A stretch of 64,000 nucleotides of DNA from a virus, in the IMG/VR virus record IMGVR_UViG_3300016471_000517, positions 53,061 through 117,060 of that record, one strand, 5' to 3'. The notes beneath the pieces were generated by a model. The model worked only from the letters and a program-made list of their open reading frames with translations. It had not been told where the DNA came from and did no database searches. Numbering within the stretch: position 1 is the first letter of the stretch; the number at the start of each line of letters is the position of its first letter. A program made the position numbers and the translations under genes. Below, piece by piece: positions 1-64,000 of this stretch.

Positions 1-19
1 AATTGTTGTTTGTCAATAG

Positions 20-47
20 TTGACTTTTATTTTTTGTGTAGTATATT
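20..47 (+). promoter_or_regulatory. sigma70-like promoter TTGACT-N16-TATATT, 6 nt before ATG
   Basis: Hexamers read directly; the same geometry recurs across the window. Confidence 0.65.
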
Positions 48-53
48 TTTATC

Positions 54-227
54 ATGTTCAAACACATCAAAAACAATTTCGTTCTTCGTGATTATTCTGA
101 GAGAGTTCTTGCAATTTTAATGTCAGTCATGGCTGGCATCATGGCACACATGGGAGAAACATGGTTTGCTATTGCAATTGTCTCTTTTGTATTGATTGAT
201 CCAAAATGGTTTAAGGATGTAAAATGA
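54..227 (+). CDS. small membrane protein (57 aa)
   Basis: Hand-translated MFKHIKNNF...AILMSVMAGIMAHMGETWFAIAIVSFVLIDPKW; ATGA overlap with next ORF; upstream promoter. Confidence 0.65.
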   Translation: MFKHIKNNFVLRDYSERVLAILMSVMAGIMAHMGETWFAIAIVSFVLIDPKWFKDVK

Positions 228-571
228 AAAGAAAAACAAAAACCGTACCATTCATATTAAATGACTTTGATTTGGTATCATATCTTTTAGAGGATGCTGA
301 TGAAAAGTTTAATAAGTCTTTAGAAGAGATGCCTTTTACTTTACTTCTGCAAAATTATGCAGACTATTGTGAAGCAATCGGTACTCTTGTCAAGGAAAGA
401 AAATCAAATAGCAAAGATCCGAGAATCACCAAACTTTATGAACGTAAGTATCTATTGGGAGAGAGACTTAAGTTGAAAATGTTTGACACTCAAGAAGAGG
501 CAAATAGAGCAAATTATCATTACGATATGATTGCTGATGAATATTGGCAATTGAAGAATAAATCAAAATAA
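224..571 (+). CDS. hypothetical protein
   Basis: 115-aa ORF coupled to upstream ORF. Confidence 0.75.
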   Translation: MKRKTKTVPFILNDFDLVSYLLEDADEKFNKSLEEMPFTLLLQNYADYCEAIGTLVKERKSNSKDPRITKLYERKYLLGERLKLKMFDTQEEANRANYHYDMIADEYWQLKNKSK

Positions 572-587
572 TTTGATTTAATTATTT

Positions 588-1187
588 TTATTCTTCTGGT
601 GGTTGTGGATAACTTATATTACCAATTTTTCTATAATAAATTTGTTGTGCCGAAAGTGTAGTGTTTCCGGGTAATATTTCATGTGCAAATGTAATTCCTG
701 TTATAGCATTTGCGGTTGCACCACCACCAGCAGCAGTCAAAAATGAATTTGTGGTATATTTTAAATAAAACACTTCAAATCTATCACTCGAATTCCCACT
801 ATTAGGAGAGCTTGCAAAATTTACAGAACCGCTTGTTGTATAATTCCAACCAATTTTTGGTTCATTTGATTGAAAATCTATAAAAAAACTTGGAGCAAAA
901 CAAGAAGCTACGGCATAATCTCCGAGATTAGGATCACCCCCATATAACGAATATTGGTATCTATTATTTAAATAAAGATAAGATAAATTGTTTGCTGTGG
1001 CTCCAGCCAATGAACCTCTTGAAAAATATGGTGTTTTGCTATATAACTCTTCGGAATTGCCACTTGAAATCCAAAAAGATGCTCCCTCTATTGCTCCACC
1101 AGTATTTCCAAATTTTGGAAGACTTTTTGAATCAATATTAGATCTTAATTTTAATATTCCTGTTAATAATGTTGGTTGTGTTGGCAT
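588..1187 (-). CDS. hypothetical protein, probably virion-associated (G/S/T/N-rich)
   Basis: ORF composition; last gene of a late operon. Confidence 0.6.
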   Translation of the reverse strand: MPTQPTLLTGILKLRSNIDSKSLPKFGNTGGAIEGASFWISSGNSEELYSKTPYFSRGSLAGATANNLSYLYLNNRYQYSLYGGDPNLGDYAVASCFAPSFFIDFQSNEPKIGWNYTTSGSVNFASSPNSGNSSDRFEVFYLKYTTNSFLTAAGGGATANAITGITFAHEILPGNTTLSAQQIYYRKIGNISYPQPPEE

Positions 1188-1193
1188 TTTACT

Positions 1194-2339
1194 TTACAAT
1201 TGAGATTGTACCTCTGAAACTTTATTTATTAACTCTGTAACTTTATTTTGAAATAAAATTAATCGTCCATTCATAGTCGGTCGTGTATCATTATTTAACG
1301 AATAAAAATAATAAGGCGATATATCGGTTTTTTCTGTTAAATAATCCATCATTATATTTACTGTTCCGGCATGCATCGGTCCTGATACATTTCCTTTGTT
1401 ATTAGAAAAGCCTGCACCAAATCCATGCATAACATTATAAAGTTTATTATTTTTTTTGTAAACTAAAATACCGGATGAATCTCCAACCCAAAATCTGCTA
1501 TTAACTGGGCCTATTGCTGTCATATAAAAAGAAGCCACCGGATACCTTTCTGCAAATTGATCAAAATAAATAAATAAACTCACCTCAGTAATTGGACAAA
1601 CAGTATCGCTGCCCCCTATGTAATATAAATTTTGTAAATTTGTTATTGTGTAGTTATGCGTAATTAGAGTTGTATAATTTAAATAATCTGTAATAGATAT
1701 ATTTTGATCTTTTAATATTGATAGAATTGACACCGATTGTACAAATGGGGATGATGATTGTGGTGGATTTGAATTTGATCTAAATTTCATCAAACCAAAA
1801 TCTTGTTCCATAGCATAATAAAATGTTGCTCCGTTTTGAAAACCTGGAATTTCTGGTGATCCTGCAAAATACTGTGGTTGAGCAAAATTTGGTGGATCAG
1901 AAACACAATTATAAATTCCTTCAAATTCTGTATAATAAGTGTAACCATCAAAATTTGGATGCCAATATGCCCAACCATAATTTGCAGTTAATCCTGTTTG
2001 TTTTACTATACTAGGAACAAGCGAAGGCAAGGAATCGCTGGGCTTACCAGCCATATAATGTATGCATCCAGAAAAATTTGTAGGAGATATTTTCCAAGAA
2101 AGTGGTATATTACAATTATAATAATTTGGCAATTCTGAATCTGGTGTTCCGGGTGGTATTTGTCCACTCCAACTTATACCACCGTTTTCATATCTTCTAC
2201 TTCTAAGCCCTATTGTTTTATAACTTTCTCGGGCATCATACAATATACAATTTGTATTCAAACCAATCGGCATACCAGAATTTCCTGGTCCATATAAATA
2301 TAAATCATGAAGTGTTGGGTTGTAAGATGGAAAATACAT
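1194..2339 (-). CDS. putative trypsin-fold serine protease
   Basis: ISPTNFSGCIHY / QDFGLMKF / VGDSSG in H-D-S order; start taken at MYFPSY just after upstream stop. Confidence 0.55.
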   Translation of the reverse strand: MYFPSYNPTLHDLYLYGPGNSGMPIGLNTNCILYDARESYKTIGLRSRRYENGGISWSGQIPPGTPDSELPNYYNCNIPLSWKISPTNFSGCIHYMAGKPSDSLPSLVPSIVKQTGLTANYGWAYWHPNFDGYTYYTEFEGIYNCVSDPPNFAQPQYFAGSPEIPGFQNGATFYYAMEQDFGLMKFRSNSNPPQSSSPFVQSVSILSILKDQNISITDYLNYTTLITHNYTITNLQNLYYIGGSDTVCPITEVSLFIYFDQFAERYPVASFYMTAIGPVNSRFWVGDSSGILVYKKNNKLYNVMHGFGAGFSNNKGNVSGPMHAGTVNIMMDYLTEKTDISPYYFYSLNNDTRPTMNGRLILFQNKVTELINKVSEVQSQL

Positions 2340-2340
2340 T

Positions 2341-3201
2341 TTAAAATATAGTCCACTGATTTCCATTTTCATCCACTGTAATCCCACCTATCGTATCAAA
2401 GTTGCTAGGATAAGCTTGATTTAAAACTGAGTCAATATCATTGGCTGATTGTTCTACCAAAGCCAAAGCTTGCAATAAAGTAGCTTCTCTAGCAAAATCT
2501 AAATCTGCATCCATACCAGAAATATAAATTTCAACGTCTTTTCCTTTTCTTGATACACCTACACCCGGTCCGGTAAATATAATATTATTTACAGATTTTA
2601 TTACATTTTCTTTATTTAAGCCATCATCATAAACTATTCCTACCGCACCGCCACCTACAGTTGCTGAAAGTTTAGAAACTGTTTGGTGAATTTCTTCAGT
2701 TTTCTTTTCTAAGTTTTCTGTTATTACTTTTGCATCAACAGTAAGTTTTCCATCTTTAAATGATAACGGTTTATCAATCTTTAAATAAGACCCAACTTCT
2801 TCACTTAAAGGAATTATTATTTCATTATCTTTTTGAACTTCTTTGTGCTTAAATATATTTTCCAATCGTCCAAGCAAATTTGGATCAACTGGCGTTGGCT
2901 CAAAATTAACAATTTCTGGTATTTTTTTACTTTCTTCCAATATGTGGTTTATATGTGAAGAAACATCACCAGAATATGTTCTTTCTTCTGGTTTTGGTCG
3001 CAATAAATCATCCAAACCACGCAACAAGCCGTTATCTACTTTTTGAACATTTTTATTTATTTGTGGTGTTCTATTTCCCGCTATCGTTTTTAATATGTCT
3101 TCATTTAAAATATGAGTTTTTGAAATTTTTTGTTGTGGTATCCCCTGTCTTTTACCACTCATTATATTCAAAATTTCATTTTTAATCGGATCTTTATTCA
3201 T
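2341..3201 (-). CDS. hypothetical virion protein with module shared with collagen fibre protein 39538..41481
   Basis: GGGAVGI...KSVNNIIFTGPGVGVSRKGKDV module; GATAAATA late-type box upstream. Confidence 0.65.
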   Translation of the reverse strand: MNKDPIKNEILNIMSGKRQGIPQQKISKTHILNEDILKTIAGNRTPQINKNVQKVDNGLLRGLDDLLRPKPEERTYSGDVSSHINHILEESKKIPEIVNFEPTPVDPNLLGRLENIFKHKEVQKDNEIIIPLSEEVGSYLKIDKPLSFKDGKLTVDAKVITENLEKKTEEIHQTVSKLSATVGGGAVGIVYDDGLNKENVIKSVNNIIFTGPGVGVSRKGKDVEIYISGMDADLDFAREATLLQALALVEQSANDIDSVLNQAYPSNFDTIGGITVDENGNQWTIF

Positions 3202-3214
3202 ACTATTATTTATC

Positions 3215-3242
3215 TTTACTTTTCAATTACTTGGGTTACAAT
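3215..3242 (+). promoter_or_regulatory. sigma70-like promoter TTTACT-N16-TACAAT
   Basis: 6 nt before ATG at 3249. Confidence 0.55.
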
Positions 3243-3248
3243 AAAAAA

Positions 3249-3425
3249 ATGAGCAAGAAAGAATTTGAAGAATACATTTACGAATACGGCCATGTCATGT
3301 ATAGAATTGGAAGAATGGAAACGGATGATAATTCTTCTACAAAAGAATATAATAACATGGTAAAGAAAAAAGAAGAACTCACCAAAATATTTGATGAGTT
3401 CTTCAAAACTTGTATTAAGTTTTAA
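3249..3425 (+). CDS. small hypothetical protein
   Basis: ORF from MSKKEF with promoter directly upstream. Confidence 0.6.
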   Translation: MSKKEFEEYIYEYGHVMYRIGRMETDDNSSTKEYNNMVKKKEELTKIFDEFFKTCIKF

Positions 3426-4100
3426 TTAGCGAACTGTACGACGAGGTCTGCGTTGTTGTGTTCTTGGGAGTGATTGATTTGGGGATTGAGCTTGTCCTGC
3501 AATTCCCCAATTTTGGAGAACTCCTTGATAATTACCACCACCTTGTCCTCCCAATGCGAGACCAAGGTCTGCCCCGTCAACTACACCGTCACCATTGATA
3601 TCACCGTTTACAAAACCTCCACCACCTTGGGTTGGTCTTTGAGTTTGGAAACTATTTGCTCCACCGATGTTCCCGGTTGGTCTCATTCCTCCACCGAAAC
3701 CTCCACCGCCTTGGGTTGGTCTTGTTCCGGGGCCAGCAAATTGATTTCCTTGATTACCTAGGCCGGTTCCGTACTGTGTGGAACGTTGCATTAGTGGGTT
3801 AGTGCCACCTTGTCCACCCAAGAGAATACCAAGATCTGCTCCGTCAACTACACCATCACGGTTGTAATCAAATTGTGATGAGCTTTGACCATAAGCAGCC
3901 AAGAGAGCTGCAAGCATTTGAGGATCGTATCCAGGATTTGTGGCTTCTGGACGACCAGCTTGTGCAAATGATTGTGCACTTGGAGCCATTGTGCCAGCTG
4001 TGATTGCTTCGTTGATCATTCTAACTTCTCTCTCAAGATGATTAACTTGAGCTTGAAGTTGTTCTGATAAATTTTTGTAGTAGTTTGTGATGTAATTCAT
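3426..4100 (-). CDS. Gly/Gln-rich late protein with two dockerin-like Ca-binding motifs
   Basis: DYNRDGVVDGADLGILLG and GDINGDGVVDGADLGLALG; TATAAATA upstream. Confidence 0.75.
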   Translation of the reverse strand: MNYITNYYKNLSEQLQAQVNHLEREVRMINEAITAGTMAPSAQSFAQAGRPEATNPGYDPQMLAALLAAYGQSSSQFDYNRDGVVDGADLGILLGGQGGTNPLMQRSTQYGTGLGNQGNQFAGPGTRPTQGGGGFGGGMRPTGNIGGANSFQTQRPTQGGGGFVNGDINGDGVVDGADLGLALGGQGGGNYQGVLQNWGIAGQAQSPNQSLPRTQQRRPRRTVR

Positions 4101-4120
4101 GAATTGTTCCTTAGTAATAT

Positions 4121-4128
4121 TATTTATA
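4121..4128 (-). promoter_or_regulatory. T4-type late promoter TATAAATA
   Basis: Exact gp55 consensus; gp55 is in the window. Confidence 0.75.
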
Positions 4129-4131
4129 ATT

Positions 4132-4878
4132 TTATTTTTTTAACCAATTGTTGAGTAATTTTTCTCTTGTTGCCATTTTTAATTTTTTTGCAACTTCTGA
4201 TCCCTTAGATTTTGTGCCCATAACTTTATCCACCGTATCCTGTAATTTTTTATTAAAAGCCAAATCTGGAACATATCTGCTATATGCGTCGGGCAATCCT
4301 TGTTGGTAAGGAGCAGTCATGTCTTGACCTGCAAACAAGCCAGCCTGAGCTAAAGATTGTTTTAAATTTTGGCTAACATAGTTGCTAACAGCTTGATTTA
4401 AATTTTTCCACCCAATTTTAACGTCTTGTTCAGGGTCATCTGTTTCTGGGATGCTGTCAGAATATTGAGCAATAAAATCTCTTGCTCTTGCAAATGTTGC
4501 ATCATCCACACCAAATCCCATCCCAGACCCGATATTATTAGTGTAGTGCGGTTTATTGGGTACAACACGTATGTCGGTTCCTTGGACTATTCCCGGCTTT
4601 CCTTGGCCTTTTAAAGCAGACGCTGCTGCCCCTGAGTTCCATGACATTGCATCGGATGCACCACCAATGTCAAGGTATGAATAAGTTCCGGCGACACCAC
4701 CTGCATTGGGAACGGGAACTTTACCACTGCTTGTTGTTTGAGTTTTTTCAGATGGAGTAAAGAATCCATCAAGAACTTCTTCAAGTAGTTCTTGTTTTTG
4801 TTCTATTAATTTTTTAAGTTTAAAAATTTCAATTTCTAACTCTTCTGAAAGAATTTTATAAGAGGATTCTTGTTTCAT
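4132..4878 (-). CDS. hypothetical protein, N-terminal coiled coil
   Basis: 248-aa ORF in late operon. Confidence 0.7.
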   Translation of the reverse strand: MKQESSYKILSEELEIEIFKLKKLIEQKQELLEEVLDGFFTPSEKTQTTSSGKVPVPNAGGVAGTYSYLDIGGASDAMSWNSGAAASALKGQGKPGIVQGTDIRVVPNKPHYTNNIGSGMGFGVDDATFARARDFIAQYSDSIPETDDPEQDVKIGWKNLNQAVSNYVSQNLKQSLAQAGLFAGQDMTAPYQQGLPDAYSRYVPDLAFNKKLQDTVDKVMGTKSKGSEVAKKLKMATREKLLNNWLKK

Positions 4879-5081
4879 TTTAAACTTTCTCCAAATACAG
4901 ATTTGAGTATTTCATCTATATTTGGAATGTTATTTCTTTGGAGCTGTCCGTAAAGTTGTTGAATGACTTCTTTTTTCCACTGATTTATACCGTACTCAGT
5001 TGGATTTTGTTTTCCTACAATTTGGTCCTCTATATTATAGAGATTACCTTCTTTTAAGGAATTATTTTTGTTTCTTTGCAC
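4875..5081 (-). CDS. small hypothetical protein
   Basis: Overlaps both neighbours in operon. Confidence 0.6.
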   Translation of the reverse strand: MQRNKNNSLKEGNLYNIEDQIVGKQNPTEYGINQWKKEVIQQLYGQLQRNNIPNIDEILKSVFGESLK

Positions 5082-5385
5082 GGAGCTTCTTCAAAGTTAG
5101 AGCAAGGCGAGCACGCTTTCCGAGCTTTCCACCTTTTTCAGCAGCCTTTTCAAGCTTGCCTTCAGGAATCTTTTTTCCTTCTTTTACTTTGAGTGATTTT
5201 CTCAAAGCTCCTGGTTTTTTGATGGCACCTTGAATCCAGTTCTTTTTCTCGTTCAAAGCATAATCAAGAAGAACATTGTCATCTTCAAACAAATTTTCAA
5301 TAATTTCGTCTGCGATTTCAAGTTCTTCTCTAAGAAGTTCAACTTGTGCGATTAATTGTCTTAATTGAAATAGTGTTGGGTCCAT
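5062..5385 (-). CDS. acidic-leader / basic C-terminal protein (NWIQGAIKKPGALRKSL module)
   Basis: Basic module I recall from aquatic phage hypotheticals; late promoter upstream. Confidence 0.7.
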   Translation of the reverse strand: MDPTLFQLRQLIAQVELLREELEIADEIIENLFEDDNVLLDYALNEKKNWIQGAIKKPGALRKSLKVKEGKKIPEGKLEKAAEKGGKLGKRARLALTLKKLRAKKQK

Positions 5386-5390
5386 GAAAG

Positions 5391-5398
5391 TATTTATA
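5391..5398 (-). promoter_or_regulatory. T4-type late promoter TATAAATA
   Basis: Exact consensus 5 nt before ATG. Confidence 0.75.
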
Positions 5399-5418
5399 TT
5401 TTTCTAAATATTTCTAAC

Positions 5419-5661
5419 ATGTATGACATTTATCTAAACGGATCAACATTAGCTACAGGATCAACAAAATTTCCAAAACATAAAGGTGTTTTGGCCATAG
5501 CCAACTCAGCTGGAAATGGTTTAACCGGTTGGTTCATAAACCAACAAGGAAACACAATTTCCGTTCCATTTTATTTACCAGCTGGACCAACAATTCTACC
5601 ACATCAATTTTATTCTATAACAGCTTTGAATACCGGTGTTACAGCTTTTTTGCTAAATTAA
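5419..5661 (+). CDS. small hypothetical protein
   Basis: ORF with CTAAATA late-type box upstream. Confidence 0.65.
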   Translation: MYDIYLNGSTLATGSTKFPKHKGVLAIANSAGNGLTGWFINQQGNTISVPFYLPAGPTILPHQFYSITALNTGVTAFLLN

Positions 5662-5662
5662 T

Positions 5663-5869
5663 ATGCAAAAAAATCATCGGTGTCTTGTGACCAATCAAAG
5701 GTTAGATCCCGGAGATTGGTATTGGTACTCATGGGAAATGGAAGCTCCCATATCTGCTGCTGGCATGGCAGAACTGGAACAAAGAAGATTTGATCCAGAT
5801 GATGAATTTGCTAAAATTATTTGGGAAGAATGGGTCTGGTCTAAAGAAATAGGCCAACCAGACCTTTAA
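5663..5869 (+). CDS. small Trp-rich hypothetical protein
   Basis: ORF contiguous with previous one. Confidence 0.6.
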   Translation: MQKNHRCLVTNQRLDPGDWYWYSWEMEAPISAAGMAELEQRRFDPDDEFAKIIWEEWVWSKEIGQPDL

Positions 5870-8113
5870 TTATCTTATAATTTTCATTCTTCTTATTTCT
5901 TCTGGTGTCCATTCTTCATCGGGAAGTTTCAAAGGAGCGTTCATAGTTCCTTCATTATCTGGTTCAAGATCTTTTGGTCTTCTTGATGTTGTTGCGAACA
6001 TCGGTCTTCCCAACATTCTATCTCTCAATGGATCAAGCACATCTGCATATCGAGTCATTGGATTGATAAATCTTGGATCCTCCTTACCAGTGTAAGGTCT
6101 AACATTTCCAGGAGCATTTACAATTCTCATATTTGAGATATCAATGTTTGGAGCTTGTGGTCTGGAAGAAATTTCCGGTTTTGTTGAACCAAATTTTGTA
6201 AATTTTCTACCCAAAACTCTATCCAAATATTGACCAACATTTCCTGGAAGTTCTGATTTTGTATTTACAGTTGAGCCGCCACCCATTTCTGATTGTATAA
6301 TTCCAGTTTCTATTTCTGGTCCATATTCATTCGCTTCCTTTGCCGCTTGTTCATCTTTATCAAGCAACTGATTTAACATTTTGGAAACTCTATTTAAATA
6401 TGCTGTTTCTGCTGGTGTATTTCCACTTTGATCTTCACTAAATCTATTTACTTTTTTACCACCAATTCCCAAAAATCCACCTTCAGTTTTTTGTCTTCCA
6501 CCCATAAATTTAGCAGTTTCTCCCCTAGCTAGAGCAGTTGCTGCCATAAACAATTTTTCTTTTTCTGAAAGTTTATTCCATTCTTCGGATTCAGGGACTA
6601 CATAGCCTTTAAATTGAGGTGTGTCGGGAGTAATTTTTATTTGTTGAATCTGATCTGTCTCTGCCTTTGTCTCTGTATCTGTTTCTGGAAAAATTGGGAA
6701 TTGACCTCTTTCCTGGTCTGGAATTGGAACGGCGCCAGGAACATCAGTGGTTCCATAAAGTTTTTCCCGCATCGCATTTGGAGTTGTTTGGGCTAAATTC
6801 TTTTTAATAAAATCAGATACTTTTGGTCCAACGGAAGATATTACATTTTCAGCAGCTTTATTTAAAGTTTGTCTGAAAGGAATCCCACCCTCTTGTTTTG
6901 GAAAAATTGGGAATTGACCTCTTTCTACAGCAAAAGGATCTGGAACATATTTCCCCATTCCAGGTGGTTCGTTTATTACACGACTTCCATCTGTATCCAA
7001 GTCATATTGGAGAGCATCCATGTAATCCTGTCTTGCATTTGAATCTTTTTTTTCCGGTTCCTGTTCTCTTCGAACTATTTCTTGAGCTTGTCGGTTTATC
7101 TCGTCATCCTGTGCGGCCAGTTCTCTGTCAATTCTTTCAGCTGATTGCCTTTGAGCTGTTCTTTCTCTTGATCCTGGAGTTGTTCTTGCTAGTTGACCTG
7201 TCTCGGTGTCATACCAAGCATCACTAGTTCCAAATTTTGGAATGTCCGTGGGTCTTTGACGCATTGTATAGAATTGTGCACTATTTTGTGCTGGCACTTC
7301 ACCGGGCCCTGAAGTGGCTGACCAATTTGGTGCTCCTCTGGAAGCTAAATCAAAAAATATTCTTTGGTCTTCTCTGTTAAGAGCATCGTAATCACGACCT
7401 GTTGCAGTCTTAAAATCACCATGAGTAACTTGATATACTGGACTTATTCTTGAACCTGCTTTTCTTTCTTTTCTTTCAGTATCTACCGCTGCTGATTTTT
7501 CTCTTGACAAAACAAAAGCTGTTTCAATTTCTTCTGGTGAAAATTTTTTGCCTCGGGGATTGAGTTTAGAGCCACTAGTTTGAGTTTCAAATGCTTTTTT
7601 TGCGGCGTCATATGCTTCTTGTTCTGCTCCCGGTTTTGGAGTTGTTTTAAACATTCCAAGAGGAAGATTTGATAATTGTGTTCCAGATGCAACTCTCTGT
7701 CTTCCTTGAGCTAATTTTTTACTTTCTTCAGCTTTAATTCTTCCGTAACCACTTTGCGAGAGTTGATTTTCAAGTTCTGCAATTTTAGATTCAACACCCG
7801 GATCCACTCCAGCTCCTTGGGCTTGTCTTGCAGCAACTCTTCTCATTCTGTTTAAAGTTTCTTGAGCATCTTTTTGTCTTGCCTTTACCATTCCACCCAA
7901 TCTTTGATCAGTATAAGAAGAATAATCGGGTTGATATGCCGGAGTTGGATTTCCGGTATTATATCCAATAGATCCACCTGTAGTTCCACTTGGAAACATT
8001 GGTCTCATATTAGGTGAACCAAAATAACCAGGCGTCCCATATCCTGTTCCAGGAGCATCAAAGGGAGTATCTTCAATGATATAAGAAACTAAAAAATCAG
8101 AAATTTTTTTCAT
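5870..8113 (-). CDS. large low-complexity hypothetical protein, possible internal head protein
   Basis: 747 aa; N-terminus MKKISDFLVSYIIE; ERGQFPIFP occurs twice. Confidence 0.7.
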   Translation of the reverse strand: MKKISDFLVSYIIEDTPFDAPGTGYGTPGYFGSPNMRPMFPSGTTGGSIGYNTGNPTPAYQPDYSSYTDQRLGGMVKARQKDAQETLNRMRRVAARQAQGAGVDPGVESKIAELENQLSQSGYGRIKAEESKKLAQGRQRVASGTQLSNLPLGMFKTTPKPGAEQEAYDAAKKAFETQTSGSKLNPRGKKFSPEEIETAFVLSREKSAAVDTERKERKAGSRISPVYQVTHGDFKTATGRDYDALNREDQRIFFDLASRGAPNWSATSGPGEVPAQNSAQFYTMRQRPTDIPKFGTSDAWYDTETGQLARTTPGSRERTAQRQSAERIDRELAAQDDEINRQAQEIVRREQEPEKKDSNARQDYMDALQYDLDTDGSRVINEPPGMGKYVPDPFAVERGQFPIFPKQEGGIPFRQTLNKAAENVISSVGPKVSDFIKKNLAQTTPNAMREKLYGTTDVPGAVPIPDQERGQFPIFPETDTETKAETDQIQQIKITPDTPQFKGYVVPESEEWNKLSEKEKLFMAATALARGETAKFMGGRQKTEGGFLGIGGKKVNRFSEDQSGNTPAETAYLNRVSKMLNQLLDKDEQAAKEANEYGPEIETGIIQSEMGGGSTVNTKSELPGNVGQYLDRVLGRKFTKFGSTKPEISSRPQAPNIDISNMRIVNAPGNVRPYTGKEDPRFINPMTRYADVLDPLRDRMLGRPMFATTSRRPKDLEPDNEGTMNAPLKLPDEEWTPEEIRRMKIIR

Positions 8114-8115
8114 TT

Positions 8116-8841
8116 TTATTTCTTTCCTCGGAGCATTCGATCAATTATAGATTCTATATTTTCTTCTCTTGCTTCCCTACCAGCTTCATACTCTTGCTCC
8201 GAAGCAGCTTGTCTGGCTGCGATTCTTGCAGCTCTGCTAGCTTCTTTATAAGACTGTCTCGCATGCTCTGATCGGGCTTGTGCGGCCAAAGAATAAGTTG
8301 GAAGTGGACTTGAAGGATCGCCTATTCCGGGATCGGCCATTTCACCGTCTTCCGCATCCATTTCAACTTCATTTGCATTGCCTACAGGAGCAGCATCAAC
8401 TGGTCCCATTGCTCTGGCTCTTTGAGCCGATAATTCTGCTCTTTTCATTCTTGCTATTTGGGCATAAACACCAGGATCACCGCCAGCCAAAGAAACTGAA
8501 GTTGGTGTAACCTTCTCATAACCTGGAACACCGCCCTGCATCTTGTTTTGAATTTCTGCGGCCATTGCTGCTTTCAAAGAACCTTCTCTTGCAGCATCTA
8601 CTTGTTTACCACTCTCCCCATAAATTGGAAGAACATCATCACCTTGCATAGTTCTTGGTGCTGGTGGTTGCATTTGCCCAGAAAGAGCAGCTTGTCTTTG
8701 TGGATCTGTAATTCTTCTTGCTTTTTGTTCATTTAGTTGAACTCTTTGAGTATAAATTTTTGACTCAGAGAGCAATTTTGCTTTCATGGCAGCTGAATTT
8801 AATTCATGGATCCATGAATAACTATTAATTTTCTTTTTCAT
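8116..8841 (-). CDS. hypothetical late protein (Ala/Arg/Gln-rich)
   Basis: 241-aa ORF; CTAAATA upstream. Confidence 0.7.
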   Translation of the reverse strand: MKKKINSYSWIHELNSAAMKAKLLSESKIYTQRVQLNEQKARRITDPQRQAALSGQMQPPAPRTMQGDDVLPIYGESGKQVDAAREGSLKAAMAAEIQNKMQGGVPGYEKVTPTSVSLAGGDPGVYAQIARMKRAELSAQRARAMGPVDAAPVGNANEVEMDAEDGEMADPGIGDPSSPLPTYSLAAQARSEHARQSYKEASRAARIAARQAASEQEYEAGREAREENIESIIDRMLRGKK

Positions 8842-8855
8842 AAAAATATTTAGAT

Positions 8856-8883
8856 TTGACTTAACTTTAAAAAGGATTATAAT
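8856..8883 (+). promoter_or_regulatory. sigma70-like promoter TTGACT-N16-TATAAT
   Basis: Near-consensus hexamers; ATG 7 nt downstream. Confidence 0.75.
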
Positions 8884-8890
8884 TAGATAT

Positions 8891-9013
8891 ATGGATTTAA
8901 ATGGACAAGCAGGAAAGGGTGATACTTATCGCCCGGTAGATTATAAAGTTTGGTGTAAAAATTTTGATGCAATTTTTAATAAGAAAAAACCAAAAAAGAA
9001 GAAGAAAAAATAA
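8891..9013 (+). CDS. 40-aa basic protein (GKGDTYRPVD...NFDAIF motif)
   Basis: Hand-translated; directly behind promoter; motif resembles small conserved phage ORFs. Confidence 0.6.
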   Translation: MDLNGQAGKGDTYRPVDYKVWCKNFDAIFNKKKPKKKKKK

Positions 9014-9018
9014 AATTT

Positions 9019-9090
9019 GCGGGTGTAACTCAATGGCAGAGTGCAAGCCTTCCAAGCTTGATGTTGAGGGTTCGACCCCCTTCACCCGCT
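9019..9090 (+). tRNA. tRNA-Gly(TCC), CCA not encoded
   Basis: GCGGGTG/CACCCGC acceptor, CAAGC-CTTCCAA-GCTTG anticodon arm, GTTCGA T-loop. Confidence 0.93.
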
Positions 9091-9093
9091 TTC

Positions 9094-9121
9094 TTGACAA
9101 ACAATAAACACGGTGTATAAT
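9094..9121 (+). promoter_or_regulatory. sigma70-like promoter TTGACA-N16-TATAAT
   Basis: Perfect hexamers; ATG 6 nt downstream. Confidence 0.8.
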
Positions 9122-9127
9122 ATAACC

Positions 9128-9301
9128 ATGCCTAATTCAAAACAACGTATTACTGCTCGTACTCACAAAAAGCGCAAGAATAGGATTGCTCGTCAACGTG
9201 CCGAGAGTCTTATGAATGCAAAGGTTGGCACTCTTCGTAAGCTTGACGAGATTGGCCAACTTCCTAAGTCTGTCAAGCTTTCAAGGTTGCCAAATGGCTA
9301 A
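9128..9301 (+). CDS. small basic protein
   Basis: MPNSKQRITARTHKKRKNR..., directly behind promoter. Confidence 0.65.
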   Translation: MPNSKQRITARTHKKRKNRIARQRAESLMNAKVGTLRKLDEIGQLPKSVKLSRLPNG

Positions 9302-9590
9302 AACTGAAACTGTTATGACGTTTGAAGAAGTTCGCAAGAAGTATGGTCACATTGAATGCTTCTTTACTTACTTCGATGGAGAAAAGTGTTCTTTTGATTT
9401 TTATGGAACGGATGCTAATGGAAACGAAGTTCGTCTATCCATTGGTGGTTGCCCTGCTTGGATCAAGCATCTTGCATTCGGTCCCAATGATGGTATAAAT
9501 ATTTCTGACGCAATAGAGCGTCATGTTCGATACATTTCTGTTACGGACAATCGTAGCAAAGTTTTGTATGAACAAATTTTTGACGTTTAA
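9294..9590 (+). CDS. hypothetical protein
   Basis: Start MAKTET overlapping upstream stop. Confidence 0.7.
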   Translation: MAKTETVMTFEEVRKKYGHIECFFTYFDGEKCSFDFYGTDANGNEVRLSIGGCPAWIKHLAFGPNDGINISDAIERHVRYISVTDNRSKVLYEQIFDV

Positions 9591-9598
9591 AGGAAAAC

Positions 9599-9997
9599 AT
9601 GAATAATTCAGATTTTAACGATTTTATGAATTGGCAGAATGGTGACGAAGAGCCACCAAAAAACTTTTTCTACTATGGTCCTTGGAATGAAAAATTCAAG
9701 GAGATGTGGAACAAGATGCATCAAAACATTGACAAGAATGAATACGCAGAGCAGATGAAAGATTATATGAATATTGATGACATCATGAAAGATGTTATGA
9801 ATAATTCTATGAAAAAGAATAAAGATAATTCAAAGCCAAATAAAAATCGTACAAAGAAGACAATCTTCAACCAAGATGATTATTTGAAGCTTATTGAAAT
9901 TCGTGGTTATCTTGCTATTACTGAACAGTATGCACACGTAAAGGCTTTGGATAAGCTTCTGAATGAAATTATTATTGTTCCAAAGGAGCCGAAATGA
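9599..9997 (+). CDS. hypothetical protein
   Basis: AAGGA SD, 132 aa. Confidence 0.7.
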   Translation: MNNSDFNDFMNWQNGDEEPPKNFFYYGPWNEKFKEMWNKMHQNIDKNEYAEQMKDYMNIDDIMKDVMNNSMKKNKDNSKPNKNRTKKTIFNQDDYLKLIEIRGYLAITEQYAHVKALDKLLNEIIIVPKEPK

Positions 9998-10212
9998 CTG
10001 AATACACCCCAGGATCTGCATATAATCTAGGATTCAAGTCTAGAATGAGTGGTGGTTCCAAACCATCAAATGCTACAATGAATGAGAGTGATGTTTATTG
10101 GCAAGAATGGCTTGCTGGTTGGGATGATGCCCATCAAAAAATTTTGAGTGAGGCGAGAGCAAAAGCAGAATGCTCTAAACCCAAGTGTTGTAAAAATTTT
10201 ATTCAAGATTGA
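9994..10212 (+). CDS. ribosome-modulation-factor (Rmf)-like small protein
   Basis: AYNLGFKSRMSG...YWQEWLAGWDDA resembles the Rmf pattern. Confidence 0.45.
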   Translation: MTEYTPGSAYNLGFKSRMSGGSKPSNATMNESDVYWQEWLAGWDDAHQKILSEARAKAECSKPKCCKNFIQD

Positions 10213-10240
10213 TAAAACCCCCGAAAGGGGGTTTTTTATC
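10211..10240. terminator. bidirectional intrinsic terminator
   Basis: AAAACCCCC-GAAA-GGGGGTTTT hairpin between convergent genes. Confidence 0.85.
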
Positions 10241-11972
10241 TTATAAATCCTTGAACGTGTTGAACTATACTAGAAAAAAGTTCTTCATCGCTCAAATGTT
10301 TTCTCATTGTTTCTATCATTTCATCGTTTATATCTGCATGAACTATATTTCCTGTACCCATATTTTTAGCGGTGGTTTCAATTGCAGCTTGACGTTTTTT
10401 TGGTGATAAATCTGAACCTCTTGCCCATACGTCAATCTCTGGAGAAACTTCTCCAGTTTTTCCTTTTTTTATCACGACTCTTGGTTTTACAGTTACAGTA
10501 TCAATAATGTTTGGATCAACTAATACATCTGAAACAAGACCGGCACTCAAAACAGCAGGAAGTTTTGTTTGCCCTGTTTCTGGCTCGGGGCTTAAAGTGA
10601 GTTTTACTTTTTTTGAAGCTGGTTGTAAGACAGACCAATTTACTGCTTTAGCCCCCTCCAAATTATAACCAGCTCTAATGTAATCTCTTATAGTTTTTAA
10701 ATCAACATTTCTAGATAAACCTCTTTTTATTGCATCTTCCAAAGAACTTTTAGCACCTCTGACTTTTTCTGTATCAGTTATTTTTTTTATTGTTTTGGCA
10801 TCTAGTGTTGGAAAAGTTTCTTGTGGTATTTTTTCTATTTCCCTTCCCAACTCCCCTGATAGATCAGCAATCTGTTGTGTAATTCCAAGATTGCGTTTTA
10901 ATGGTTCATCGGCTCTTCTTCTAATAGAAGTGTTAATTCCTTTAACATCTAAAAGCTCAGTTCTCAAATCACCAGATTTATCTGCTTTAATTTCTGCTGC
11001 ATCTGGACCATTTTCAGACGTTTCTTTTTTGGATAAATCATCAAAAGATGAAATAAATAAGTCTAAACCTTTTTCACCACCTGTTCTAGCTGCATGTAAA
11101 GATCTTATCGCATGAACCATTCGTGCAGTATGTTCTTCTTTAGATCCAGCAACTGGTTTTGCACCACTTTCTGGGGTATAATCTGCATTTGTCATCAAAT
11201 TTTTAAAAATATCAGTAATTTTTTTGTTTTCATTTAAAATGTCAAGATTTTCTAAGTTAAATTGTTCTACTAAACTTTTTTCATTGTAAGGAATAAAGAA
11301 TATTTCTCCACTTTCTTCATCCCGAACAGCCATCTTTCCATTTTTATTTCTTCTTTGAAATCTTTGTAGATATCTTTTTGTTTTGCTATCTTGAAGTTGT
11401 TTCCATGCCTTTGCTGCTTTAAATGCATCAAATTCGGATTTTGATACATTAAACATCTCAATACTTGGGAACATGTTTACAGGGCCACTCCTAGACATCA
11501 TGGGCATCATGACCGGATCATACCCCGACACATTGCCTTTATTGGCACCGGGAGCCTCTGCAGGCGTTCCTATTGTTCCTGCGCCACCACCAGCAGACCC
11601 TGTTGACATATCTTCCAACAGATTAAGATAGCTAACGCCATCTTCTGCGTTAATCATGATATGGGATTCTATCAAAGAATTTAATTGTTCTTTACTTATT
11701 TCAGGTAAATCAAACTCTTCGTTGAATACCTGCAATGTTCCCATTAAATTTTGTAATTTATACTTTGTAGTTCCGGGAGGAAGTTGATCAAATATTCTTT
11801 TTAATTTTATTACAAAATATTCAAAGGGATCTATACTGCTTTCGTTTCCCTTTATATTTCCATTTCGATCAATTATTCCAGAAGAATAAGCATTCAGGGC
11901 GGTGTATGGGCCACTTACTGCATCTGCAAAACGATAAAAATAAAATGAGGGAATATATGACAGGTTTGCCAT
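10236..11972 (-). CDS. multidomain hypothetical protein with N-terminus conserved in T4-like phages
   Basis: YRF...AYSSGIIDRNG...IKLKRI N-terminal domain; CTAAATA upstream. Confidence 0.7.
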   Translation of the reverse strand: MANLSYIPSFYFYRFADAVSGPYTALNAYSSGIIDRNGNIKGNESSIDPFEYFVIKLKRIFDQLPPGTTKYKLQNLMGTLQVFNEEFDLPEISKEQLNSLIESHIMINAEDGVSYLNLLEDMSTGSAGGGAGTIGTPAEAPGANKGNVSGYDPVMMPMMSRSGPVNMFPSIEMFNVSKSEFDAFKAAKAWKQLQDSKTKRYLQRFQRRNKNGKMAVRDEESGEIFFIPYNEKSLVEQFNLENLDILNENKKITDIFKNLMTNADYTPESGAKPVAGSKEEHTARMVHAIRSLHAARTGGEKGLDLFISSFDDLSKKETSENGPDAAEIKADKSGDLRTELLDVKGINTSIRRRADEPLKRNLGITQQIADLSGELGREIEKIPQETFPTLDAKTIKKITDTEKVRGAKSSLEDAIKRGLSRNVDLKTIRDYIRAGYNLEGAKAVNWSVLQPASKKVKLTLSPEPETGQTKLPAVLSAGLVSDVLVDPNIIDTVTVKPRVVIKKGKTGEVSPEIDVWARGSDLSPKKRQAAIETTAKNMGTGNIVHADINDEMIETMRKHLSDEELFSSIVQHVQGFIR

Positions 11973-11981
11973 TAAAAATAT

Positions 11982-12413
11982 TTAGCTTTCGGCACCCTGT
12001 AATTTACGATCAACCCTTGGATCTGTATTTAATTTGTTAAATTTAACTTCTGGAATGTCTTTTATTTGAAATTCTAAGAAAACCAAAAAAGACTTTAAGT
12101 AAGAATGTAATCTTGGTTCCAGCCTAAAAAACAATATTCTGGCACAATTTTCTTCACCAAAAACATTTTTTAAAATTATAATGTGATTGATTATTAATCT
12201 CTCACGTATTGATTTTAAAGTTTTTTGTTTATGTATCTTTTGTATGAGACGATTTACGTATTTTATACGTTTTAAATCGTCCATAAACTCGGTTTTGCCA
12301 GAGCATTCTGGATTAAAATAATAAGTCTGACAGAATTGTAAAAAGGTATCTTCTGTCAGACTTACTTTATTTTTCATTAGTTCAGTGCATGCAGCCACAG
12401 TCATTACCACCAC
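11982..12413 (-). CDS. conserved T4-like phage hypothetical protein (true start probably MKNKV)
   Basis: LTEDTFL...YFNPEC...EFMDDLKRIKY...RLIINHIIILKNVFG motif. Confidence 0.75.
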   Translation of the reverse strand: MVVMTVAACTELMKNKVSLTEDTFLQFCQTYYFNPECSGKTEFMDDLKRIKYVNRLIQKIHKQKTLKSIRERLIINHIIILKNVFGEENCARILFFRLEPRLHSYLKSFLVFLEFQIKDIPEVKFNKLNTDPRVDRKLQGAES

Positions 12414-12915
12414 CCATGTCGGGAACGATTACCATTTGCACTTTACGAAGCATGTTTGGTTGCTTTACTACAGTTACAGAAAGATTTAGGCCATGACCCA
12501 TTTTTTCTTTGATTCCGTCACCCTGTGAGAAACCTGTTTTATTTACATCGTCATATGGATTTTGACCATAGACTCCCAAATATGGGCTACCATATTGGTA
12601 TAGTTTGATTAAATTTTCTCCATCTTGGAGTGCGTTCTGTTGTTGGAAGTCAAAACCAAAGTGATTTAGTTTTTGCTTTACGACATTGAGAACGTGATCC
12701 GGATCAATATAATCTCTTTGGCTCAAGCCATACAATAAGGCATTGATCGCATCGATAGATCTTGGGAGCTGAATGTTAAAGGTGCCTTTGTCGGTAAGGG
12801 CGCTTGGCATTCTGGGTGCTTGTGGATCACCGATAAACAAACCACCACCAAAGGTTTGTTCACCTGAATTTTCTGTTATTGGACCGGTTTGTTTTAATAA
12901 TTGTTTAAATTTCAT
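12382..12915 (-). CDS. hypothetical late protein
   Basis: MKFKQLL N-terminus; CTAAATA upstream. Confidence 0.7.
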   Translation of the reverse strand: MKFKQLLKQTGPITENSGEQTFGGGLFIGDPQAPRMPSALTDKGTFNIQLPRSIDAINALLYGLSQRDYIDPDHVLNVVKQKLNHFGFDFQQQNALQDGENLIKLYQYGSPYLGVYGQNPYDDVNKTGFSQGDGIKEKMGHGLNLSVTVVKQPNMLRKVQMVIVPDMGGGNDCGCMH

Positions 12916-12932
12916 GGCTTATATTATTTAGG

Positions 12933-14090
12933 TCAATTAAAATTTCTTTTCTCGTAAAGTCCAAACAGGTTATCATTGTAGTTATCCGAATGTAAATTTT
13001 TACTCATATTATTTGTTATTTCTTCGGAAACAGATTTCCATTTTCCACCCTTGCTCTTATAGCATTTTGCAGCCCAAGCATTGGCGTAGGCGGATGGATA
13101 CACATCAAATTTTTTCTTTGCTTGAGCAATACAAGAACTCCACTTTGCTGGATCTTTTGGTTTGTTTTTGCCTTCTTGAATACACTCAATATCTTCTTTT
13201 AGCATAGCACTGACAGGTTTAGCACTCCATGTCTTGCAGGCCCAATAACGAGCTTTCCAACGTGGTCCCGGATTGTCGCAGTTGTGTCTAGCTCTAAAGT
13301 TTCTACGGCGATCTGGATCGTCTCGCTTGATTTCCATATTGGGATCACCGAAGTTTACTTTTACAACATTTCCCTTATCATTTTTTACGTAAACTTTATA
13401 CTTTTTAACATCTCCCCGCATGATTTTGTTGAGCTTTACTTTTTTACCTTCCGACTCATAAATTTCAATTTTGTCACCATATTCACTGTATGCTGACTCT
13501 TCGATATTGTCTAAGAAACCCATGATCGTATCTTCAAAGAAGTTTTCAACAATCTCATTGCCATCTTCATCACTAAATCTTACTGTGTAAACATTGTCTT
13601 CCAAAAGAATTTCATCTACGTTTAGAACTTGTCCAGATTCATTTATTACCAAATCACATGGAAGAAGTTCTTGAACTTCAATTGGTTCAAAATTCATTTT
13701 AAAAACGTTTGATGCACTTTCTACAATAAAAATATCAAATGTTTCTTTTACTTCAGTTACACCAGTTTTTACATATACTGGTTTTTTCCCTTTTCCTTTT
13801 ACATCGCCTTTTTCAGCTCTACCAGCCTTCTTTTGGGCAGATCGTTTTCTTCTTACAAAAGAAGCGATTCCTTCTTTTCCTAGCTTTTTTGCTTTTTGTT
13901 TGCTTAAGCAAGCAGAGTATGCTGCACCTTCTTCTGCATCGCCGCATTTTCCTACTCTTTCACCCTTTGTGTTGTAACGATCCCAACCTGGACCACCGCC
14001 AGCAGATTCTTTATTGAACCATTTACCTAGTCCTGATTTTTCAAATACTTTTTCAAGTAATACTTTTGTACGGGAATTCATTACTTCCAA
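12933..14090 (-). CDS. modular protein with three basic Cys/Trp domains (incl. DUF5872-like PSAYANAW module)
   Basis: GLGKWF..CG..C; VNFGDPNMEIKRDDPDRRRNFRARHNC..ARYWAC; KKKFDVYPSAYANAW. Confidence 0.7.
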   Translation of the reverse strand: MEVMNSRTKVLLEKVFEKSGLGKWFNKESAGGGPGWDRYNTKGERVGKCGDAEEGAAYSACLSKQKAKKLGKEGIASFVRRKRSAQKKAGRAEKGDVKGKGKKPVYVKTGVTEVKETFDIFIVESASNVFKMNFEPIEVQELLPCDLVINESGQVLNVDEILLEDNVYTVRFSDEDGNEIVENFFEDTIMGFLDNIEESAYSEYGDKIEIYESEGKKVKLNKIMRGDVKKYKVYVKNDKGNVVKVNFGDPNMEIKRDDPDRRRNFRARHNCDNPGPRWKARYWACKTWSAKPVSAMLKEDIECIQEGKNKPKDPAKWSSCIAQAKKKFDVYPSAYANAWAAKCYKSKGGKWKSVSEEITNNMSKNLHSDNYNDNLFGLYEKRNFN

Positions 14091-16471
14091 TCCTTATTTT
14101 GCTTTTCACCTTTACGGTGTCCATTGTCTGATCTATTTTCAGATTTGTCTCGGAGGCGTAAGTTATTTATACCATTTGAACCACCGTTTCTTAAAGGTCT
14201 TTTATGGTCTACATCTTTTCTCGAACCCTTTTTAACCTTACCTTGGCGGATCAAACGTTCTCTGGCAGCAGTTCTTTTTGCTCTTTCTTTTCTTTGTTTT
14301 GGTTTGCCATGGTAATTTCTATATTCCATGTCATAATCACGTTTATATTCTTCATACATGTGTGAATTAATTTTATTCATCACATAAAGCATCATTTCCG
14401 GATTTTGAATAGCTCTTTGATAGGCATTGTTGAATGCTATTTTCAATCCATCGTTGCTTTCTAAAAGAATGTTATCTGAATTTAAATATGTTACTTCTTG
14501 CGAATCAATTATTTTTGCATTTATCAAAGTATTCAAAACAAAATTATTTGACAAGGATTCGATCAAAAGATCATTCAACAACAATGATAGATTTTCCGTC
14601 ATTGTTTCTTTCAAAGACCCTGTCTTTTCTACAGGGATCTTTACAGTTTTTCCACCAATACGAACATAATTGTATTGAATGGTATTCAAATCTTGTGGAG
14701 TGAATCCTGGAAGCAAACTCACACTTATATCAAAATCCATATTTTTAGAGACATAATCTAAAGCTAGTTCTACTGGGTTTATTGAATTTTTTGGTATCAA
14801 TAGAGACTGTAGTGTTACTTGTTCTTCTGGTTCTACTTGTTCGACAACTGAAGAAAACTTTTTCATCAATTCTGAAGCTGAATTGGTTTTATTTTCTACA
14901 TTTCCCCCATTAATTAAATCGGTGGATGGTTTTACCGAGATTGTTGCATTTTTTGCAATCTCATCAAAGTAAGCATCTGTCATTGGAAAAATTCCATTTT
15001 GTGTAACCAAATGGGTTGGAGAAAAGTCTGGATTCTTGATATTATCACCACGATAAAAAGTTTTCAAAATTGACTTGACAAACACATCAGAAAATTCAGA
15101 TGGTTTCTTGGAATTGTTTTTAAACAGAGTTGGGGTGGCTTTTGTTATTTCTTTTTGATAATTTTCAAGAGAAGCAAATTTGTTTAAATTTCCATTTTGA
15201 TCCAGAACTGGTCCCAAATTCTGTCCAGCATCATTTGTAAGTTGTGTTGCCTTCAATTGAGCCAACAGTTCTGGATTGTTTTGAATTTGCGATAAAGCAC
15301 TTCTAGAAATTAAATACTGGCTGAATCCCGAACCATTTTTTTGTACTGTGTCTACAAATTTAGAAACTTTTGGATCTTGTGAAATGCTTGGTGAGTTGAG
15401 TGCTTGCATGATTGCACCAGCAATCATTCCACGGAAACCTTTACTATTCTGATTAAACTTATCTGTAGTTAAAGAAAATTCTCCGCCAGAAGATATTTTA
15501 AATTTATAATTTCCACATTCCATGTCTACGTTTCCTTCTTCAAACGTAGTCTTGGTTCCATTTTCGATGCTGGTAACTAGATTTTGAATACATTGATCAC
15601 CAATTTGTGACAAAATCTTCTTGGCTTGTTCGTATGCTTTTTTTGTAAATTCTAATGCATTTGGTGAAAGAGAAATGAAAGAATCAATTTCTTGTTCGCT
15701 CGCGCCAGCTTTAATTTTTGCCAAGAATACCAACGCATTTAGTACTTGTTGATTATAAGAAGCTGTGGTTAATTGATTGATACCAAACTTTGTTGACAAT
15801 TTTTCAAATGTCATATCATCAAAGTCTGAGTTTGCAGGTGGATTTCTCAATCTCTTAAAATATTCTTGACGGACATCAATCGGCATCTGAATCAATTGTT
15901 CAGGTGTCATTTGTGTCATCAATTGAAATATTTCTTCTTTAGAAAGCTTTTTAGCTTTTTTCTCTTCAGAGGGCTTTGCTTCCTCTTCCTCGTCCTCAAA
16001 TTTTTGTTCTTTTTCTTTTCTAAGTTCTTCGGTAGATTTGCCTTTTCCTGGTTTCCCTTCTTCAGATTTTTCTTTTTGTCTGATGTTACCAAAAAGAAGT
16101 TTAGAGGCTCCAGTTTGTTCAAAGTTTTCATCTTTGGCCAAAGCATTTGCTTCGCCCATAGAAATTTCTTTGCCCTTACTTATTATTTCATGGTTATTCT
16201 TGTTGAAAGAATCTTTAAAAATTAATTGAATCTTACCAGACTTGGTTTTGACCGCAATAATTTCTTTTATAAGCTCTTCCTTAGATTTTCTACTTCTAGG
16301 AATTTCGCGTGCTCTTTCAGCTCTTTTGCGTGCTGCATCTTTTGCTTTATCGTCAGCAGAGGAAGATTTAATCTTTTCCTTTTCCATGGCCTCGCCAGTG
16401 GTTCTAAAGGAATCTGCTGTAGCACGACTTGCTTCTGTTAACTGTAATAGATCTTTAAAGTTCATCTCCAA
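14081..16471 (-). CDS. large protein with C-terminal HNH-like domain
   Basis: DVDHKRPLRNGGSNGINNLRLRDKSENRS near C-terminus. Confidence 0.7.
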   Translation of the reverse strand: MEMNFKDLLQLTEASRATADSFRTTGEAMEKEKIKSSSADDKAKDAARKRAERAREIPRSRKSKEELIKEIIAVKTKSGKIQLIFKDSFNKNNHEIISKGKEISMGEANALAKDENFEQTGASKLLFGNIRQKEKSEEGKPGKGKSTEELRKEKEQKFEDEEEEAKPSEEKKAKKLSKEEIFQLMTQMTPEQLIQMPIDVRQEYFKRLRNPPANSDFDDMTFEKLSTKFGINQLTTASYNQQVLNALVFLAKIKAGASEQEIDSFISLSPNALEFTKKAYEQAKKILSQIGDQCIQNLVTSIENGTKTTFEEGNVDMECGNYKFKISSGGEFSLTTDKFNQNSKGFRGMIAGAIMQALNSPSISQDPKVSKFVDTVQKNGSGFSQYLISRSALSQIQNNPELLAQLKATQLTNDAGQNLGPVLDQNGNLNKFASLENYQKEITKATPTLFKNNSKKPSEFSDVFVKSILKTFYRGDNIKNPDFSPTHLVTQNGIFPMTDAYFDEIAKNATISVKPSTDLINGGNVENKTNSASELMKKFSSVVEQVEPEEQVTLQSLLIPKNSINPVELALDYVSKNMDFDISVSLLPGFTPQDLNTIQYNYVRIGGKTVKIPVEKTGSLKETMTENLSLLLNDLLIESLSNNFVLNTLINAKIIDSQEVTYLNSDNILLESNDGLKIAFNNAYQRAIQNPEMMLYVMNKINSHMYEEYKRDYDMEYRNYHGKPKQRKERAKRTAARERLIRQGKVKKGSRKDVDHKRPLRNGGSNGINNLRLRDKSENRSDNGHRKGEKQNKDWK

Positions 16472-16486
16472 TTATTTATCATAATA

Positions 16487-17065
16487 TTAAGGTTCCAACG
16501 GATTGTATAATTTTAAATTTCTATAACTTTTTGCCTTTCCTCTGGCAACTTTATAAAGATTACTTTTGTTTAAATTGTTAATTTTAGCATATTCTGCTAT
16601 ATTTTCTATGTAAAATATCTCTTTTGTTTCCATATTTTGGAAAGTGGCACCATTATATGTGATGACTTTTGGCTTTTCTTTTTCTTTTACGTCTTCGTAT
16701 GAACCAACAGTTTCCTTTACCGCTCGAATCTCCACAGCAGTCCATCCCTTATAAGTCTTTCTTTTTCCATTTAAAAGTTCACAAATTTTTACTGGAGTTA
16801 ATCCTTGCTGTTTTCCAAAAATTGTCATATTTTCAAAAAAAGTTTTTTCTCCGGTATCGACTCTTTTTAACCAATATCCGTTTTTTTCTTGTGCTGGAGA
16901 TTTCCATTTCCAATAACGTCCTTCTTTTGTAAAGAATCCGCCATGTTCTTTGATAAAAGCATCCCTATTAGAGGATGCTTTCGAGTTATCGTTCATTCTG
17001 ATCCAAAATTTTGAACCTTTTCTATTTACTTCATCTTCTAATGTTTTTAATTCATGAATTTCCAT
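16487..17065 (-). CDS. protein with two NUMOD1/IENR-like DNA-binding repeats
   Basis: ENMTIF..GL..ICELLNGKRKTYKGW and ENIAEY..NL..LYKVARGKAKSYRNL. Confidence 0.6.
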   Translation of the reverse strand: MEIHELKTLEDEVNRKGSKFWIRMNDNSKASSNRDAFIKEHGGFFTKEGRYWKWKSPAQEKNGYWLKRVDTGEKTFFENMTIFGKQQGLTPVKICELLNGKRKTYKGWTAVEIRAVKETVGSYEDVKEKEKPKVITYNGATFQNMETKEIFYIENIAEYAKINNLNKSNLYKVARGKAKSYRNLKLYNPLEP

Positions 17066-17717
17066 TGCGATATTCCGTAATAATATTTTTTAACTCTCTA
17101 ACGTAATTAATTGGTCTTCCTTGAAAAACTTGTCTCAAGCCATCTTCGCATGCTATCATTATAGCAAAATTTTCTACTATAATTCCAGTTCTTTCTTGGA
17201 ACATTAAAGCATAGGCTGTTGCTTGAGTGAAATAGTTATCAATATCTTGTTTTCTTTTTTCTTTGGTGCTTGCTTTGAAGTCTATTATTGAAAGTTTTCC
17301 ATCATATTCTGCTATGCAATCTGTTCTTCCAGCAAGCCCGAGAGTTTTTGACCAAAGAGGAGTTTCTAATGCTCTTATGTTATCAATTTTATCTAATTCT
17401 GGTTTTAGTAAAAGAAAAAGAGCCTTAAAATTTGGAAACATATTTTCCAAATCTACTGGCTCATTCTTCAAATAAGATTCAATTATACTATGAAATTTAG
17501 TTCCCCTAGAGGTTACCCTTCTGCTTTCTTCGGGATTTTTTTGTCTCCATTCAGCAAAAAATTTTTGCTTCTTGAAACCTACCACAGTTGTAACACTGGG
17601 AAAATCCCCACCGGGGGTAGAATAATGACGTTTTCCGTCTTTTTCTATTTCCTTAAGTTCGCAGTTTAATTCTACAGGATTATGATTAAATTGTTTAAAT
17701 TCACACAAGGTCATCAA
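17052..17717 (-). CDS. PD-(D/E)XK exonuclease (Cas4-like, T4-like phage type)
   Basis: PSVTTV, RGTKFH, LAGRTDCIAEYDGKLSIIDFKAS, QATAYA. Confidence 0.88.
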   Translation of the reverse strand: MMTLCEFKQFNHNPVELNCELKEIEKDGKRHYSTPGGDFPSVTTVVGFKKQKFFAEWRQKNPEESRRVTSRGTKFHSIIESYLKNEPVDLENMFPNFKALFLLLKPELDKIDNIRALETPLWSKTLGLAGRTDCIAEYDGKLSIIDFKASTKEKRKQDIDNYFTQATAYALMFQERTGIIVENFAIMIACEDGLRQVFQGRPINYVRELKNIITEYRNGNS

Positions 17718-17722
17718 TTATA

Positions 17723-18703
17723 TCACTTAATTCGCAAAGAGGTAGAATATTTTCCTAAGATTCTATCAAGAATTGCATCAATGTCATATGGAATTTCAGA
17801 TCCAGAAACCTCTTTTGGTTTATCTGGTATTGATGGCAAAGTAAACGGAGTAAATCCAAATGGTATAGATTTATTTTCTTCTTTTTTGGGTTTTGGGTAT
17901 GTCTCTGCTTTTGGTAAAGGTTCCGTTAATGGTTCTGGCAATGGGCTTGGTCTTGGTAATGGTGCTGGTTCTGGTAATGGGATTGTAGGTTTTATTGGTA
18001 ATGGTGCTGGTTCTTCTTTTCCTGCAGGTGCTGGTTCTTCTTTTTCTGAAGGTTTTGGTTCTTCTTTTCCTGAAGGTTTTGGTGCTACGGGAGGTTCAAA
18101 TGGTTTTTCAGATGGAGCCCCTTCTTCTTTGGGTGGAGCCCCTTCTTCTTTGGGTGGAGCCCCTTCTTCTTTGGGGAATTTAAAAGGCTCTGGTCCTGTT
18201 TCTGGCTCATCTCTTGTTAGTTTTAATTCCCGTGGTTTTTCTGTAGACACCTCTTCGGGTTTTAATTTTTTTACAACATCCCCCTCAACCGCAACTTCGT
18301 CTGGTTTTTTTTCAGGAAATTTGATTGGCCCCTTTTCCTTCATTGCTGACAATTGTATTTCAACATCATCCGCTGCTTGAAAAATAGTTCTCGTTATTTC
18401 TGGATAATCATCAAATTTAAAATCTGGATATTTTTTAAAAAATTCTAAAACTAGATCTTCACCACGTTTTCCTGTTTTCTGGGCTATAGATAGCATATCT
18501 TCTGGCAATTGATCCACTATTTTTCCAATATTAATTTTTACTTCAAGTGGATCCAATTTTCCAGATTTAATTAAATCCAAAAGATCACGTAGTATTTTTG
18601 CTTTTTGCTCAAGTAAAAAGTTTTTTTTGTTTTCTGACAATAATTTATTAATATATCTTTCTTCAAGAAAACAAAATAATATTTTATTTAAAGGTCTAAT
18701 CAT
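17723..18703 (-). CDS. Pro/Glu/Lys-rich repeat protein
   Basis: PKEEGAP x3, KEEP and PLP repeats. Confidence 0.7.
   Translation of the reverse strand: MIRPLNKILFCFLEERYINKLLSENKKNFLLEQKAKILRDLLDLIKSGKLDPLEVKINIGKIVDQLPEDMLSIAQKTGKRGEDLVLEFFKKYPDFKFDDYPEITRTIFQAADDVEIQLSAMKEKGPIKFPEKKPDEVAVEGDVVKKLKPEEVSTEKPRELKLTRDEPETGPEPFKFPKEEGAPPKEEGAPPKEEGAPSEKPFEPPVAPKPSGKEEPKPSEKEEPAPAGKEEPAPLPIKPTIPLPEPAPLPRPSPLPEPLTEPLPKAETYPKPKKEENKSIPFGFTPFTLPSIPDKPKEVSGSEIPYDIDAILDRILGKYSTSLRIK
18113..18175. repeat. 3 x 21-nt perfect tandem repeat (coding PKEEGAP)
   Basis: TGGAGCCCCTTCTTCTTTGGG x3. Confidence 0.9.
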
Positions 18704-18706
18704 TTT

Positions 18707-19489
18707 TTATCTTCCGGGTGGAATATCTGATATATTATATTCTTGACTTTTTTTAGCTTTTTCTTCTGATTCTTTCTTTTCTTTTTTCCAATCTTCGTAT
18801 GCTTGTTTTATTTCTTTCTCTCTTTTTAATGCATAATAAGCATCTTTTTGTGTTTGAGTCATATCCTTTGTATCAAGATACTCTTCAACTTTTTCTGCAC
18901 CTTCCATCGCTCCCCAAACTGCAAGAGGACCAAGAGTTATAGCTAAATTTAATGGAGTAGTTAATGCAGCCAAACCTTGTGCTCCTCCTGTTGTAAAGGC
19001 TGGACCAACTTTTGCTCCTTGTGCTATGAGTTTGGGTGTGGTTGTTACTAACGGATATGTTAGATCAGTTGCGACGCCAGCTGTAGCCCAACCTCCCCAA
19101 TATTGACCCCACGGACTTTTTACACCCAAAGATTCCATTGCTTTCTCTCCGGCTTCTCCGAAAGGTGTAAGATTTGCAATAGCCATCTGTGCACCAAATC
19201 TTCCAATATGTGGGACTGCTTTTTTAATAGCAGAAGCTTTTGATAATTCTTGTATGGGTGATTCAAATGGAATTTTTGGTAATTCGGGAACAACCTCACC
19301 TGTAACAGAAACACTCGGTACTGGAGTTCTTGAACCTGGAACCGCATTCCATTTTGGATCTGGTTCAATTCTTCCAAGAATATCTTTATCAGATTCAAAA
19401 CCAGAAGTATCAAAAGGACCTTTTTTGGTAGTCTTTACCAAAGCTTCCTTTAAAAAATGTTCTAATACTGGATTTAATCTTCTTATCAT
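18707..19489 (-). CDS. hypothetical protein with Gly/Ala-rich hydrophobic segments
   Basis: 260 aa; N-terminus resembles that of 17723..18703. Confidence 0.7.
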   Translation of the reverse strand: MIRRLNPVLEHFLKEALVKTTKKGPFDTSGFESDKDILGRIEPDPKWNAVPGSRTPVPSVSVTGEVVPELPKIPFESPIQELSKASAIKKAVPHIGRFGAQMAIANLTPFGEAGEKAMESLGVKSPWGQYWGGWATAGVATDLTYPLVTTTPKLIAQGAKVGPAFTTGGAQGLAALTTPLNLAITLGPLAVWGAMEGAEKVEEYLDTKDMTQTQKDAYYALKREKEIKQAYEDWKKEKKESEEKAKKSQEYNISDIPPGR

Positions 19490-19490
19490 G

Positions 19491-20264
19491 TTAGACTCTA
19501 AAGCTTGATTTTTTCTTTGTATTACCAGTTAATACGGAAACTTGTGTTCCATCTGGATTTGTCACGACCTGACTATCTGGCGGAGCATTTCTATCTTTTC
19601 TTGGTTTTAAAATATTTCCAGTCAATTTGCTAATTGCTTGTTCTTTAGTCATTCCTTGATACATACGCTCGTCTGTATCCATAGCTGGTGACGGTGTTAG
19701 TTTTGGTTCATTTGGTTCGCTAACTGTTGTCTTTATTCCTTGTACAACATTAGTTCTTGGAAGTTGACCAAAATTTAAATTCAAAGATCTAAAAGAAGAA
19801 CTTAAATCTAATGGCGATTGACTAGAAGTAGCTGTGTTTAATGTTGATGAAGTGCTATCTGGATTTATAGTTGCTGTTTCAAGTTCATATTGTCCTCTTT
19901 TTTTTGAAAGAGTGCTAGAACCGGGTCCCATAGTACCGGACATCAATTGTTCATTTAAATTAAAAATATTTGTCGTATAGTTAGCAGAGTTTCCTTTTGA
20001 GAAAGGTTTTTCTGCATTCATTCTATCACTGTAATTGTTTAAAAGATTTGATGTTTTGTCTTTTACTTCGCTACTCATTTTTGAATAGCCCAACAAAGCC
20101 TTTCTTTTTTCCATTTCGGAAATTGGTTTGGCAACATTCATGACACTTTTTATGTCTTTTAAAAGGTTTGGCTTATTTACAGGCTTTTTAGACTCATTCA
20201 AGGTTTTTCCGACAAAGAAATCCTTGACTTCCCAATAAAATTGTCTATTTTGTTTATTATCCAT
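19491..20264 (-). CDS. hypothetical late protein
   Basis: 257 aa; CTAAATA upstream. Confidence 0.7.
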   Translation of the reverse strand: MDNKQNRQFYWEVKDFFVGKTLNESKKPVNKPNLLKDIKSVMNVAKPISEMEKRKALLGYSKMSSEVKDKTSNLLNNYSDRMNAEKPFSKGNSANYTTNIFNLNEQLMSGTMGPGSSTLSKKRGQYELETATINPDSTSSTLNTATSSQSPLDLSSSFRSLNLNFGQLPRTNVVQGIKTTVSEPNEPKLTPSPAMDTDERMYQGMTKEQAISKLTGNILKPRKDRNAPPDSQVVTNPDGTQVSVLTGNTKKKSSFRV

Positions 20265-20304
20265 GGCTGTAAAATATTTAGAATTTCATAAATACTTAAA
20301 AGGT

Positions 20305-20802
20305 ATGAAAAAGCAAGTACTCTTGCTCAACCAAGACAACACACCACTCAATATTATCACTGTCGGTAAAGCTTTTAAGTTAATGTCGAATGATAAAGTT
20401 TGGGGTGACGAAACTACGACAGAATATTATGAAGTGGCATCTGTTTCAAAAATTGTAAAAATACCTAAAATTTTAATCTTAAAATACTATGTAAAATTGC
20501 CTTTCAGAAGGGCAGCACCCTCAAGAAAAAACATATTGAGAAGAGATCAATATGAATGTCAATATTGTGGTGTAGACCTTTGTGATAAGACTGCTACGGT
20601 AGATCACATAATTCCAAAATGCAGAGGTGGTGGGTCTACTTGGGTGAACTTGGTTGCTGCATGCAAAGATTGCAATTTACATAAAGGAAACAGAACACCC
20701 AAAGAAGCTAAAATGGATCTTAAAAATAAACCAAAAGAACCTTCTTATGGATTCTTTTTTGATCACATGCTAATTACTTTTAGAAAGAAAAAAAATGCCT
20801 AA
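20305..20802 (+). CDS. HNH endonuclease (McrA-like)
   Basis: VLLLN, SRKNILRRDQYECQYCG, TVDHIIP..GG..WVNLVAACKDCN..KG; CATAAATA at 20287. Confidence 0.9.
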   Translation: MKKQVLLLNQDNTPLNIITVGKAFKLMSNDKVWGDETTTEYYEVASVSKIVKIPKILILKYYVKLPFRRAAPSRKNILRRDQYECQYCGVDLCDKTATVDHIIPKCRGGGSTWVNLVAACKDCNLHKGNRTPKEAKMDLKNKPKEPSYGFFFDHMLITFRKKKNA

Positions 20803-21094
20803 TTATTCATTTGTATGTGAATGCTGCAACCACGAATTTGATGAAATTTTACCAATGAAAGATTCCGATCTTCCATTGAAAAAACCATGCCCAAAATGCA
20901 AAAAGAAAAAAGTTATCAAAAATTGGGGCCAGTATAAGACTGGGATTGCTTACGACACCACTTTAACGCCCTCCAAACTGCACGGAAGCGCTTGGGATGA
21001 GGTGATGGCCAAGGTTAAGAAGGCCGCTCCTAGGAGCATGCAAGACCGCCTAGAACAAACCCGTACAATGAACGGTGGAAGATACGTAAGATAA
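20795..21094 (+). CDS. FmdB-family zinc-ribbon protein
   Basis: MPNYSFVCECCNHEF...CPKC. Confidence 0.85.
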   Translation: MPNYSFVCECCNHEFDEILPMKDSDLPLKKPCPKCKKKKVIKNWGQYKTGIAYDTTLTPSKLHGSAWDEVMAKVKKAAPRSMQDRLEQTRTMNGGRYVR

Positions 21095-21102
21095 ATATTT
21101 TT

Positions 21103-21399
21103 ATGGAATACGAAATTCAAAAGGTAATATTTAAAAATTGCACCGTTTATAATATTTTACACGAATCCAATATTTTGGGTCATGTTATTCAACATGAAAA
21201 TTCAAATGTTTTGATTCAAAGTGATGAATTGCCAATAATTCCTTTGGCAGAATCTTTTGGTTTCCAAGGTCATTTTTATCTTGCCACAGAAACTGGTTAT
21301 GAATCAGTAAATTTGAATTCAACTTCAGAATTTAAACCAATTTACGAATTCAAGGTAATTAACCTTGAGAATTACCTTTTGACTGAATCAGAGCTTTAA
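21103..21399 (+). CDS. hypothetical protein
   Basis: 98-aa ORF; GATAAATA upstream. Confidence 0.6.
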   Translation: MEYEIQKVIFKNCTVYNILHESNILGHVIQHENSNVLIQSDELPIIPLAESFGFQGHFYLATETGYESVNLNSTSEFKPIYEFKVINLENYLLTESEL

Positions 21400-21919
21400 G
21401 AATATAAAAGCTATCTACAATATCAGTCACAGGATTAGATAGAGTCTTTTGATCAAACGCCAATAACAAATTGGTGTTTGTTTCTTTTGAAAAATACTCA
21501 TACATCAATGCTTTGTCTGCATTTCCTTTTCCAGTTGCCATCTTTTTTGCTTTTGAAGGTTCTATGATTGTTAGTGGAACTGCAGCTTTGTAAAGTTTGT
21601 GTTTAAATATTCCCATGTTCTCGGCAAGATTAAAAACTTTTCCTTTAGAACCAAAAGAATAACCTTCAACTGCAACATCAGACGCACCGACACAAAGATT
21701 AATGGCCCAATCAGAAATTGTGTCAAACCTATCAACATCGGCCACATATTCTTGAAAACTTTCACCGGTTATGTTTGGCAAAATTTTATCTGCGTATTTT
21801 TTAGTATTTGTCAGATAATAGAAAAAGCAGTTTTCAAATTTAAACGGCTTTCTCTCATCATAAAGACAGAGGCATGGGCATGTTATTGAATAATCTACAC
21901 CTATTAACATGTGGAACAT
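21359..21919 (-). CDS. RuvC-like (RNase H fold) resolvase/nuclease
   Basis: IGVDYSIT, VAVEGYS, KKMATGKGNADK, DIVDSF. Confidence 0.8.
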   Translation of the reverse strand: MFHMLIGVDYSITCPCLCLYDERKPFKFENCFFYYLTNTKKYADKILPNITGESFQEYVADVDRFDTISDWAINLCVGASDVAVEGYSFGSKGKVFNLAENMGIFKHKLYKAAVPLTIIEPSKAKKMATGKGNADKALMYEYFSKETNTNLLLAFDQKTLSNPVTDIVDSFYILKALIQSKGNSQG

Positions 21920-21935
21920 AGATATTTATGCCTTG

Positions 21936-22024
21936 GCCAGCGGCGGTGATTCCTGAGCATTACGATGAGCGTTTACTTCGATTGGCCCAAAAGGAATGCG
22001 CGGAACAACCCCACCGCCGCTGAC
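21936..22024 (-). ncRNA. candidate structured small RNA
   Basis: GC-rich intergenic stretch closed by a 13-bp stem (one G-U on minus strand) plus inner AUUCCU/AGGAAU stem, starting 6 nt after TATAAATA. Confidence 0.6.
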
Positions 22025-22030
22025 TAAAAA

Positions 22031-22038
22031 TATTTATA
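22031..22038 (-). promoter_or_regulatory. T4-type late promoter TATAAATA
   Basis: Exact consensus, no adjacent start codon. Confidence 0.75.
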
Positions 22039-22041
22039 AAA

Positions 22042-23763
22042 TTATGCCATTTTTATTTGTTTTAGTCTATCTGTAACACTAGACCCTTTATTTTTCTTGG
22101 CAATAGTATCCCAAAAAGCTTTTCCTTTTGGATCCGCCAACATGTCAATAATTTGCATAGTTCTGCCACTAGTGTCTCGGAAAAAACCTTTTTTCCATTT
22201 TTCAATAATTTCTTTTGACAGACGAGCGGCTTCTTCCGCCGGCATATTAACATCTACGTGAGGGTATCCCTTTGAATACATCCATTCTTTTGCATCACTA
22301 ATCTGACTTGGTAGTTCTCTATTTGATAGATAATCTTGAGTATCTTTAACAGATTTGTCAGCGATATTTATAATGTTTTGTCTCACTCTAGGAAAAATTT
22401 GTGGATCTGTTATATCCGAAATATTTTGCTCTCTATGAACTTTTTGTAAAATAGAGTGAGTTTTTGGTTTTAAATCCTTTGGTGTCTGGGATTTTACAAT
22501 ATCCATCACAGTTCCAGCCGGTACACCCCATGACTGGTCCATATTTCCAAGATCCGCTTCTAATCCAGTTATATTTGTTTGTGGAACAACATCACCAAAT
22601 ACTTGTCTTAACTTTGGATTAGTGTTTGATTCTATGTCCAGTAGTTTTTTAAATTTTTGTGATGAATTTGGGCTATTCTGTGCTTGAAGTGCAAGTTCTC
22701 CAAATTTAAATTGTGGATCTGTTGCGGCAATCCCGTGACCTGCCTCATGTGCCAATGTAGCTATTGTAATATTTTTTGGATCAGTTGATATATTTAAATT
22801 GATAGGAACTGAAGTTTGATTACCCAAATCTCTACCTTTATTTGCATTTGCATAAGCCGCTACCATGCTTGGAGGCATAATAGGTGAAAACTGTGCTTCT
22901 GGTTTTGACCTAAAAATTGCTGGATTAGTTCCTAGATAAATGTCAATTGGTCTCTCTAGAGCATCTTTTGAATAAGATGGAAACATGTACGAAGATACAT
23001 TATTTGGGTTAAATGATGGGTCTACTAATCGTCTTTGCCCACGTGTTGCGAGTTTGGCATATTTCTCTGCATTTTTGCCGTATATGCCTTGTAAAAGTTC
23101 TCCCCAAGAAAGAGTTGCTTGTGGATTATCTATGTCTGGAACCACTGCTCCAAGTAATTCAAAATCTTCTACTTGTTTAATATTTGGATTACTTATTGTT
23201 GTCATGAGTATTCTATTAAATGGATCTTTTGAAGCCCTAGAGATTTTTTCCAATCCCTCTGGATTGTTTTGCCAATCTTTTGCTTGAGATCTCATCATAT
23301 CAGCAACATCTCTTGCTTTTTTGCCAGCCAAATTGCCAGCCAAATTTTTTCCAGTATTTGCAATTCTTCCAACGGCTGGAATCATTCCGAATAGAGGAAC
23401 GGTGGAAGCTAAAGATGCCTTTACACCTTCTTTATCTCCTTGGGCAGCATACAAGGCAGCATCAGCCAAATCTGCTAGTTCCCCGACAACTGGGACCATT
23501 CCTGCCGCAGCCAAACCGCTATGGTATGTGTCTGGATCCGTAAATAAAGATTTACCATATTCTTTTGCAAACATCATAGGATCTGAAGCAATACCCTGAC
23601 CTACTTCAGTAGCGTAATCTTTTATTTCGGAACCAATTTTTTGAGATGCTTGTTGAAGTCTTTTGCCAAGCACTCCTAAAGGTGCCTTTAATCTGGAAGA
23701 GCTGGCGTATGATCTACCACCATCATCCAAACCTTCAATCAAAAATTGTTTAAATCTCAGCAT
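22042..23763 (-). CDS. putative capsid-targeted protein with pre-toxin-like domain and HEXXH metallopeptidase motif
   Basis: MLRFKQFLIE leader; AAGMVPVVGELADLADAALYAAQGD...VPLFG; TLAHEAGHG. Confidence 0.65.
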   Translation of the reverse strand: MLRFKQFLIEGLDDGGRSYASSSRLKAPLGVLGKRLQQASQKIGSEIKDYATEVGQGIASDPMMFAKEYGKSLFTDPDTYHSGLAAAGMVPVVGELADLADAALYAAQGDKEGVKASLASTVPLFGMIPAVGRIANTGKNLAGNLAGKKARDVADMMRSQAKDWQNNPEGLEKISRASKDPFNRILMTTISNPNIKQVEDFELLGAVVPDIDNPQATLSWGELLQGIYGKNAEKYAKLATRGQRRLVDPSFNPNNVSSYMFPSYSKDALERPIDIYLGTNPAIFRSKPEAQFSPIMPPSMVAAYANANKGRDLGNQTSVPINLNISTDPKNITIATLAHEAGHGIAATDPQFKFGELALQAQNSPNSSQKFKKLLDIESNTNPKLRQVFGDVVPQTNITGLEADLGNMDQSWGVPAGTVMDIVKSQTPKDLKPKTHSILQKVHREQNISDITDPQIFPRVRQNIINIADKSVKDTQDYLSNRELPSQISDAKEWMYSKGYPHVDVNMPAEEAARLSKEIIEKWKKGFFRDTSGRTMQIIDMLADPKGKAFWDTIAKKNKGSSVTDRLKQIKMA

Positions 23764-23768
23764 ACCAA

Positions 23769-23776
23769 TATTTATA
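23769..23776 (-). promoter_or_regulatory. T4-type late promoter TATAAATA
   Basis: Exact consensus 5 nt before ATG. Confidence 0.75.
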
Positions 23777-23804
23777 AACCCCCAGGATTACTCCTAGGGG
23801 GTTA
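23777..23804 (-). terminator. intrinsic terminator after tRNA-Asn
   Basis: AACCCCCAGGA...TCCTAGGGGGTT imperfect hairpin. Confidence 0.65.
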
Positions 23805-23812
23805 TTTTTATG

Positions 23813-23886
23813 CTCCTCGGGTTGGAATCGAACCAACGACATCAAAATTAACAGTTTTGCGCTGCTACCAACTGAGCTACAGAGGA
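23813..23886 (-). tRNA. tRNA-Asn(GTT), CCA not encoded
   Basis: TAGCTCAGTTGGTAG D-arm, CAAAA-CTGTTAA-TTTTG anticodon arm, GTTCGATT; one acceptor-stem mismatch. Confidence 0.9.
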
Positions 23887-23894
23887 GTGAAGAA

Positions 23895-25784
23895 TTATAC
23901 TATCTGGCAACCACCAGCACCGCAGGCAAATTCCTTTGCCGACTCAGTATTGTCTTCTGCCTCATATTTAGAGAGCTCCTTGAAGTTAACTTTAACCTTC
24001 GGATGCGCTGCATATGTTGCAGAATCAATTTGCTCAAATGGAGCCTGAGCGTATGTGTGATTGTCACCACCGGGAAGGAACGAGATGCCTGTTGCGACAT
24101 CGAAGTTCTCCCAGAGCCAGTTACCGACCTCAAGGAACTCGGAGTCCTTGTAGTTGACGGTGATTGATGGCTTGTGATGGCAGTAATGTTCCTGATAAGT
24201 CTTCCACAGATCCAAGTGATCCAATGCACGGAGATCTTCCGTTGTAGTTGTACCCTTTGGAGCCTTCATAGCAAATGTGAAGACCGCTGTATTATTAGGA
24301 TTGATCACATCATCTTCGCAAGGAACGCCTTGATCCTTCATGAGATTGTAAATTGGATCCTTCTTGTCAATACGAATTCTACGATAATAATGTTCCGCAT
24401 AACGTGGGTGAAGACCTGATGCTGAATCAACCAAGCACGAAGTCGTTCCCTCTGGCTTTACGCATGTGATGGACTTGCTTGGATTTATACCAAGCTTCTC
24501 TGCCCACTTCATGTTTGTTGCCGTTGCATGATCGCGGAGTGTTTCGAGCAGACGTACCAACTTTGGCTTGCCTTCGAGCCCACTGGTCAACTTGTTGTCA
24601 TAGATTCCAGTCATGCTGACACCAAGTAGACGCTCCTCTTCGCAGTTCTTCTTCCATTCGGGACGAAGATATGGGAAGTCAACAAATGTTGATTGAACTG
24701 TGCCGATGATGGTGGCGATCTCAATCTTCTTCTTTAGCGAAGCAGCGGTGTCATCGGGACGAACAACTACAGTTGAGAGATTGCAGAACTCAAATGGCTT
24801 CAGAATAATCTCTGAACATGGATTTGTTCCATACTCACAGGTTTCATCACGACCCCATTTGGCTGCTTGTTCTTGCAGAGCGTTTCTGTTGATCATACCA
24901 CGCTCACCGCTGTGGCTGTTGTATAGAGAAGTCCATTCCTCAAGGAACTGGCCCATCGGAGGACGACCACGATAGACAGCAGAGTTGTTGGCGTATGAAC
25001 GGAAACCAGCCTGCTCCCACCAAGCACCGCTCTTGCAGAGAGCCATCTCACGATCCGAAAGATCACTGAGAGAGATCATGGCAGAGCGACGAACACCACC
25101 TACGATGACTGCGTTTGCGATTGCGCAGCAGATATCGTGACACTCAAGAGCGGTGAGTCTGCGTCCTTGTGCATTGTAGAACACCTTGACAATAAACTTG
25201 AAGAGATTGTCAAGAGGAGCGGGACCACTTGCACGACCACCAAAGGTCTTCAGTCTTGCACCCGCTGGTCGAATCTTCGACAGATCCCACTTAACGTGGC
25301 GACCAGCATAAAGATGATCCATCAAGAATCTAACTGAGTTGCCCCAACCTTCCTTGGAGTCTTCAACAACATAAGTGATGTTGAAGGCTTTTTCAATCTT
25401 GTTTGCAACTTGTGGAAGTTTATCTGTGTATTGGTGCTCAACAGAATAACCAACACCAGTACCGTTCATGAGAATTACAAAAAGTTCTGCAAACGAATCA
25501 AGGCTGTCAATTGGCAAGTACGAGCAATTGTACAAGCAAGTGTTGTCATGATCTAATGCAGGTCCAGCGGTCATCAGACTGCGCATGGAAGGAAGAACCT
25601 CAAGATTGAGGATTGCTTCTTTTACGTCAGGACGCTCTGCAAGTTGCGGAACTTTGCCAGTAAAATAATTCCACCAACGGTCTACACATTCATCCCAGGT
25701 TTCTCTGCGGTTCTTTTCGGGAATCCAGCGAGAATAACGCGAAATGAAAATAAACGATTGAAATGGTGACAAATTTTCTGCCAT
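23895..25784 (-). CDS. nrdJ: class II (adenosylcobalamin) ribonucleotide reductase
   Basis: PSMR, YNCSY, GTNPCSEI, TCVKPEGT, C-terminal CGAGGC; no beta subunit. Confidence 0.92.
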   Translation of the reverse strand: MAENLSPFQSFIFISRYSRWIPEKNRRETWDECVDRWWNYFTGKVPQLAERPDVKEAILNLEVLPSMRSLMTAGPALDHDNTCLYNCSYLPIDSLDSFAELFVILMNGTGVGYSVEHQYTDKLPQVANKIEKAFNITYVVEDSKEGWGNSVRFLMDHLYAGRHVKWDLSKIRPAGARLKTFGGRASGPAPLDNLFKFIVKVFYNAQGRRLTALECHDICCAIANAVIVGGVRRSAMISLSDLSDREMALCKSGAWWEQAGFRSYANNSAVYRGRPPMGQFLEEWTSLYNSHSGERGMINRNALQEQAAKWGRDETCEYGTNPCSEIILKPFEFCNLSTVVVRPDDTAASLKKKIEIATIIGTVQSTFVDFPYLRPEWKKNCEEERLLGVSMTGIYDNKLTSGLEGKPKLVRLLETLRDHATATNMKWAEKLGINPSKSITCVKPEGTTSCLVDSASGLHPRYAEHYYRRIRIDKKDPIYNLMKDQGVPCEDDVINPNNTAVFTFAMKAPKGTTTTEDLRALDHLDLWKTYQEHYCHHKPSITVNYKDSEFLEVGNWLWENFDVATGISFLPGGDNHTYAQAPFEQIDSATYAAHPKVKVNFKELSKYEAEDNTESAKEFACGAGGCQIV

Positions 25785-25810
25785 AATAGGCTACTCCTTG
25801 GTTGGTGTCT

Positions 25811-26542
25811 TTATTTAGTTGTTAGAGTTTTCCACGAAACTGGGAAAAGTGGAGCAACAATTTTATCTATTGCTTCAGCATATTTTTGAATTTCCCATTG
25901 TGCGTGGCTATCGATTCTCAGGTTATAAACGCGGGCAAATGCGTAGAGAGAACCAGTCCACACAAATTCCGTATAAGTTCCTTGGGGAAGAATAGATCTT
26001 GCCTGTTCTGGTGCAACACCATCAACCAACAGACGATTGTAAAGATCAATACATTCCTTTGCAATTCCTTCATATTCTTGTCTCAGTTTGATGCAAAGAT
26101 CCATATCTTCAATTGCACCAGAACTTCCTTGTTTTGCTCCGTTCGTTGGGGCACTGCGCCACAGAGGAATATAAACCTCTGGTTCAAACGTGACATATCT
26201 GCGGCTAACTTCATTCATGACAAGACCGATTTGATGCTTGCCAAGTTGTGCACGAACAAAGATTGGACACTTTATTCTCAAACTAATTTGAGCGTGACAA
26301 AATGGAGTGAAGTGATTATGCTTTGCAAGATAATTAATAAGTTTAGCATCACGGTCAGACAATTTCTTTTCACGATAGCCTGTCCAATTATGCTCGCTAT
26401 CCCAATCACTTTCCTTGTTAAAGGAAACGCGGGCAGCATTGACAACACTGAGATCGGAACCCATGTAGTCAACCAGCTGAACGTGACCGTGATCCAGAAC
26501 TTTAATATTAGTCTGATCCACGTTTTGTTTGGTCTCTGTCAT
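25811..26542 (-). CDS. thyX: FAD-dependent thymidylate synthase
   Basis: VVNAARVSF, HFTPF, NEVSRRY, PEQARSILP, HAQWEI. Confidence 0.95.
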   Translation of the reverse strand: MTETKQNVDQTNIKVLDHGHVQLVDYMGSDLSVVNAARVSFNKESDWDSEHNWTGYREKKLSDRDAKLINYLAKHNHFTPFCHAQISLRIKCPIFVRAQLGKHQIGLVMNEVSRRYVTFEPEVYIPLWRSAPTNGAKQGSSGAIEDMDLCIKLRQEYEGIAKECIDLYNRLLVDGVAPEQARSILPQGTYTEFVWTGSLYAFARVYNLRIDSHAQWEIQKYAEAIDKIVAPLFPVSWKTLTTK

Positions 26543-26741
26543 CTGTGTCCTCTTCATCATCTATAAGTTCAATTGTAACACCATCAATCTTGGTAAAGTC
26601 TTGGGCATACTCTCTTGCTTTATGCCAAAGTTCTCTATCCATTTCCTTGATGTATTCCGAAAATCTATGAACAAACATTAAATATGCTTCGCTGCCTTTT
26701 TCTAGATCTTCGTCGGACATGTCTTCATTATTGTTATTCAT
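26508..26741 (-). CDS. small acidic hypothetical protein
   Basis: ORF between primase and thyX. Confidence 0.65.
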   Translation of the reverse strand: MNNNNEDMSDEDLEKGSEAYLMFVHRFSEYIKEMDRELWHKAREYAQDFTKIDGVTIELIDDEEDTDDRDQTKRGSD

Positions 26742-26742
26742 A

Positions 26743-27726
26743 TTAATTTTTCTTCCAGTAAGTATACTTCATTTTTGCTTTAAGTCCAGAATAAACATTA
26801 TTGATAATCAGCTTCATGGTTGTTTTTTCTCCATATGCGATAACCATGTCATTGATGTCCTTCTTGTCTATTTCAGATGGCCAGATTACTACGTTTCTTC
26901 CGGCATCTATGTATCTACCCAACAATGCAGAAATTTCTGCGTTTCTAGGTTCATTGTCAAATATGAACACTACTTTTGATTTTGCAATTTTTGCAGGCAA
27001 TTCTTCAAGCCATCCTGCACCCTGCATCGCTGTGCAGTTTGGGATAAACATTGAATCAATAGGTCCTTCAGTAACATATACCGTTGACCTGGGATCTATT
27101 TTATCTAGGTTGTACCAGAGCCTTTCTTGCCCTTCTTTTTTGAGCGTGATGTACCGGATTGCTTTTTCGTCATCGATTGCTCTTCCTTGTACCCCAACAA
27201 GTGCGCCCATCTCGTCGTAGAACGGTATGACGAGTCTGGCTTCCTTATGTCCAGTTCTGTCAAAGTCGGCCATGATCTTGCCGAAATCAGGGCTGTAATA
27301 AAAGTTGCTATACTTTTCTTTCGGAATTTGTCTAGACTGAACATATTTTATAGCCTTATGATCTGAATTGAGTAAGTCAAGCCTTGTTCCGAGGTTAGTG
27401 AAAGATGGCTGCTTGACTTCTTTCTTTTCTGTAACCACTGGTTCTGGAGTTTTTTCCTTAAACATTTCGAACGAGTATTCTTTGCATAGTGTCGGGCTAA
27501 CAGACTCAAGAACCCCATATAGATTAGAAGAAAAACCGCAATTGTGGCATTTGTATACATAATGTCCTTTATGCTCAAAGAAATATCCCCTTGTCTTGGA
27601 CTTATTTCTCTTTGAGTCGCCACATTTAAAACATCTGCATGTGGCTAGAGTTTCTTTCTTCCACTTAAATTTTTCAAGTGAACCAGAAACAAGATTTACA
27701 AACTTCTTGTCAATATATAGAGTCAT
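26743..27726 (-). CDS. gp61: DNA primase (T4 gp61-like)
   Basis: CRCFKCGDS..KTRGY..CHNCG zinc finger; EGPIDS, DNEPRN, KDINDM. Confidence 0.95.
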   Translation of the reverse strand: MTLYIDKKFVNLVSGSLEKFKWKKETLATCRCFKCGDSKRNKSKTRGYFFEHKGHYVYKCHNCGFSSNLYGVLESVSPTLCKEYSFEMFKEKTPEPVVTEKKEVKQPSFTNLGTRLDLLNSDHKAIKYVQSRQIPKEKYSNFYYSPDFGKIMADFDRTGHKEARLVIPFYDEMGALVGVQGRAIDDEKAIRYITLKKEGQERLWYNLDKIDPRSTVYVTEGPIDSMFIPNCTAMQGAGWLEELPAKIAKSKVVFIFDNEPRNAEISALLGRYIDAGRNVVIWPSEIDKKDINDMVIAYGEKTTMKLIINNVYSGLKAKMKYTYWKKN

Positions 27727-29138
27727 TTTGCGCCTTCAAACGTCCAGTTCACAGCTTTGTTCTTTTTCTTTCCAAATGCCGGGTTGAACGCCTGTCCATC
27801 ATATCCTGATCCGACTCCTTCATCATCCGTGTTATTAGCATTAACAAGATTGTTGCTAGAATTGTCAACATCATAAAATTTCATCTTAGATTTATTTACA
27901 CCAACCAGGAACTTACGGTTTTTTGTAGTATCGTTTCCACGATTCTTCAATTGCTTAACCATAAGTTGCCCTGCTTCTGCAAGCTCTTCATTCTCAATCA
28001 GAGCAAAAAAGAAATCTGCAGTTTGGGGAAGACCAAAACTTTCAGAAGTATCGGTCATCTCCATATCGCTGCTCTTTGCGCCCTCGCGGTTGACCTGTGT
28101 AGCCGTCCAAAGAGGAACGTTAAACTGCTTGGCGAGACCACGAAGCTCTTCTGCAATGCCTTTAACGTAAGTGTAACTATTCATGCCGTTGCCGAGTTTA
28201 AAGCGAGCGCAAGAACAAATGTTCAGGTAATCCACAAAAATTACATCTGGAATAAACTTTTTCTTAATCTTTAGTTCTTCCATAAGATTACGGAAGTGAG
28301 TAACGTTGGCAGCTGCTGTTGGATATTCCTTGATGATTAGCTTTCCACGGCAAGTCTTCTTGAAATTTTCAACCTTACTTTCGTATTGATTGATTGGCAT
28401 TTGTTCGAGGACGTGAATATCCGAATCCAGAAGATTTGCATCAATTCTTTTTGCAATTTCTTCTTCCGCCATCTCAAGAGTGATATAAAGCACGTTCATG
28501 TTTTGTGACAAACATGCTGCTGCATGGTGGCAAAGAAATGCGCTCTTGCCCACACCCGATGCTGCCATAACTACATTGAGCGTCTTCTTCCTAACCCCAC
28601 CACGGGTGATTGTATTAAACATCTCAAGATCAAAAGGAACTTTTTCCTCAACTCTGTGATAATATTCGTAGCGCTCATCCACATCTTCAAGAAAATCATG
28701 CCCGACTCTTGTATCAAATGAGACGGACAAAGCCTTTGACATAATTTCTGGAATTGCATTTTGTGTTTTCTCCTTGTCTTTGCCCTCAATAATACCAATG
28801 GATTCCATGATACCATTATAGATGGCCTTTTCTTTGCAAAACTTTTCTGTGTTTTCTACAAGCCAAATGGTGTCTGACTTCTCACCTTCCTTGTACATTT
28901 CATCGGAAATGGATACACACCTTTTAAACTCAATTTCACCTAGAGCTTTTTCATTCTCCAATGAGATGAGAATTGCATCTTTGGTTGGGATGTTATTGTA
29001 CTTAAGAATAAACTTGCTTACAATGTTGAATACTATTTTTTCACACTTATCGTGAAAGTATTCTTCCTGCAAGAAGGGGACTACTTTTCTTGCGTACTCT
29101 TCATTGAGCACCAAGTTCTTTAGAATAACTGTTTCCAT
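27723..29138 (-). CDS. gp41: replicative helicase (T4 gp41-like)
   Basis: GVGKS, YITLEMAEE, IIKEYPT, VDYLNI, SESFGLP. Confidence 0.96.
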   Translation of the reverse strand: METVILKNLVLNEEYARKVVPFLQEEYFHDKCEKIVFNIVSKFILKYNNIPTKDAILISLENEKALGEIEFKRCVSISDEMYKEGEKSDTIWLVENTEKFCKEKAIYNGIMESIGIIEGKDKEKTQNAIPEIMSKALSVSFDTRVGHDFLEDVDERYEYYHRVEEKVPFDLEMFNTITRGGVRKKTLNVVMAASGVGKSAFLCHHAAACLSQNMNVLYITLEMAEEEIAKRIDANLLDSDIHVLEQMPINQYESKVENFKKTCRGKLIIKEYPTAAANVTHFRNLMEELKIKKKFIPDVIFVDYLNICSCARFKLGNGMNSYTYVKGIAEELRGLAKQFNVPLWTATQVNREGAKSSDMEMTDTSESFGLPQTADFFFALIENEELAEAGQLMVKQLKNRGNDTTKNRKFLVGVNKSKMKFYDVDNSSNNLVNANNTDDEGVGSGYDGQAFNPAFGKKKNKAVNWTFEGAK

Positions 29139-29144
29139 TATTTT

Positions 29145-29172
29145 AGTATACTCTTATATAATGATTTGTCCA
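29145..29172 (-). promoter_or_regulatory. sigma70-like promoter TGGACA-N16-TATACT
   Basis: 6 nt before gp41 ATG. Confidence 0.6.
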
Positions 29173-29175
29173 ACA

Positions 29176-29487
29176 TTAATCTTGATGGACATCGTCTTCA
29201 AGATCAACTGGCTCAGATTTACTCTGAACACCTTGTTCAATCAAGTTCACAAAAATTTCTCCAATTATTTTTGTAAACTTTTCATTGTTTTGATCAAATC
29301 CTTCAAACGAATCAATAATATCTACTTGCATATTGACCTTCAAATCTCCGCTTTCAAGTTCTTCCAATGAAATTTTTCCATACTTATACACAATACCCTC
29401 AAATTCTCCAGAAAGAATTTCAATGGGGCATGTTTCGTCCGCTTTTGCTTCTATGTCTAAAAATTTATAATCAGGAACCTTGTCCAT
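29176..29487 (-). CDS. hypothetical protein (position of T4 gp40)
   Basis: Acidic ORF between uvsX and gp41. Confidence 0.7.
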   Translation of the reverse strand: MDKVPDYKFLDIEAKADETCPIEILSGEFEGIVYKYGKISLEELESGDLKVNMQVDIIDSFEGFDQNNEKFTKIIGEIFVNLIEQGVQSKSEPVDLEDDVHQD

Positions 29488-30493
29488 ACTTGAAGTCCTT
29501 TTGTATTTCTGCGTCCAATTTATCTAGTACATCCTTCGTGTAATACTTTTCTGGTTCGTCGTCAATGTTTTTTTCAAATACCTTTGTACCATCTGGAAGT
29601 TCCACTCTTGTGGATACCTTCTTGAAAATACCATATTTGATTGCGAGGTCGGTCAGTCCATAATAACGACTTAGACCTGATGTGTAATTCAAACGAGTTT
29701 CGACTTGCATATTTTCTTTAACAAATCTGTTCTTGTAGTTAGTGCATTTGATGAAGTTTCCAACTACACCCTCATCGGTCTTGTCTTTGGATTTTGAAAG
29801 AGTGAGAATGTTGCTTGCGGCGTACTTCAATCCAATTCCACCACCAAGTTCTTTAGTTGGAACATAGGCACCGATAACTTGGTATGTGTGGTTAGTCAAA
29901 AGCATTGGGATTTTTGCTTTTCCAAGTTTTAAAGTTAATACTCGAAATGTTGCTTTGGTCTGCTGTGCCTTGGTCATGTCTCTGACATCTTTACCTTCGG
30001 CGGAATCTGTCATCTCCTTGCGGGTAGACAACATTCCCAAAGAATCAAGAATCATGAATACTGGCTTTCTATCCTCTTCGGGTTGCTCAAGAATATCGTT
30101 TACAATTTTAAGAGCCTGAGTTTTAAATTCTTCAATCGTGGCTACGGGAATTACTGCGACTCTTTGGGGATCAACACCGCGAGCTGTAAACATGTCTGAT
30201 GTTACTGCCTGTTCCGTGTCGAAGTAAATAACAACACCATCTTTATGATCTTTTAAAAACTGTCCTGCAATTCCAATTGCATAAAATGTTTTTCCTGTTG
30301 CTGGATCTCCAGCAAGACATGAAATTTTATTATTTGGTAGACCACCATAGATTGAACCGGAGAGCAGTGCATTGAGAACATATGAACCTGTATCAATATG
30401 GCCTGCTACATCTGCACCATCAATTCCGTCTGCTACGATTGATGCGTCCGGGTTTTCAATTTTACTCAATAAATTTTTAAGATACTTTGACAT
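29471..30493 (-). CDS. uvsX: RecA-like recombinase
   Basis: DTGSY, AGDPATGKT, FDTE, DSLGML, NHTY; start MSKY. Confidence 0.95.
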   Translation of the reverse strand: MSKYLKNLLSKIENPDASIVADGIDGADVAGHIDTGSYVLNALLSGSIYGGLPNNKISCLAGDPATGKTFYAIGIAGQFLKDHKDGVVIYFDTEQAVTSDMFTARGVDPQRVAVIPVATIEEFKTQALKIVNDILEQPEEDRKPVFMILDSLGMLSTRKEMTDSAEGKDVRDMTKAQQTKATFRVLTLKLGKAKIPMLLTNHTYQVIGAYVPTKELGGGIGLKYAASNILTLSKSKDKTDEGVVGNFIKCTNYKNRFVKENMQVETRLNYTSGLSRYYGLTDLAIKYGIFKKVSTRVELPDGTKVFEKNIDDEPEKYYTKDVLDKLDAEIQKDFKYGQGS

Positions 30494-30764
30494 TTTTCTT
30501 CCTTTTTGGTATTTCTCTTGTTGTAATAATAACTGCACCCCAGTCTTTCTGGGATGCCTCAATTGGTTTAACTGAATCTACGATTAGGTCACCAATGCCT
30601 TCATAAAATCTATCACCAACCATATAGCATGGCCCACCTTCAAAATCAAATAGGCCATCAGCGTGGCGAGTAAACAGAGACCTACCTTCGATTTTGTAAG
30701 ATCCATCTTCAAGAAGTGTGAGTATTCTTTCATCACCATATCTAGATTTAAATTTCTTAACCAT
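30477..30764 (-). CDS. hypothetical protein
   Basis: AGGAG SD, 95 aa. Confidence 0.7.
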   Translation of the reverse strand: MVKKFKSRYGDERILTLLEDGSYKIEGRSLFTRHADGLFDFEGGPCYMVGDRFYEGIGDLIVDSVKPIEASQKDWGAVIITTREIPKRKKNVKVS

Positions 30765-30767
30765 ATA

Positions 30768-31007
30768 TTAACACTCCTGATTCATTGCTTTTAGCAATTC
30801 CAGCTCTTCTTTCAACTCTTCTAGTTCTTCTTTGAGTTGATTGATTACGATATTCTGTCTTTGAATTTCTCTCTTCTGTTCTTCAATGACACTATTATTT
30901 GAAAAATTTATTTCATGATTTGAATCATAACTAAAAATATATCTACCATCGATAAATTCAGACTTTTTTGTACTATACTGTTTATATTTTTTAGAAAAAC
31001 TTTTCAT
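30768..31007 (-). CDS. small coiled-coil protein
   Basis: Start MKSF behind TTGATT-N16-TATAAT (31014-31041). Confidence 0.6.
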   Translation of the reverse strand: MKSFSKKYKQYSTKKSEFIDGRYIFSYDSNHEINFSNNSVIEEQKREIQRQNIVINQLKEELEELKEELELLKAMNQEC

Positions 31008-31021
31008 TTTTATATTATATC

Positions 31022-33523
31022 TCAAACAAAGAAAGAATCAAGCGTAGCCTGTTTACTTATTGACCAATTTATGGCTTGAAGAATATTGTCAAGAGGTTCT
31101 TGAAAAGTTTTTTCAAACTGTTTCTTTCGGTCAATATATTTTTCAAGTTGAAATTGCTTGGGTGGTTTGTTGATAAATCCCATGACAGCATCTCTTCCAC
31201 TCATTCCATAGGGATTTGGAACTTTAACAAAGACAAACTTCATCTTATCATTTTCCTTAATGGATTGAATTTCTTTGTCTATGTTTAGTTTCTTTGTATA
31301 TGAATTGTGCAGCAATGCTGCCTTTGTAGCGATTGGAGTTCCAGTCTTGTAAATATTTGAACCGTCTTTGTATTTGTTGATACCCTTGACACCCCGAGGA
31401 GCTGCGACATCCTCAATAGGCATAATCATAAACGCATCATAGAATTCATCCACATAGTCTCGCAACTCCTCGGGGGTTTTTGTCAAGATAATACGAATAC
31501 AATCTTTTAGCTTGGAACGAACGACTGCTGGTGTGCTACTTCTTGCAGTTTCAAGACCCATGATTTTTAACTTTGGATCGGCAAACCGAACACCTTCAAG
31601 ATCTTGCATAAGCAGTGCATATCGCTTTTTGGCAATAAACATTCCAGCAGAAGCAATTGCTTCACGCTTGAAGAAGATCTTATTCTCCGGACAACCCAGA
31701 GTATATGCAAGCAGTTCCATCTCTTTTTTAAATTCAGGCTGGATCTTCTGCTCGCAAACTTGATTGATAAACTCTGTGATATCTGGAATCTTTGTTTTCT
31801 TGGAAATTTGTTCCACTATCGGATCTAGATTCAAATATACGGAGTCAGTGTCAACTGCGATGACATAGTCTTTGTCAGTTTTAGTAATTTTTTGAATGTA
31901 CTCATTCATGCAGTTTTCTGCTTTACGAATAATAACTTGTCCCGTTACTGTAACCGCTGTTGCCAGATGCGGTGCGGAATAAACGAATGCGGGATTGCCC
32001 AAACAGCCGTAGAGACTGTTTGCAAGAATTTTTTTAACTGACTGACGAATTTTAAGCGCGGCAATGCGTGGCAACAGATCTTGATTCTTTGTCGCTTCGT
32101 ATTCCCTCTCAAGATCAATCATCTTAGACTTTGCTTCTTTTCTTTGGTTGAATGTTTTTTCAATAAGAACGGGTATAAATCCCTTTACATTACGAGTGAA
32201 CATTGAACCATTACAGGCAAGGCAGCATGATCTGCTTTCAGCATCCTCAATAATATCTGGGATGCTGGCTCTTTTGTTTTTCAAGAAGTCATCAGCATTA
32301 AGTGAAGAATCACTATTTTCACAAGTTTCTGGTGAAATATTCCATTGCATGATAATGCTGGGATACAGACTTGTAGCATCGAAGCTTACAATGTTTTTGT
32401 AGAGACCCGGAGTAACATCCTTTACATAGGCACCAATAAATTGATCGTCTTTGGCATAACTCCGTTTTAACGGTGGAATTATGCTCTGTTTAAACAGATA
32501 ATCACAGCAAATGGTTTCCCAGATGCGTGTTGCAAAGAAAACCGTATCAAATGTTATCTTGGCTTCGTATGCAATAGAAACCGCAAGGTCGATCAGTCTG
32601 AGCTTATTGTCAAGCTGTTCAACCAAGATTGCATCTTGGACGTTATACTCCGCAAACTTTTGAAAATCATTGCGGTAAAACTCCCGAAGTGACCCATACT
32701 CGCTGTAATCAAGTTTTTGAGCATCCAGTTCCGCCTTTGCAATAAAATTTAGAGCGTAACTTTCTTGACTCGTTCCGGAGAACTTTTTGTACAGATCCAT
32801 GTAATCAAGAATCGTATATCCAGGAAATTCATAGATCTTATAGACCTTTCCTCCGATATCCGTTTCCCGCATCTTCATCAAACCAAAAGGCAACCACTCC
32901 TGAATTTCCTTCTCGTCAAAGAAGAGTTTAGCCCTACCTATTATATAGGGCATATCGAAGAGTTTAATATTCCACCCAGAAATAATGTCAACATCTTCTT
33001 TTGCCAAGACTTCAAAGGTTTTTTTGATCAGTTCCTTTTCTGAACTTGTAAGTATTACTTTACAGTCGGGAAGATCAACTGGCTTTGAAGTTATGACATA
33101 AGTAGCACCATCAACCCGAATGCTAATCAGGTTGATTTTTTCATTCGGGTTGTCCAAATCAGGAAACCCGTCTTCGCTCTCACACTCCAAGTCTAGGTAT
33201 GCGACTTTGATCTTGGAAAGATCGTATTCCACCTCAGCCTCATAAGTCTCCATGAGATATTGAGTGAGAAAATCAGTGTTTCCATAAATCGGGCAATCAT
33301 CTAAATCCCTGTATTGGTCAAGAAACTGTCTGCAATCATAAAGAGTGTCAAAGATCATACGCTTAACCTTGACACCATTCAGCGACCTATACTTGCTGTC
33401 TTTATCTGTTTTGATGTACAGAGAAGGTTTAAACGCAACGGTGTCCGTAAACCGAACACCATTGCGATAACCTCGGACAAGTATCTTGTTGCCCTTTAGA
33501 GCGCAGGCAGTATAAAATTTCAT
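31022..33523 (-). CDS. gp43: family B DNA polymerase (T4 gp43-like)
   Basis: DLECE exo, SFDATSLYPS, KILANSLYG, DTDS, KKRY. Confidence 0.97.
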   Translation of the reverse strand: MKFYTACALKGNKILVRGYRNGVRFTDTVAFKPSLYIKTDKDSKYRSLNGVKVKRMIFDTLYDCRQFLDQYRDLDDCPIYGNTDFLTQYLMETYEAEVEYDLSKIKVAYLDLECESEDGFPDLDNPNEKINLISIRVDGATYVITSKPVDLPDCKVILTSSEKELIKKTFEVLAKEDVDIISGWNIKLFDMPYIIGRAKLFFDEKEIQEWLPFGLMKMRETDIGGKVYKIYEFPGYTILDYMDLYKKFSGTSQESYALNFIAKAELDAQKLDYSEYGSLREFYRNDFQKFAEYNVQDAILVEQLDNKLRLIDLAVSIAYEAKITFDTVFFATRIWETICCDYLFKQSIIPPLKRSYAKDDQFIGAYVKDVTPGLYKNIVSFDATSLYPSIIMQWNISPETCENSDSSLNADDFLKNKRASIPDIIEDAESRSCCLACNGSMFTRNVKGFIPVLIEKTFNQRKEAKSKMIDLEREYEATKNQDLLPRIAALKIRQSVKKILANSLYGCLGNPAFVYSAPHLATAVTVTGQVIIRKAENCMNEYIQKITKTDKDYVIAVDTDSVYLNLDPIVEQISKKTKIPDITEFINQVCEQKIQPEFKKEMELLAYTLGCPENKIFFKREAIASAGMFIAKKRYALLMQDLEGVRFADPKLKIMGLETARSSTPAVVRSKLKDCIRIILTKTPEELRDYVDEFYDAFMIMPIEDVAAPRGVKGINKYKDGSNIYKTGTPIATKAALLHNSYTKKLNIDKEIQSIKENDKMKFVFVKVPNPYGMSGRDAVMGFINKPPKQFQLEKYIDRKKQFEKTFQEPLDNILQAINWSISKQATLDSFFV

Positions 33524-33837
33524 TTCTTTGCGTCTTTGTCCTTAAGCAATCCTGCAAGGATAACACTATAATTGATAATGTCAACGATTGCGTCGTACAC
33601 GCTCTCGTTTTTCAAACAAAGTTCTCCACGGTTCAAATAAGTAGAGATTCTTGACATTTTATCCGTCATTCGAATAAGAACCCCGAGTTCTGCTGTTGAA
33701 AACCCAAGATATTCCGCTCGTCTGAAGTTCATGAACGGATCTGCGGTAGAAGCATAGTCATTGTTCTTTTTTTCCATCAATTCCTTGGCTTCTGTGCAAA
33801 TTTTAGTATGTAAGGCAAATAGTTCATCTCTAGTCAT
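33520..33837 (-). CDS. nucleotide-modification-associated domain protein (DUF1599/Nmad1-like)
   Basis: KKNNDY..NF..GVLIRMTDKMSRI..ESVYDAIVDIINY. Confidence 0.7.
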   Translation of the reverse strand: MTRDELFALHTKICTEAKELMEKKNNDYASTADPFMNFRRAEYLGFSTAELGVLIRMTDKMSRISTYLNRGELCLKNESVYDAIVDIINYSVILAGLLKDKDAKK

Positions 33838-33845
33838 GGTTGTTC

Positions 33846-33873
33846 AATATACCACCTTTTAATGGAGTGTCAA
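33846..33873 (-). promoter_or_regulatory. sigma70-like promoter TTGACA-N16-TATATT
   Basis: 8 nt before ATG; heads the polymerase operon. Confidence 0.75.
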
Positions 33874-33876
33874 GAA

Positions 33877-33884
33877 TATAAATA
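33877..33884 (+). promoter_or_regulatory. T4-type late promoter TATAAATA
   Basis: Exact consensus ahead of three membrane-protein genes. Confidence 0.75.
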
Positions 33885-33894
33885 TTAAGACACA

Positions 33895-34515
33895 TTGGAG
33901 TTTACAAAGATGTACCTATCCATGATCGACCCCATTAAAGTAATAGAAGGCATTTCTCTCGCAGTCATGGGAATTTTGGGCATTGGATGGGGTATTGCAA
34001 AATTTTGGAAGTCTAAAGAAAAAACAGATAACTTTATAGAAATTCATACAGAAATTCATGAATTGCTTACTGAACTTAGAATTAATACTAAAGCCATGCG
34101 AGCAAGTATAATTCAATTTCATAATGGAGAATATACGATGGATGGTATATCAATGCGTAAATTTTCAGTTACGCATGAATCCACTCACAAAGGATATGTT
34201 TCTCAGGTGGCGAAATTAAAAGGAAACTTATGTTCAATGTATATTCCCTTATTAACCAAGGTTGTAGAAAATAAAAGCACAGTTCATCATATCGCTACTT
34301 TTCCAGATAGTTACGTTAAAGGATTTTTTGAAGATGAAAATGTATCACAGTATGCTTGTTTGCCGTTAAAAAATAAAGGGGCCAATATAGGGTTTATATT
34401 AATTCAATGGCATCAAGATTTTAAAATTTTAAGCGAAAACCAAGAATCTGCAATTAAAATTTTTGAACATTTGCGTGATTCTATAGAAATTCAATTATCT
34501 CAACAAAGGAACTAA
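33895..34515 (+). CDS. single-TM protein with GAF-like soluble domain (putative T-type holin)
   Basis: N-terminal TM; QFHNG...CLPLK..IGFILI; exact start uncertain. Confidence 0.5.
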   Translation: MEFTKMYLSMIDPIKVIEGISLAVMGILGIGWGIAKFWKSKEKTDNFIEIHTEIHELLTELRINTKAMRASIIQFHNGEYTMDGISMRKFSVTHESTHKGYVSQVAKLKGNLCSMYIPLLTKVVENKSTVHHIATFPDSYVKGFFEDENVSQYACLPLKNKGANIGFILIQWHQDFKILSENQESAIKIFEHLRDSIEIQLSQQRN

Positions 34516-34516
34516 T

Positions 34517-34951
34517 ATGCCTACAGAATTAATATCTTTGCTTGGTGGAGGAGTCACGGGATTCCTATTCCGTTACTGGGCGCAAAGAGCCCAAGACCAA
34601 AAAGACATGTTTAAAATGGCTATTGAGGCCAACAAACAAACAACAGATAACCAAGATAAAGCAGCCCAACGAGTGCCACTTGACGTAGGCAAAGGAGTGA
34701 GACAGTTAATAGTTCTAGCATGCCTTTTTGCAGTCGTTGCGGCACCATTTGTCCTTCCATTCTTTGGAATTTCAACATTTGCAGAGTTTACTCAAAAGCA
34801 ACCTGAAAGTTTCTTTGGTTTGATTCCAGAAACAACTCGTAAATATTTTGTGGAAATTCCCGGATATTTATTTGCTGAAGAGAACCGTCAAGTTTTATTA
34901 GCGGTCGTCGGGTTCTACTTCGGCACAGCAGCAGGAGGAAATAAATCATGA
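34517..34951 (+). CDS. putative holin (3TM/GTA-holin-like)
   Basis: Hydrophobic segments; C-terminal AVVGFYFG. Confidence 0.55.
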   Translation: MPTELISLLGGGVTGFLFRYWAQRAQDQKDMFKMAIEANKQTTDNQDKAAQRVPLDVGKGVRQLIVLACLFAVVAAPFVLPFFGISTFAEFTQKQPESFFGLIPETTRKYFVEIPGYLFAEENRQVLLAVVGFYFGTAAGGNKS

Positions 34952-35214
34952 AATATCTTCTAGCACTACTTTTTCTGGCCTCCTGCACAACACCACAGAT
35001 TGTTTCTCCTTTAGACAAACAAGGAAACCCAATTCATAGTGTATTGAAGGAACCATTCTTTGGCACACCAAGCCAAGCATCAGAATGGAGCTTTTGGTAT
35101 GTTATAATTTGCGCAGTTGTATTCTGGTTTGCTTGGAAAGAATTTAAATCAATCAAGTGGCCCAAGAAGAAATCAGAATCTTCCGGTACTTCCGAACCCA
35201 CCGACTCGGTTTGA
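34948..35214 (+). CDS. lipoprotein with C-terminal TM (u-spanin-like topology)
   Basis: MKYLLALLFLASC lipobox; WSFWYVIICAVVFWFAW. Confidence 0.55.
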   Translation: MKYLLALLFLASCTTPQIVSPLDKQGNPIHSVLKEPFFGTPSQASEWSFWYVIICAVVFWFAWKEFKSIKWPKKKSESSGTSEPTDSV

Positions 35215-35688
35215 TTTCTGGGTAGGAAGTTCCCAAGTTTCTTCAATATCTGCCTGTTCATAACGAACTAGTTCACCTTGAGCGATTCTGTCGCCATGAT
35301 AGATTTTCATAATTTCATCTGAAGTATTGAGAACGATGATTTGAGTTTCATTGACATAATCTTCGTCAATCACTCCTTCACAATTTGCCAAGACCAAACC
35401 ATACTTCAAAGCCATACCAGACCTTGGATGAAGTCTTATAGAATAACCTTCCGGGATATCGAAAATGAGACCTGTGGGAATTAGGGCTCTTTCCTGTGGA
35501 ACAATGGTTATGTAATTTTTACCATTTTCTCCATCATGCTGAACATCATAGTCTTTTTGGGTTTTACCTGCCCAGATTCTTACAGTTGAAGCAGCTGGAA
35601 GATAAGCAGCCAAATCAAAGCAGGCTGCTTTACGGGTTTGATAATTTGGAATTTGTGCGTCTGGAAAGATCTTATAAACTTTTAGCAT
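35173..35688 (-). CDS. dut: trimeric dUTPase
   Basis: ACFDL, IPTG, PRSG, GVIDEDY, GDRIAQ, RVGGFGSTG. Confidence 0.95.
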   Translation of the reverse strand: MLKVYKIFPDAQIPNYQTRKAACFDLAAYLPAASTVRIWAGKTQKDYDVQHDGENGKNYITIVPQERALIPTGLIFDIPEGYSIRLHPRSGMALKYGLVLANCEGVIDEDYVNETQIIVLNTSDEIMKIYHGDRIAQGELVRYEQADIEETWELPTQKSNRVGGFGSTGRF

Positions 35689-35694
35689 ACAGAT

Positions 35695-35722
35695 ATTATA
35701 CTACAAAAAAGTTAAAAGTCAA
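35695..35722 (-). promoter_or_regulatory. sigma70-like promoter TTGACT-N16-TATAAT
   Basis: 6 nt before dut ATG. Confidence 0.75.
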
Positions 35723-35921
35723 CTGGATCTACTTCTTCAAATAATGTCGAAACCAAATAAGGCATAATTCTTCCACTGCTCAAACTTTGAACTATGCATC
35801 TCGTATTATCTTGGGCAATTAATCCAAAGTATATGAATCTTTCATTTTCAGGAAAGTCAAACATTTTTGATTCTTGGCATTGTGGGTCAGAAAATTTTAC
35901 GATAGATAAAAATCTTGGCAT
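35712..35921 (-). CDS. small hypothetical protein
   Basis: AGGA SD, 69 aa. Confidence 0.6.
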   Translation of the reverse strand: MPRFLSIVKFSDPQCQESKMFDFPENERFIYFGLIAQDNTRCIVQSLSSGRIMPYLVSTLFEEVDPVDF

Positions 35922-35930
35922 TTTTTTCCT

Positions 35931-36818
35931 TTAACTATAGAGTAGTATTTCTCTTGTAAGTGGTCTTCTTATTCTTGCGCCTATATAATCCATAAGAATT
36001 TTTGGAGATACACCCGGATATCCTGCACCACCACCTATTCCAAGATTAATCCAAAAAATAGTCATGTAATCAGAGTTTCCTGTTGGATAATGCGAATTAC
36101 TAGATGGAGATGCGGTTCCTGATGTTTTTACAGAATCTGTTTTGTTGTTTATTGAATAAGTAGTTATAAAATTTCCAGCAGAATCTTGTTCTATTCCAAG
36201 ATACAGTTGATAAATTTTTTGAAACTCTACTAAAACTCCAGTATCGTATGAACTACTCGTTCCATCTTTACGCCAAACAATATTCCATGTGGTATTTATT
36301 GGTGTACTGTCTACAAAGTATCCTAATTCGGGATCACTAACACCATTCACCCAAAATTGAAAATAAACTCCATCACTTGGAGATGATGCACTATTTGCAA
36401 AACCAAATCTAAAATAACCATACTGAACCGCAGAACCGTATATATTATTTGTTACAAATATTGCTGTTTCTGCTTCATATTTGGTTTTTAAACCAGAAGA
36501 AGGTTGTATTAATCCCGGTATATGAATTCCACTTGTTTGAATTATTTGAAACGCACTTGGAGTTGAAGTTCCATCCATACTAAGAATTCCATGACCATTT
36601 GATTGTCCATATTCTGTTGTATTTGCTGCAGTTCTTGAAATTGTGCTGTTTAATTGACTTAGATAAAACGGTGTTCCATCAATTCCTGGACCATTGTTTG
36701 AAGTAGCAACACCTTGTACAAAATCTGTAAAATATAACAAATCTAATTGATTTGGATTTTCACTCTGAGAGGTATTTGATAATATAGGATCATTTAATGA
36801 TGTTGCTGAATATGCCAT
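35931..36818 (-). CDS. putative tail/fibre-associated beta-rich protein (paralog B)
   Basis: Paralogous to 36820..37683. Confidence 0.7.
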   Translation of the reverse strand: MAYSATSLNDPILSNTSQSENPNQLDLLYFTDFVQGVATSNNGPGIDGTPFYLSQLNSTISRTAANTTEYGQSNGHGILSMDGTSTPSAFQIIQTSGIHIPGLIQPSSGLKTKYEAETAIFVTNNIYGSAVQYGYFRFGFANSASSPSDGVYFQFWVNGVSDPELGYFVDSTPINTTWNIVWRKDGTSSSYDTGVLVEFQKIYQLYLGIEQDSAGNFITTYSINNKTDSVKTSGTASPSSNSHYPTGNSDYMTIFWINLGIGGGAGYPGVSPKILMDYIGARIRRPLTREILLYS

Positions 36819-36819
36819 A

Positions 36820-37683
36820 TTAAGAATACAACAGAATTTCTCTGTTCAACTCCCTTCTTATTCTACAACCCATATAATCTAAAAACAACAATCTTGCAGT
36901 TGTAGACGTTGTTGTAATTTTTGAATTTGTCCAAACCATTCCCATGTAATCTGCTGATCCTGTTGGATAATGAGATGAACTTGATGGCGATGCTGTTCCC
37001 TCTACCGAAGAGTTATCAGTAACATTTTTAACTTTATAAGTTGTAGTAATAGTACCAGCACTATTAACTTCCACACAAAGATAAAGTCTATATGTTTTAC
37101 TGGCTGAAACCGTAAGTGTAGTATCTGCTCTTGACTGTGTTCCATCTTTTCGAAATACTATATTCCATGTTGTATCCGTTGTAGTTCCGTCACAAAGAAA
37201 TTCAAAATAAACTCCATCAGCAGAAACAGTATTAGTTATGCTACTTTGTAGCCCAAAACGATAAAATCCTCTGTTTGTTGTTGGTGAGTCTCCGTGTATT
37301 GTAGAATCAGTTCTTACCAAAGTTTCTACTTCATACTTTGATATTTTTCCCGAGCCGGGTGTAGATAAACCGGGAATAATAAATGGACTGGTATATACTA
37401 CAGTATAACCTGTAGCATTGCTCGTTGTTCCTGTAGATATTGATATAACTCCAGAACAAGCGGTTATTCCAAAAGCTTCTATATGGGCTTGAGTATTATT
37501 TGTTATCGCTCCACCGTTTGCTGTTGCAGCATATATAACTCCACCCTGAGCAGGAATTGTTGCTGAAGTGGCAATTCCTTGACTAAAATCCGTAAAAATA
37601 ATTGTATCTAGTTGAGAAGGATTTTCTGATTGTGCAACGCCGGGAAGAACGTAATCATTTGGGCTATATGAACTGTAAGCCAT
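36820..37683 (-). CDS. putative tail/fibre-associated beta-rich protein (paralog A)
   Basis: Shared MAYS..QSENP.QLD..FTDF, TTWNIV.RKDGT, HYPTG..DYM, REILLYS. Confidence 0.7.
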   Translation of the reverse strand: MAYSSYSPNDYVLPGVAQSENPSQLDTIIFTDFSQGIATSATIPAQGGVIYAATANGGAITNNTQAHIEAFGITACSGVISISTGTTSNATGYTVVYTSPFIIPGLSTPGSGKISKYEVETLVRTDSTIHGDSPTTNRGFYRFGLQSSITNTVSADGVYFEFLCDGTTTDTTWNIVFRKDGTQSRADTTLTVSASKTYRLYLCVEVNSAGTITTTYKVKNVTDNSSVEGTASPSSSSHYPTGSADYMGMVWTNSKITTTSTTARLLFLDYMGCRIRRELNREILLYS

Positions 37684-37693
37684 AGTTTCTCCG

Positions 37694-39313
37694 TTATATT
37701 ATAAACCAATTAGAGTTATCGCTTAACAAATCAATTGCTTGATATTGTTTTGACAAAGCATAAGCAGTAACACCATCTATTGTTTGCGATGAAGTTGTTA
37801 AAACTGTTAGTATTCCGATATTGGAATTTTTAACTGTATATCTATTTGTGTTGCTAACTGCCGTGGGGAGAGTTAAATTTATATTTCCAGATGTATTTCC
37901 ATTATACACATAATCTATATTTGCAGTAGAACCTGCTGTAGTAGATGACGTTATTGTGTTTATTGAACGAGAAAAACCACCACTTGCAGTAGAAGCAATT
38001 GTTAAAGTAAGACCGGATGGTGTTATTGTTATATTTGATCCGGCAGCAATATTTACTGCTCCAGTAATTCCGTTTATAGAATTTACTAATTTTCCTATTA
38101 TATTTCCTGCAAAAGTTGCAGTAACTCCAGCCAAAAATGGAACACTAGAAAAAACTACATTTGAATCAATCTCAAGTGCCAAAACATCTTTTGGTCTTAT
38201 AAGTATAGAACCGCCCACTTGACCCGAAGAAATATATTGTGTAGAAAGAATTAAATTGTTAACAAAATATCCACCATCATCCGATGCTCCAACTGCTTTA
38301 ATAACTGCACTCGCAGCTTCATCATATCCAACTTCATTATTAGGATATATTTCTATTCCATATGTTGATAATTCAGATGGATTTATACTATTCTGTGGTT
38401 GTAGTACTCTTAATCCGGGTGCACTTGTATTATAGGTATCAACTGTTATTATTGAAGTATTGTTCAATAAAATAGATCCACTTGCACTTATTCCTGCACT
38501 ACAATTTATTCTTCCACCAAATGTCGCGGTGGAACCTTGAAAAGATCCCGCGAGAGTCATTCCACCAGCAGCACTAATCCCCGCAGTGAATCTTGTGAGT
38601 GCGCTGAAAGTTCCTCCTGCTGCACTGATTCCCGCAGCAAAGTTTGTCAGGGCATTAAATGTCTTTGTTCCACCAAATGTTTGAGTTCCAGAAAGCCCTG
38701 CAAGAGTTGTTGTAATATTTGGTAAAGTTACAACTTGACCTTGAGGATTAAAATCAAGAGTTGATTGATTTAATCCATTTGTCCAAATAATATCATTTGC
38801 AACCGGATCAATCGTAACGCCCGCGCTATTTAAAGTGTCATAAATTCCAAATACAGCTCCAGATGCATTAATTGTTTGTGGGGCACTAAAATTGTTGTCA
38901 ATATTTTTGCGAGCAACATTCGTAATTGCACCAGTAGTCCCATCAATACTCAAAACACCAGTATTCGAAACAGTCAGAGTGTTTCCAGAGACAGACAGAC
39001 CGATTCCAGAGCCATTGGTAATGCCAACAGCACCAGTAAGACCGCGAATAGAAATGACATAATCACCCACTGGACCAGTGTTTCCTTGAGGACCTGTGGC
39101 ACCTGTTGCCCCAGTGTTTCCTTGCGGACCAGTTGCTCCTGTTGCTCCTGTTGCTCCTGTAGGACCAGTGGCTCCAGTGTTTCCTTGAGGACCCGTTGGA
39201 CCCGTATTTCCACTACTATAAACATCCCAAGCAGTACCGTTAAAAATCCACGAACGACCACCAAAGGTATAAATTTCGTTGAGTGTCGGTGATGTTGGAA
39301 AATCTAGTGGCAT
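37694..39313 (-). CDS. tail fibre protein with collagen-like repeats
   Basis: [20 protein letters not shown] repeats, SINGITGAV repeats. Confidence 0.8.
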
Positions 39314-39328
39314 ATGTTAATATTTATC

Positions 39329-39541
39329 TCATTTACGGGTTATCTGCTGATTTCTTCCCAATCCACCGTTTGCATTAAATCCTGCGGTTGCCCCTCCAGT
39401 TGCTCCAGTTGACCATAAGCCGTTATCACGATAACGGTGAGAAGAGTCGAAGAGAGTAAATGGTTCCGATACACGCAATCTCTCAAAGGAATCTTTTGCT
39501 GTTGGTACAAACCCCGTTTGATTGTTAAAAAGATAACTCAT
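39329..39541 (-). pseudogene. probable truncated remnant of a structural gene
   Basis: DSFERLRVSEPFTLFDSSHRY resembles the N-terminus of much longer phage proteins; ORF stops after ~70 aa. Confidence 0.45.
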
Positions 39542-41481
39542 ATTATTCTCCATCCATTTCTGTAAATGAAATGTAACCCGGCATTGTCTAGATTAATTAT
39601 AGCTGAATTTTGATTGTCAATTGTGTGTGCTGCGGTGGCTCCCACAATAGTAATTTGACGGGAGACTCCACCACCCGCATTTCCTGATTCGTCTTTTACC
39701 ACTATTTCTCTCCCGGTTTCTGGGTTGGCTGGAAGTGTTATTGTTGCTGGTCCAGCATAACTTACACCGATGTAATAATCTGTGGGCAGTGCTGCGTAAG
39801 TGGCACCTGTTACAGCGGTGGTTGCAAGAATTGATATTGAAGTTGTGCTAGATCCACCAGTATTTGTTGGTTGCACCCATTGATTCGAATTTCCATCATT
39901 TATGTAAATATATTCAATTCCATTATCCGAATCCATCCACCTATCGCCCAAAGTTGCACCAGATGGTGCCGTAGTATTATATGTAAATTTGAGTGAAGCT
40001 GTTCCTTGAGTTGTTCCATTTGGAAATTCAACATATCCTGGTCCAGAATTTTGAGTTAATTTTAAAATTGCAGGAACTTCAAGAGCATTTGTATCCGAAT
40101 CATATTTAAGATCTGTAGCGAATTCAAGATCATTTCCTGCACTATTTGCAAACTGCAATGATCCAACAGTACCTTTTACTGATATGTTGCTACCACCAGC
40201 AATATTTACAGTAATATCTTTACCAGTTCTGTTTACCGTTACACCATTACCAGTAAAATTTATATCATTTACAGATTTTAAAACATAATTTCCATTTTCT
40301 TTAATACCGACTGCTCCGCCGCCAGACGAAGACATTGAGTAAAGTTTATTTATTACATTTTGAATATCTTTACTTCCAATGTCTTTTAAAACTTTTGTAA
40401 ATTTTTCAGATTCAAAATACAAAGTTCCATTTTCTAATTTTAATGGATATTCGGTTTTAATTACTGGGGTTTCTCCAGCATCCCCTTTTGGTCCACGTGG
40501 ACCAATTGGACCATCGTTTCCAGGATCACCTTTTGGACCCTGTATTCCCTGCGGACCTGGTAGACCTTGGAGCCCACTTTCTCCTCGTTCTCCTTTTTCT
40601 CCGCGTTCTCCTTGTTCTCCGCGTTCTCCTTGTTCTCCGCGTTCTCCTTTGGGACCCTGTATTCCCGAATCACCTTTTGGACCCGGAATTCCCTGGTCTC
40701 CTCTTTCTCCTTTTAATCCCTGAGGTCCCTGTTTTCCTTCAACTCCTTGTGGTCCTTCTGGCCCCATGGGACCAATAGGTCCGACTGATCCATTTTTTCC
40801 AGATTCCCCCCTCTCTCCTCTATCTCCTTTTGCTCCCCTTGGACCAACATCTCCTTTGGGGCCCATTGGTCCAATTTGTCCGGCCTTGCCTTCGGGCCCC
40901 TGTAAACCAGTTTCACCTCTATCTCCCTTTATTCCTTGAGAACCTACGACGGGAATTGATTCTTTTATTATTACTTTTTCAATTACTTCAATTTTTGGTT
41001 TAGTAATTATTTTTTTTGATTCTTTTGGTTCTTTGTTTTCTATTACTTCTTCAAATAAATTTTTAATTTGGTTAGAATTACCATATAGTTTTATTATTTT
41101 ATTATTAAATTTTTGTATAAAATAATGTTCGCTTACTCCATGCCCCAATTGATATTTTTCATCGTAATTACAAGAAGATATTTCTTTTAATAAAGCATTT
41201 TGTAATATATTACCAAAAGGACGTTTAGCTCTATACACTCTTCCTTTTAAAAAATTATAACTCATATTTGGTGCAAAATATTCTTTAATTTTTGAAGAGT
41301 TACCTTCAATTAAATATTCTTCACCTTCTTCATTTTTTAAATAAAGTTGAGTTATTCCAGATCCGATCTTAATTTTTTTGGGATTTACTGCATTTTCAAT
41401 AATGTGATAATCACAACCTAGCAGCAATTCTGGGTGCTGTTTGACTAATTTTAAGGATGTTTTGTTCTTTCCGAAGAACAT
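39538..41481 (-). CDS. collagen triple-helix fibre protein
   Basis: Long uninterrupted G-X-Y tract, fibre-like C-terminal domains. Confidence 0.85.
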   Translation of the reverse strand: MFFGKNKTSLKLVKQHPELLLGCDYHIIENAVNPKKIKIGSGITQLYLKNEEGEEYLIEGNSSKIKEYFAPNMSYNFLKGRVYRAKRPFGNILQNALLKEISSCNYDEKYQLGHGVSEHYFIQKFNNKIIKLYGNSNQIKNLFEEVIENKEPKESKKIITKPKIEVIEKVIIKESIPVVGSQGIKGDRGETGLQGPEGKAGQIGPMGPKGDVGPRGAKGDRGERGESGKNGSVGPIGPMGPEGPQGVEGKQGPQGLKGERGDQGIPGPKGDSGIQGPKGERGEQGERGEQGERGEKGERGESGLQGLPGPQGIQGPKGDPGNDGPIGPRGPKGDAGETPVIKTEYPLKLENGTLYFESEKFTKVLKDIGSKDIQNVINKLYSMSSSGGGAVGIKENGNYVLKSVNDINFTGNGVTVNRTGKDITVNIAGGSNISVKGTVGSLQFANSAGNDLEFATDLKYDSDTNALEVPAILKLTQNSGPGYVEFPNGTTQGTASLKFTYNTTAPSGATLGDRWMDSDNGIEYIYINDGNSNQWVQPTNTGGSSTTSISILATTAVTGATYAALPTDYYIGVSYAGPATITLPANPETGREIVVKDESGNAGGGVSRQITIVGATAAHTIDNQNSAIINLDNAGLHFIYRNGWRII

Positions 41482-41507
41482 TATTTTTTGTTAACTTTGT
41501 ATGTAAT

Positions 41508-41930
41508 TTACGGTAAGTTTTGTATGTAATTTACTTGAGGTAATATTTGAATATTGCCTCTTAATAAAGTAGTGATTGTATTTGTGCTCTGATTATTAAC
41601 CTTAAAATCATATTTGCACATTCTATCCGTTGGCATTTCGTTTGAAAAACTCCAACCAATGCAAAAATTGCAAGTCCCTCCAGTTGTTCCGGATGCAACA
41701 CCTATTCCACCAGTAAGTCCACCCGGAGATGTCAATGTCATTCCGGGTAAAATTTGTTTACTATAAGAAGCTATTAAAGTAGCTGGATAATATCCATTTC
41801 TTACACTTAATTCTACATTATAATTTGAATTAAAATTAAAAGTAGTTCCAGTATTTTCATCAATAAAAAATTTAGACCACCTTATGGTGTCTCCTTGAAC
41901 TGCAATGATGTCATAATTTTCTGGATACAT
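41508..41930 (-). CDS. BppU/LtfC-like baseplate or fibre adaptor protein
   Basis: YDI...QGDT..., KYDF......TLLRGNI pattern. Confidence 0.55.
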   Translation of the reverse strand: MYPENYDIIAVQGDTIRWSKFFIDENTGTTFNFNSNYNVELSVRNGYYPATLIASYSKQILPGMTLTSPGGLTGGIGVASGTTGGTCNFCIGWSFSNEMPTDRMCKYDFKVNNQSTNTITTLLRGNIQILPQVNYIQNLP

Positions 41931-41938
41931 TTTTAAAA

Positions 41939-41967
41939 AATAATGACCTATATGCTAGGTCATTATT
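41939..41967. terminator. hairpin, probable terminator
   Basis: AATAATGACCTA-TATGC-TAGGTCATTATT inverted repeat. Confidence 0.6.
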
Positions 41968-41983
41968 AAGTATTTATGATTTT

Positions 41984-43204
41984 TTAAAGGGTTACTGCGA
42001 CTTTGTTTGGATCAAAAGTCAATGTTGTTTTGTTTGCTGTATTTTTAACATTTTCTAGGACTTTTGATTGCTGTTCTAACATTTTTTGTTGCCACTCTTG
42101 AATTATTTTAGCATATAAATTTTTGTTATTTGCTACTCTTTCTCTGTGTTCTGCTGGCAAATGTGGTTCAGCAAGAAGTTTTTCACATGCGGCCAAACCC
42201 ATATGATGCTTTCCTACATGTGCTGCTGTAGTCGCAACTTCATCAAGAATGCCCCACAAATAATTTGCAGTATCAACAAATAGAATGTGATCCGTTGGCA
42301 TCGGAATACTTAAGCCCATATTTGCCATGATGAAAGCATTTTTATTTCTACCATGCTTTCTGTAAATGCATGACATATGATAAAGAGGTTCTACTCTAGA
42401 TGGTAAAGTTTCATATGCATTCATAAACGCATCAATTACTTGTTCTACCGGCTTACCGATAATCTCTCTGCACATTCCCACCCGCATCCATGAGTAGAAT
42501 ACTTCTTCGATCCAGTTTCCCATCTTAGTTCGCTTTTCATATTCTACTTCAGCAACATCAAACATGTGAGCATCGAAAGCCGATTGTGCCAAATAAAATT
42601 GTTTTCTTGGTTGATCTGGATTTTCATCGATGTACTTCTTTAGGATGTGATAATCTCGTCTGTATTTTTCACGGTCATCGCCGTTGGTTTCTCTGGATCG
42701 GCAACCCTCGGTTCTTACTTCCCATGCATAATCACCCTCTAGGCGTTGAATGTTCATGGGTTGCTCGCAGCAAGCGTATTCATGCAATGGTTCTTCGTAC
42801 CACCATTTTTTCTTTCCAACGTTGAATATTTGGGCGCGATACCATTCAAAGGGCCCTCTTTTTATTTTTACAACATAACCGTCAAGATTTAAATCAAATT
42901 TATCAACTGGCAAGGTTCCGGTGATAAAATCATCTGCATCAATCATCAACGCCCATTGTGTTTTGCCCAAGCAAAGCTCAAGAGCCTTTGATCTATTTGT
43001 TCCGAAATCTGACCATTCGTGGTCATGAATTTCTCCGGGAATGCCTTTTTTATCAAAAAAGTTTTTGATAATTTCTTTTGTGTTATCTGTTGATCCAGTA
43101 TCACATATAATGTAATAATTGATAAACGGTGATACCGATTCGAGGCATCTTTCAATATTTGGTGCCTCGTTTTTAACGATCATGCTTAAAGTTAAATTGT
43201 ACAT
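41984..43204 (-). CDS. GT2 glycosyltransferase with TPR-like C-terminus
   Basis: LSMIVKNE..IERCL, DTGSTD, MIDADD, LHEY, FYLAQS. Confidence 0.88.
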   Translation of the reverse strand: MYNLTLSMIVKNEAPNIERCLESVSPFINYYIICDTGSTDNTKEIIKNFFDKKGIPGEIHDHEWSDFGTNRSKALELCLGKTQWALMIDADDFITGTLPVDKFDLNLDGYVVKIKRGPFEWYRAQIFNVGKKKWWYEEPLHEYACCEQPMNIQRLEGDYAWEVRTEGCRSRETNGDDREKYRRDYHILKKYIDENPDQPRKQFYLAQSAFDAHMFDVAEVEYEKRTKMGNWIEEVFYSWMRVGMCREIIGKPVEQVIDAFMNAYETLPSRVEPLYHMSCIYRKHGRNKNAFIMANMGLSIPMPTDHILFVDTANYLWGILDEVATTAAHVGKHHMGLAACEKLLAEPHLPAEHRERVANNKNLYAKIIQEWQQKMLEQQSKVLENVKNTANKTTLTFDPNKVAVTL

Positions 43205-43212
43205 TGTAATCC

Positions 43213-43638
43213 TTATGAATTAAAAAATTTACGCAAAGAACCGGGATTGAATTTTGGTATCAATTCCCAGTCATCTTTTTCACTATAACGAATAATTTTT
43301 AGAGCATTGATTGGTAATCTATCTTTAATTTTATCCTTGTCGATAATTTCAAGTAATTCCCAATCTTCAAGTAATTGTGCGATTGCATTTCTTCTTTTAA
43401 TATCTTCTTCAGATACGTTTGAAGGCAATCCATCCAAAGCAAAAAGTTCTTTAAAATGTGCCAGCACGTATACACCATTTTTATGAATCAAATGGCATGA
43501 TTGATATAATACTTTTTTACCTTTTGGAGATACCCCTATACGAGATAAGGTTTCACGCACAACCATGAAATCCTCTTCATCCAATAGTTTGATATGAATA
43601 CCAACATTATTAAAAATTCTATCCGAAGCTTCCGACAT
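43213..43638 (-). CDS. regA: translational repressor
   Basis: VRETLSRIG, LYQSCHL, HFKELFALDG, RRNAIA.LL.DW. Confidence 0.95.
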   Translation of the reverse strand: MSEASDRIFNNVGIHIKLLDEEDFMVVRETLSRIGVSPKGKKVLYQSCHLIHKNGVYVLAHFKELFALDGLPSNVSEEDIKRRNAIAQLLEDWELLEIIDKDKIKDRLPINALKIIRYSEKDDWELIPKFNPGSLRKFFNS

Positions 43639-43650
43639 AACTCACCTTTA

Positions 43651-44031
43651 TTAAGTTTTTTGGCCACCTTTTTCCAAGGACTTTTTTAGTTTGTCCATGT
43701 CTTGTGGGCTAATAATATTTAGCACTTCTCTGGCTTTGGTTTCGCTATATCCAAAAACTTCTTTAATTACTGCTATATTGTTATCTTCTTCTTTTCTTAG
43801 CCACGGTGAATATCTTTTCTTTTTACGCACACCAAATCTATAAAAATCAAATTGACACTTTTTATATATCCAAGGGTTACAATTCATCTCATTGGCATAA
43901 AAAATGGTATCATTAAAATAAGACATGCATTTGTTTACCACAAATGCAAGATACTTAGAAACGTTTTCTTCTTCGTCTAAAAGTGGTTTTTTATCGTGAT
44001 TGATGCTGTTTAAATAGTCTTTAAGTTCCAT
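43651..44031 (-). CDS. gp62: clamp loader small subunit
   Basis: YLNSIN, ANEMN, RKKKRYSPW; synteny. Confidence 0.9.
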   Translation of the reverse strand: MELKDYLNSINHDKKPLLDEEENVSKYLAFVVNKCMSYFNDTIFYANEMNCNPWIYKKCQFDFYRFGVRKKKRYSPWLRKEEDNNIAVIKEVFGYSETKAREVLNIISPQDMDKLKKSLEKGGQKT

Positions 44032-44975
44032 TAATTAAACTCACAATCCATCATCAGCTGAACCACAAGAGCCATAGTATTAATTTCTTGATCTGCTGCA
44101 AATGCGGCCTTATATTGGTATTCTGCAATATAAAGAATTGCCTGCGGGATTGAATTTGGTTTTAGTGCTGTATAGAGTTCATTATAAAGCTTTTTAAAGA
44201 ACTCTGTGGTGTTTAGATCCAAATTCTGCACAACCCATTTACGGCAAGAAGCAAAGTCCTTTGCTTTCATGTATCCGATCAGTTCTTTGTACGATTCACA
44301 GCTGCTCTGTGCCAACACCCCAACATCAATTTTTCCAGAAGAAGAATACTTCTGCAACTCATTGATAATTCTACGAAGATCCGGGAAATGCCTTTTGATA
44401 AGATTTGCAATAACAGACTGTTCGTATGGAATTTTTTCATTTGTAAGTATATATTCAATACGAGAAAGCATAGATTTTGCAATCTGCGCTTTTTCGGATG
44501 ACGGTACCGTGAAATCTATTCCCGTGCATCTTGAATGCAGAGGTTCAATTACTCTGTTTTTGTAATTACATGTTAGAATAAATCTACAATTTGCATGAAA
44601 CTCTTCAATAGCTCCACGCAAAGCTGGTTGAATTGACTGGGTATTTGCGTAATCAAACTCGTCAAGAATAACAATCTTCATGTTTCCATTCAAAGAAACT
44701 GTAGAAGCGTATTGACGAATTTTAGTACGAAGAGTATCTATACCATTCTCTTCTGAGCAATTGATTAGAATATATTCAGAATCAAGATCTTTGGCAAGGG
44801 CACGGGCAACCGTAGTTTTGCCCGTGCCAGCCTTGCCATAGAACATCATGTTAGGTATTGTACCTTCCTTGACCATGCCATTAAATACTGCGGTAAGGTC
44901 AATAGGAAGAATACAATCAGACAAAGACTTGGGTCTATACTTTTCGACCCAAAGCACACTATTAACGTCAGTCAC
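44031..44975 (-). CDS. gp44: clamp loader large subunit
   Basis: WVEKYRP, GTGKTT, DEFD, SRC. Confidence 0.96.
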   Translation of the reverse strand: MTDVNSVLWVEKYRPKSLSDCILPIDLTAVFNGMVKEGTIPNMMFYGKAGTGKTTVARALAKDLDSEYILINCSEENGIDTLRTKIRQYASTVSLNGNMKIVILDEFDYANTQSIQPALRGAIEEFHANCRFILTCNYKNRVIEPLHSRCTGIDFTVPSSEKAQIAKSMLSRIEYILTNEKIPYEQSVIANLIKRHFPDLRRIINELQKYSSSGKIDVGVLAQSSCESYKELIGYMKAKDFASCRKWVVQNLDLNTTEFFKKLYNELYTALKPNSIPQAILYIAEYQYKAAFAADQEINTMALVVQLMMDCEFN

Positions 44976-44976
44976 A

Positions 44977-45648
44977 TTAACCTCGGTTTATTGCGATGTA
45001 ATAGAACAAGTTTTGAGACTTATGAGTAAATTTAGAAATAATTGAGTTTGTTAGTTCAACATTATATGAACCTGGCATGAACTTAATCTCAGACACATTT
45101 ATCTTACCTTCATAATCTGGTCCCGAATAGTTTTCGTCAATAACAACTGAAAAACTATTTGAGGTGGTGTTAGCAGAATCATCTACAATGATTTTAAGTA
45201 CACCATCTTCACCCAAAATTTTTACATCACTAACCTGAAGAATGCGAGATGCTTTAAGAATTTCGTTCAAATCGTTTTCATCAAGATCAAATGACACAAT
45301 GGGAGTTGAAGTTTTTATTTCTCTATTTGGAACTGTCAGCAAAGAAGCTTCTGAATAGTAATAACGAACAGAAGAGCGACCATTAGAAATATCAACGTAT
45401 TGATCATTGAACTCTAGATCTGGGTTTGAAAACATGCTGATCACACCCAAAAACTTATTCAAATCCCAAATACCAACCTCAGTATCAAACTCCTCTTGAA
45501 TTTTTGCCTCTGCGTAGATATTTCTACCAGCAGACATGGTTTTGATACTGTTACCCGGTTTGATTAGGATGTTGGAGTTGATTTCAGCAAAATTTTTAAG
45601 TAGAGAAAATGTTTCTTTTGATAGTCTCATTTTAGTCACAGTTGTCAT
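44977..45648 (-). CDS. gp45: sliding clamp
   Basis: LSKET..LKNFAEINSNI, IWDLNKFL; synteny. Confidence 0.93.
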   Translation of the reverse strand: MTTVTKMRLSKETFSLLKNFAEINSNILIKPGNSIKTMSAGRNIYAEAKIQEEFDTEVGIWDLNKFLGVISMFSNPDLEFNDQYVDISNGRSSVRYYYSEASLLTVPNREIKTSTPIVSFDLDENDLNEILKASRILQVSDVKILGEDGVLKIIVDDSANTTSNSFSVVIDENYSGPDYEGKINVSEIKFMPGSYNVELTNSIISKFTHKSQNLFYYIAINRG

Positions 45649-45799
45649 AATTATCTTTCTTTTTATAAATCATATCATTGAGCTGTTGCTTTTGCTCATG
45701 ACGGTTTCCACGCTTGCTACGGTTTTCTTGTTTGCGTCCAAAGTTGGACGGCTTTTTCTTTCTACGGTTAGTAAACTTCTCAAAACTGTCTTCATTCAT
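45632..45799 (-). CDS. 55-aa basic protein
   Basis: Hand-translated MNEDSFEKFTNRRKKK...; TTGATT-N16-TATATT promoter (45806-45833) 6 nt upstream. Confidence 0.6.
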   Translation of the reverse strand: MNEDSFEKFTNRRKKKPSNFGRKQENRSKRGNRHEQKQQLNDMIYKKKDNYDNCD

Positions 45800-45829
45800 A
45801 ATTACAATATATCTCCTAAATTATACAAA

Positions 45830-46114
45830 TCAAGTTTCAATCCACTGATATCCATTTGGATCTTTAAAATAAATGTATTGTACTCCGGAATCACTAATCC
45901 ATATTTGATTTTCTATCGGATTTATCGGTGGGCTTGGTCCGTGAAATGGATTTGATACCGCAGTAATTTTCCATTTTTTGGGAAATTGAATTGGACTTCC
46001 CGACGTAGTTTCCACACATTCGTATACTTTTCCTTGGTCCAATATTACATCACCGCGAGAATAAAGTATATTATCTCCAAAAACGTTTTTAGATTTATAT
46101 TTTCCTCTAAACAT
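45830..46114 (-). CDS. small late protein with fibre-like motif
   Basis: PPINPIENQIWISDSG..YIY...QW resembles a segment of 39538..41481; CTAAATA upstream. Confidence 0.65.
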   Translation of the reverse strand: MFRGKYKSKNVFGDNILYSRGDVILDQGKVYECVETTSGSPIQFPKKWKITAVSNPFHGPSPPINPIENQIWISDSGVQYIYFKDPNGYQWIET

Positions 46115-46124
46115 TTATTAATAT

Positions 46125-47846
46125 TTAGATTTGCACCTTAACTCTAGAAAAATTATTTTTCTTTTCAAAATGCATGTGTAAATCAAACTTATCAGCCAAA
46201 GAATCTGCTTTATGGCTTATGATGAAGATAGAACATTTACTCTTCATTTTGTTTAATAGTTTGAGGAATGATTCGGTTCCAGTTGCGTCTAATGACGAAT
46301 CAAGAATTTCGTCAAAGATTAACAGATTGCAATTCAAGCTGTTCTTCATCTTTGCAATTTCTCGCCAAGTCAACAGTATGGCCAAATCGATACGCTGTTT
46401 CTCTCCCTCAGAGAAAGAGGAATATGAAAATTCATCTCGGTATCTGGATTTGATTGTTTCCTTGAATTCCTCATCGATGTTGAAATCGACGTAGAGGTTG
46501 AGTTTTGCAAGGAATTTGTTGACAAGTCCATTGATGATTGGAACGTAATGTTTGATGATTCGGCTCTTGAGGCCACCATCTTTGAGAATATCGTAGACAA
46601 CATCGTAGTGAATTTGATCATTTATGCAATTTTCTAGTTTGTTCGATATTTTTTGTTTTTCAGATTCAGATTTAATCAAACTATCTTCGAGAGAAGTTAT
46701 ATTACTCGAACACTCTTTGTCTTGTTTTTCTTTTTGCAAACGTTTTATGTTTTCTTCACCATTACCGATTCTATAATTCATTCCAACGATATCGTCATTT
46801 ATGCTTTGAATATTTGTTTTGTAAGTTTCATATTCCGATTGAGCATAAGTGAGTTTTTGATTTTTGTCTTGAGCAATTTTTATTGCATTCTGACACTCTA
46901 CTAATTTTGCTTCTTTTTCTTGAATATGTTTTTGTTTCTGTTTTTCTGGAAGTTCTTGACCACAGCATTTGCATTTTGCGGATGTTTTAAGAGATTGTAT
47001 ATCTTCCTTCAAGGTAATTTCAAGAGCTTCAGTTTTTGCAAGCATCAGAGGCACATCTTTCAAAGACTGAATTGTTTTTTTGTGTTTTTCTTGCTCCGCA
47101 GTCATTTTTTCTAGTTGATCAAGATGTTCCTTTTTTTCAGATTTGCTCAACTTTACATTTGCTTCAAAGGATTGAATTTTTTCATCAATTGCCTTTATGT
47201 CGTCTGCATTATGGCTTTTGACCTGTTCGATAAACTCTTTTTGGGACTTGATCTTTTCGTGTGCAATTTTTAACAAAGATTGATTTTCTGCAATTTCTAC
47301 TTTCAAAGAACCAAGATGTCCTTTTACATATTGGTTCATGTCTGCCAAAATATCAAGGTCTAGCAAACCCTCAATAATTTTTCTTCTTTCTGCTGGAGTC
47401 AATTGCATGAAAGGAACAAAGTTTGATTTACCTAGAATTACAACCTGTTTAAAGGCAGCATAATCAAACCCCAGAATATGTTCTTCAAAGTGTTCTTGGT
47501 AATCCTTAGACTTCGCATGCTGATCCAGCATTTCGCCGTCTTTGTAGATTTCGAACATCTTTGGACTTAGTCCACGCCGAACCAAATAAGTCGAATTGGA
47601 TCTCTTAAACTCTATTTCAACCACGCATTGCTTGGCGTTAATGCTGTTTACAAGCTGCGGAATGTTGATTGGGCGAAATGGCTTGCCGAACAAACCGAAG
47701 CACAGGGAGTCAAGCAGGGCGAAGGATTTGCCATTTCCGTTGGTCCCCGTGACCAAGGTAGTCTTGTTTGTATTCAGTTTAATTTCAGTAAAATTGTTTC
47801 CAAACGAACCAAAATTTTTAATTTTTACCGAGACAAATTCAATCAT
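46125..47846 (-). CDS. gp46: recombination ATPase (Rad50/SbcC-like)
   Basis: GNGKS, CKCC hook, FSEGEK, FDEILDSSLD. Confidence 0.95.
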   Translation of the reverse strand: MIEFVSVKIKNFGSFGNNFTEIKLNTNKTTLVTGTNGNGKSFALLDSLCFGLFGKPFRPINIPQLVNSINAKQCVVEIEFKRSNSTYLVRRGLSPKMFEIYKDGEMLDQHAKSKDYQEHFEEHILGFDYAAFKQVVILGKSNFVPFMQLTPAERRKIIEGLLDLDILADMNQYVKGHLGSLKVEIAENQSLLKIAHEKIKSQKEFIEQVKSHNADDIKAIDEKIQSFEANVKLSKSEKKEHLDQLEKMTAEQEKHKKTIQSLKDVPLMLAKTEALEITLKEDIQSLKTSAKCKCCGQELPEKQKQKHIQEKEAKLVECQNAIKIAQDKNQKLTYAQSEYETYKTNIQSINDDIVGMNYRIGNGEENIKRLQKEKQDKECSSNITSLEDSLIKSESEKQKISNKLENCINDQIHYDVVYDILKDGGLKSRIIKHYVPIINGLVNKFLAKLNLYVDFNIDEEFKETIKSRYRDEFSYSSFSEGEKQRIDLAILLTWREIAKMKNSLNCNLLIFDEILDSSLDATGTESFLKLLNKMKSKCSIFIISHKADSLADKFDLHMHFEKKNNFSRVKVQI

Positions 47847-48889
47847 TCTTCATCCTTTGACAAGGCACTATTATATGCCGAGTTTATGATCTCTGCAAGT
47901 GTATTCTTGTTGACGGACTTCTCATTAATTGTTTCCAGTTCTTCGTGGAGAAGTTGAAGGGTATCTTTATGAATATCAACAGCCACAAGCTGTGGGTTTG
48001 CACTTACTTCTTCTGCAATTTGTAGTTCTGCCACTCCAGCTTCATAAAATTTGTCGATATACTTTTCAAACTGATTTTGCTTAGTTTTGTTTTTGATAAA
48101 AATTTTGACGTATTTGTCTTTGTACTCAGCATAATTTAATTTTTCCGTAGAGTCTTCGTTATAGTCAAGCGTATAGAAAAGCTTTTCTGGATTTTGTACA
48201 AATTCAAGAGTGCGGTTCTTGAAATCAAAGACATGGAAGCCCTTCTCTTCCCACACATCCGAATAAGCCATCTGATATTGCGTACCGAGATAATGGATGT
48301 TATCCCGGCTAGACTTAACATGATAATGCCCAGTAAGAACATACTCAAACTTGTCGAAGTGCTTAGAGTCATATCCCTGCTCCACAAATACTCCACGAAT
48401 GCTTTGAAATCCACACAATTCTAAATGACCAAGAAGAATTGTGGATGTACTTTCTTGTAAAAATTTTGCTGCTTCAGATTCATTCTCTGGATTGATCCAT
48501 GGAAGGAGTGCTACCTTGCCATATTCAAGATCAATTTCTTTTGGCTCGGAGTGAACTGACCAGTTAAAATAATGTCCTGCAAGTTCATCCAAAGAATTTA
48601 CTTTATTTGTATTTCTATAAAATGTATCGTGATTGCCACATATGATGTGGCATCTGATACCATACTCGTTCAGAGGTTCAAAAAATCTTTCACGAACTTG
48701 ATTTAAAGTTTTAAAGTTAATATATTTTCTTCGGTCAAACAAATCTCCAAGATGGAATATGGTTTTAATTTTATTTTCAACCATATATGGAAAAAGTTGT
48801 TTTTCAAAAAAAGAAAGAAAATATTCCATTACAATTGAGGAATCTGCTTTATACCCGAAATGGGTATCATTTATAATAACGGCTTTCAT
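47843..48889 (-). CDS. gp47: recombination nuclease (Mre11/SbcD-like)
   Basis: DTHFG, GDLFDRRK, GNHD, GHYH. Confidence 0.95.
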   Translation of the reverse strand: MKAVIINDTHFGYKADSSIVMEYFLSFFEKQLFPYMVENKIKTIFHLGDLFDRRKYINFKTLNQVRERFFEPLNEYGIRCHIICGNHDTFYRNTNKVNSLDELAGHYFNWSVHSEPKEIDLEYGKVALLPWINPENESEAAKFLQESTSTILLGHLELCGFQSIRGVFVEQGYDSKHFDKFEYVLTGHYHVKSSRDNIHYLGTQYQMAYSDVWEEKGFHVFDFKNRTLEFVQNPEKLFYTLDYNEDSTEKLNYAEYKDKYVKIFIKNKTKQNQFEKYIDKFYEAGVAELQIAEEVSANPQLVAVDIHKDTLQLLHEELETINEKSVNKNTLAEIINSAYNSALSKDEE

Positions 48890-49452
48890 ATGTCAAAAAG
48901 TTCTTTTTTCTTTTTTCTTTTTCTCTTTCCCTTTTTGGGGGCACACATTTCATCAAATCTTTCCATATCCAGATCAGTTAAACCAAAAAAATCTCGTCTG
49001 CCTATATCAACACCAGCATAGGTTTCATTGAACCAGTTTTGAAAGTCTTTGTTGTTTTGTTGCTCTGCAAACTTATACTGAACATACTTTTCTTTTTTTT
49101 CTTTGTTTATAATGCGAACAAAAGAAAACCAGCATATTTGGGTTAGATATCCAAATGGGCTGGTTGACTTTTTAGGATCAAAATTGTCAATATAGGTTAT
49201 GCAGTTTAAAACGGCGTCGGATACCATTTCTTCTCTATACGGATAATTTGCAAAATTAGGTCTATAAGAAAGTCTGCTTGCTATTTTTAAAATACACTCA
49301 CCGATATAATCTGGTAACTTTGGTTTTTTTCTTCCAGAGTTTTCATTTTCTTTTACTTTTTTACTGTATTCAACAAGAGCATCATATAGTTTTTGATTAT
49401 CTACATAATCATCATCTGATGGCTTGTTTTTCTTTTTCTTTGGCTTTTTCAC
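48886..49452 (-). CDS. gp55: late-transcription sigma factor
   Basis: YVDN, YIGECILKIA..LSYRPNF..Y..EMVSD, PFGYLTQI. Confidence 0.95.
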   Translation of the reverse strand: MKKPKKKKNKPSDDDYVDNQKLYDALVEYSKKVKENENSGRKKPKLPDYIGECILKIASRLSYRPNFANYPYREEMVSDAVLNCITYIDNFDPKKSTSPFGYLTQICWFSFVRIINKEKKEKYVQYKFAEQQNNKDFQNWFNETYAGVDIGRRDFFGLTDLDMERFDEMCAPKKGKRKRKKKKELFDI

Positions 49453-49458
49453 AATATT

Positions 49459-49486
49459 ATTATAACTCAGATTTCGACTAAATCAA
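49459..49486 (-). promoter_or_regulatory. sigma70-like promoter TTGATT-N16-TATAAT
   Basis: 6 nt before gp55 GTG. Confidence 0.7.
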
Positions 49487-50471
49487 TTTTTTTATTACTA
49501 AGTTTTGCACTCCAGTAATCAACCATCTCTTCCATCATTTGATTAAATGATATTTTTGGTTTCCAACTTAATTCATTTCTAGCTTTTGATGAATCACCAC
49601 GCAAATAATGCAATTCTTCTGGTCTATAATACTTTTCATCGCTAAAAACGTATTTACTTTGGTCTAAACCAGCATAATTAAAAACATAAGAAACCATTTC
49701 TCTAACAGATCTAGTTTCTCCTGTAGCTATTACATAGCTTTCTGGTTTTTCTTGTTGTAACATTAACCACATGGCTTCAACATAATCTTTAGCGTGACCC
49801 CAGTCACGATAAGAATCCAAATTACCTAATACTAACCTATCAGCCAACCCCATTTTAATCTTTGCAACCTGCAATGCTACTTTATTTGTTACAAAGTTAA
49901 TTCCTCTTCTTGGAGATTCATGATTAAATAAAATTCCAGAACAAGCAAAAACACCATATGCTTGACTATAATTTCTGCATAGAGTGTGGGCGTATAATTT
50001 AGCACATCCATAAGGGCTTACGGGAATCATTGGAGTTGTTTCGCGCTGGTAACCATCCAAATCTTTTGAATTTCCAAACATTTCAGATGTTGCTGCGTGA
50101 TAAATTTTTGAATGTGGTGAAAATCTTCTCACAGCTTCTAATACTGCTAAAGTTCCACCACCATTTACATCCAAAGTATATTGTGGTAGTTCAAATGAAA
50201 TTTGAACATGAGATTGTGCTGCAAGATGATAAATTTCATCTGGCTGAATCTTTTGAATTGTACTTTCTATACTCAGTGCATCTGTTAAATCTGCATAGTG
50301 TAAGGTAATTAATTTTTTATCATGAAGATGTTGAATTCTAGTTGTTTGAGACTCTGGTACAGAATTTCTTCTTATAGTTCCGTGAACTTCATAATTTTTA
50401 GTAATCAAAAGTTCTGCAAGGTAAGAAGCATCTTGACCATTTGCACCAATTATTAATGCTTTCTTTTTCAT
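49467..50471 (-). CDS. gmd: GDP-mannose 4,6-dehydratase
   Basis: GQDASYLAE, LAAQSHV, SPYGCAK, NHESPRRG.NFVT, RDWGHAKDYV. Confidence 0.95.
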   Translation of the reverse strand: MKKKALIIGANGQDASYLAELLITKNYEVHGTIRRNSVPESQTTRIQHLHDKKLITLHYADLTDALSIESTIQKIQPDEIYHLAAQSHVQISFELPQYTLDVNGGGTLAVLEAVRRFSPHSKIYHAATSEMFGNSKDLDGYQRETTPMIPVSPYGCAKLYAHTLCRNYSQAYGVFACSGILFNHESPRRGINFVTNKVALQVAKIKMGLADRLVLGNLDSYRDWGHAKDYVEAMWLMLQQEKPESYVIATGETRSVREMVSYVFNYAGLDQSKYVFSDEKYYRPEELHYLRGDSSKARNELSWKPKISFNQMMEEMVDYWSAKLSNKKIDLVEI

Positions 50472-51235
50472 ATTAATTTTTTTGCTGTTTGATTTATACC
50501 TTCAAAAAGTCCTATTTCATTTATTGACAATCCATGGTGTGTACCACAATAATGTTCAAATTTGTTTGAATCTTCCACTATTATTGGAACTTTGTAATCA
50601 GATAATGTATTAATGTAGTTTGCTATATCCATCAAAGTATGTTTTTCTTTATATGAACAATCTACCGTTTTTGGTAAATTACTATTTTGAATATAATATT
50701 CAACTAATGAAATTAAATCTTTCATATAAAAAAAATCCATTTGTTTGTTATTATGAATAATAATTGGTTCTTTTTTAATATAATGAAGTAAATTAGCTTT
50801 AATAAATCTAGTATTTAATTCATTTTCATCAAATACCGCAAAAATTTTAAGGTTGTACCAATTTAATGTTTGGTTAATTGAATTTGCAATCACTTTTTTG
50901 CTCAATCCATATGGTGTATTGGGATTAAAAATTTCTGCACCAGATCCAAACGAAATAAATTTATCAAATTTGTCGCTGTTTGCTAACAAATTGTAGTGCA
51001 TTCGTAAGTTTATTTCTAAAACATCCGAATTATCTTCTTTAAGTCTACTACCACCCGTAATTGCTGTATGAATAACTACATCAAATTTTTTATTGCTAAA
51101 CCACTCAATTGTTTGTTTTAAATCGGTGATATCAAAATTATTACGGGCAATAGCAGTAATAGAGTATTTTTTATTCAATCCTGATATAAGACTTTTTCCA
51201 ATATAACCATTAGCACCCGTGACACAAATTTTCAT
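50468..51235 (-). CDS. NAD-dependent epimerase/reductase (extended SDR)
   Basis: TGANGYIG, SGAE, YGLSK. Confidence 0.85.
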   Translation of the reverse strand: MKICVTGANGYIGKSLISGLNKKYSITAIARNNFDITDLKQTIEWFSNKKFDVVIHTAITGGSRLKEDNSDVLEINLRMHYNLLANSDKFDKFISFGSGAEIFNPNTPYGLSKKVIANSINQTLNWYNLKIFAVFDENELNTRFIKANLLHYIKKEPIIIHNNKQMDFFYMKDLISLVEYYIQNSNLPKTVDCSYKEKHTLMDIANYINTLSDYKVPIIVEDSNKFEHYCGTHHGLSINEIGLFEGINQTAKKLI

Positions 51236-51249
51236 ATTTAAATTTTTAT

Positions 51250-52188
51250 TTATCTTTTGATGTCTGATGGATTTGCTGTTATTGGAGTAACACAATGATT
51301 TGGTTTTGCATGGTTTTCAACACGGTCTTGTTCATACTTCCATTTGTCATCCCCTAATAGTTTTTCAAGTTCTTCCTCTTTAATTTCATAAAAATTTTCT
51401 GGTCCGGGAAATACACCAGAACGAACCTCTTCCGCATATTGAGTCAAAGCCTCTTGTATAATTTTTCCTGCTTCACAATAACGCTTTACAAATTTTGATT
51501 TAAATTCCCAAAAAAGACCTGTAAGATCGTGAAAAATTACCAATTGACCATCAACTTCATTTCCTCCACCAATTCCATAAACAGGAATTTTTAATTCTCG
51601 GGCAATCATAGCAGCAGGTTCTTTTGGCATTGCTTCAAGAAGCAGAGCAGAACATCCAGCATCTTGAAGTTTTAAAGCCTGATTTAAAATAACTTCTGCT
51701 TGGTCTGCTGTTTTTCCTTGTACCCTATAACCACCCAATTTTGCTCTTGTGTGGGGAGTCAGACCAAGATGACTCATTACCATGATTCCAGAGTCAACAA
51801 TTGCTTTGACTCTTTCAATCATTGCTCCCTCTACTTTTACCATATCACAACCAGCAACAATAAATCGTCCAGCATTTTCAATAGCCACTTGATTTGATGG
51901 TTGATATGACATATATGGCATATCTCCAATCAAAAATGCATTTTGAGTTCCCTTACTTACGGCTTCACAACTTCTAATCATGTCATCCATTGTTACTGGA
52001 ATTGTTGTTTTATAGCCAAGAGTTGTCATTCCCAAAGAATCGCCTATGAGAATGCAATCTACTCCAGCTCTATCAGCAAGCGTTGCTTGAGGATAATCAT
52101 ACGCAGTAACTAATACTGTTTTGATTCCTTTTGTTTTATTTGTCGTTAAAGTTAAAATTGTTTTTTTTGTTTTACTGTCTGCTGGCAT
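51250..52188 (-). CDS. panB: ketopantoate hydroxymethyltransferase homologue
   Basis: TAYD, GDSLGM, DMPYMSY, VKVEG, HLGLTP, LLEA. Confidence 0.92.
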   Translation of the reverse strand: MPADSKTKKTILTLTTNKTKGIKTVLVTAYDYPQATLADRAGVDCILIGDSLGMTTLGYKTTIPVTMDDMIRSCEAVSKGTQNAFLIGDMPYMSYQPSNQVAIENAGRFIVAGCDMVKVEGAMIERVKAIVDSGIMVMSHLGLTPHTRAKLGGYRVQGKTADQAEVILNQALKLQDAGCSALLLEAMPKEPAAMIARELKIPVYGIGGGNEVDGQLVIFHDLTGLFWEFKSKFVKRYCEAGKIIQEALTQYAEEVRSGVFPGPENFYEIKEEELEKLLGDDKWKYEQDRVENHAKPNHCVTPITANPSDIKR

Positions 52189-52199
52189 ATTTAATCTCC

Positions 52200-53972
52200 T
52201 TAAATTGGTTTTATAATCATTTCTTTTAAAAATTCTTCCTCATTTAAAAAAGGACTCATATTTTCTAAAGGCTGTGATACAAGTTTTCCCTCAAAATTTA
52301 TTTTTGCTGATGATGATGGTGACATATCTTGTTTGAAAGGACATATTACTTCAGTCAGAGAATAACCGTCAACATTTAATATGTCAAGCAATTTTTTATC
52401 AATATCTTCTCCAGTTTCTAATTTATGATATGGTATATCATATGCGTTTGCAATTTTTAAAATTTTTGGAAAAGAAAGACCAGAATTTTTATCAGTCCCG
52501 AAGTAACGACTTTCAAAAAATTTGTCCATAGTGTTTCTAATTGACAGATAACCACCATTATTTAAGACAAAAATTTTGATTGGTAAATTGTAATTGACAA
52601 TTGTTTGCAATTCCTGTAAATTCATTTGAAAGGAGCCATCGCCTGTAATAGCAATTACTTTCTTTTTCACATCAGATGCGATTGCAACCCCTATAGCCGC
52701 TGGAATAGAAAATCCCATATCTGCTTGTGCCCCTGATGTGATATATCTTTGTTGTTTTTTTATTTTTAAACCCTGCGAAGTAGCATAATAAGCAGAACCA
52801 GCATCACTTATAACTATACTGTCTGAACTCATTTTCTTTGAAAGTTCTTCTATAAAATAGTAAATGTTTATCCCATTTGTGGTATCTTTATATTTTTCAG
52901 TAAATACTGGCCATTTATTTCTCCATCCAATGCATTTTTCAATCCAATCTTGATTTGTTTTGTACTCAATATTTTTTGTTTGTTCAAAAAAAACTTTGAT
53001 ATCAGTATTGATTTCAGCATCAACTCGTATAGTTTTCTTTTTATGTTCGTGTTGATCAATGTCTACAACTAACACTTTTGCATCTCTCGCAAAAGTTTCA
53101 TATCTAAACCCTGTGACAGAAACACTCAAACTACTTCCTAGCGATATTATCAAATCGCTATTTTGAACAGCAAAATTTCCTGCTCTGTCTCCTTTGGTGC
53201 CTAATCTACCAACATACAAAGGATGATCTGATGGAAGAAAATCGATCCCTAAGTAAGTAAATGTCACAGGAATATTGTATTTTTCAATAAATTCTACAAA
53301 CTGTTTTTTGGCATCTCCTAGTTGAATTCCATAACCAGCAATTACAATAGGTCGTTTTGCATTTTTAATGTAAGTTTCAAAAATAGAGCAATCTACGTTT
53401 ACAAACGATTCTTCGGGGGTAAAATGAATAAGTTCGGATTCATTTATTAAACTACCCTGTATATCCATAGGAACATCAATCCAAACTGGCCCCGGTCTGC
53501 CAGACTCACAAAGATAAAATGCTTTTTCTAAATGATAAGCAATTGTATTTGGTTCAGTAATCATTACTGAATATTTTGTAATCGGTTTGACTATATCAAC
53601 TATGTTTGCTTCTTGTACTCCAAATTTTCTCAAAGGAACTGAAAATCCGTGGGTTGTTTCTTTTTTATTAACATTTCCTGATATAAAAACTACCTTATTG
53701 CTATCTTGCCAAGCATCAAGAACTCCAGTAATTGTATTAGTTCCCCCACAACCTGTAGTGGGCATTACTACTGAAATTTCATTAGTGTATTTTGAATATC
53801 CCACAGCTCCCATAGCAGAAGCTTGTTCGTGGTGATTAAAGATACCTTTTATAATTTTACTTTTTGCAATACCATCATTAAGGAACATTGCACCACCACC
53901 AGTAACCATGAACACGTGACGTATTCCTTTTTTTTCTAAAAATTTAGCAATGTAATCTGCAACTTTTACCAT
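52200..53972 (-). CDS. ThDP-dependent acetolactate-synthase-like enzyme (YerE-like)
   Basis: HHEQ, SGRPGPVWIDVP.D, GDGSFQMNLQEL..NNGGY. Confidence 0.9.
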   Translation of the reverse strand: MVKVADYIAKFLEKKGIRHVFMVTGGGAMFLNDGIAKSKIIKGIFNHHEQASAMGAVGYSKYTNEISVVMPTTGCGGTNTITGVLDAWQDSNKVVFISGNVNKKETTHGFSVPLRKFGVQEANIVDIVKPITKYSVMITEPNTIAYHLEKAFYLCESGRPGPVWIDVPMDIQGSLINESELIHFTPEESFVNVDCSIFETYIKNAKRPIVIAGYGIQLGDAKKQFVEFIEKYNIPVTFTYLGIDFLPSDHPLYVGRLGTKGDRAGNFAVQNSDLIISLGSSLSVSVTGFRYETFARDAKVLVVDIDQHEHKKKTIRVDAEINTDIKVFFEQTKNIEYKTNQDWIEKCIGWRNKWPVFTEKYKDTTNGINIYYFIEELSKKMSSDSIVISDAGSAYYATSQGLKIKKQQRYITSGAQADMGFSIPAAIGVAIASDVKKKVIAITGDGSFQMNLQELQTIVNYNLPIKIFVLNNGGYLSIRNTMDKFFESRYFGTDKNSGLSFPKILKIANAYDIPYHKLETGEDIDKKLLDILNVDGYSLTEVICPFKQDMSPSSSAKINFEGKLVSQPLENMSPFLNEEEFLKEMIIKPI

Positions 53973-54922
53973 ATAAATTTTTTCCTGTAATACTCAATGA
54001 CTAATGGTAACTCATTGTCAAAGTTTTTAATGGGTTTCCAACCAAGAGAACGAAGTTTACTATCGTCAAGTGAATAACGCAAATCTTGTCCTAAACGCGA
54101 ATAAGAAAAATCAATATATTTCTCAATGTTGTAGTCGTTAGTTTTCAATAGAGAAGTTAATATTTTTTTAATAGTTTCTATATTAGACTGTTCAAATCCA
54201 CCAGAAATATTATAAATCTCATTGCTTACTTGTGACTCTATAAGAGCAATTACTGCGCGGGCAGTATCTTCTGCGTGCAACCAGGTTCTAATAGGAGTTC
54301 CATCGTTGTGTACTGGTATTTTTCTACCCAAATGTATGTGCTTGCATGCTTTTGGTATTAATTTTTCAACATATTGGCCAATTCCATAATTATTAGTTGG
54401 TCTAACAATCAAGTATGGGACATTGTATGTTCTTCCCCATGCCATAATCATCATATCTGCAGCCGCTTTTGTTGCTGAATATGGATTTGATGGTTTAAGT
54501 AAATCAGTTTCTACATGTGCTCCGTTAATTATATCTCCATAAACTTCATCTGTGCTAAAGTGAAGTAATGTTGGAACCTTTGAAGTTTCTTGTCTATAGT
54601 TTTTTATTAGATTTAGTATGTTGTGAACTCCATTGACATTTGTTTTAACAAACTCATCACTATTGGCAATAGAGTTTCCTACATGTGTTTCTGCTGCCGT
54701 GTTAATAATATAATCACAATCATACAAAAACTTCAAGTCATTAATATCGCATTTGACAAAAGAAAAATTATTATATTGATTAAAGTTATTCAATAAGTCT
54801 TCATTAGCAGCATACGTTATGCTGTCAACACCTTTAACATACCAACCTTTTTCAAGGCACAAACGAGTAACATATGAACCTATAAATCCTAAACAACCTG
54901 TTACATAAACTATTTTTTTCAT
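53966..54922 (-). CDS. rfbB: dTDP-glucose 4,6-dehydratase-like
   Basis: TGCLGFIG, AAETHV, STDEVYG, PYSATKA, NNYG. Confidence 0.85.
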   Translation of the reverse strand: MKKIVYVTGCLGFIGSYVTRLCLEKGWYVKGVDSITYAANEDLLNNFNQYNNFSFVKCDINDLKFLYDCDYIINTAAETHVGNSIANSDEFVKTNVNGVHNILNLIKNYRQETSKVPTLLHFSTDEVYGDIINGAHVETDLLKPSNPYSATKAAADMMIMAWGRTYNVPYLIVRPTNNYGIGQYVEKLIPKACKHIHLGRKIPVHNDGTPIRTWLHAEDTARAVIALIESQVSNEIYNISGGFEQSNIETIKKILTSLLKTNDYNIEKYIDFSYSRLGQDLRYSLDDSKLRSLGWKPIKNFDNELPLVIEYYRKKFIW

Positions 54923-55725
54923 AAAATTTCTACCGATTCCAATAATGGATTTAAAGATCTAGCAAAATAATTTACATTTGATGGAGCACAACAAAATAAA
55001 AAATTTACTCTTGATAATAAATGTGATTCAATTATAACATCTTCTGCAATTTTATATTGGTATTCAAATGATGGATTTCTTGTCCATCTTTGTTCATACC
55101 AAGGCATGTGTAATGGAGTATCATCTCTATTACTTCTTAAAGAATCATATGAAATCAATTTTGCACCATAATATTTTTTAGCTGCTTCATATCTTTCATT
55201 TGAATCCGTGCAAACAAATATATAATCATAATCATTTATAACTTGGTCAATAATTTTAAAATAGTCATCCATATTTTTTTTATAAGGATGATCGGTTCCT
55301 CTAAAATGTGCGCCTACTATTTTTTTGTTATTAAAATTTAAATTAACAAAATTATTAATTTTTTCTTCAACGTGTGGTTTTAGTTTAATATAATTGTTAA
55401 TAATATTATTAAAATTAAGTCTTCTTTTTGATATCTCGTCTGGTGTATTTGGAACAGTATTAATCCAAATAAATTCACTATCTTGCTCTGAAATTAATCC
55501 TACAACTTTTTCAATTTCATTTGATTGTGGAAATGTGTTTACATGTGGTTGTTCAAAAAAATAATCCCAAACATTATCACCTTTTTTAGTATTATAAATG
55601 CTATCAGTAAAATCAATATAATAAAGCATATTTGGATTATGATATATAGCACGTATTACTTGCCATATACAACCACCCATTCCACAATACTGTTCTGGTT
55701 TTATTAGTATGTATTTTTTATTCAT
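54919..55725 (-). CDS. NodZ/O-fucosyltransferase-like glycosyltransferase
   Basis: GAHFRGTD, IFVCTD, LLSRVN..SNV. Confidence 0.7.
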   Translation of the reverse strand: MNKKYILIKPEQYCGMGGCIWQVIRAIYHNPNMLYYIDFTDSIYNTKKGDNVWDYFFEQPHVNTFPQSNEIEKVVGLISEQDSEFIWINTVPNTPDEISKRRLNFNNIINNYIKLKPHVEEKINNFVNLNFNNKKIVGAHFRGTDHPYKKNMDDYFKIIDQVINDYDYIFVCTDSNERYEAAKKYYGAKLISYDSLRSNRDDTPLHMPWYEQRWTRNPSFEYQYKIAEDVIIESHLLSRVNFLFCCAPSNVNYFARSLNPLLESVEIL

Positions 55726-56399
55726 ATTTCAATTGTATCCAATAATTTACATTTTTCTTGAAATTGTTGATAAAAACCATCATGAACTGTAACGCTCTCT
55801 GGGTTTCCTTTGCCATGAAAACCAAAACAATTATTTAAATTGTATTCACACTCTGGTATTCTTGATTCTAATGAAAATTTCATAGCAATTTCTACTGGTG
55901 CGTATTTACATCCATTTTGTATAAAATAATCATAATACATGTTAGTTTGTTCACCATCATCACAAAATCCTAAAAAAGATATATTTTTTATAAGATTTAA
56001 AAATTTTTTACTTCTTAAAACAAATCCACCATTTCCAACTCTATTTTTTCTTCCTTCCCATTTCCATGGAGCTCCAATGTAATCATATTCAAAAAATATA
56101 TTGTCCCAAAGATGTGGATTTATTACAAATCCATCATCATGTATACCCAAACAATAATCAGTTTCTATTAAGTATGGCAAATCTGTATATGTAAATTTAG
56201 AACTGTCTTTATGAGTTGTGTATTCTGTTTTTACAAATTCAATATTTGATGGTATTTTTTCTGGTTTTGTGTTGCTTATTAAAATTATTTTTGCAAAATC
56301 TATATCTTTAGAACTATAAAGTAAAGCTTTAATACTATTAATTGGATTAACACAATTGTATGAATATAGTGTAACGTTTTTTAATTGAAGTTTATTCAT
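55722..56399 (-). CDS. DUF5672-like putative glycosyltransferase
   Basis: HDDGFV, YDYIGAPW, VGNGGF.LRS, FGFH. Confidence 0.8.
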   Translation of the reverse strand: MNKLQLKNVTLYSYNCVNPINSIKALLYSSKDIDFAKIILISNTKPEKIPSNIEFVKTEYTTHKDSSKFTYTDLPYLIETDYCLGIHDDGFVINPHLWDNIFFEYDYIGAPWKWEGRKNRVGNGGFVLRSKKFLNLIKNISFLGFCDDGEQTNMYYDYFIQNGCKYAPVEIAMKFSLESRIPECEYNLNNCFGFHGKGNPESVTVHDGFYQQFQEKCKLLDTIEI

Positions 56400-57091
56400 A
56401 AAAATGAATTATAATGTTTTTTAAGAATTTCAATTCTTTCTTTATTTCCTATTCCTGTTACATGAACTAAAAATGATTCTCTATTCCACGGATAAGGTGG
56501 ATCGGGTCTTCTTCCCCAAACATTTGTTGTATATTGATCTATACTAGGAACAGATCCTAAAAATTTATGTTCTAAAATTTTTATGTAATTTAATTCTGGG
56601 TTTTTAAAAGCAATATAATTTAAAGTAGTTTGTTCTTCTTCAAAATGTTTTGAAATTTTATAATAATAATTTAAAAACTCTATTGTTTTATCTGTATTTT
56701 GAATTATAAAATTTCCACCACTTAATGTAAATTTTCCAGTCCAATCATATGATGCATAAAAAACATGATTATCGGGAATTAAAAAATCTTCAATTTTATA
56801 ATCAGTATTTGTTACCAAAGAATCTGCATCGATCCACATTACACAATCATAACTTTCTAGCATTTCAAATGTTCTAAGAGCTCTTAAAAATCCTATATCA
56901 CTTGGTTTATATCTGTTTTGTTTATCAATACCAAAAGATCTCATTGCTAAAAAATCATAACCATGTTTTTGAGCATATTTTTTTTTAGATGGAAGTGTTA
57001 AATCAAAAACTTCTTCCATAGTATTATCTGTGGAATCAGGATTTCTTCCAAAATCAGTAGTGCCAGTTATTATTAATGTTCGTTTAGACAT
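56396..57091 (-). CDS. GT34/MNN10-like glycosyltransferase
   Basis: YAQKHGY, WIDAD, EQTTL, FLVH. Confidence 0.7.
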   Translation of the reverse strand: MSKRTLIITGTTDFGRNPDSTDNTMEEVFDLTLPSKKKYAQKHGYDFLAMRSFGIDKQNRYKPSDIGFLRALRTFEMLESYDCVMWIDADSLVTNTDYKIEDFLIPDNHVFYASYDWTGKFTLSGGNFIIQNTDKTIEFLNYYYKISKHFEEEQTTLNYIAFKNPELNYIKILEHKFLGSVPSIDQYTTNVWGRRPDPPYPWNRESFLVHVTGIGNKERIEILKKHYNSFL

Positions 57092-57093
57092 AT

Positions 57094-57720
57094 TTACTTT
57101 TTAAATATAAAAATTCCACAACCATTCCACCAACCATTTGAGTCTTCATTTCCATAAAACCCAACATGCATTTCTATTTTTAGATTTAAATCTCTGATTG
57201 CATTAAATGTACCAATCTGTACTTTGGGCCAGCACCAATCATCAACCATAAAAATAAAAGAATCGGCCATGGCTGGATAATAATATTGAAGTGCTAGATA
57301 GTGATCTTTTTCTTCGTGATCACCGTCATAAAAATAAACATCAATATTCCTAAGACCTTTTTTTTCTAAGTTAATTTTAAAACAATCTTCATCTATTAAA
57401 TTTGGTTCAGATCCAATATAATTTTTCCAATTATTTATAAATTCTTGCTTTGGTGATCCAAATTGAGAAAAGTTATCAACCACCCAATAATTTAATTTTT
57501 GTGTATTATTTTTTAAAGCTGCTATTGAAGTTGATCCGTGCCATACACCTATTTCCAAATAATTTTTTACTATTGGTTGTTCTAGTAATTTATTTGCAAA
57601 TAATTTATACTCTTTTCCTGAAAATCCTTTTATAGCAAAAATATCTTCCGTTATATTTTTATTTTCATATGATTTTATTGCTTCGCCTACTGCATTTTTT
57701 AAATTTTCTACTCTAGACAT
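57094..57720 (-). CDS. class I SAM-dependent methyltransferase
   Basis: YLEIGVWHGS, YFYDGDH, VDDW. Confidence 0.85.
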   Translation of the reverse strand: MSRVENLKNAVGEAIKSYENKNITEDIFAIKGFSGKEYKLFANKLLEQPIVKNYLEIGVWHGSTSIAALKNNTQKLNYWVVDNFSQFGSPKQEFINNWKNYIGSEPNLIDEDCFKINLEKKGLRNIDVYFYDGDHEEKDHYLALQYYYPAMADSFIFMVDDWCWPKVQIGTFNAIRDLNLKIEMHVGFYGNEDSNGWWNGCGIFIFKK

Positions 57721-57728
57721 ATTTTTCC

Positions 57729-59036
57729 TTATATTTGTTTAAAAAATTTTTGTACTGTCTGTTCAATATAATTCAACTGAACATCTGTTATTACTGGACT
57801 TGTTCCCAAAAAGAAAGTATCGGTTGTTACTTTTCTAGCATTTGGATATTCACTTATTATACTATTTACATCCATTAAACCATCATATGCTGGTTGTAGC
57901 ATAACGCTTCCTGCAAAATATGGTCTTGTTTGAATTTTATTATTCTCTAAAAATTCAACAATATCTTTTCTTTTAAATTTAGAATTATCTTTAATGGTTA
58001 CAGCAAATGCAAACCAACTTGGATCGGAATGATATGTTGCTTTTGGTAATATAAAATATTCTTCATATGGTAAAAATATTTCTACTAATCTAGCATGATT
58101 TTTTTTTCTTTTTTCATTTATCTCTGGGATTTTTTTCATTTGAATCAATCCCATTGCTGCTTGTAATTCTATTGGTTTTAAATTATAACCAATCTCATCA
58201 TAAACATATTTGTGATCAAAAATTTCATCTGGTAATGATGGTAGCCAATTTGAAAATCTTTTTCCACAACAACCATTTTTAAGGAGATTTGCTTTCTCTC
58301 CTACACAATAACATCCACGACCCCACTCTCTAAAACTCCTAATTACGATCTCTTGATCATATGTGTTGCATGCAACAAAACCACCCTCACCCATTGTAAT
58401 ATGGTGTGCTGGATAAAAAGAACAACTAGCAAATTCTCCAAATGATCCGAGTGGTTTGTCTTTATATGTTGATCCTAAAGCATCACAGCAATCTTCTAAA
58501 AGAATTAAATCATAACGTTTTACTATATCCATCAATCGATCCATGTTAGGTGGGTTTCCTAACACATGGGCAAACGTTATAATTTTTGATCCTTGTTTTG
58601 CTTTCTCTTCTACTTGATTTAAATCAAGATTTAAAGAATCTAATTCAATATCTACAAAATCTGGTTCAAATCCTACTTGAAATATTGGATTTAAAGTAGT
58701 AGGAAATCCAGCTATTGGCGTTATTACTTTACTTCCTTTAGGAAAATTGTAAAGTTTTTTTGATGTCATTGCCGACATCATTATTAAATTTGAACTACTT
58801 CCACTATTTGTTAGTATTCCAAAATTTTTATTAAATAATTTTGGAAATGTATTTTCAAATTTAATTCCACTTTGCCCAAGCACTAACCATCCATTTAAAA
58901 GTGCTTCTATGGCGGCAACATATTCTTCTGCAGTAAAATATGGACCAGCATATTTTACTGTATCGTGACCGGGAATCCATGTCTTTTTTTCTTTTTGATT
59001 TATATATTCTTCAACTAATTTTAAAATATGTTCCAC
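57729..59036 (-). CDS. rfbH: NDP-4-keto-6-deoxyhexose 3-dehydrase (E1/RfbH/SpnQ type)
   Basis: NSGSSSNL, SFYPAHHITMGEGG (His in place of Lys), WGRGCYC...CGKRF, DHKY. Confidence 0.9.
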   Translation of the reverse strand: MEHILKLVEEYINQKEKKTWIPGHDTVKYAGPYFTAEEYVAAIEALLNGWLVLGQSGIKFENTFPKLFNKNFGILTNSGSSSNLIMMSAMTSKKLYNFPKGSKVITPIAGFPTTLNPIFQVGFEPDFVDIELDSLNLDLNQVEEKAKQGSKIITFAHVLGNPPNMDRLMDIVKRYDLILLEDCCDALGSTYKDKPLGSFGEFASCSFYPAHHITMGEGGFVACNTYDQEIVIRSFREWGRGCYCVGEKANLLKNGCCGKRFSNWLPSLPDEIFDHKYVYDEIGYNLKPIELQAAMGLIQMKKIPEINEKRKKNHARLVEIFLPYEEYFILPKATYHSDPSWFAFAVTIKDNSKFKRKDIVEFLENNKIQTRPYFAGSVMLQPAYDGLMDVNSIISEYPNARKVTTDTFFLGTSPVITDVQLNYIEQTVQKFFKQI

Positions 59037-59042
59037 AATAGT

Positions 59043-59070
59043 ATTGTACTCTTTTTAATTTAAAAAACAA
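59043..59070 (-). promoter_or_regulatory. sigma70-like promoter TTGTTT-N16-TACAAT
   Basis: 6 nt before GTG. Confidence 0.5.
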
Positions 59071-59074
59071 GTAA

Positions 59075-59839
59075 TTAATTTATAATATTTAATGGTTCTT
59101 TAGACTGTAGTTCTATACTATTTAAAGTATATTGGTGAATAAAATCTCCACTATGTGTAAAGGAATACTTTGAATCTGAATCCAAACAAACATAATCATT
59201 TATATTTGCTGGACATACTGATAAAAAATCTTCGATATGGCAAACTAGGTTATCTATAGGACCATCATAGCCGTTTGTTTCAACATAATTAATTAATTTT
59301 TTAGCCCCTTGTTTTGATAGGCAATATCCCGCAAAACCTTCAAACATTATTAGCTTATTATTTTCTATAACCTTTAATCTGTCGTCCCACTCTGCATTTG
59401 CATATGTTTTTACAAAATTATTTTTATTTTGATAATGAGCAGTTTCTGACTGCAAATATAAAAGATCGTATTTACTGGAGTCGAATGATTTTAAGCATTC
59501 AAATTTAAATGTATTTGAAAATCGACAATCATCTTCACATATCAAATATACTGATTCGTTTTCATCATTTACCAATTCTTCCCATATATTTTTATGCGCC
59601 ATCAATGCAGCAATCTCTCCAAAACGAATCCAAAGTCTATTTGTATATTTTAATAAATTTGTTTTATTTATTAAATATGACTTATCTTTAAAAATAAAAC
59701 CCGGTTGTTTGGTAAATTTTAAATCTTTAATATCAACACCCAATCTATATTGAAAATCAATATTTTTTAATTTAAATATTTCATCTATTTTTTTCTGTCG
59801 ATCAAATGCTTTTGGTAAAGTTATTACTCTAGTTTTCAT
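59075..59839 (-). CDS. GT25 glycosyltransferase
   Basis: VITL...R, GEIAALMAH..IW, ICEDD, GYCLS..GAKKL, PID. Confidence 0.85.
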   Translation of the reverse strand: MKTRVITLPKAFDRQKKIDEIFKLKNIDFQYRLGVDIKDLKFTKQPGFIFKDKSYLINKTNLLKYTNRLWIRFGEIAALMAHKNIWEELVNDENESVYLICEDDCRFSNTFKFECLKSFDSSKYDLLYLQSETAHYQNKNNFVKTYANAEWDDRLKVIENNKLIMFEGFAGYCLSKQGAKKLINYVETNGYDGPIDNLVCHIEDFLSVCPANINDYVCLDSDSKYSFTHSGDFIHQYTLNSIELQSKEPLNIIN

Positions 59840-60702
59840 AATTGAATTGTTCTTTTAATTTTTTGTTTTATTGATTCCAAAGATTGATTTATATCATATT
59901 TAAATATAGGGGAATTTTTTATTTTTTGATAAACATCTTCATTAGAATCAACATATTTGATATATTCTAAACATTCTTCATATGTTTTAAAATTATTAAC
60001 ATATATAAAACAATCTGGATTAAAATCACTTAAAACATAAGAATCACCCCAGTAAATAGGTATACATCCAGCGGTTTTTGCTTGTAAAAATTTTTCAGTA
60101 ACGTATCCAGTTTTATATGTGTTTTCAAATGCCATTGCAAATTTAAAAGAACAAATAGCATCATACTTTCTTAATTGATTTCTATCATCATCACCATTAC
60201 CAAAAGGCAGTCCAAATCCATAAGTTGTTTTATACGTATTTAAAATATTAAAAAAGTCTACTCTGTTTTTATGAATAGCAGAAAATGGAGCTACACAAAA
60301 TTTATCTTTTTGTGTGTTGAACCATTTATTGTTATTCAACTCGTATTGGTTCACCGCTGGAATAGGATTTTTTTGATTTTGAAGATTATAAAAATTTATA
60401 TAAAAATACCAGGCAGGAAATCTTATATTTTTAAGATCCTCTCTATCGGGATCAAATGATAAATGGTAATCCCCATCTTGATACTGAACTGGTTTAGGTT
60501 CAGCCATAAATGTTAATATTTTTGTTTTTGACCTATCTATTTCTGGAGGAACATAATTTTCCGCAACAATACATAAATTACAATCATTAACATCATTAGT
60601 TAATATTAAATCGTTTCCATATATTTCTGATAAAATTGAAATAAATATATTTTCATTATAATTAAAATTTGGCCAAAAATTATGTATACTTAATCGAATC
60701 AT
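59836..60702 (-). CDS. GT10 alpha-1,3-fucosyltransferase-like
   Basis: FKFAMAFEN...GYVTEK...AGCIPIYWG. Confidence 0.88.
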   Translation of the reverse strand: MIRLSIHNFWPNFNYNENIFISILSEIYGNDLILTNDVNDCNLCIVAENYVPPEIDRSKTKILTFMAEPKPVQYQDGDYHLSFDPDREDLKNIRFPAWYFYINFYNLQNQKNPIPAVNQYELNNNKWFNTQKDKFCVAPFSAIHKNRVDFFNILNTYKTTYGFGLPFGNGDDDRNQLRKYDAICSFKFAMAFENTYKTGYVTEKFLQAKTAGCIPIYWGDSYVLSDFNPDCFIYVNNFKTYEECLEYIKYVDSNEDVYQKIKNSPIFKYDINQSLESIKQKIKRTIQL

Positions 60703-61528
60703 TTTTTACACTTTCATATAAACAATCATCTGCTGTTTTTAATTTAGAAACACGATCAAAATTATTTTGAATCGCTGGCATCAAAGAATAATATAAATCA
60801 AAATTTAATAAATCAAGAGACTCTAAATTTTCTATAAAAATAATACCATTTAAATCAAAATCTTCGCCTATTGATGTGTCGCCGTAATATATAGGTACAG
60901 TACCTGTTGCAAAACAATCTGTAATTTTTTCGGTGTAATATTTTGGATAAACACTATTTTCTATTACAATAGAAAACATATAATCTTTTAATCCATCCAA
61001 TTTGTCTGGAATAAATTTATAATCTCTTCCAAAAATATGATCTTTAAAATTTGGATTGTTTTTTAATTTTTCAAACAATTCCATTCTTTTAATATGACCG
61101 GAAGTAAATTGTTTAAAACTAGTGATATAAGAACATAGTTTATTTTTTTCATATATTTTTGGTTCTTTTATCCAAGGCATATTTGATGCTGGTGGATTAT
61201 ATTGAAAAAAATTAGGATCTATATCAATTATTCTTTTATCGTTTGTAAATATTTTTTTATATTTTAATTTTAAAATATCTTTGTTTGATGTAATACCCAT
61301 TATTAATGGTGCTATTATTTCTGTAGATTCGCCTAGCCATCCATATTTTGGCCCACCATAGCCATCATTCATATAACGAAATATGGCTTCATCAAAATAA
61401 ACAATTGGTTCTTTATTTTTTGGATATGTATTAAAGGTCCAATTAAAAAGTTTTGGGGGATTATTTAAACAAGAATGTGTATTAAAAGCGTTTGTAAAAA
61501 TGTGTAACGTACTCATATAATAATCCAA
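60680..61528 (-). CDS. GT10-like glycosyltransferase
   Basis: YMFSIVIEN...YYTEKITDCF..GTVPIYYG. Confidence 0.8.
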   Translation of the reverse strand: MDYYMSTLHIFTNAFNTHSCLNNPPKLFNWTFNTYPKNKEPIVYFDEAIFRYMNDGYGGPKYGWLGESTEIIAPLIMGITSNKDILKLKYKKIFTNDKRIIDIDPNFFQYNPPASNMPWIKEPKIYEKNKLCSYITSFKQFTSGHIKRMELFEKLKNNPNFKDHIFGRDYKFIPDKLDGLKDYMFSIVIENSVYPKYYTEKITDCFATGTVPIYYGDTSIGEDFDLNGIIFIENLESLDLLNFDLYYSLMPAIQNNFDRVSKLKTADDCLYESVKNDSIKYT

Positions 61529-62301
61529 TCACTACAATAAATATCAGACCAATTTTTAGGCATATTCTCGTCTTTTCCAAACCAATCAGACGGTGCTATT
61601 GTTTTTTTACTTTCAGACAACCAAGCCCCCCACCAACTATAACTGCTGTTTGCAAGTATATGATAATCACAAAGAGTCATTAAACACATGTCTGTAAATT
61701 GATCATCTGATTCTGGTGTAAAATACTTTTTACCTAGTGAATCAAATAAATTTTTTGCTAATTCTGGCTCATCGCTAAAAGCACAAATCAACAGATCATC
61801 GGGCAATAAGTCCAAAGCTTCTTTATAATACTCCAATGTGCATATTGGATGTTTGTCTACTAAATTTTTATAATCACCGAGTCTCAAATGAAGAGATATC
61901 AATGGTTCTTTAGTTATGCATCTTATGTCTTTTGCTTTTTCTTTTATTTTATTTTTAAATTCAAATTCTTTTAATAATTGGTTTCTGTAATCTTTAAAAT
62001 ATTTTTCACTCTGAAAATAACCAACAATATCCGTATTATCTTCTATTCCAAAAATTCCAGCATTATATGTAAACTGTCTTTCTTGTTCTCTTTTGTATAC
62101 AAATGTATTTGAACTATCTTTTGCTGATAGATTTAAAAAACATTCATTTAAACAAAAATTTGAGTACGGGTTTTCTGATTTAACTTGATATGGAACTCCA
62201 AACTCGTATCCTCTAGTTTTTGCTATTGAATACAACGTGGCATATTGGAACATTTGGTTTCCCATTCTTCCATATCTACCCAACATGTTAAATGTAATCA
62301 T
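61513..62301 (-). CDS. GT11 alpha-1,2-fucosyltransferase-like
   Basis: GRMGNQMFQYA, GYFQSEKYF, HLRLGDY, ANSSYSWWGAWL. Confidence 0.92.
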   Translation of the reverse strand: MITFNMLGRYGRMGNQMFQYATLYSIAKTRGYEFGVPYQVKSENPYSNFCLNECFLNLSAKDSSNTFVYKREQERQFTYNAGIFGIEDNTDIVGYFQSEKYFKDYRNQLLKEFEFKNKIKEKAKDIRCITKEPLISLHLRLGDYKNLVDKHPICTLEYYKEALDLLPDDLLICAFSDEPELAKNLFDSLGKKYFTPESDDQFTDMCLMTLCDYHILANSSYSWWGAWLSESKKTIAPSDWFGKDENMPKNWSDIYCSDWIII

Positions 62302-62936
62302 GCAAATATTGTGTTTCTATTTTGAAGTGGTCTGTCAGTTAAACCTTGCCACTTATTTGAACTTTGCCTATCATCAGATTGATAGATCAGCGGATTGTTT
62401 GGAGTGTAAACTTTAAAATCTTTTTGTATGCCAGCTGTTCCCAAATCCCAAGGTTTATTCAATGTATAAAGACAATATTCTCCAATATCAGACATTGCCT
62501 TTCTGTATGTTTCCGTAACGTACAAAATGGCATGCGCGGCAAGTATACCAGCAATTCTTAAATAATTTTCATTGTGTTGACATGACCCGTAATACACGTT
62601 ACCATGTGAAATGCCCAGATAAACTCCATCAGAATCATCTGGTATGTCGATTACTGGATTAAAATTTTCAATAAACTCTACATCATCTTCTAAAATTAAT
62701 AAAGGAGTAGAATAAGTTTTATCTTGTAAAATTTGAATATGAGAAGTTCCACACCCCCTAAAATGTGCTATAGATTTATCTGTCCCTGGTGGGGGTGGAA
62801 TAACTACACCAGGTTTTCTATATGTATTTTTAAATGCAAATTTTTTAAATCTAAATTCCATCAATTCTGCATTTTTTGTTGCCGAATCTAAATTTATCCA
62901 AACCACAGGTATTTCACGAAGATCGATGCGCATCAA
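62298..62936 (-). CDS. GT25-like glycosyltransferase
   Basis: WINLD, GCGTSH, ILEDDV. Confidence 0.7.
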   Translation of the reverse strand: MMRIDLREIPVVWINLDSATKNAELMEFRFKKFAFKNTYRKPGVVIPPPPGTDKSIAHFRGCGTSHIQILQDKTYSTPLLILEDDVEFIENFNPVIDIPDDSDGVYLGISHGNVYYGSCQHNENYLRIAGILAAHAILYVTETYRKAMSDIGEYCLYTLNKPWDLGTAGIQKDFKVYTPNNPLIYQSDDRQSSNKWQGLTDRPLQNRNTIFA

Positions 62937-62950
62937 TAGTCCTCAAAGTT

Positions 62951-62978
62951 ATTATAAAGTCTTTTATATAATTGTCAA
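62951..62978 (-). promoter_or_regulatory. sigma70-like promoter TTGACA-N16-TATAAT heading the glycan island
   Basis: Perfect hexamers; GAGGA SD downstream. Confidence 0.8.
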
Positions 62979-63029
62979 ATATATTTATTTGACTTTACTC
63001 TAGAGTTACTTTATATTACATCTTAAAAG

Positions 63030-63467
63030 ATGAATCTAGAGAACCTTAAAGAACTTATTACTAAAGACTCTCAAATAGACTCTACAGAGTTGGGAATAGA
63101 GTCTCTTAAGATACCTCAAATACACTCGAAGTATCTTACAATTTTATCAGATGTCAAATTACTTTTGACAAAACAAAATAACGACCTTGCAATATTAAAA
63201 TTGCGTAAGTGGAAAATTTATACAGGAAAGGCTTCTCAAGAAGAATTAAAACTTTGGGATGAAGAACCTTGTAATTTTACACTCTTAAAAAGCGATGTAG
63301 AACAATTTATAGAAGCAGATCCTAAAGTTATTGAACTTAAATCTAAAGTTGCCGTGAGTGAAATTAAACTTAGAATGGTTGAAGAATTTTTAAAAGGACT
63401 TAACAACAGAAATTTTATGATAAAGTCCGCCATCGATTGGCAGAAAATGATGAACGGAATCATCTAA
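63030..63467 (+). CDS. uvsY: recombination mediator
   Basis: ESLKIPQIHSKY, YTGKA, IKSAIDW; adjacent to uvsW. Confidence 0.9.
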   Translation: MNLENLKELITKDSQIDSTELGIESLKIPQIHSKYLTILSDVKLLLTKQNNDLAILKLRKWKIYTGKASQEELKLWDEEPCNFTLLKSDVEQFIEADPKVIELKSKVAVSEIKLRMVEEFLKGLNNRNFMIKSAIDWQKMMNGII

Positions 63468-63474
63468 ATATTAT

Positions 63475-64000
63475 GTGGATATAGATGTTGAATCTATTGA
63501 TGAAGTAAGATATTACGTAAAAGCAGAAAAAGGAACCAAACAAGAATTGAGAGATTATTTCTCATTCATGGTTCCCGGTGCCCAGTTTATGCCGATGTTT
63601 AAACGTCGCATATGGGATGGAAAAATTCGGCTCTACGATATTCTGTCATCTACTCTTCCTAGAGGGTTAAAATCTTACTTACAAAAATTTTGCACAGATC
63701 GCAAATACACCTTAAATATAAAGGAGAGTAAAAATCCTTTATGCGTAACAGAGGGGCAACTTCAGGCTTTTTACGAATCACTGAAGGTTTCCGTTCGCAA
63801 AAAACCAGTTCAGATGCACACACATCAGGTTCAAGCTATTATGCATGGATTGAACAATCATCGTTCTGTGTTGATATCTCCGACTGGATCTGGAAAAAGT
63901 CTTATTATATACGTCTTGGTTCGATATCTACAAAAGGTATTAAATACCGACCGCAAAATATTGATTTTGGTTCCAACCGTTGGCCTCGTCAATCAGATGG
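63475..64000 (+). CDS. uvsW: DNA helicase, partial (runs off window)
   Basis: Hand-translated ELRDYFSFMVPGAQFMP..WDGKIRL ... SPTGSGKSLIIY ... LVPT. Confidence 0.92.
   Translation, partial: MDIDVESIDEVRYYVKAEKGTKQELRDYFSFMVPGAQFMPMFKRRIWDGKIRLYDILSSTLPRGLKSYLQKFCTDRKYTLNIKESKNPLCVTEGQLQAFYESLKVSVRKKPVQMHTHQVQAIMHGLNNHRSVLISPTGSGKSLIIYVLVRYLQKVLNTDRKILILVPTVGLVNQM

Follow-up and report, generated by a model that had tools for sequence, protein, structure and literature searches.

A covarying RNA hairpin upstream of a RuvC-like resolvase gene in T4-like phages, with a homologue inside a lipoprotein peptidase gene

Hairpins that accompany late promoters are described for a number of T4-type phage genes, including e, soc, 25, 26, and 39 as well as those for I-TevI, I-TevII, I-TevIII, segB, and Aeh1 mobE (PMC2988022). 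According to the sections of that paper that treat these genes, the hairpins, which form only on the longer early and middle transcripts, sequester the ribosome-binding site, and nuclease expression in T4 is tightly controlled by RNA hairpins (PMC2988022). The same source presents, for seg43(25) of Aeromonas phage 25, an "unusual" and very stable predicted hairpin, the function of which was unknown there (PMC2988022). The element described here lies in a stretch of 64,000 nucleotides (the window) taken from a 117-kb IMG/VR virus record that is estimated to be 58% complete and that encodes T4-like replication genes as assigned by PHROGs, namely, a DNA polymerase (phrog_262), a DnaB-like helicase, and an SbcC-like subunit. 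It resembles the T4-type late-gene hairpins, as far as those sections describe them, in that a stable hairpin of a T4-like phage is found just 5' of a late nuclease gene, and in that there is a TATAAATA-type late promoter whose transcripts would lack the hairpin, here a second box located after the whole hairpin. It differs from them, as described, in leaving the possible Shine-Dalgarno sequence and the start codon outside the fold, the AUG being free and 16 nt beyond the end of the hairpin, in having a late-type box of its own, and in being much longer, with 28 pairs in four helices and a conserved loop. The seg43(25) hairpin, which shares the position immediately 5' of a ribosome-binding site without sequestering it, is the closest architectural parallel found, on a comparison made by description only; the passage on seg43(25) mentions neither covariation nor loop conservation nor a homologue in a coding region, features that set the present element apart.

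Read along the minus strand, the locus begins with the late-promoter-like box TATAAATA (22038 to 22031), which is followed by UUUUUA, the hairpin from G22024 to C21936, and CAAGG. A second late-promoter-like box, CATAAATA (21930 to 21923), comes next, and three further bases, UCU, lead to the annotated ATG (21919 to 21917) of a 186-amino-acid ORF. That ORF (21359 to 21919, minus strand) is a RuvC-like Holliday-junction resolvase gene (phrog_159, E = 5.9e-27), the last of the unit headed by the element and the last before a convergent block that follows it in the window; its true start is probably the second ATG, at 21910 to 21908. The AAGG at 21931 to 21934 is 11 nt 5' of the annotated ATG and may act as a Shine-Dalgarno sequence for transcripts that carry the hairpin. 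A first-pass annotation had proposed a novel structured RNA here, with its 5' end 6 nt after a perfect box, and six bases do separate TATAAATA from the first paired G of the hairpin. The GC-rich island reported at the same time was also evident: in 100-nt windows, the GC content is 0.44 to 0.46 at the element against mostly 0.29 to 0.41 in the flanks, and it is 0.59 in the covariance-model match itself.

The outer stem, helix 1, pairs GUCAGCGGCGGUG (22024 to 22012) with CACCGCCGCUGGC (21948 to 21936) on the minus strand, giving the 13 pairs with one G-U that had been noticed earlier, and it encloses 62 nt of irregular helices and loops. Within it are helix 2, GUUCC (22002 to 22006) with GGAAU (21949 to 21953), helix 3, GCAUU (21995 to 21999) with AAUGC (21957 to 21961), and helix 4, UGGGC (21985 to 21989) with GCUCA (21966 to 21970). 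The fold is capped by a 14-nt apical loop (21971 to 21984) that contains the conserved motif UCGAAGUA (21974 to 21981). An inner AUUCCU/AGGAAU stem that had been part of the original proposal is not conserved, the homologues having AGUCCU or AAUCCU opposite AGGAAC. The stretch from 22030 to 21930 has a minimum free energy of -40.8 kcal/mol, compared to -29.8 ± 3.5 kcal/mol for 200 dinucleotide shuffles (z = -3.18), none of which was as good. When a 176-nt transcript was folded, the hairpin formed a separate domain closing at 21936, and both the AAGG (21934 to 21931) and the AUG (21919) fell outside it, the AUG being free.

Searches against known RNAs returned nothing at this position. At the gathering threshold, Rfam 15 gave two tRNAs in the whole window and no match at the hairpin, and with E values of up to 10 the region from 21700 to 22300 gave four weak matches, none of them within the hairpin; a weak match to RAGATH-17 at 22037 to 22129 had 24.3 bits against a threshold of 102.3. 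ARAGORN found no tRNA or tmRNA at the element and only tRNA-Gly (9019 to 9090) and tRNA-Asn (23812 to 23886) in the window, in agreement with the earlier statement that the fold is not a tRNA. No terminator-like site was detected at the 3' end of the hairpin, where the stem is followed by CCAAGGCAUAAAUA, the sole minus-strand match being internal (22014 to 22000), and the reading of the hairpin as an intrinsic terminator was therefore rejected. A possible pseudoknot in which the 3' tail (AAGG, GAGG, or ACGG) would pair with the pyrimidine-rich internal loop was dropped, as the variants showed no consistent covariation when inspected by eye.

A RuvC query identified 297 related IMG/VR stretches, 80 of which were fetched. 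Of the 77 loci with sufficient upstream sequence, 52 have the hairpin directly 5' of ruvC. These hairpins comprise 32 distinct versions, which differ in their stems but keep the pairing. A first covariance model (R1) was built from 12 copies, and a second model (R2) combined with a second RuvC query extended the set to 63 distinct copies. The window's own element (21931 to 22024) scored 106.7 bits with R1 and 88.6 bits with R2. R1 detected the element, in the orientation of ruvC, in 76 of the 81 sources, made up of the window and the 80 fetched loci; the other five had no upstream DNA. Scores on the reverse strand in this search were 16 to 19 bits. The relatives that carry it are freshwater T4-like phage contigs, and it was present in every locus of this group with upstream DNA, over RuvC identities to the window's protein of 65 to 99%. 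There is one copy in the 117-kb record, as determined by both blastn and the covariance model, and five other records have a single copy each, on the sense strand. A mobile element of the MITE or Rickettsia palindromic element type was rejected on these grounds, the copies being single in each record and at the same locus, with arms that covary (13/13 pairs) rather than forming conserved terminal repeats. No match to 1.4 kb of the locus was obtained among 50,697 phage records by blastn in distant mode. A scan with a 14-base pattern was too unspecific, with 0 of 120 matches in genome contigs and 27 of 115 viral matches proving true by nhmmer among the matches listed, and those listed gave no clue to the host. 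Literature searches by title or abstract start found no published description of the element.

Pairing is strongly supported across these homologues. In the 63 distinct copies, 92.8% of cells are paired and both-side changes occur in 26 of 28 pairs, distributed as 13/13 in helix 1 (92.3% of cells paired), 4/5 in helix 2 (94.1%), 5/5 in helix 3 (96.2%), and 4/5 in helix 4 (89.4%). The covariation score was 0.562, compared to 0.209 in shuffles (0 of 500 as high) and to at most 0.145 when the partners were slid. Alignments fitted to a model, the 63-copy one included, lean toward the structure. A structure-blind MAFFT alignment of 12 copies showed 94.3% pairing and a score of 0.308 against 0.160 (0 of 500), and RNAalifold recovered the outer stem from a 32-copy MAFFT alignment with both-side changes in 10 of 11 pairs. 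The element is thus a real structured RNA with strong comparative support that is absent from Rfam 15, and the proposal of a novel structured RNA was borne out to this extent. The apical hexamer reads UCGAAG in 56 of the 63 distinct copies and UCUAAG in the remaining 7, and the other loop bases vary freely. The GG of the AAGG is invariant in the 32 distinct noncoding copies. The alignment also bears on whether a small protein might be encoded on one strand or the other. The window does contain a 31-codon plus-strand ORF (MPWPAAV...), and one subfamily has a 27-codon sense ORF. However, the best frame is open in just 14 of the 32 distinct copies, the 31-codon frame, whose conservation the first-pass annotation had set against an RNA, is open in 7 of the 32, and the substitutions are paired across the stem, all of which makes a small-protein gene extremely improbable.

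The 25 loci that seemed to lack the element in fact contain it 600 to 700 nt further upstream, inside an ORF. This ORF encodes a 265-amino-acid lipoprotein with a signal peptide that ends in the lipobox Cys and a trypsin-like domain (Pfam Trypsin beginning at about residue 63 to 74, with a GDSGG motif). Its ATG is preceded by a CTAAATATTTTTGCC box, the same as that before the noncoding copies, and the element lies in frame in the 5' part of the gene, ~100 nt 3' of this same promoter box. The embedded segment codes for QGVAEVPAFLLDSSKYDSIGLAEDDRYSCVG; its fold has the four helices of the noncoding copies, with energies of -41.8 to -50.7 kcal/mol. The counterpart of the 3' strand of helix 1 encodes part of DDRYSCVG. 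The stem arms are nearly identical in nucleotides between peptidases that are only 62 to 66% identical, and helix 3 of the embedded copies changes in step with the encoded residues (IGLA, IKSA, IECA, and IEAD). Peptidases of ~50% identity keep FLLDP.KYD.IE and are without the outer stem, the UCGAAG, and a model match; those of ~33% identity, though also upstream of a ruvC gene, are missing seven residues and gave no model match. As the distant peptidases keep the peptide without the fold, the segment is ordinary peptidase coding sequence in which the fold was probably acquired in one clade. Rickettsia palindromic elements and MITE-like palindromes can sit in frame inside genes. The element shares with them a palindromic segment of ~90 nt found both in frame in an ORF and in noncoding DNA, but it differs in that the homologue of its in-frame segment in more distant relatives is ordinary peptidase sequence. 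Synonymous-site conservation in the peptidase genes was 0.71 to 0.90 over the first ~75 alignment columns and 0.48 to 0.79 over columns 81 to 250, an elevation that is not specific to the element, since it includes the signal-peptide region, the last windows reach 0.81 to 0.83, and the sample is mostly close relatives.

The free-standing copies would most simply be read as what was left after loss of the signal-peptide part and the protease domain. The outer stem has been almost wholly turned over between noncoding subfamilies while its pairing was kept. Such changes would be intolerable to a strand coding for DDRYSCVG and therefore postdate the loss of coding, and it follows that the structure has been under selection in the noncoding state. 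This turnover bears on the possibility that the free-standing copies are a functionless relic of the peptidase gene, the palindrome being kept by templated (quasi-palindrome) repair or having had too little time to decay. The clear homology to a peptidase coding segment would fit a relic, as would the existence of lineages without the element altogether. However, the outer stem was replaced with both-side changes in 13 of 13 pairs, the loop hexamer is fixed beside variable loop bases, and the element is kept in every locus of the group with upstream DNA over RuvC identities of 65 to 99%, so that we regard a relic as quite improbable.

Four genomic contexts were observed. In the majority, including the window, the order is box, element, box, and ruvC. 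In the second, a box is followed by a single ORF comprising the signal peptide, element, and peptidase, and then by ruvC. In the third, three inserted genes separate the box, element, and box from ruvC, leaving the element at the promoter and 2.4 to 2.5 kb from ruvC. The fourth context is without the element; three loci have a ribonucleotide reductase gene, a terminator, a GATAAATA box, and ruvC, and the element is also absent throughout a 94-kb record that is ~50% complete. From the third context and the peptidase form, it follows that the element is tied to the promoter heading the unit and not to the ruvC start, and the three loci and the 94-kb record indicate that it is dispensable in some lineages. 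Several loci carry a tRNA 3' end and a terminator just 5' of the element; in the window, no tRNA lies closer than 1.8 kb.

The promoter boxes show a regular arrangement. A TAAATA core is found 5 to 6 nt 5' of the model start in all 45 distinct noncoding copies with upstream sequence. In the second box, the core is kept beside 44 of 46 distinct noncoding elements; counted by locus, it is broken (TATAAGTA or TATAGATA) in 13 of 52. The TATAAATA 8-mer is not enriched in the window, with 10 occurrences against 7.0 expected and 23 of 100 shuffles reaching 10. In the 117-kb record, 17 of 53 NATAAATA sites have the ATG of an ORF of at least 50 amino acids 3 to 11 nt on, 13 of them at 5 to 7 nt. This spacing to ATGs is far from random. 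The box therefore behaves like a T4-type late promoter that marks gene starts, and many messages from such boxes would be nearly leaderless. We use the label "late promoter" on the basis of the motif, the start-codon spacing, and the T4-like replication genes assigned by PHROGs. Transcription of ruvC probably runs through the element, given that there is no terminator after the hairpin and that 13 of 52 loci have a broken second box, whereas the first box is intact in each of 45 copies; both ends of this transcript, and its read-through, are inferred from such signals. The second box is intact in most loci, and ruvC therefore need not depend on the hairpin transcript. The first-pass annotation had argued from the second box that the RNA was probably not just the leader of the RuvC-like gene. 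The box itself, CATAAATA, is present, but the argument is weakened by the missing terminator and the broken cores.

The assignment of the strand required additional evidence. It had originally been made from one G-U pair, which is weak evidence alone, given that the plus strand folds almost equally well (-35.6 kcal/mol, z = -3.13); only 15 of 34 distinct homologues fold more stably on the sense strand (P = 0.30). The wobbles of the homologues lean to the sense strand, with 14 G-U against 2 A-C in the outer stem and 37 against 17 overall when the two end pairs are left out. All 66 model matches are oriented like the downstream genes. Taking the wobble counts, the orientation, and the TAAATA spacing, we treat the element as an RNA of the transcribed strand. 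The similar folding of the two strands could instead point to a function in DNA, either as an imperfect palindrome that folds in single-stranded DNA or as a recombination or cassette junction beside the resolvase gene, where it could, for example, serve in priming or recombination. Long hairpins with a conserved loop hexamer resemble the single-strand origins of rolling-circle plasmids. The junction upstream of ruvC is, from the sequences compared, evidently a recombination hot spot with a mosaic character, RuvC genes 99% identical to that of the window being found beside different upstream states, including behind the peptidase form. HNH endonuclease genes occur near the locus. Set against this, the excess of G-U over A-C in the outer stem favors RNA of the transcribed strand, the 62 nt of irregular helices and loops enclosed by the outer stem are ill suited to cruciform extrusion from duplex DNA, and the fixed spacing from the promoter box, together with the orientation in 66 of 66 matches, points to a transcript. 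A DNA-level element is accordingly considered improbable.

Two readings of the transcript were weighed most closely. The one that we prefer, at a confidence somewhat below even, is that the element was exapted from coding sequence and serves the late ruvC unit as a structured, cis-acting 5' leader. Transcription would start from the T4-type late promoter box, and the element would make up the first ~90 nt of a late transcript that continues into the RuvC-like gene. The fold would have arisen within the peptidase gene and been kept as a noncoding leader once the rest of that gene was lost. There it may work in cis on the late message of ruvC. A stem at the very 5' end, with no free 5' bases, would shield the RNA from 5'-end-dependent decay, and the conserved loop may be recognized by a protein or nuclease that determines how stable the message is or how it is processed. 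The lack of a terminator, the broken second boxes, the conserved GG 11 nt before the ATG, and an independent fold that leaves the AUG free are consistent with such a leader. The ompA 5' stem-loop and the intergenic RNase III sites of T7 are stabilizing or processing hairpins for which no conserved apical loop sequence is needed. Like them, the element has a stem at or beside the predicted 5' end, and its irregular hairpin, with more than 20 pairs, is flanked by transcription signals and a gene; RNase III sites are irregular duplexes of ~20 bp or more, and the 28 pairs here would allow cleavage. Several observations speak against a leader. A plain 5' stabilizer would not need an invariant loop hexamer, the second box is mostly intact, some lineages lack the element, and fold energy does not favor the sense strand. 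In the peptidase form, moreover, the hairpin is not 5' terminal and is translated through, so that one cis mechanism must stretch over both contexts. The put antitermination RNA of HK022 is promoter-proximal, cis acting, and composed of two hairpins. The element is likewise promoter-proximal, but its fold did not show a two-hairpin architecture of this kind, and no downstream terminator to override is evident, ruvC being the last gene before the convergent block.

The second reading is a stand-alone late small RNA that starts from the first box, is cleaved at its 3' end in the AU-rich stretch after the stem, and acts in trans. We consider this possible but doubtful, and the same holds for a trans partner, whether a phage or host RNA or a protein, contacted via the UCGAAGUA loop. 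The hexamer (UCGAAG in 56 and UCUAAG in 7 of 63 copies) within an otherwise variable loop, the start of the helix at a fixed 5 to 6 nt from the box, the second promoter box of the downstream gene in most loci, and the box-hairpin-box cassette that is unbroken where cargo genes were inserted downstream are all compatible with an independent RNA. However, there is no terminator after the hairpin, 13 of 52 loci have a broken second box, the element keeps one position, heading a single operon, and in the peptidase form it lies within an ORF. Sites complementary to the loop (T[AG]CTTCGA), moreover, are not enriched in the 117-kb record, where 6 occur against ~7 expected, one of them being the antisense of the element itself. 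A fuller version appears rather unlikely. In it, a fold that arose within a phage lipoprotein peptidase gene, where the linker and the first strand are encoded, outlived that gene and is now an independent late-transcribed RNA of ~90 nt, with an invariant UCGAAGUA loop that acts in trans on a phage or host factor. An analogy to the stable RNAs of T4 had also been suggested, and rnaC and rnaD (species 1 and 2) are, like the element, noncoding RNAs of a T4-type phage. They directly adjoin tRNA genes in the T4 record, whereas the element has its own late-type box. Homology was rejected: with R2 and filters off, the 8-kb tRNA region of T4 (positions 68000 to 76000) gave a best score of 9.9 bits (E = 0.79) outside both RNAs, and 5.8 bits over part of rnaD. 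The fold of rnaC is branched, with a tRNA-like arm, and that of rnaD is no better than its shuffles (z = -0.83), so the analogy did not hold.

An RNA structure from uncultivated phages that is supported by covariation but has no Rfam entry is a candidate for a new regulatory mechanism, and the comparative support is unusually good in this case, with 63 distinct copies and both-side changes in 26 of 28 pairs. A single data set here contains an evolutionary series that runs from a peptidase without the fold, through a fold embedded in frame, to free-standing copies whose stem was turned over in a compensatory fashion; to our knowledge, such a coding-to-noncoding series has rarely been documented in one data set. 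The locus thus offers a test case for the birth of a structured RNA element out of coding sequence. If the product should be a trans-acting RNA of ~90 nt, it would be a documented birth of a noncoding RNA gene, with the coding, noncoding, and prestructure stages extant in sister phages. For T4-like phages, the element may represent either an additional level of control over the late operon from which their Holliday-junction resolvase is supplied or a small RNA made there.

The annotated start of ruvC, the RuvC-like resolvase gene, was compared across related phage loci over the region that holds both of its candidate ATG codons (window 21908 to 21919, minus strand). In two of these loci (L371 and L373), the counterpart of the upstream ATG and the second ATG are in different reading frames, and in L266 and the distant L118 group the gene begins at the codon corresponding to the second ATG, giving MLIGIDYS or MVIAGIDYS. 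On this comparison, the real start is probably not the annotated ATG at 21919 (minus strand), and the ATG at 21910 to 21908 (minus strand), which lies 12 nt downstream of the second late-type box, is the likely one.

Across the whole 117-kb record (G000), an ORF-initiating ATG lies 5 to 7 nt after the late-promoter-like NATAAATA box at 13 of 53 sites, and 3 to 11 nt after it at 17 of the 53. Given the 5- to 7-nt spacing at many ORFs, this phage may produce many late messages that are leaderless or almost leaderless. A small number of the boxes in the record are followed instead by a 16- to 20-nt leader with AAGGA. One NATAAATA box (window 23769 to 23776, minus strand) precedes a 573-aa ORF (22042 to 23763, minus strand) directly upstream of the structured RNA element. 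This ORF has its own TATAAATA 5 nt ahead of its ATG and matched no Pfam or PHROG family, and no terminator was found between it and the element in the window. Almost every related locus lacks this ORF and carries a tRNA gene, an HNH gene, or a different ORF at that position.

Many contigs of freshwater phages carry, between a late-type box and ruvC, a gene for a trypsin-like peptidase that is a lipoprotein (L002:2197-2994, about 265 aa; relatives in L082 to L109 and L439 to L459), with a lipobox, GDSGG, and a C-terminal CDWPW. The 21 homologues found are 254 to 277 aa long, and none carries a functional name. In some phages, the box-hairpin-box cassette is on one side and ruvC on the other of three inserted genes (244, 396, and 175 aa; L266, reverse strand, 21 to 2,461 nt past the element; also records G007, G008, and G010). 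HNH endonuclease genes flank the locus in several phages (window 20263 to 20802, plus strand; L002:1760-2125, plus strand; in L037 and L041, upstream of the element). Near-identical ruvC genes are also preceded by a mosaic of upstream states, and the two observations together suggest endonuclease-driven exchange at the junction.

In T4 (L460, T4 70908 to 71171), the fold of rnaC is much stronger than that of shuffled versions (z, -4.57), with a tRNA-like T arm at its end; rnaD folds no better than shuffles (z, -0.83).

One lineage (L377, L386, L396, and the 94-kb record G006) has no hairpin, and its gene order is ribonucleotide reductase, terminator, GATAAATA box, GAGG, and ruvC. These phages constitute a naturally occurring "deletion" control for functional tests of the element.
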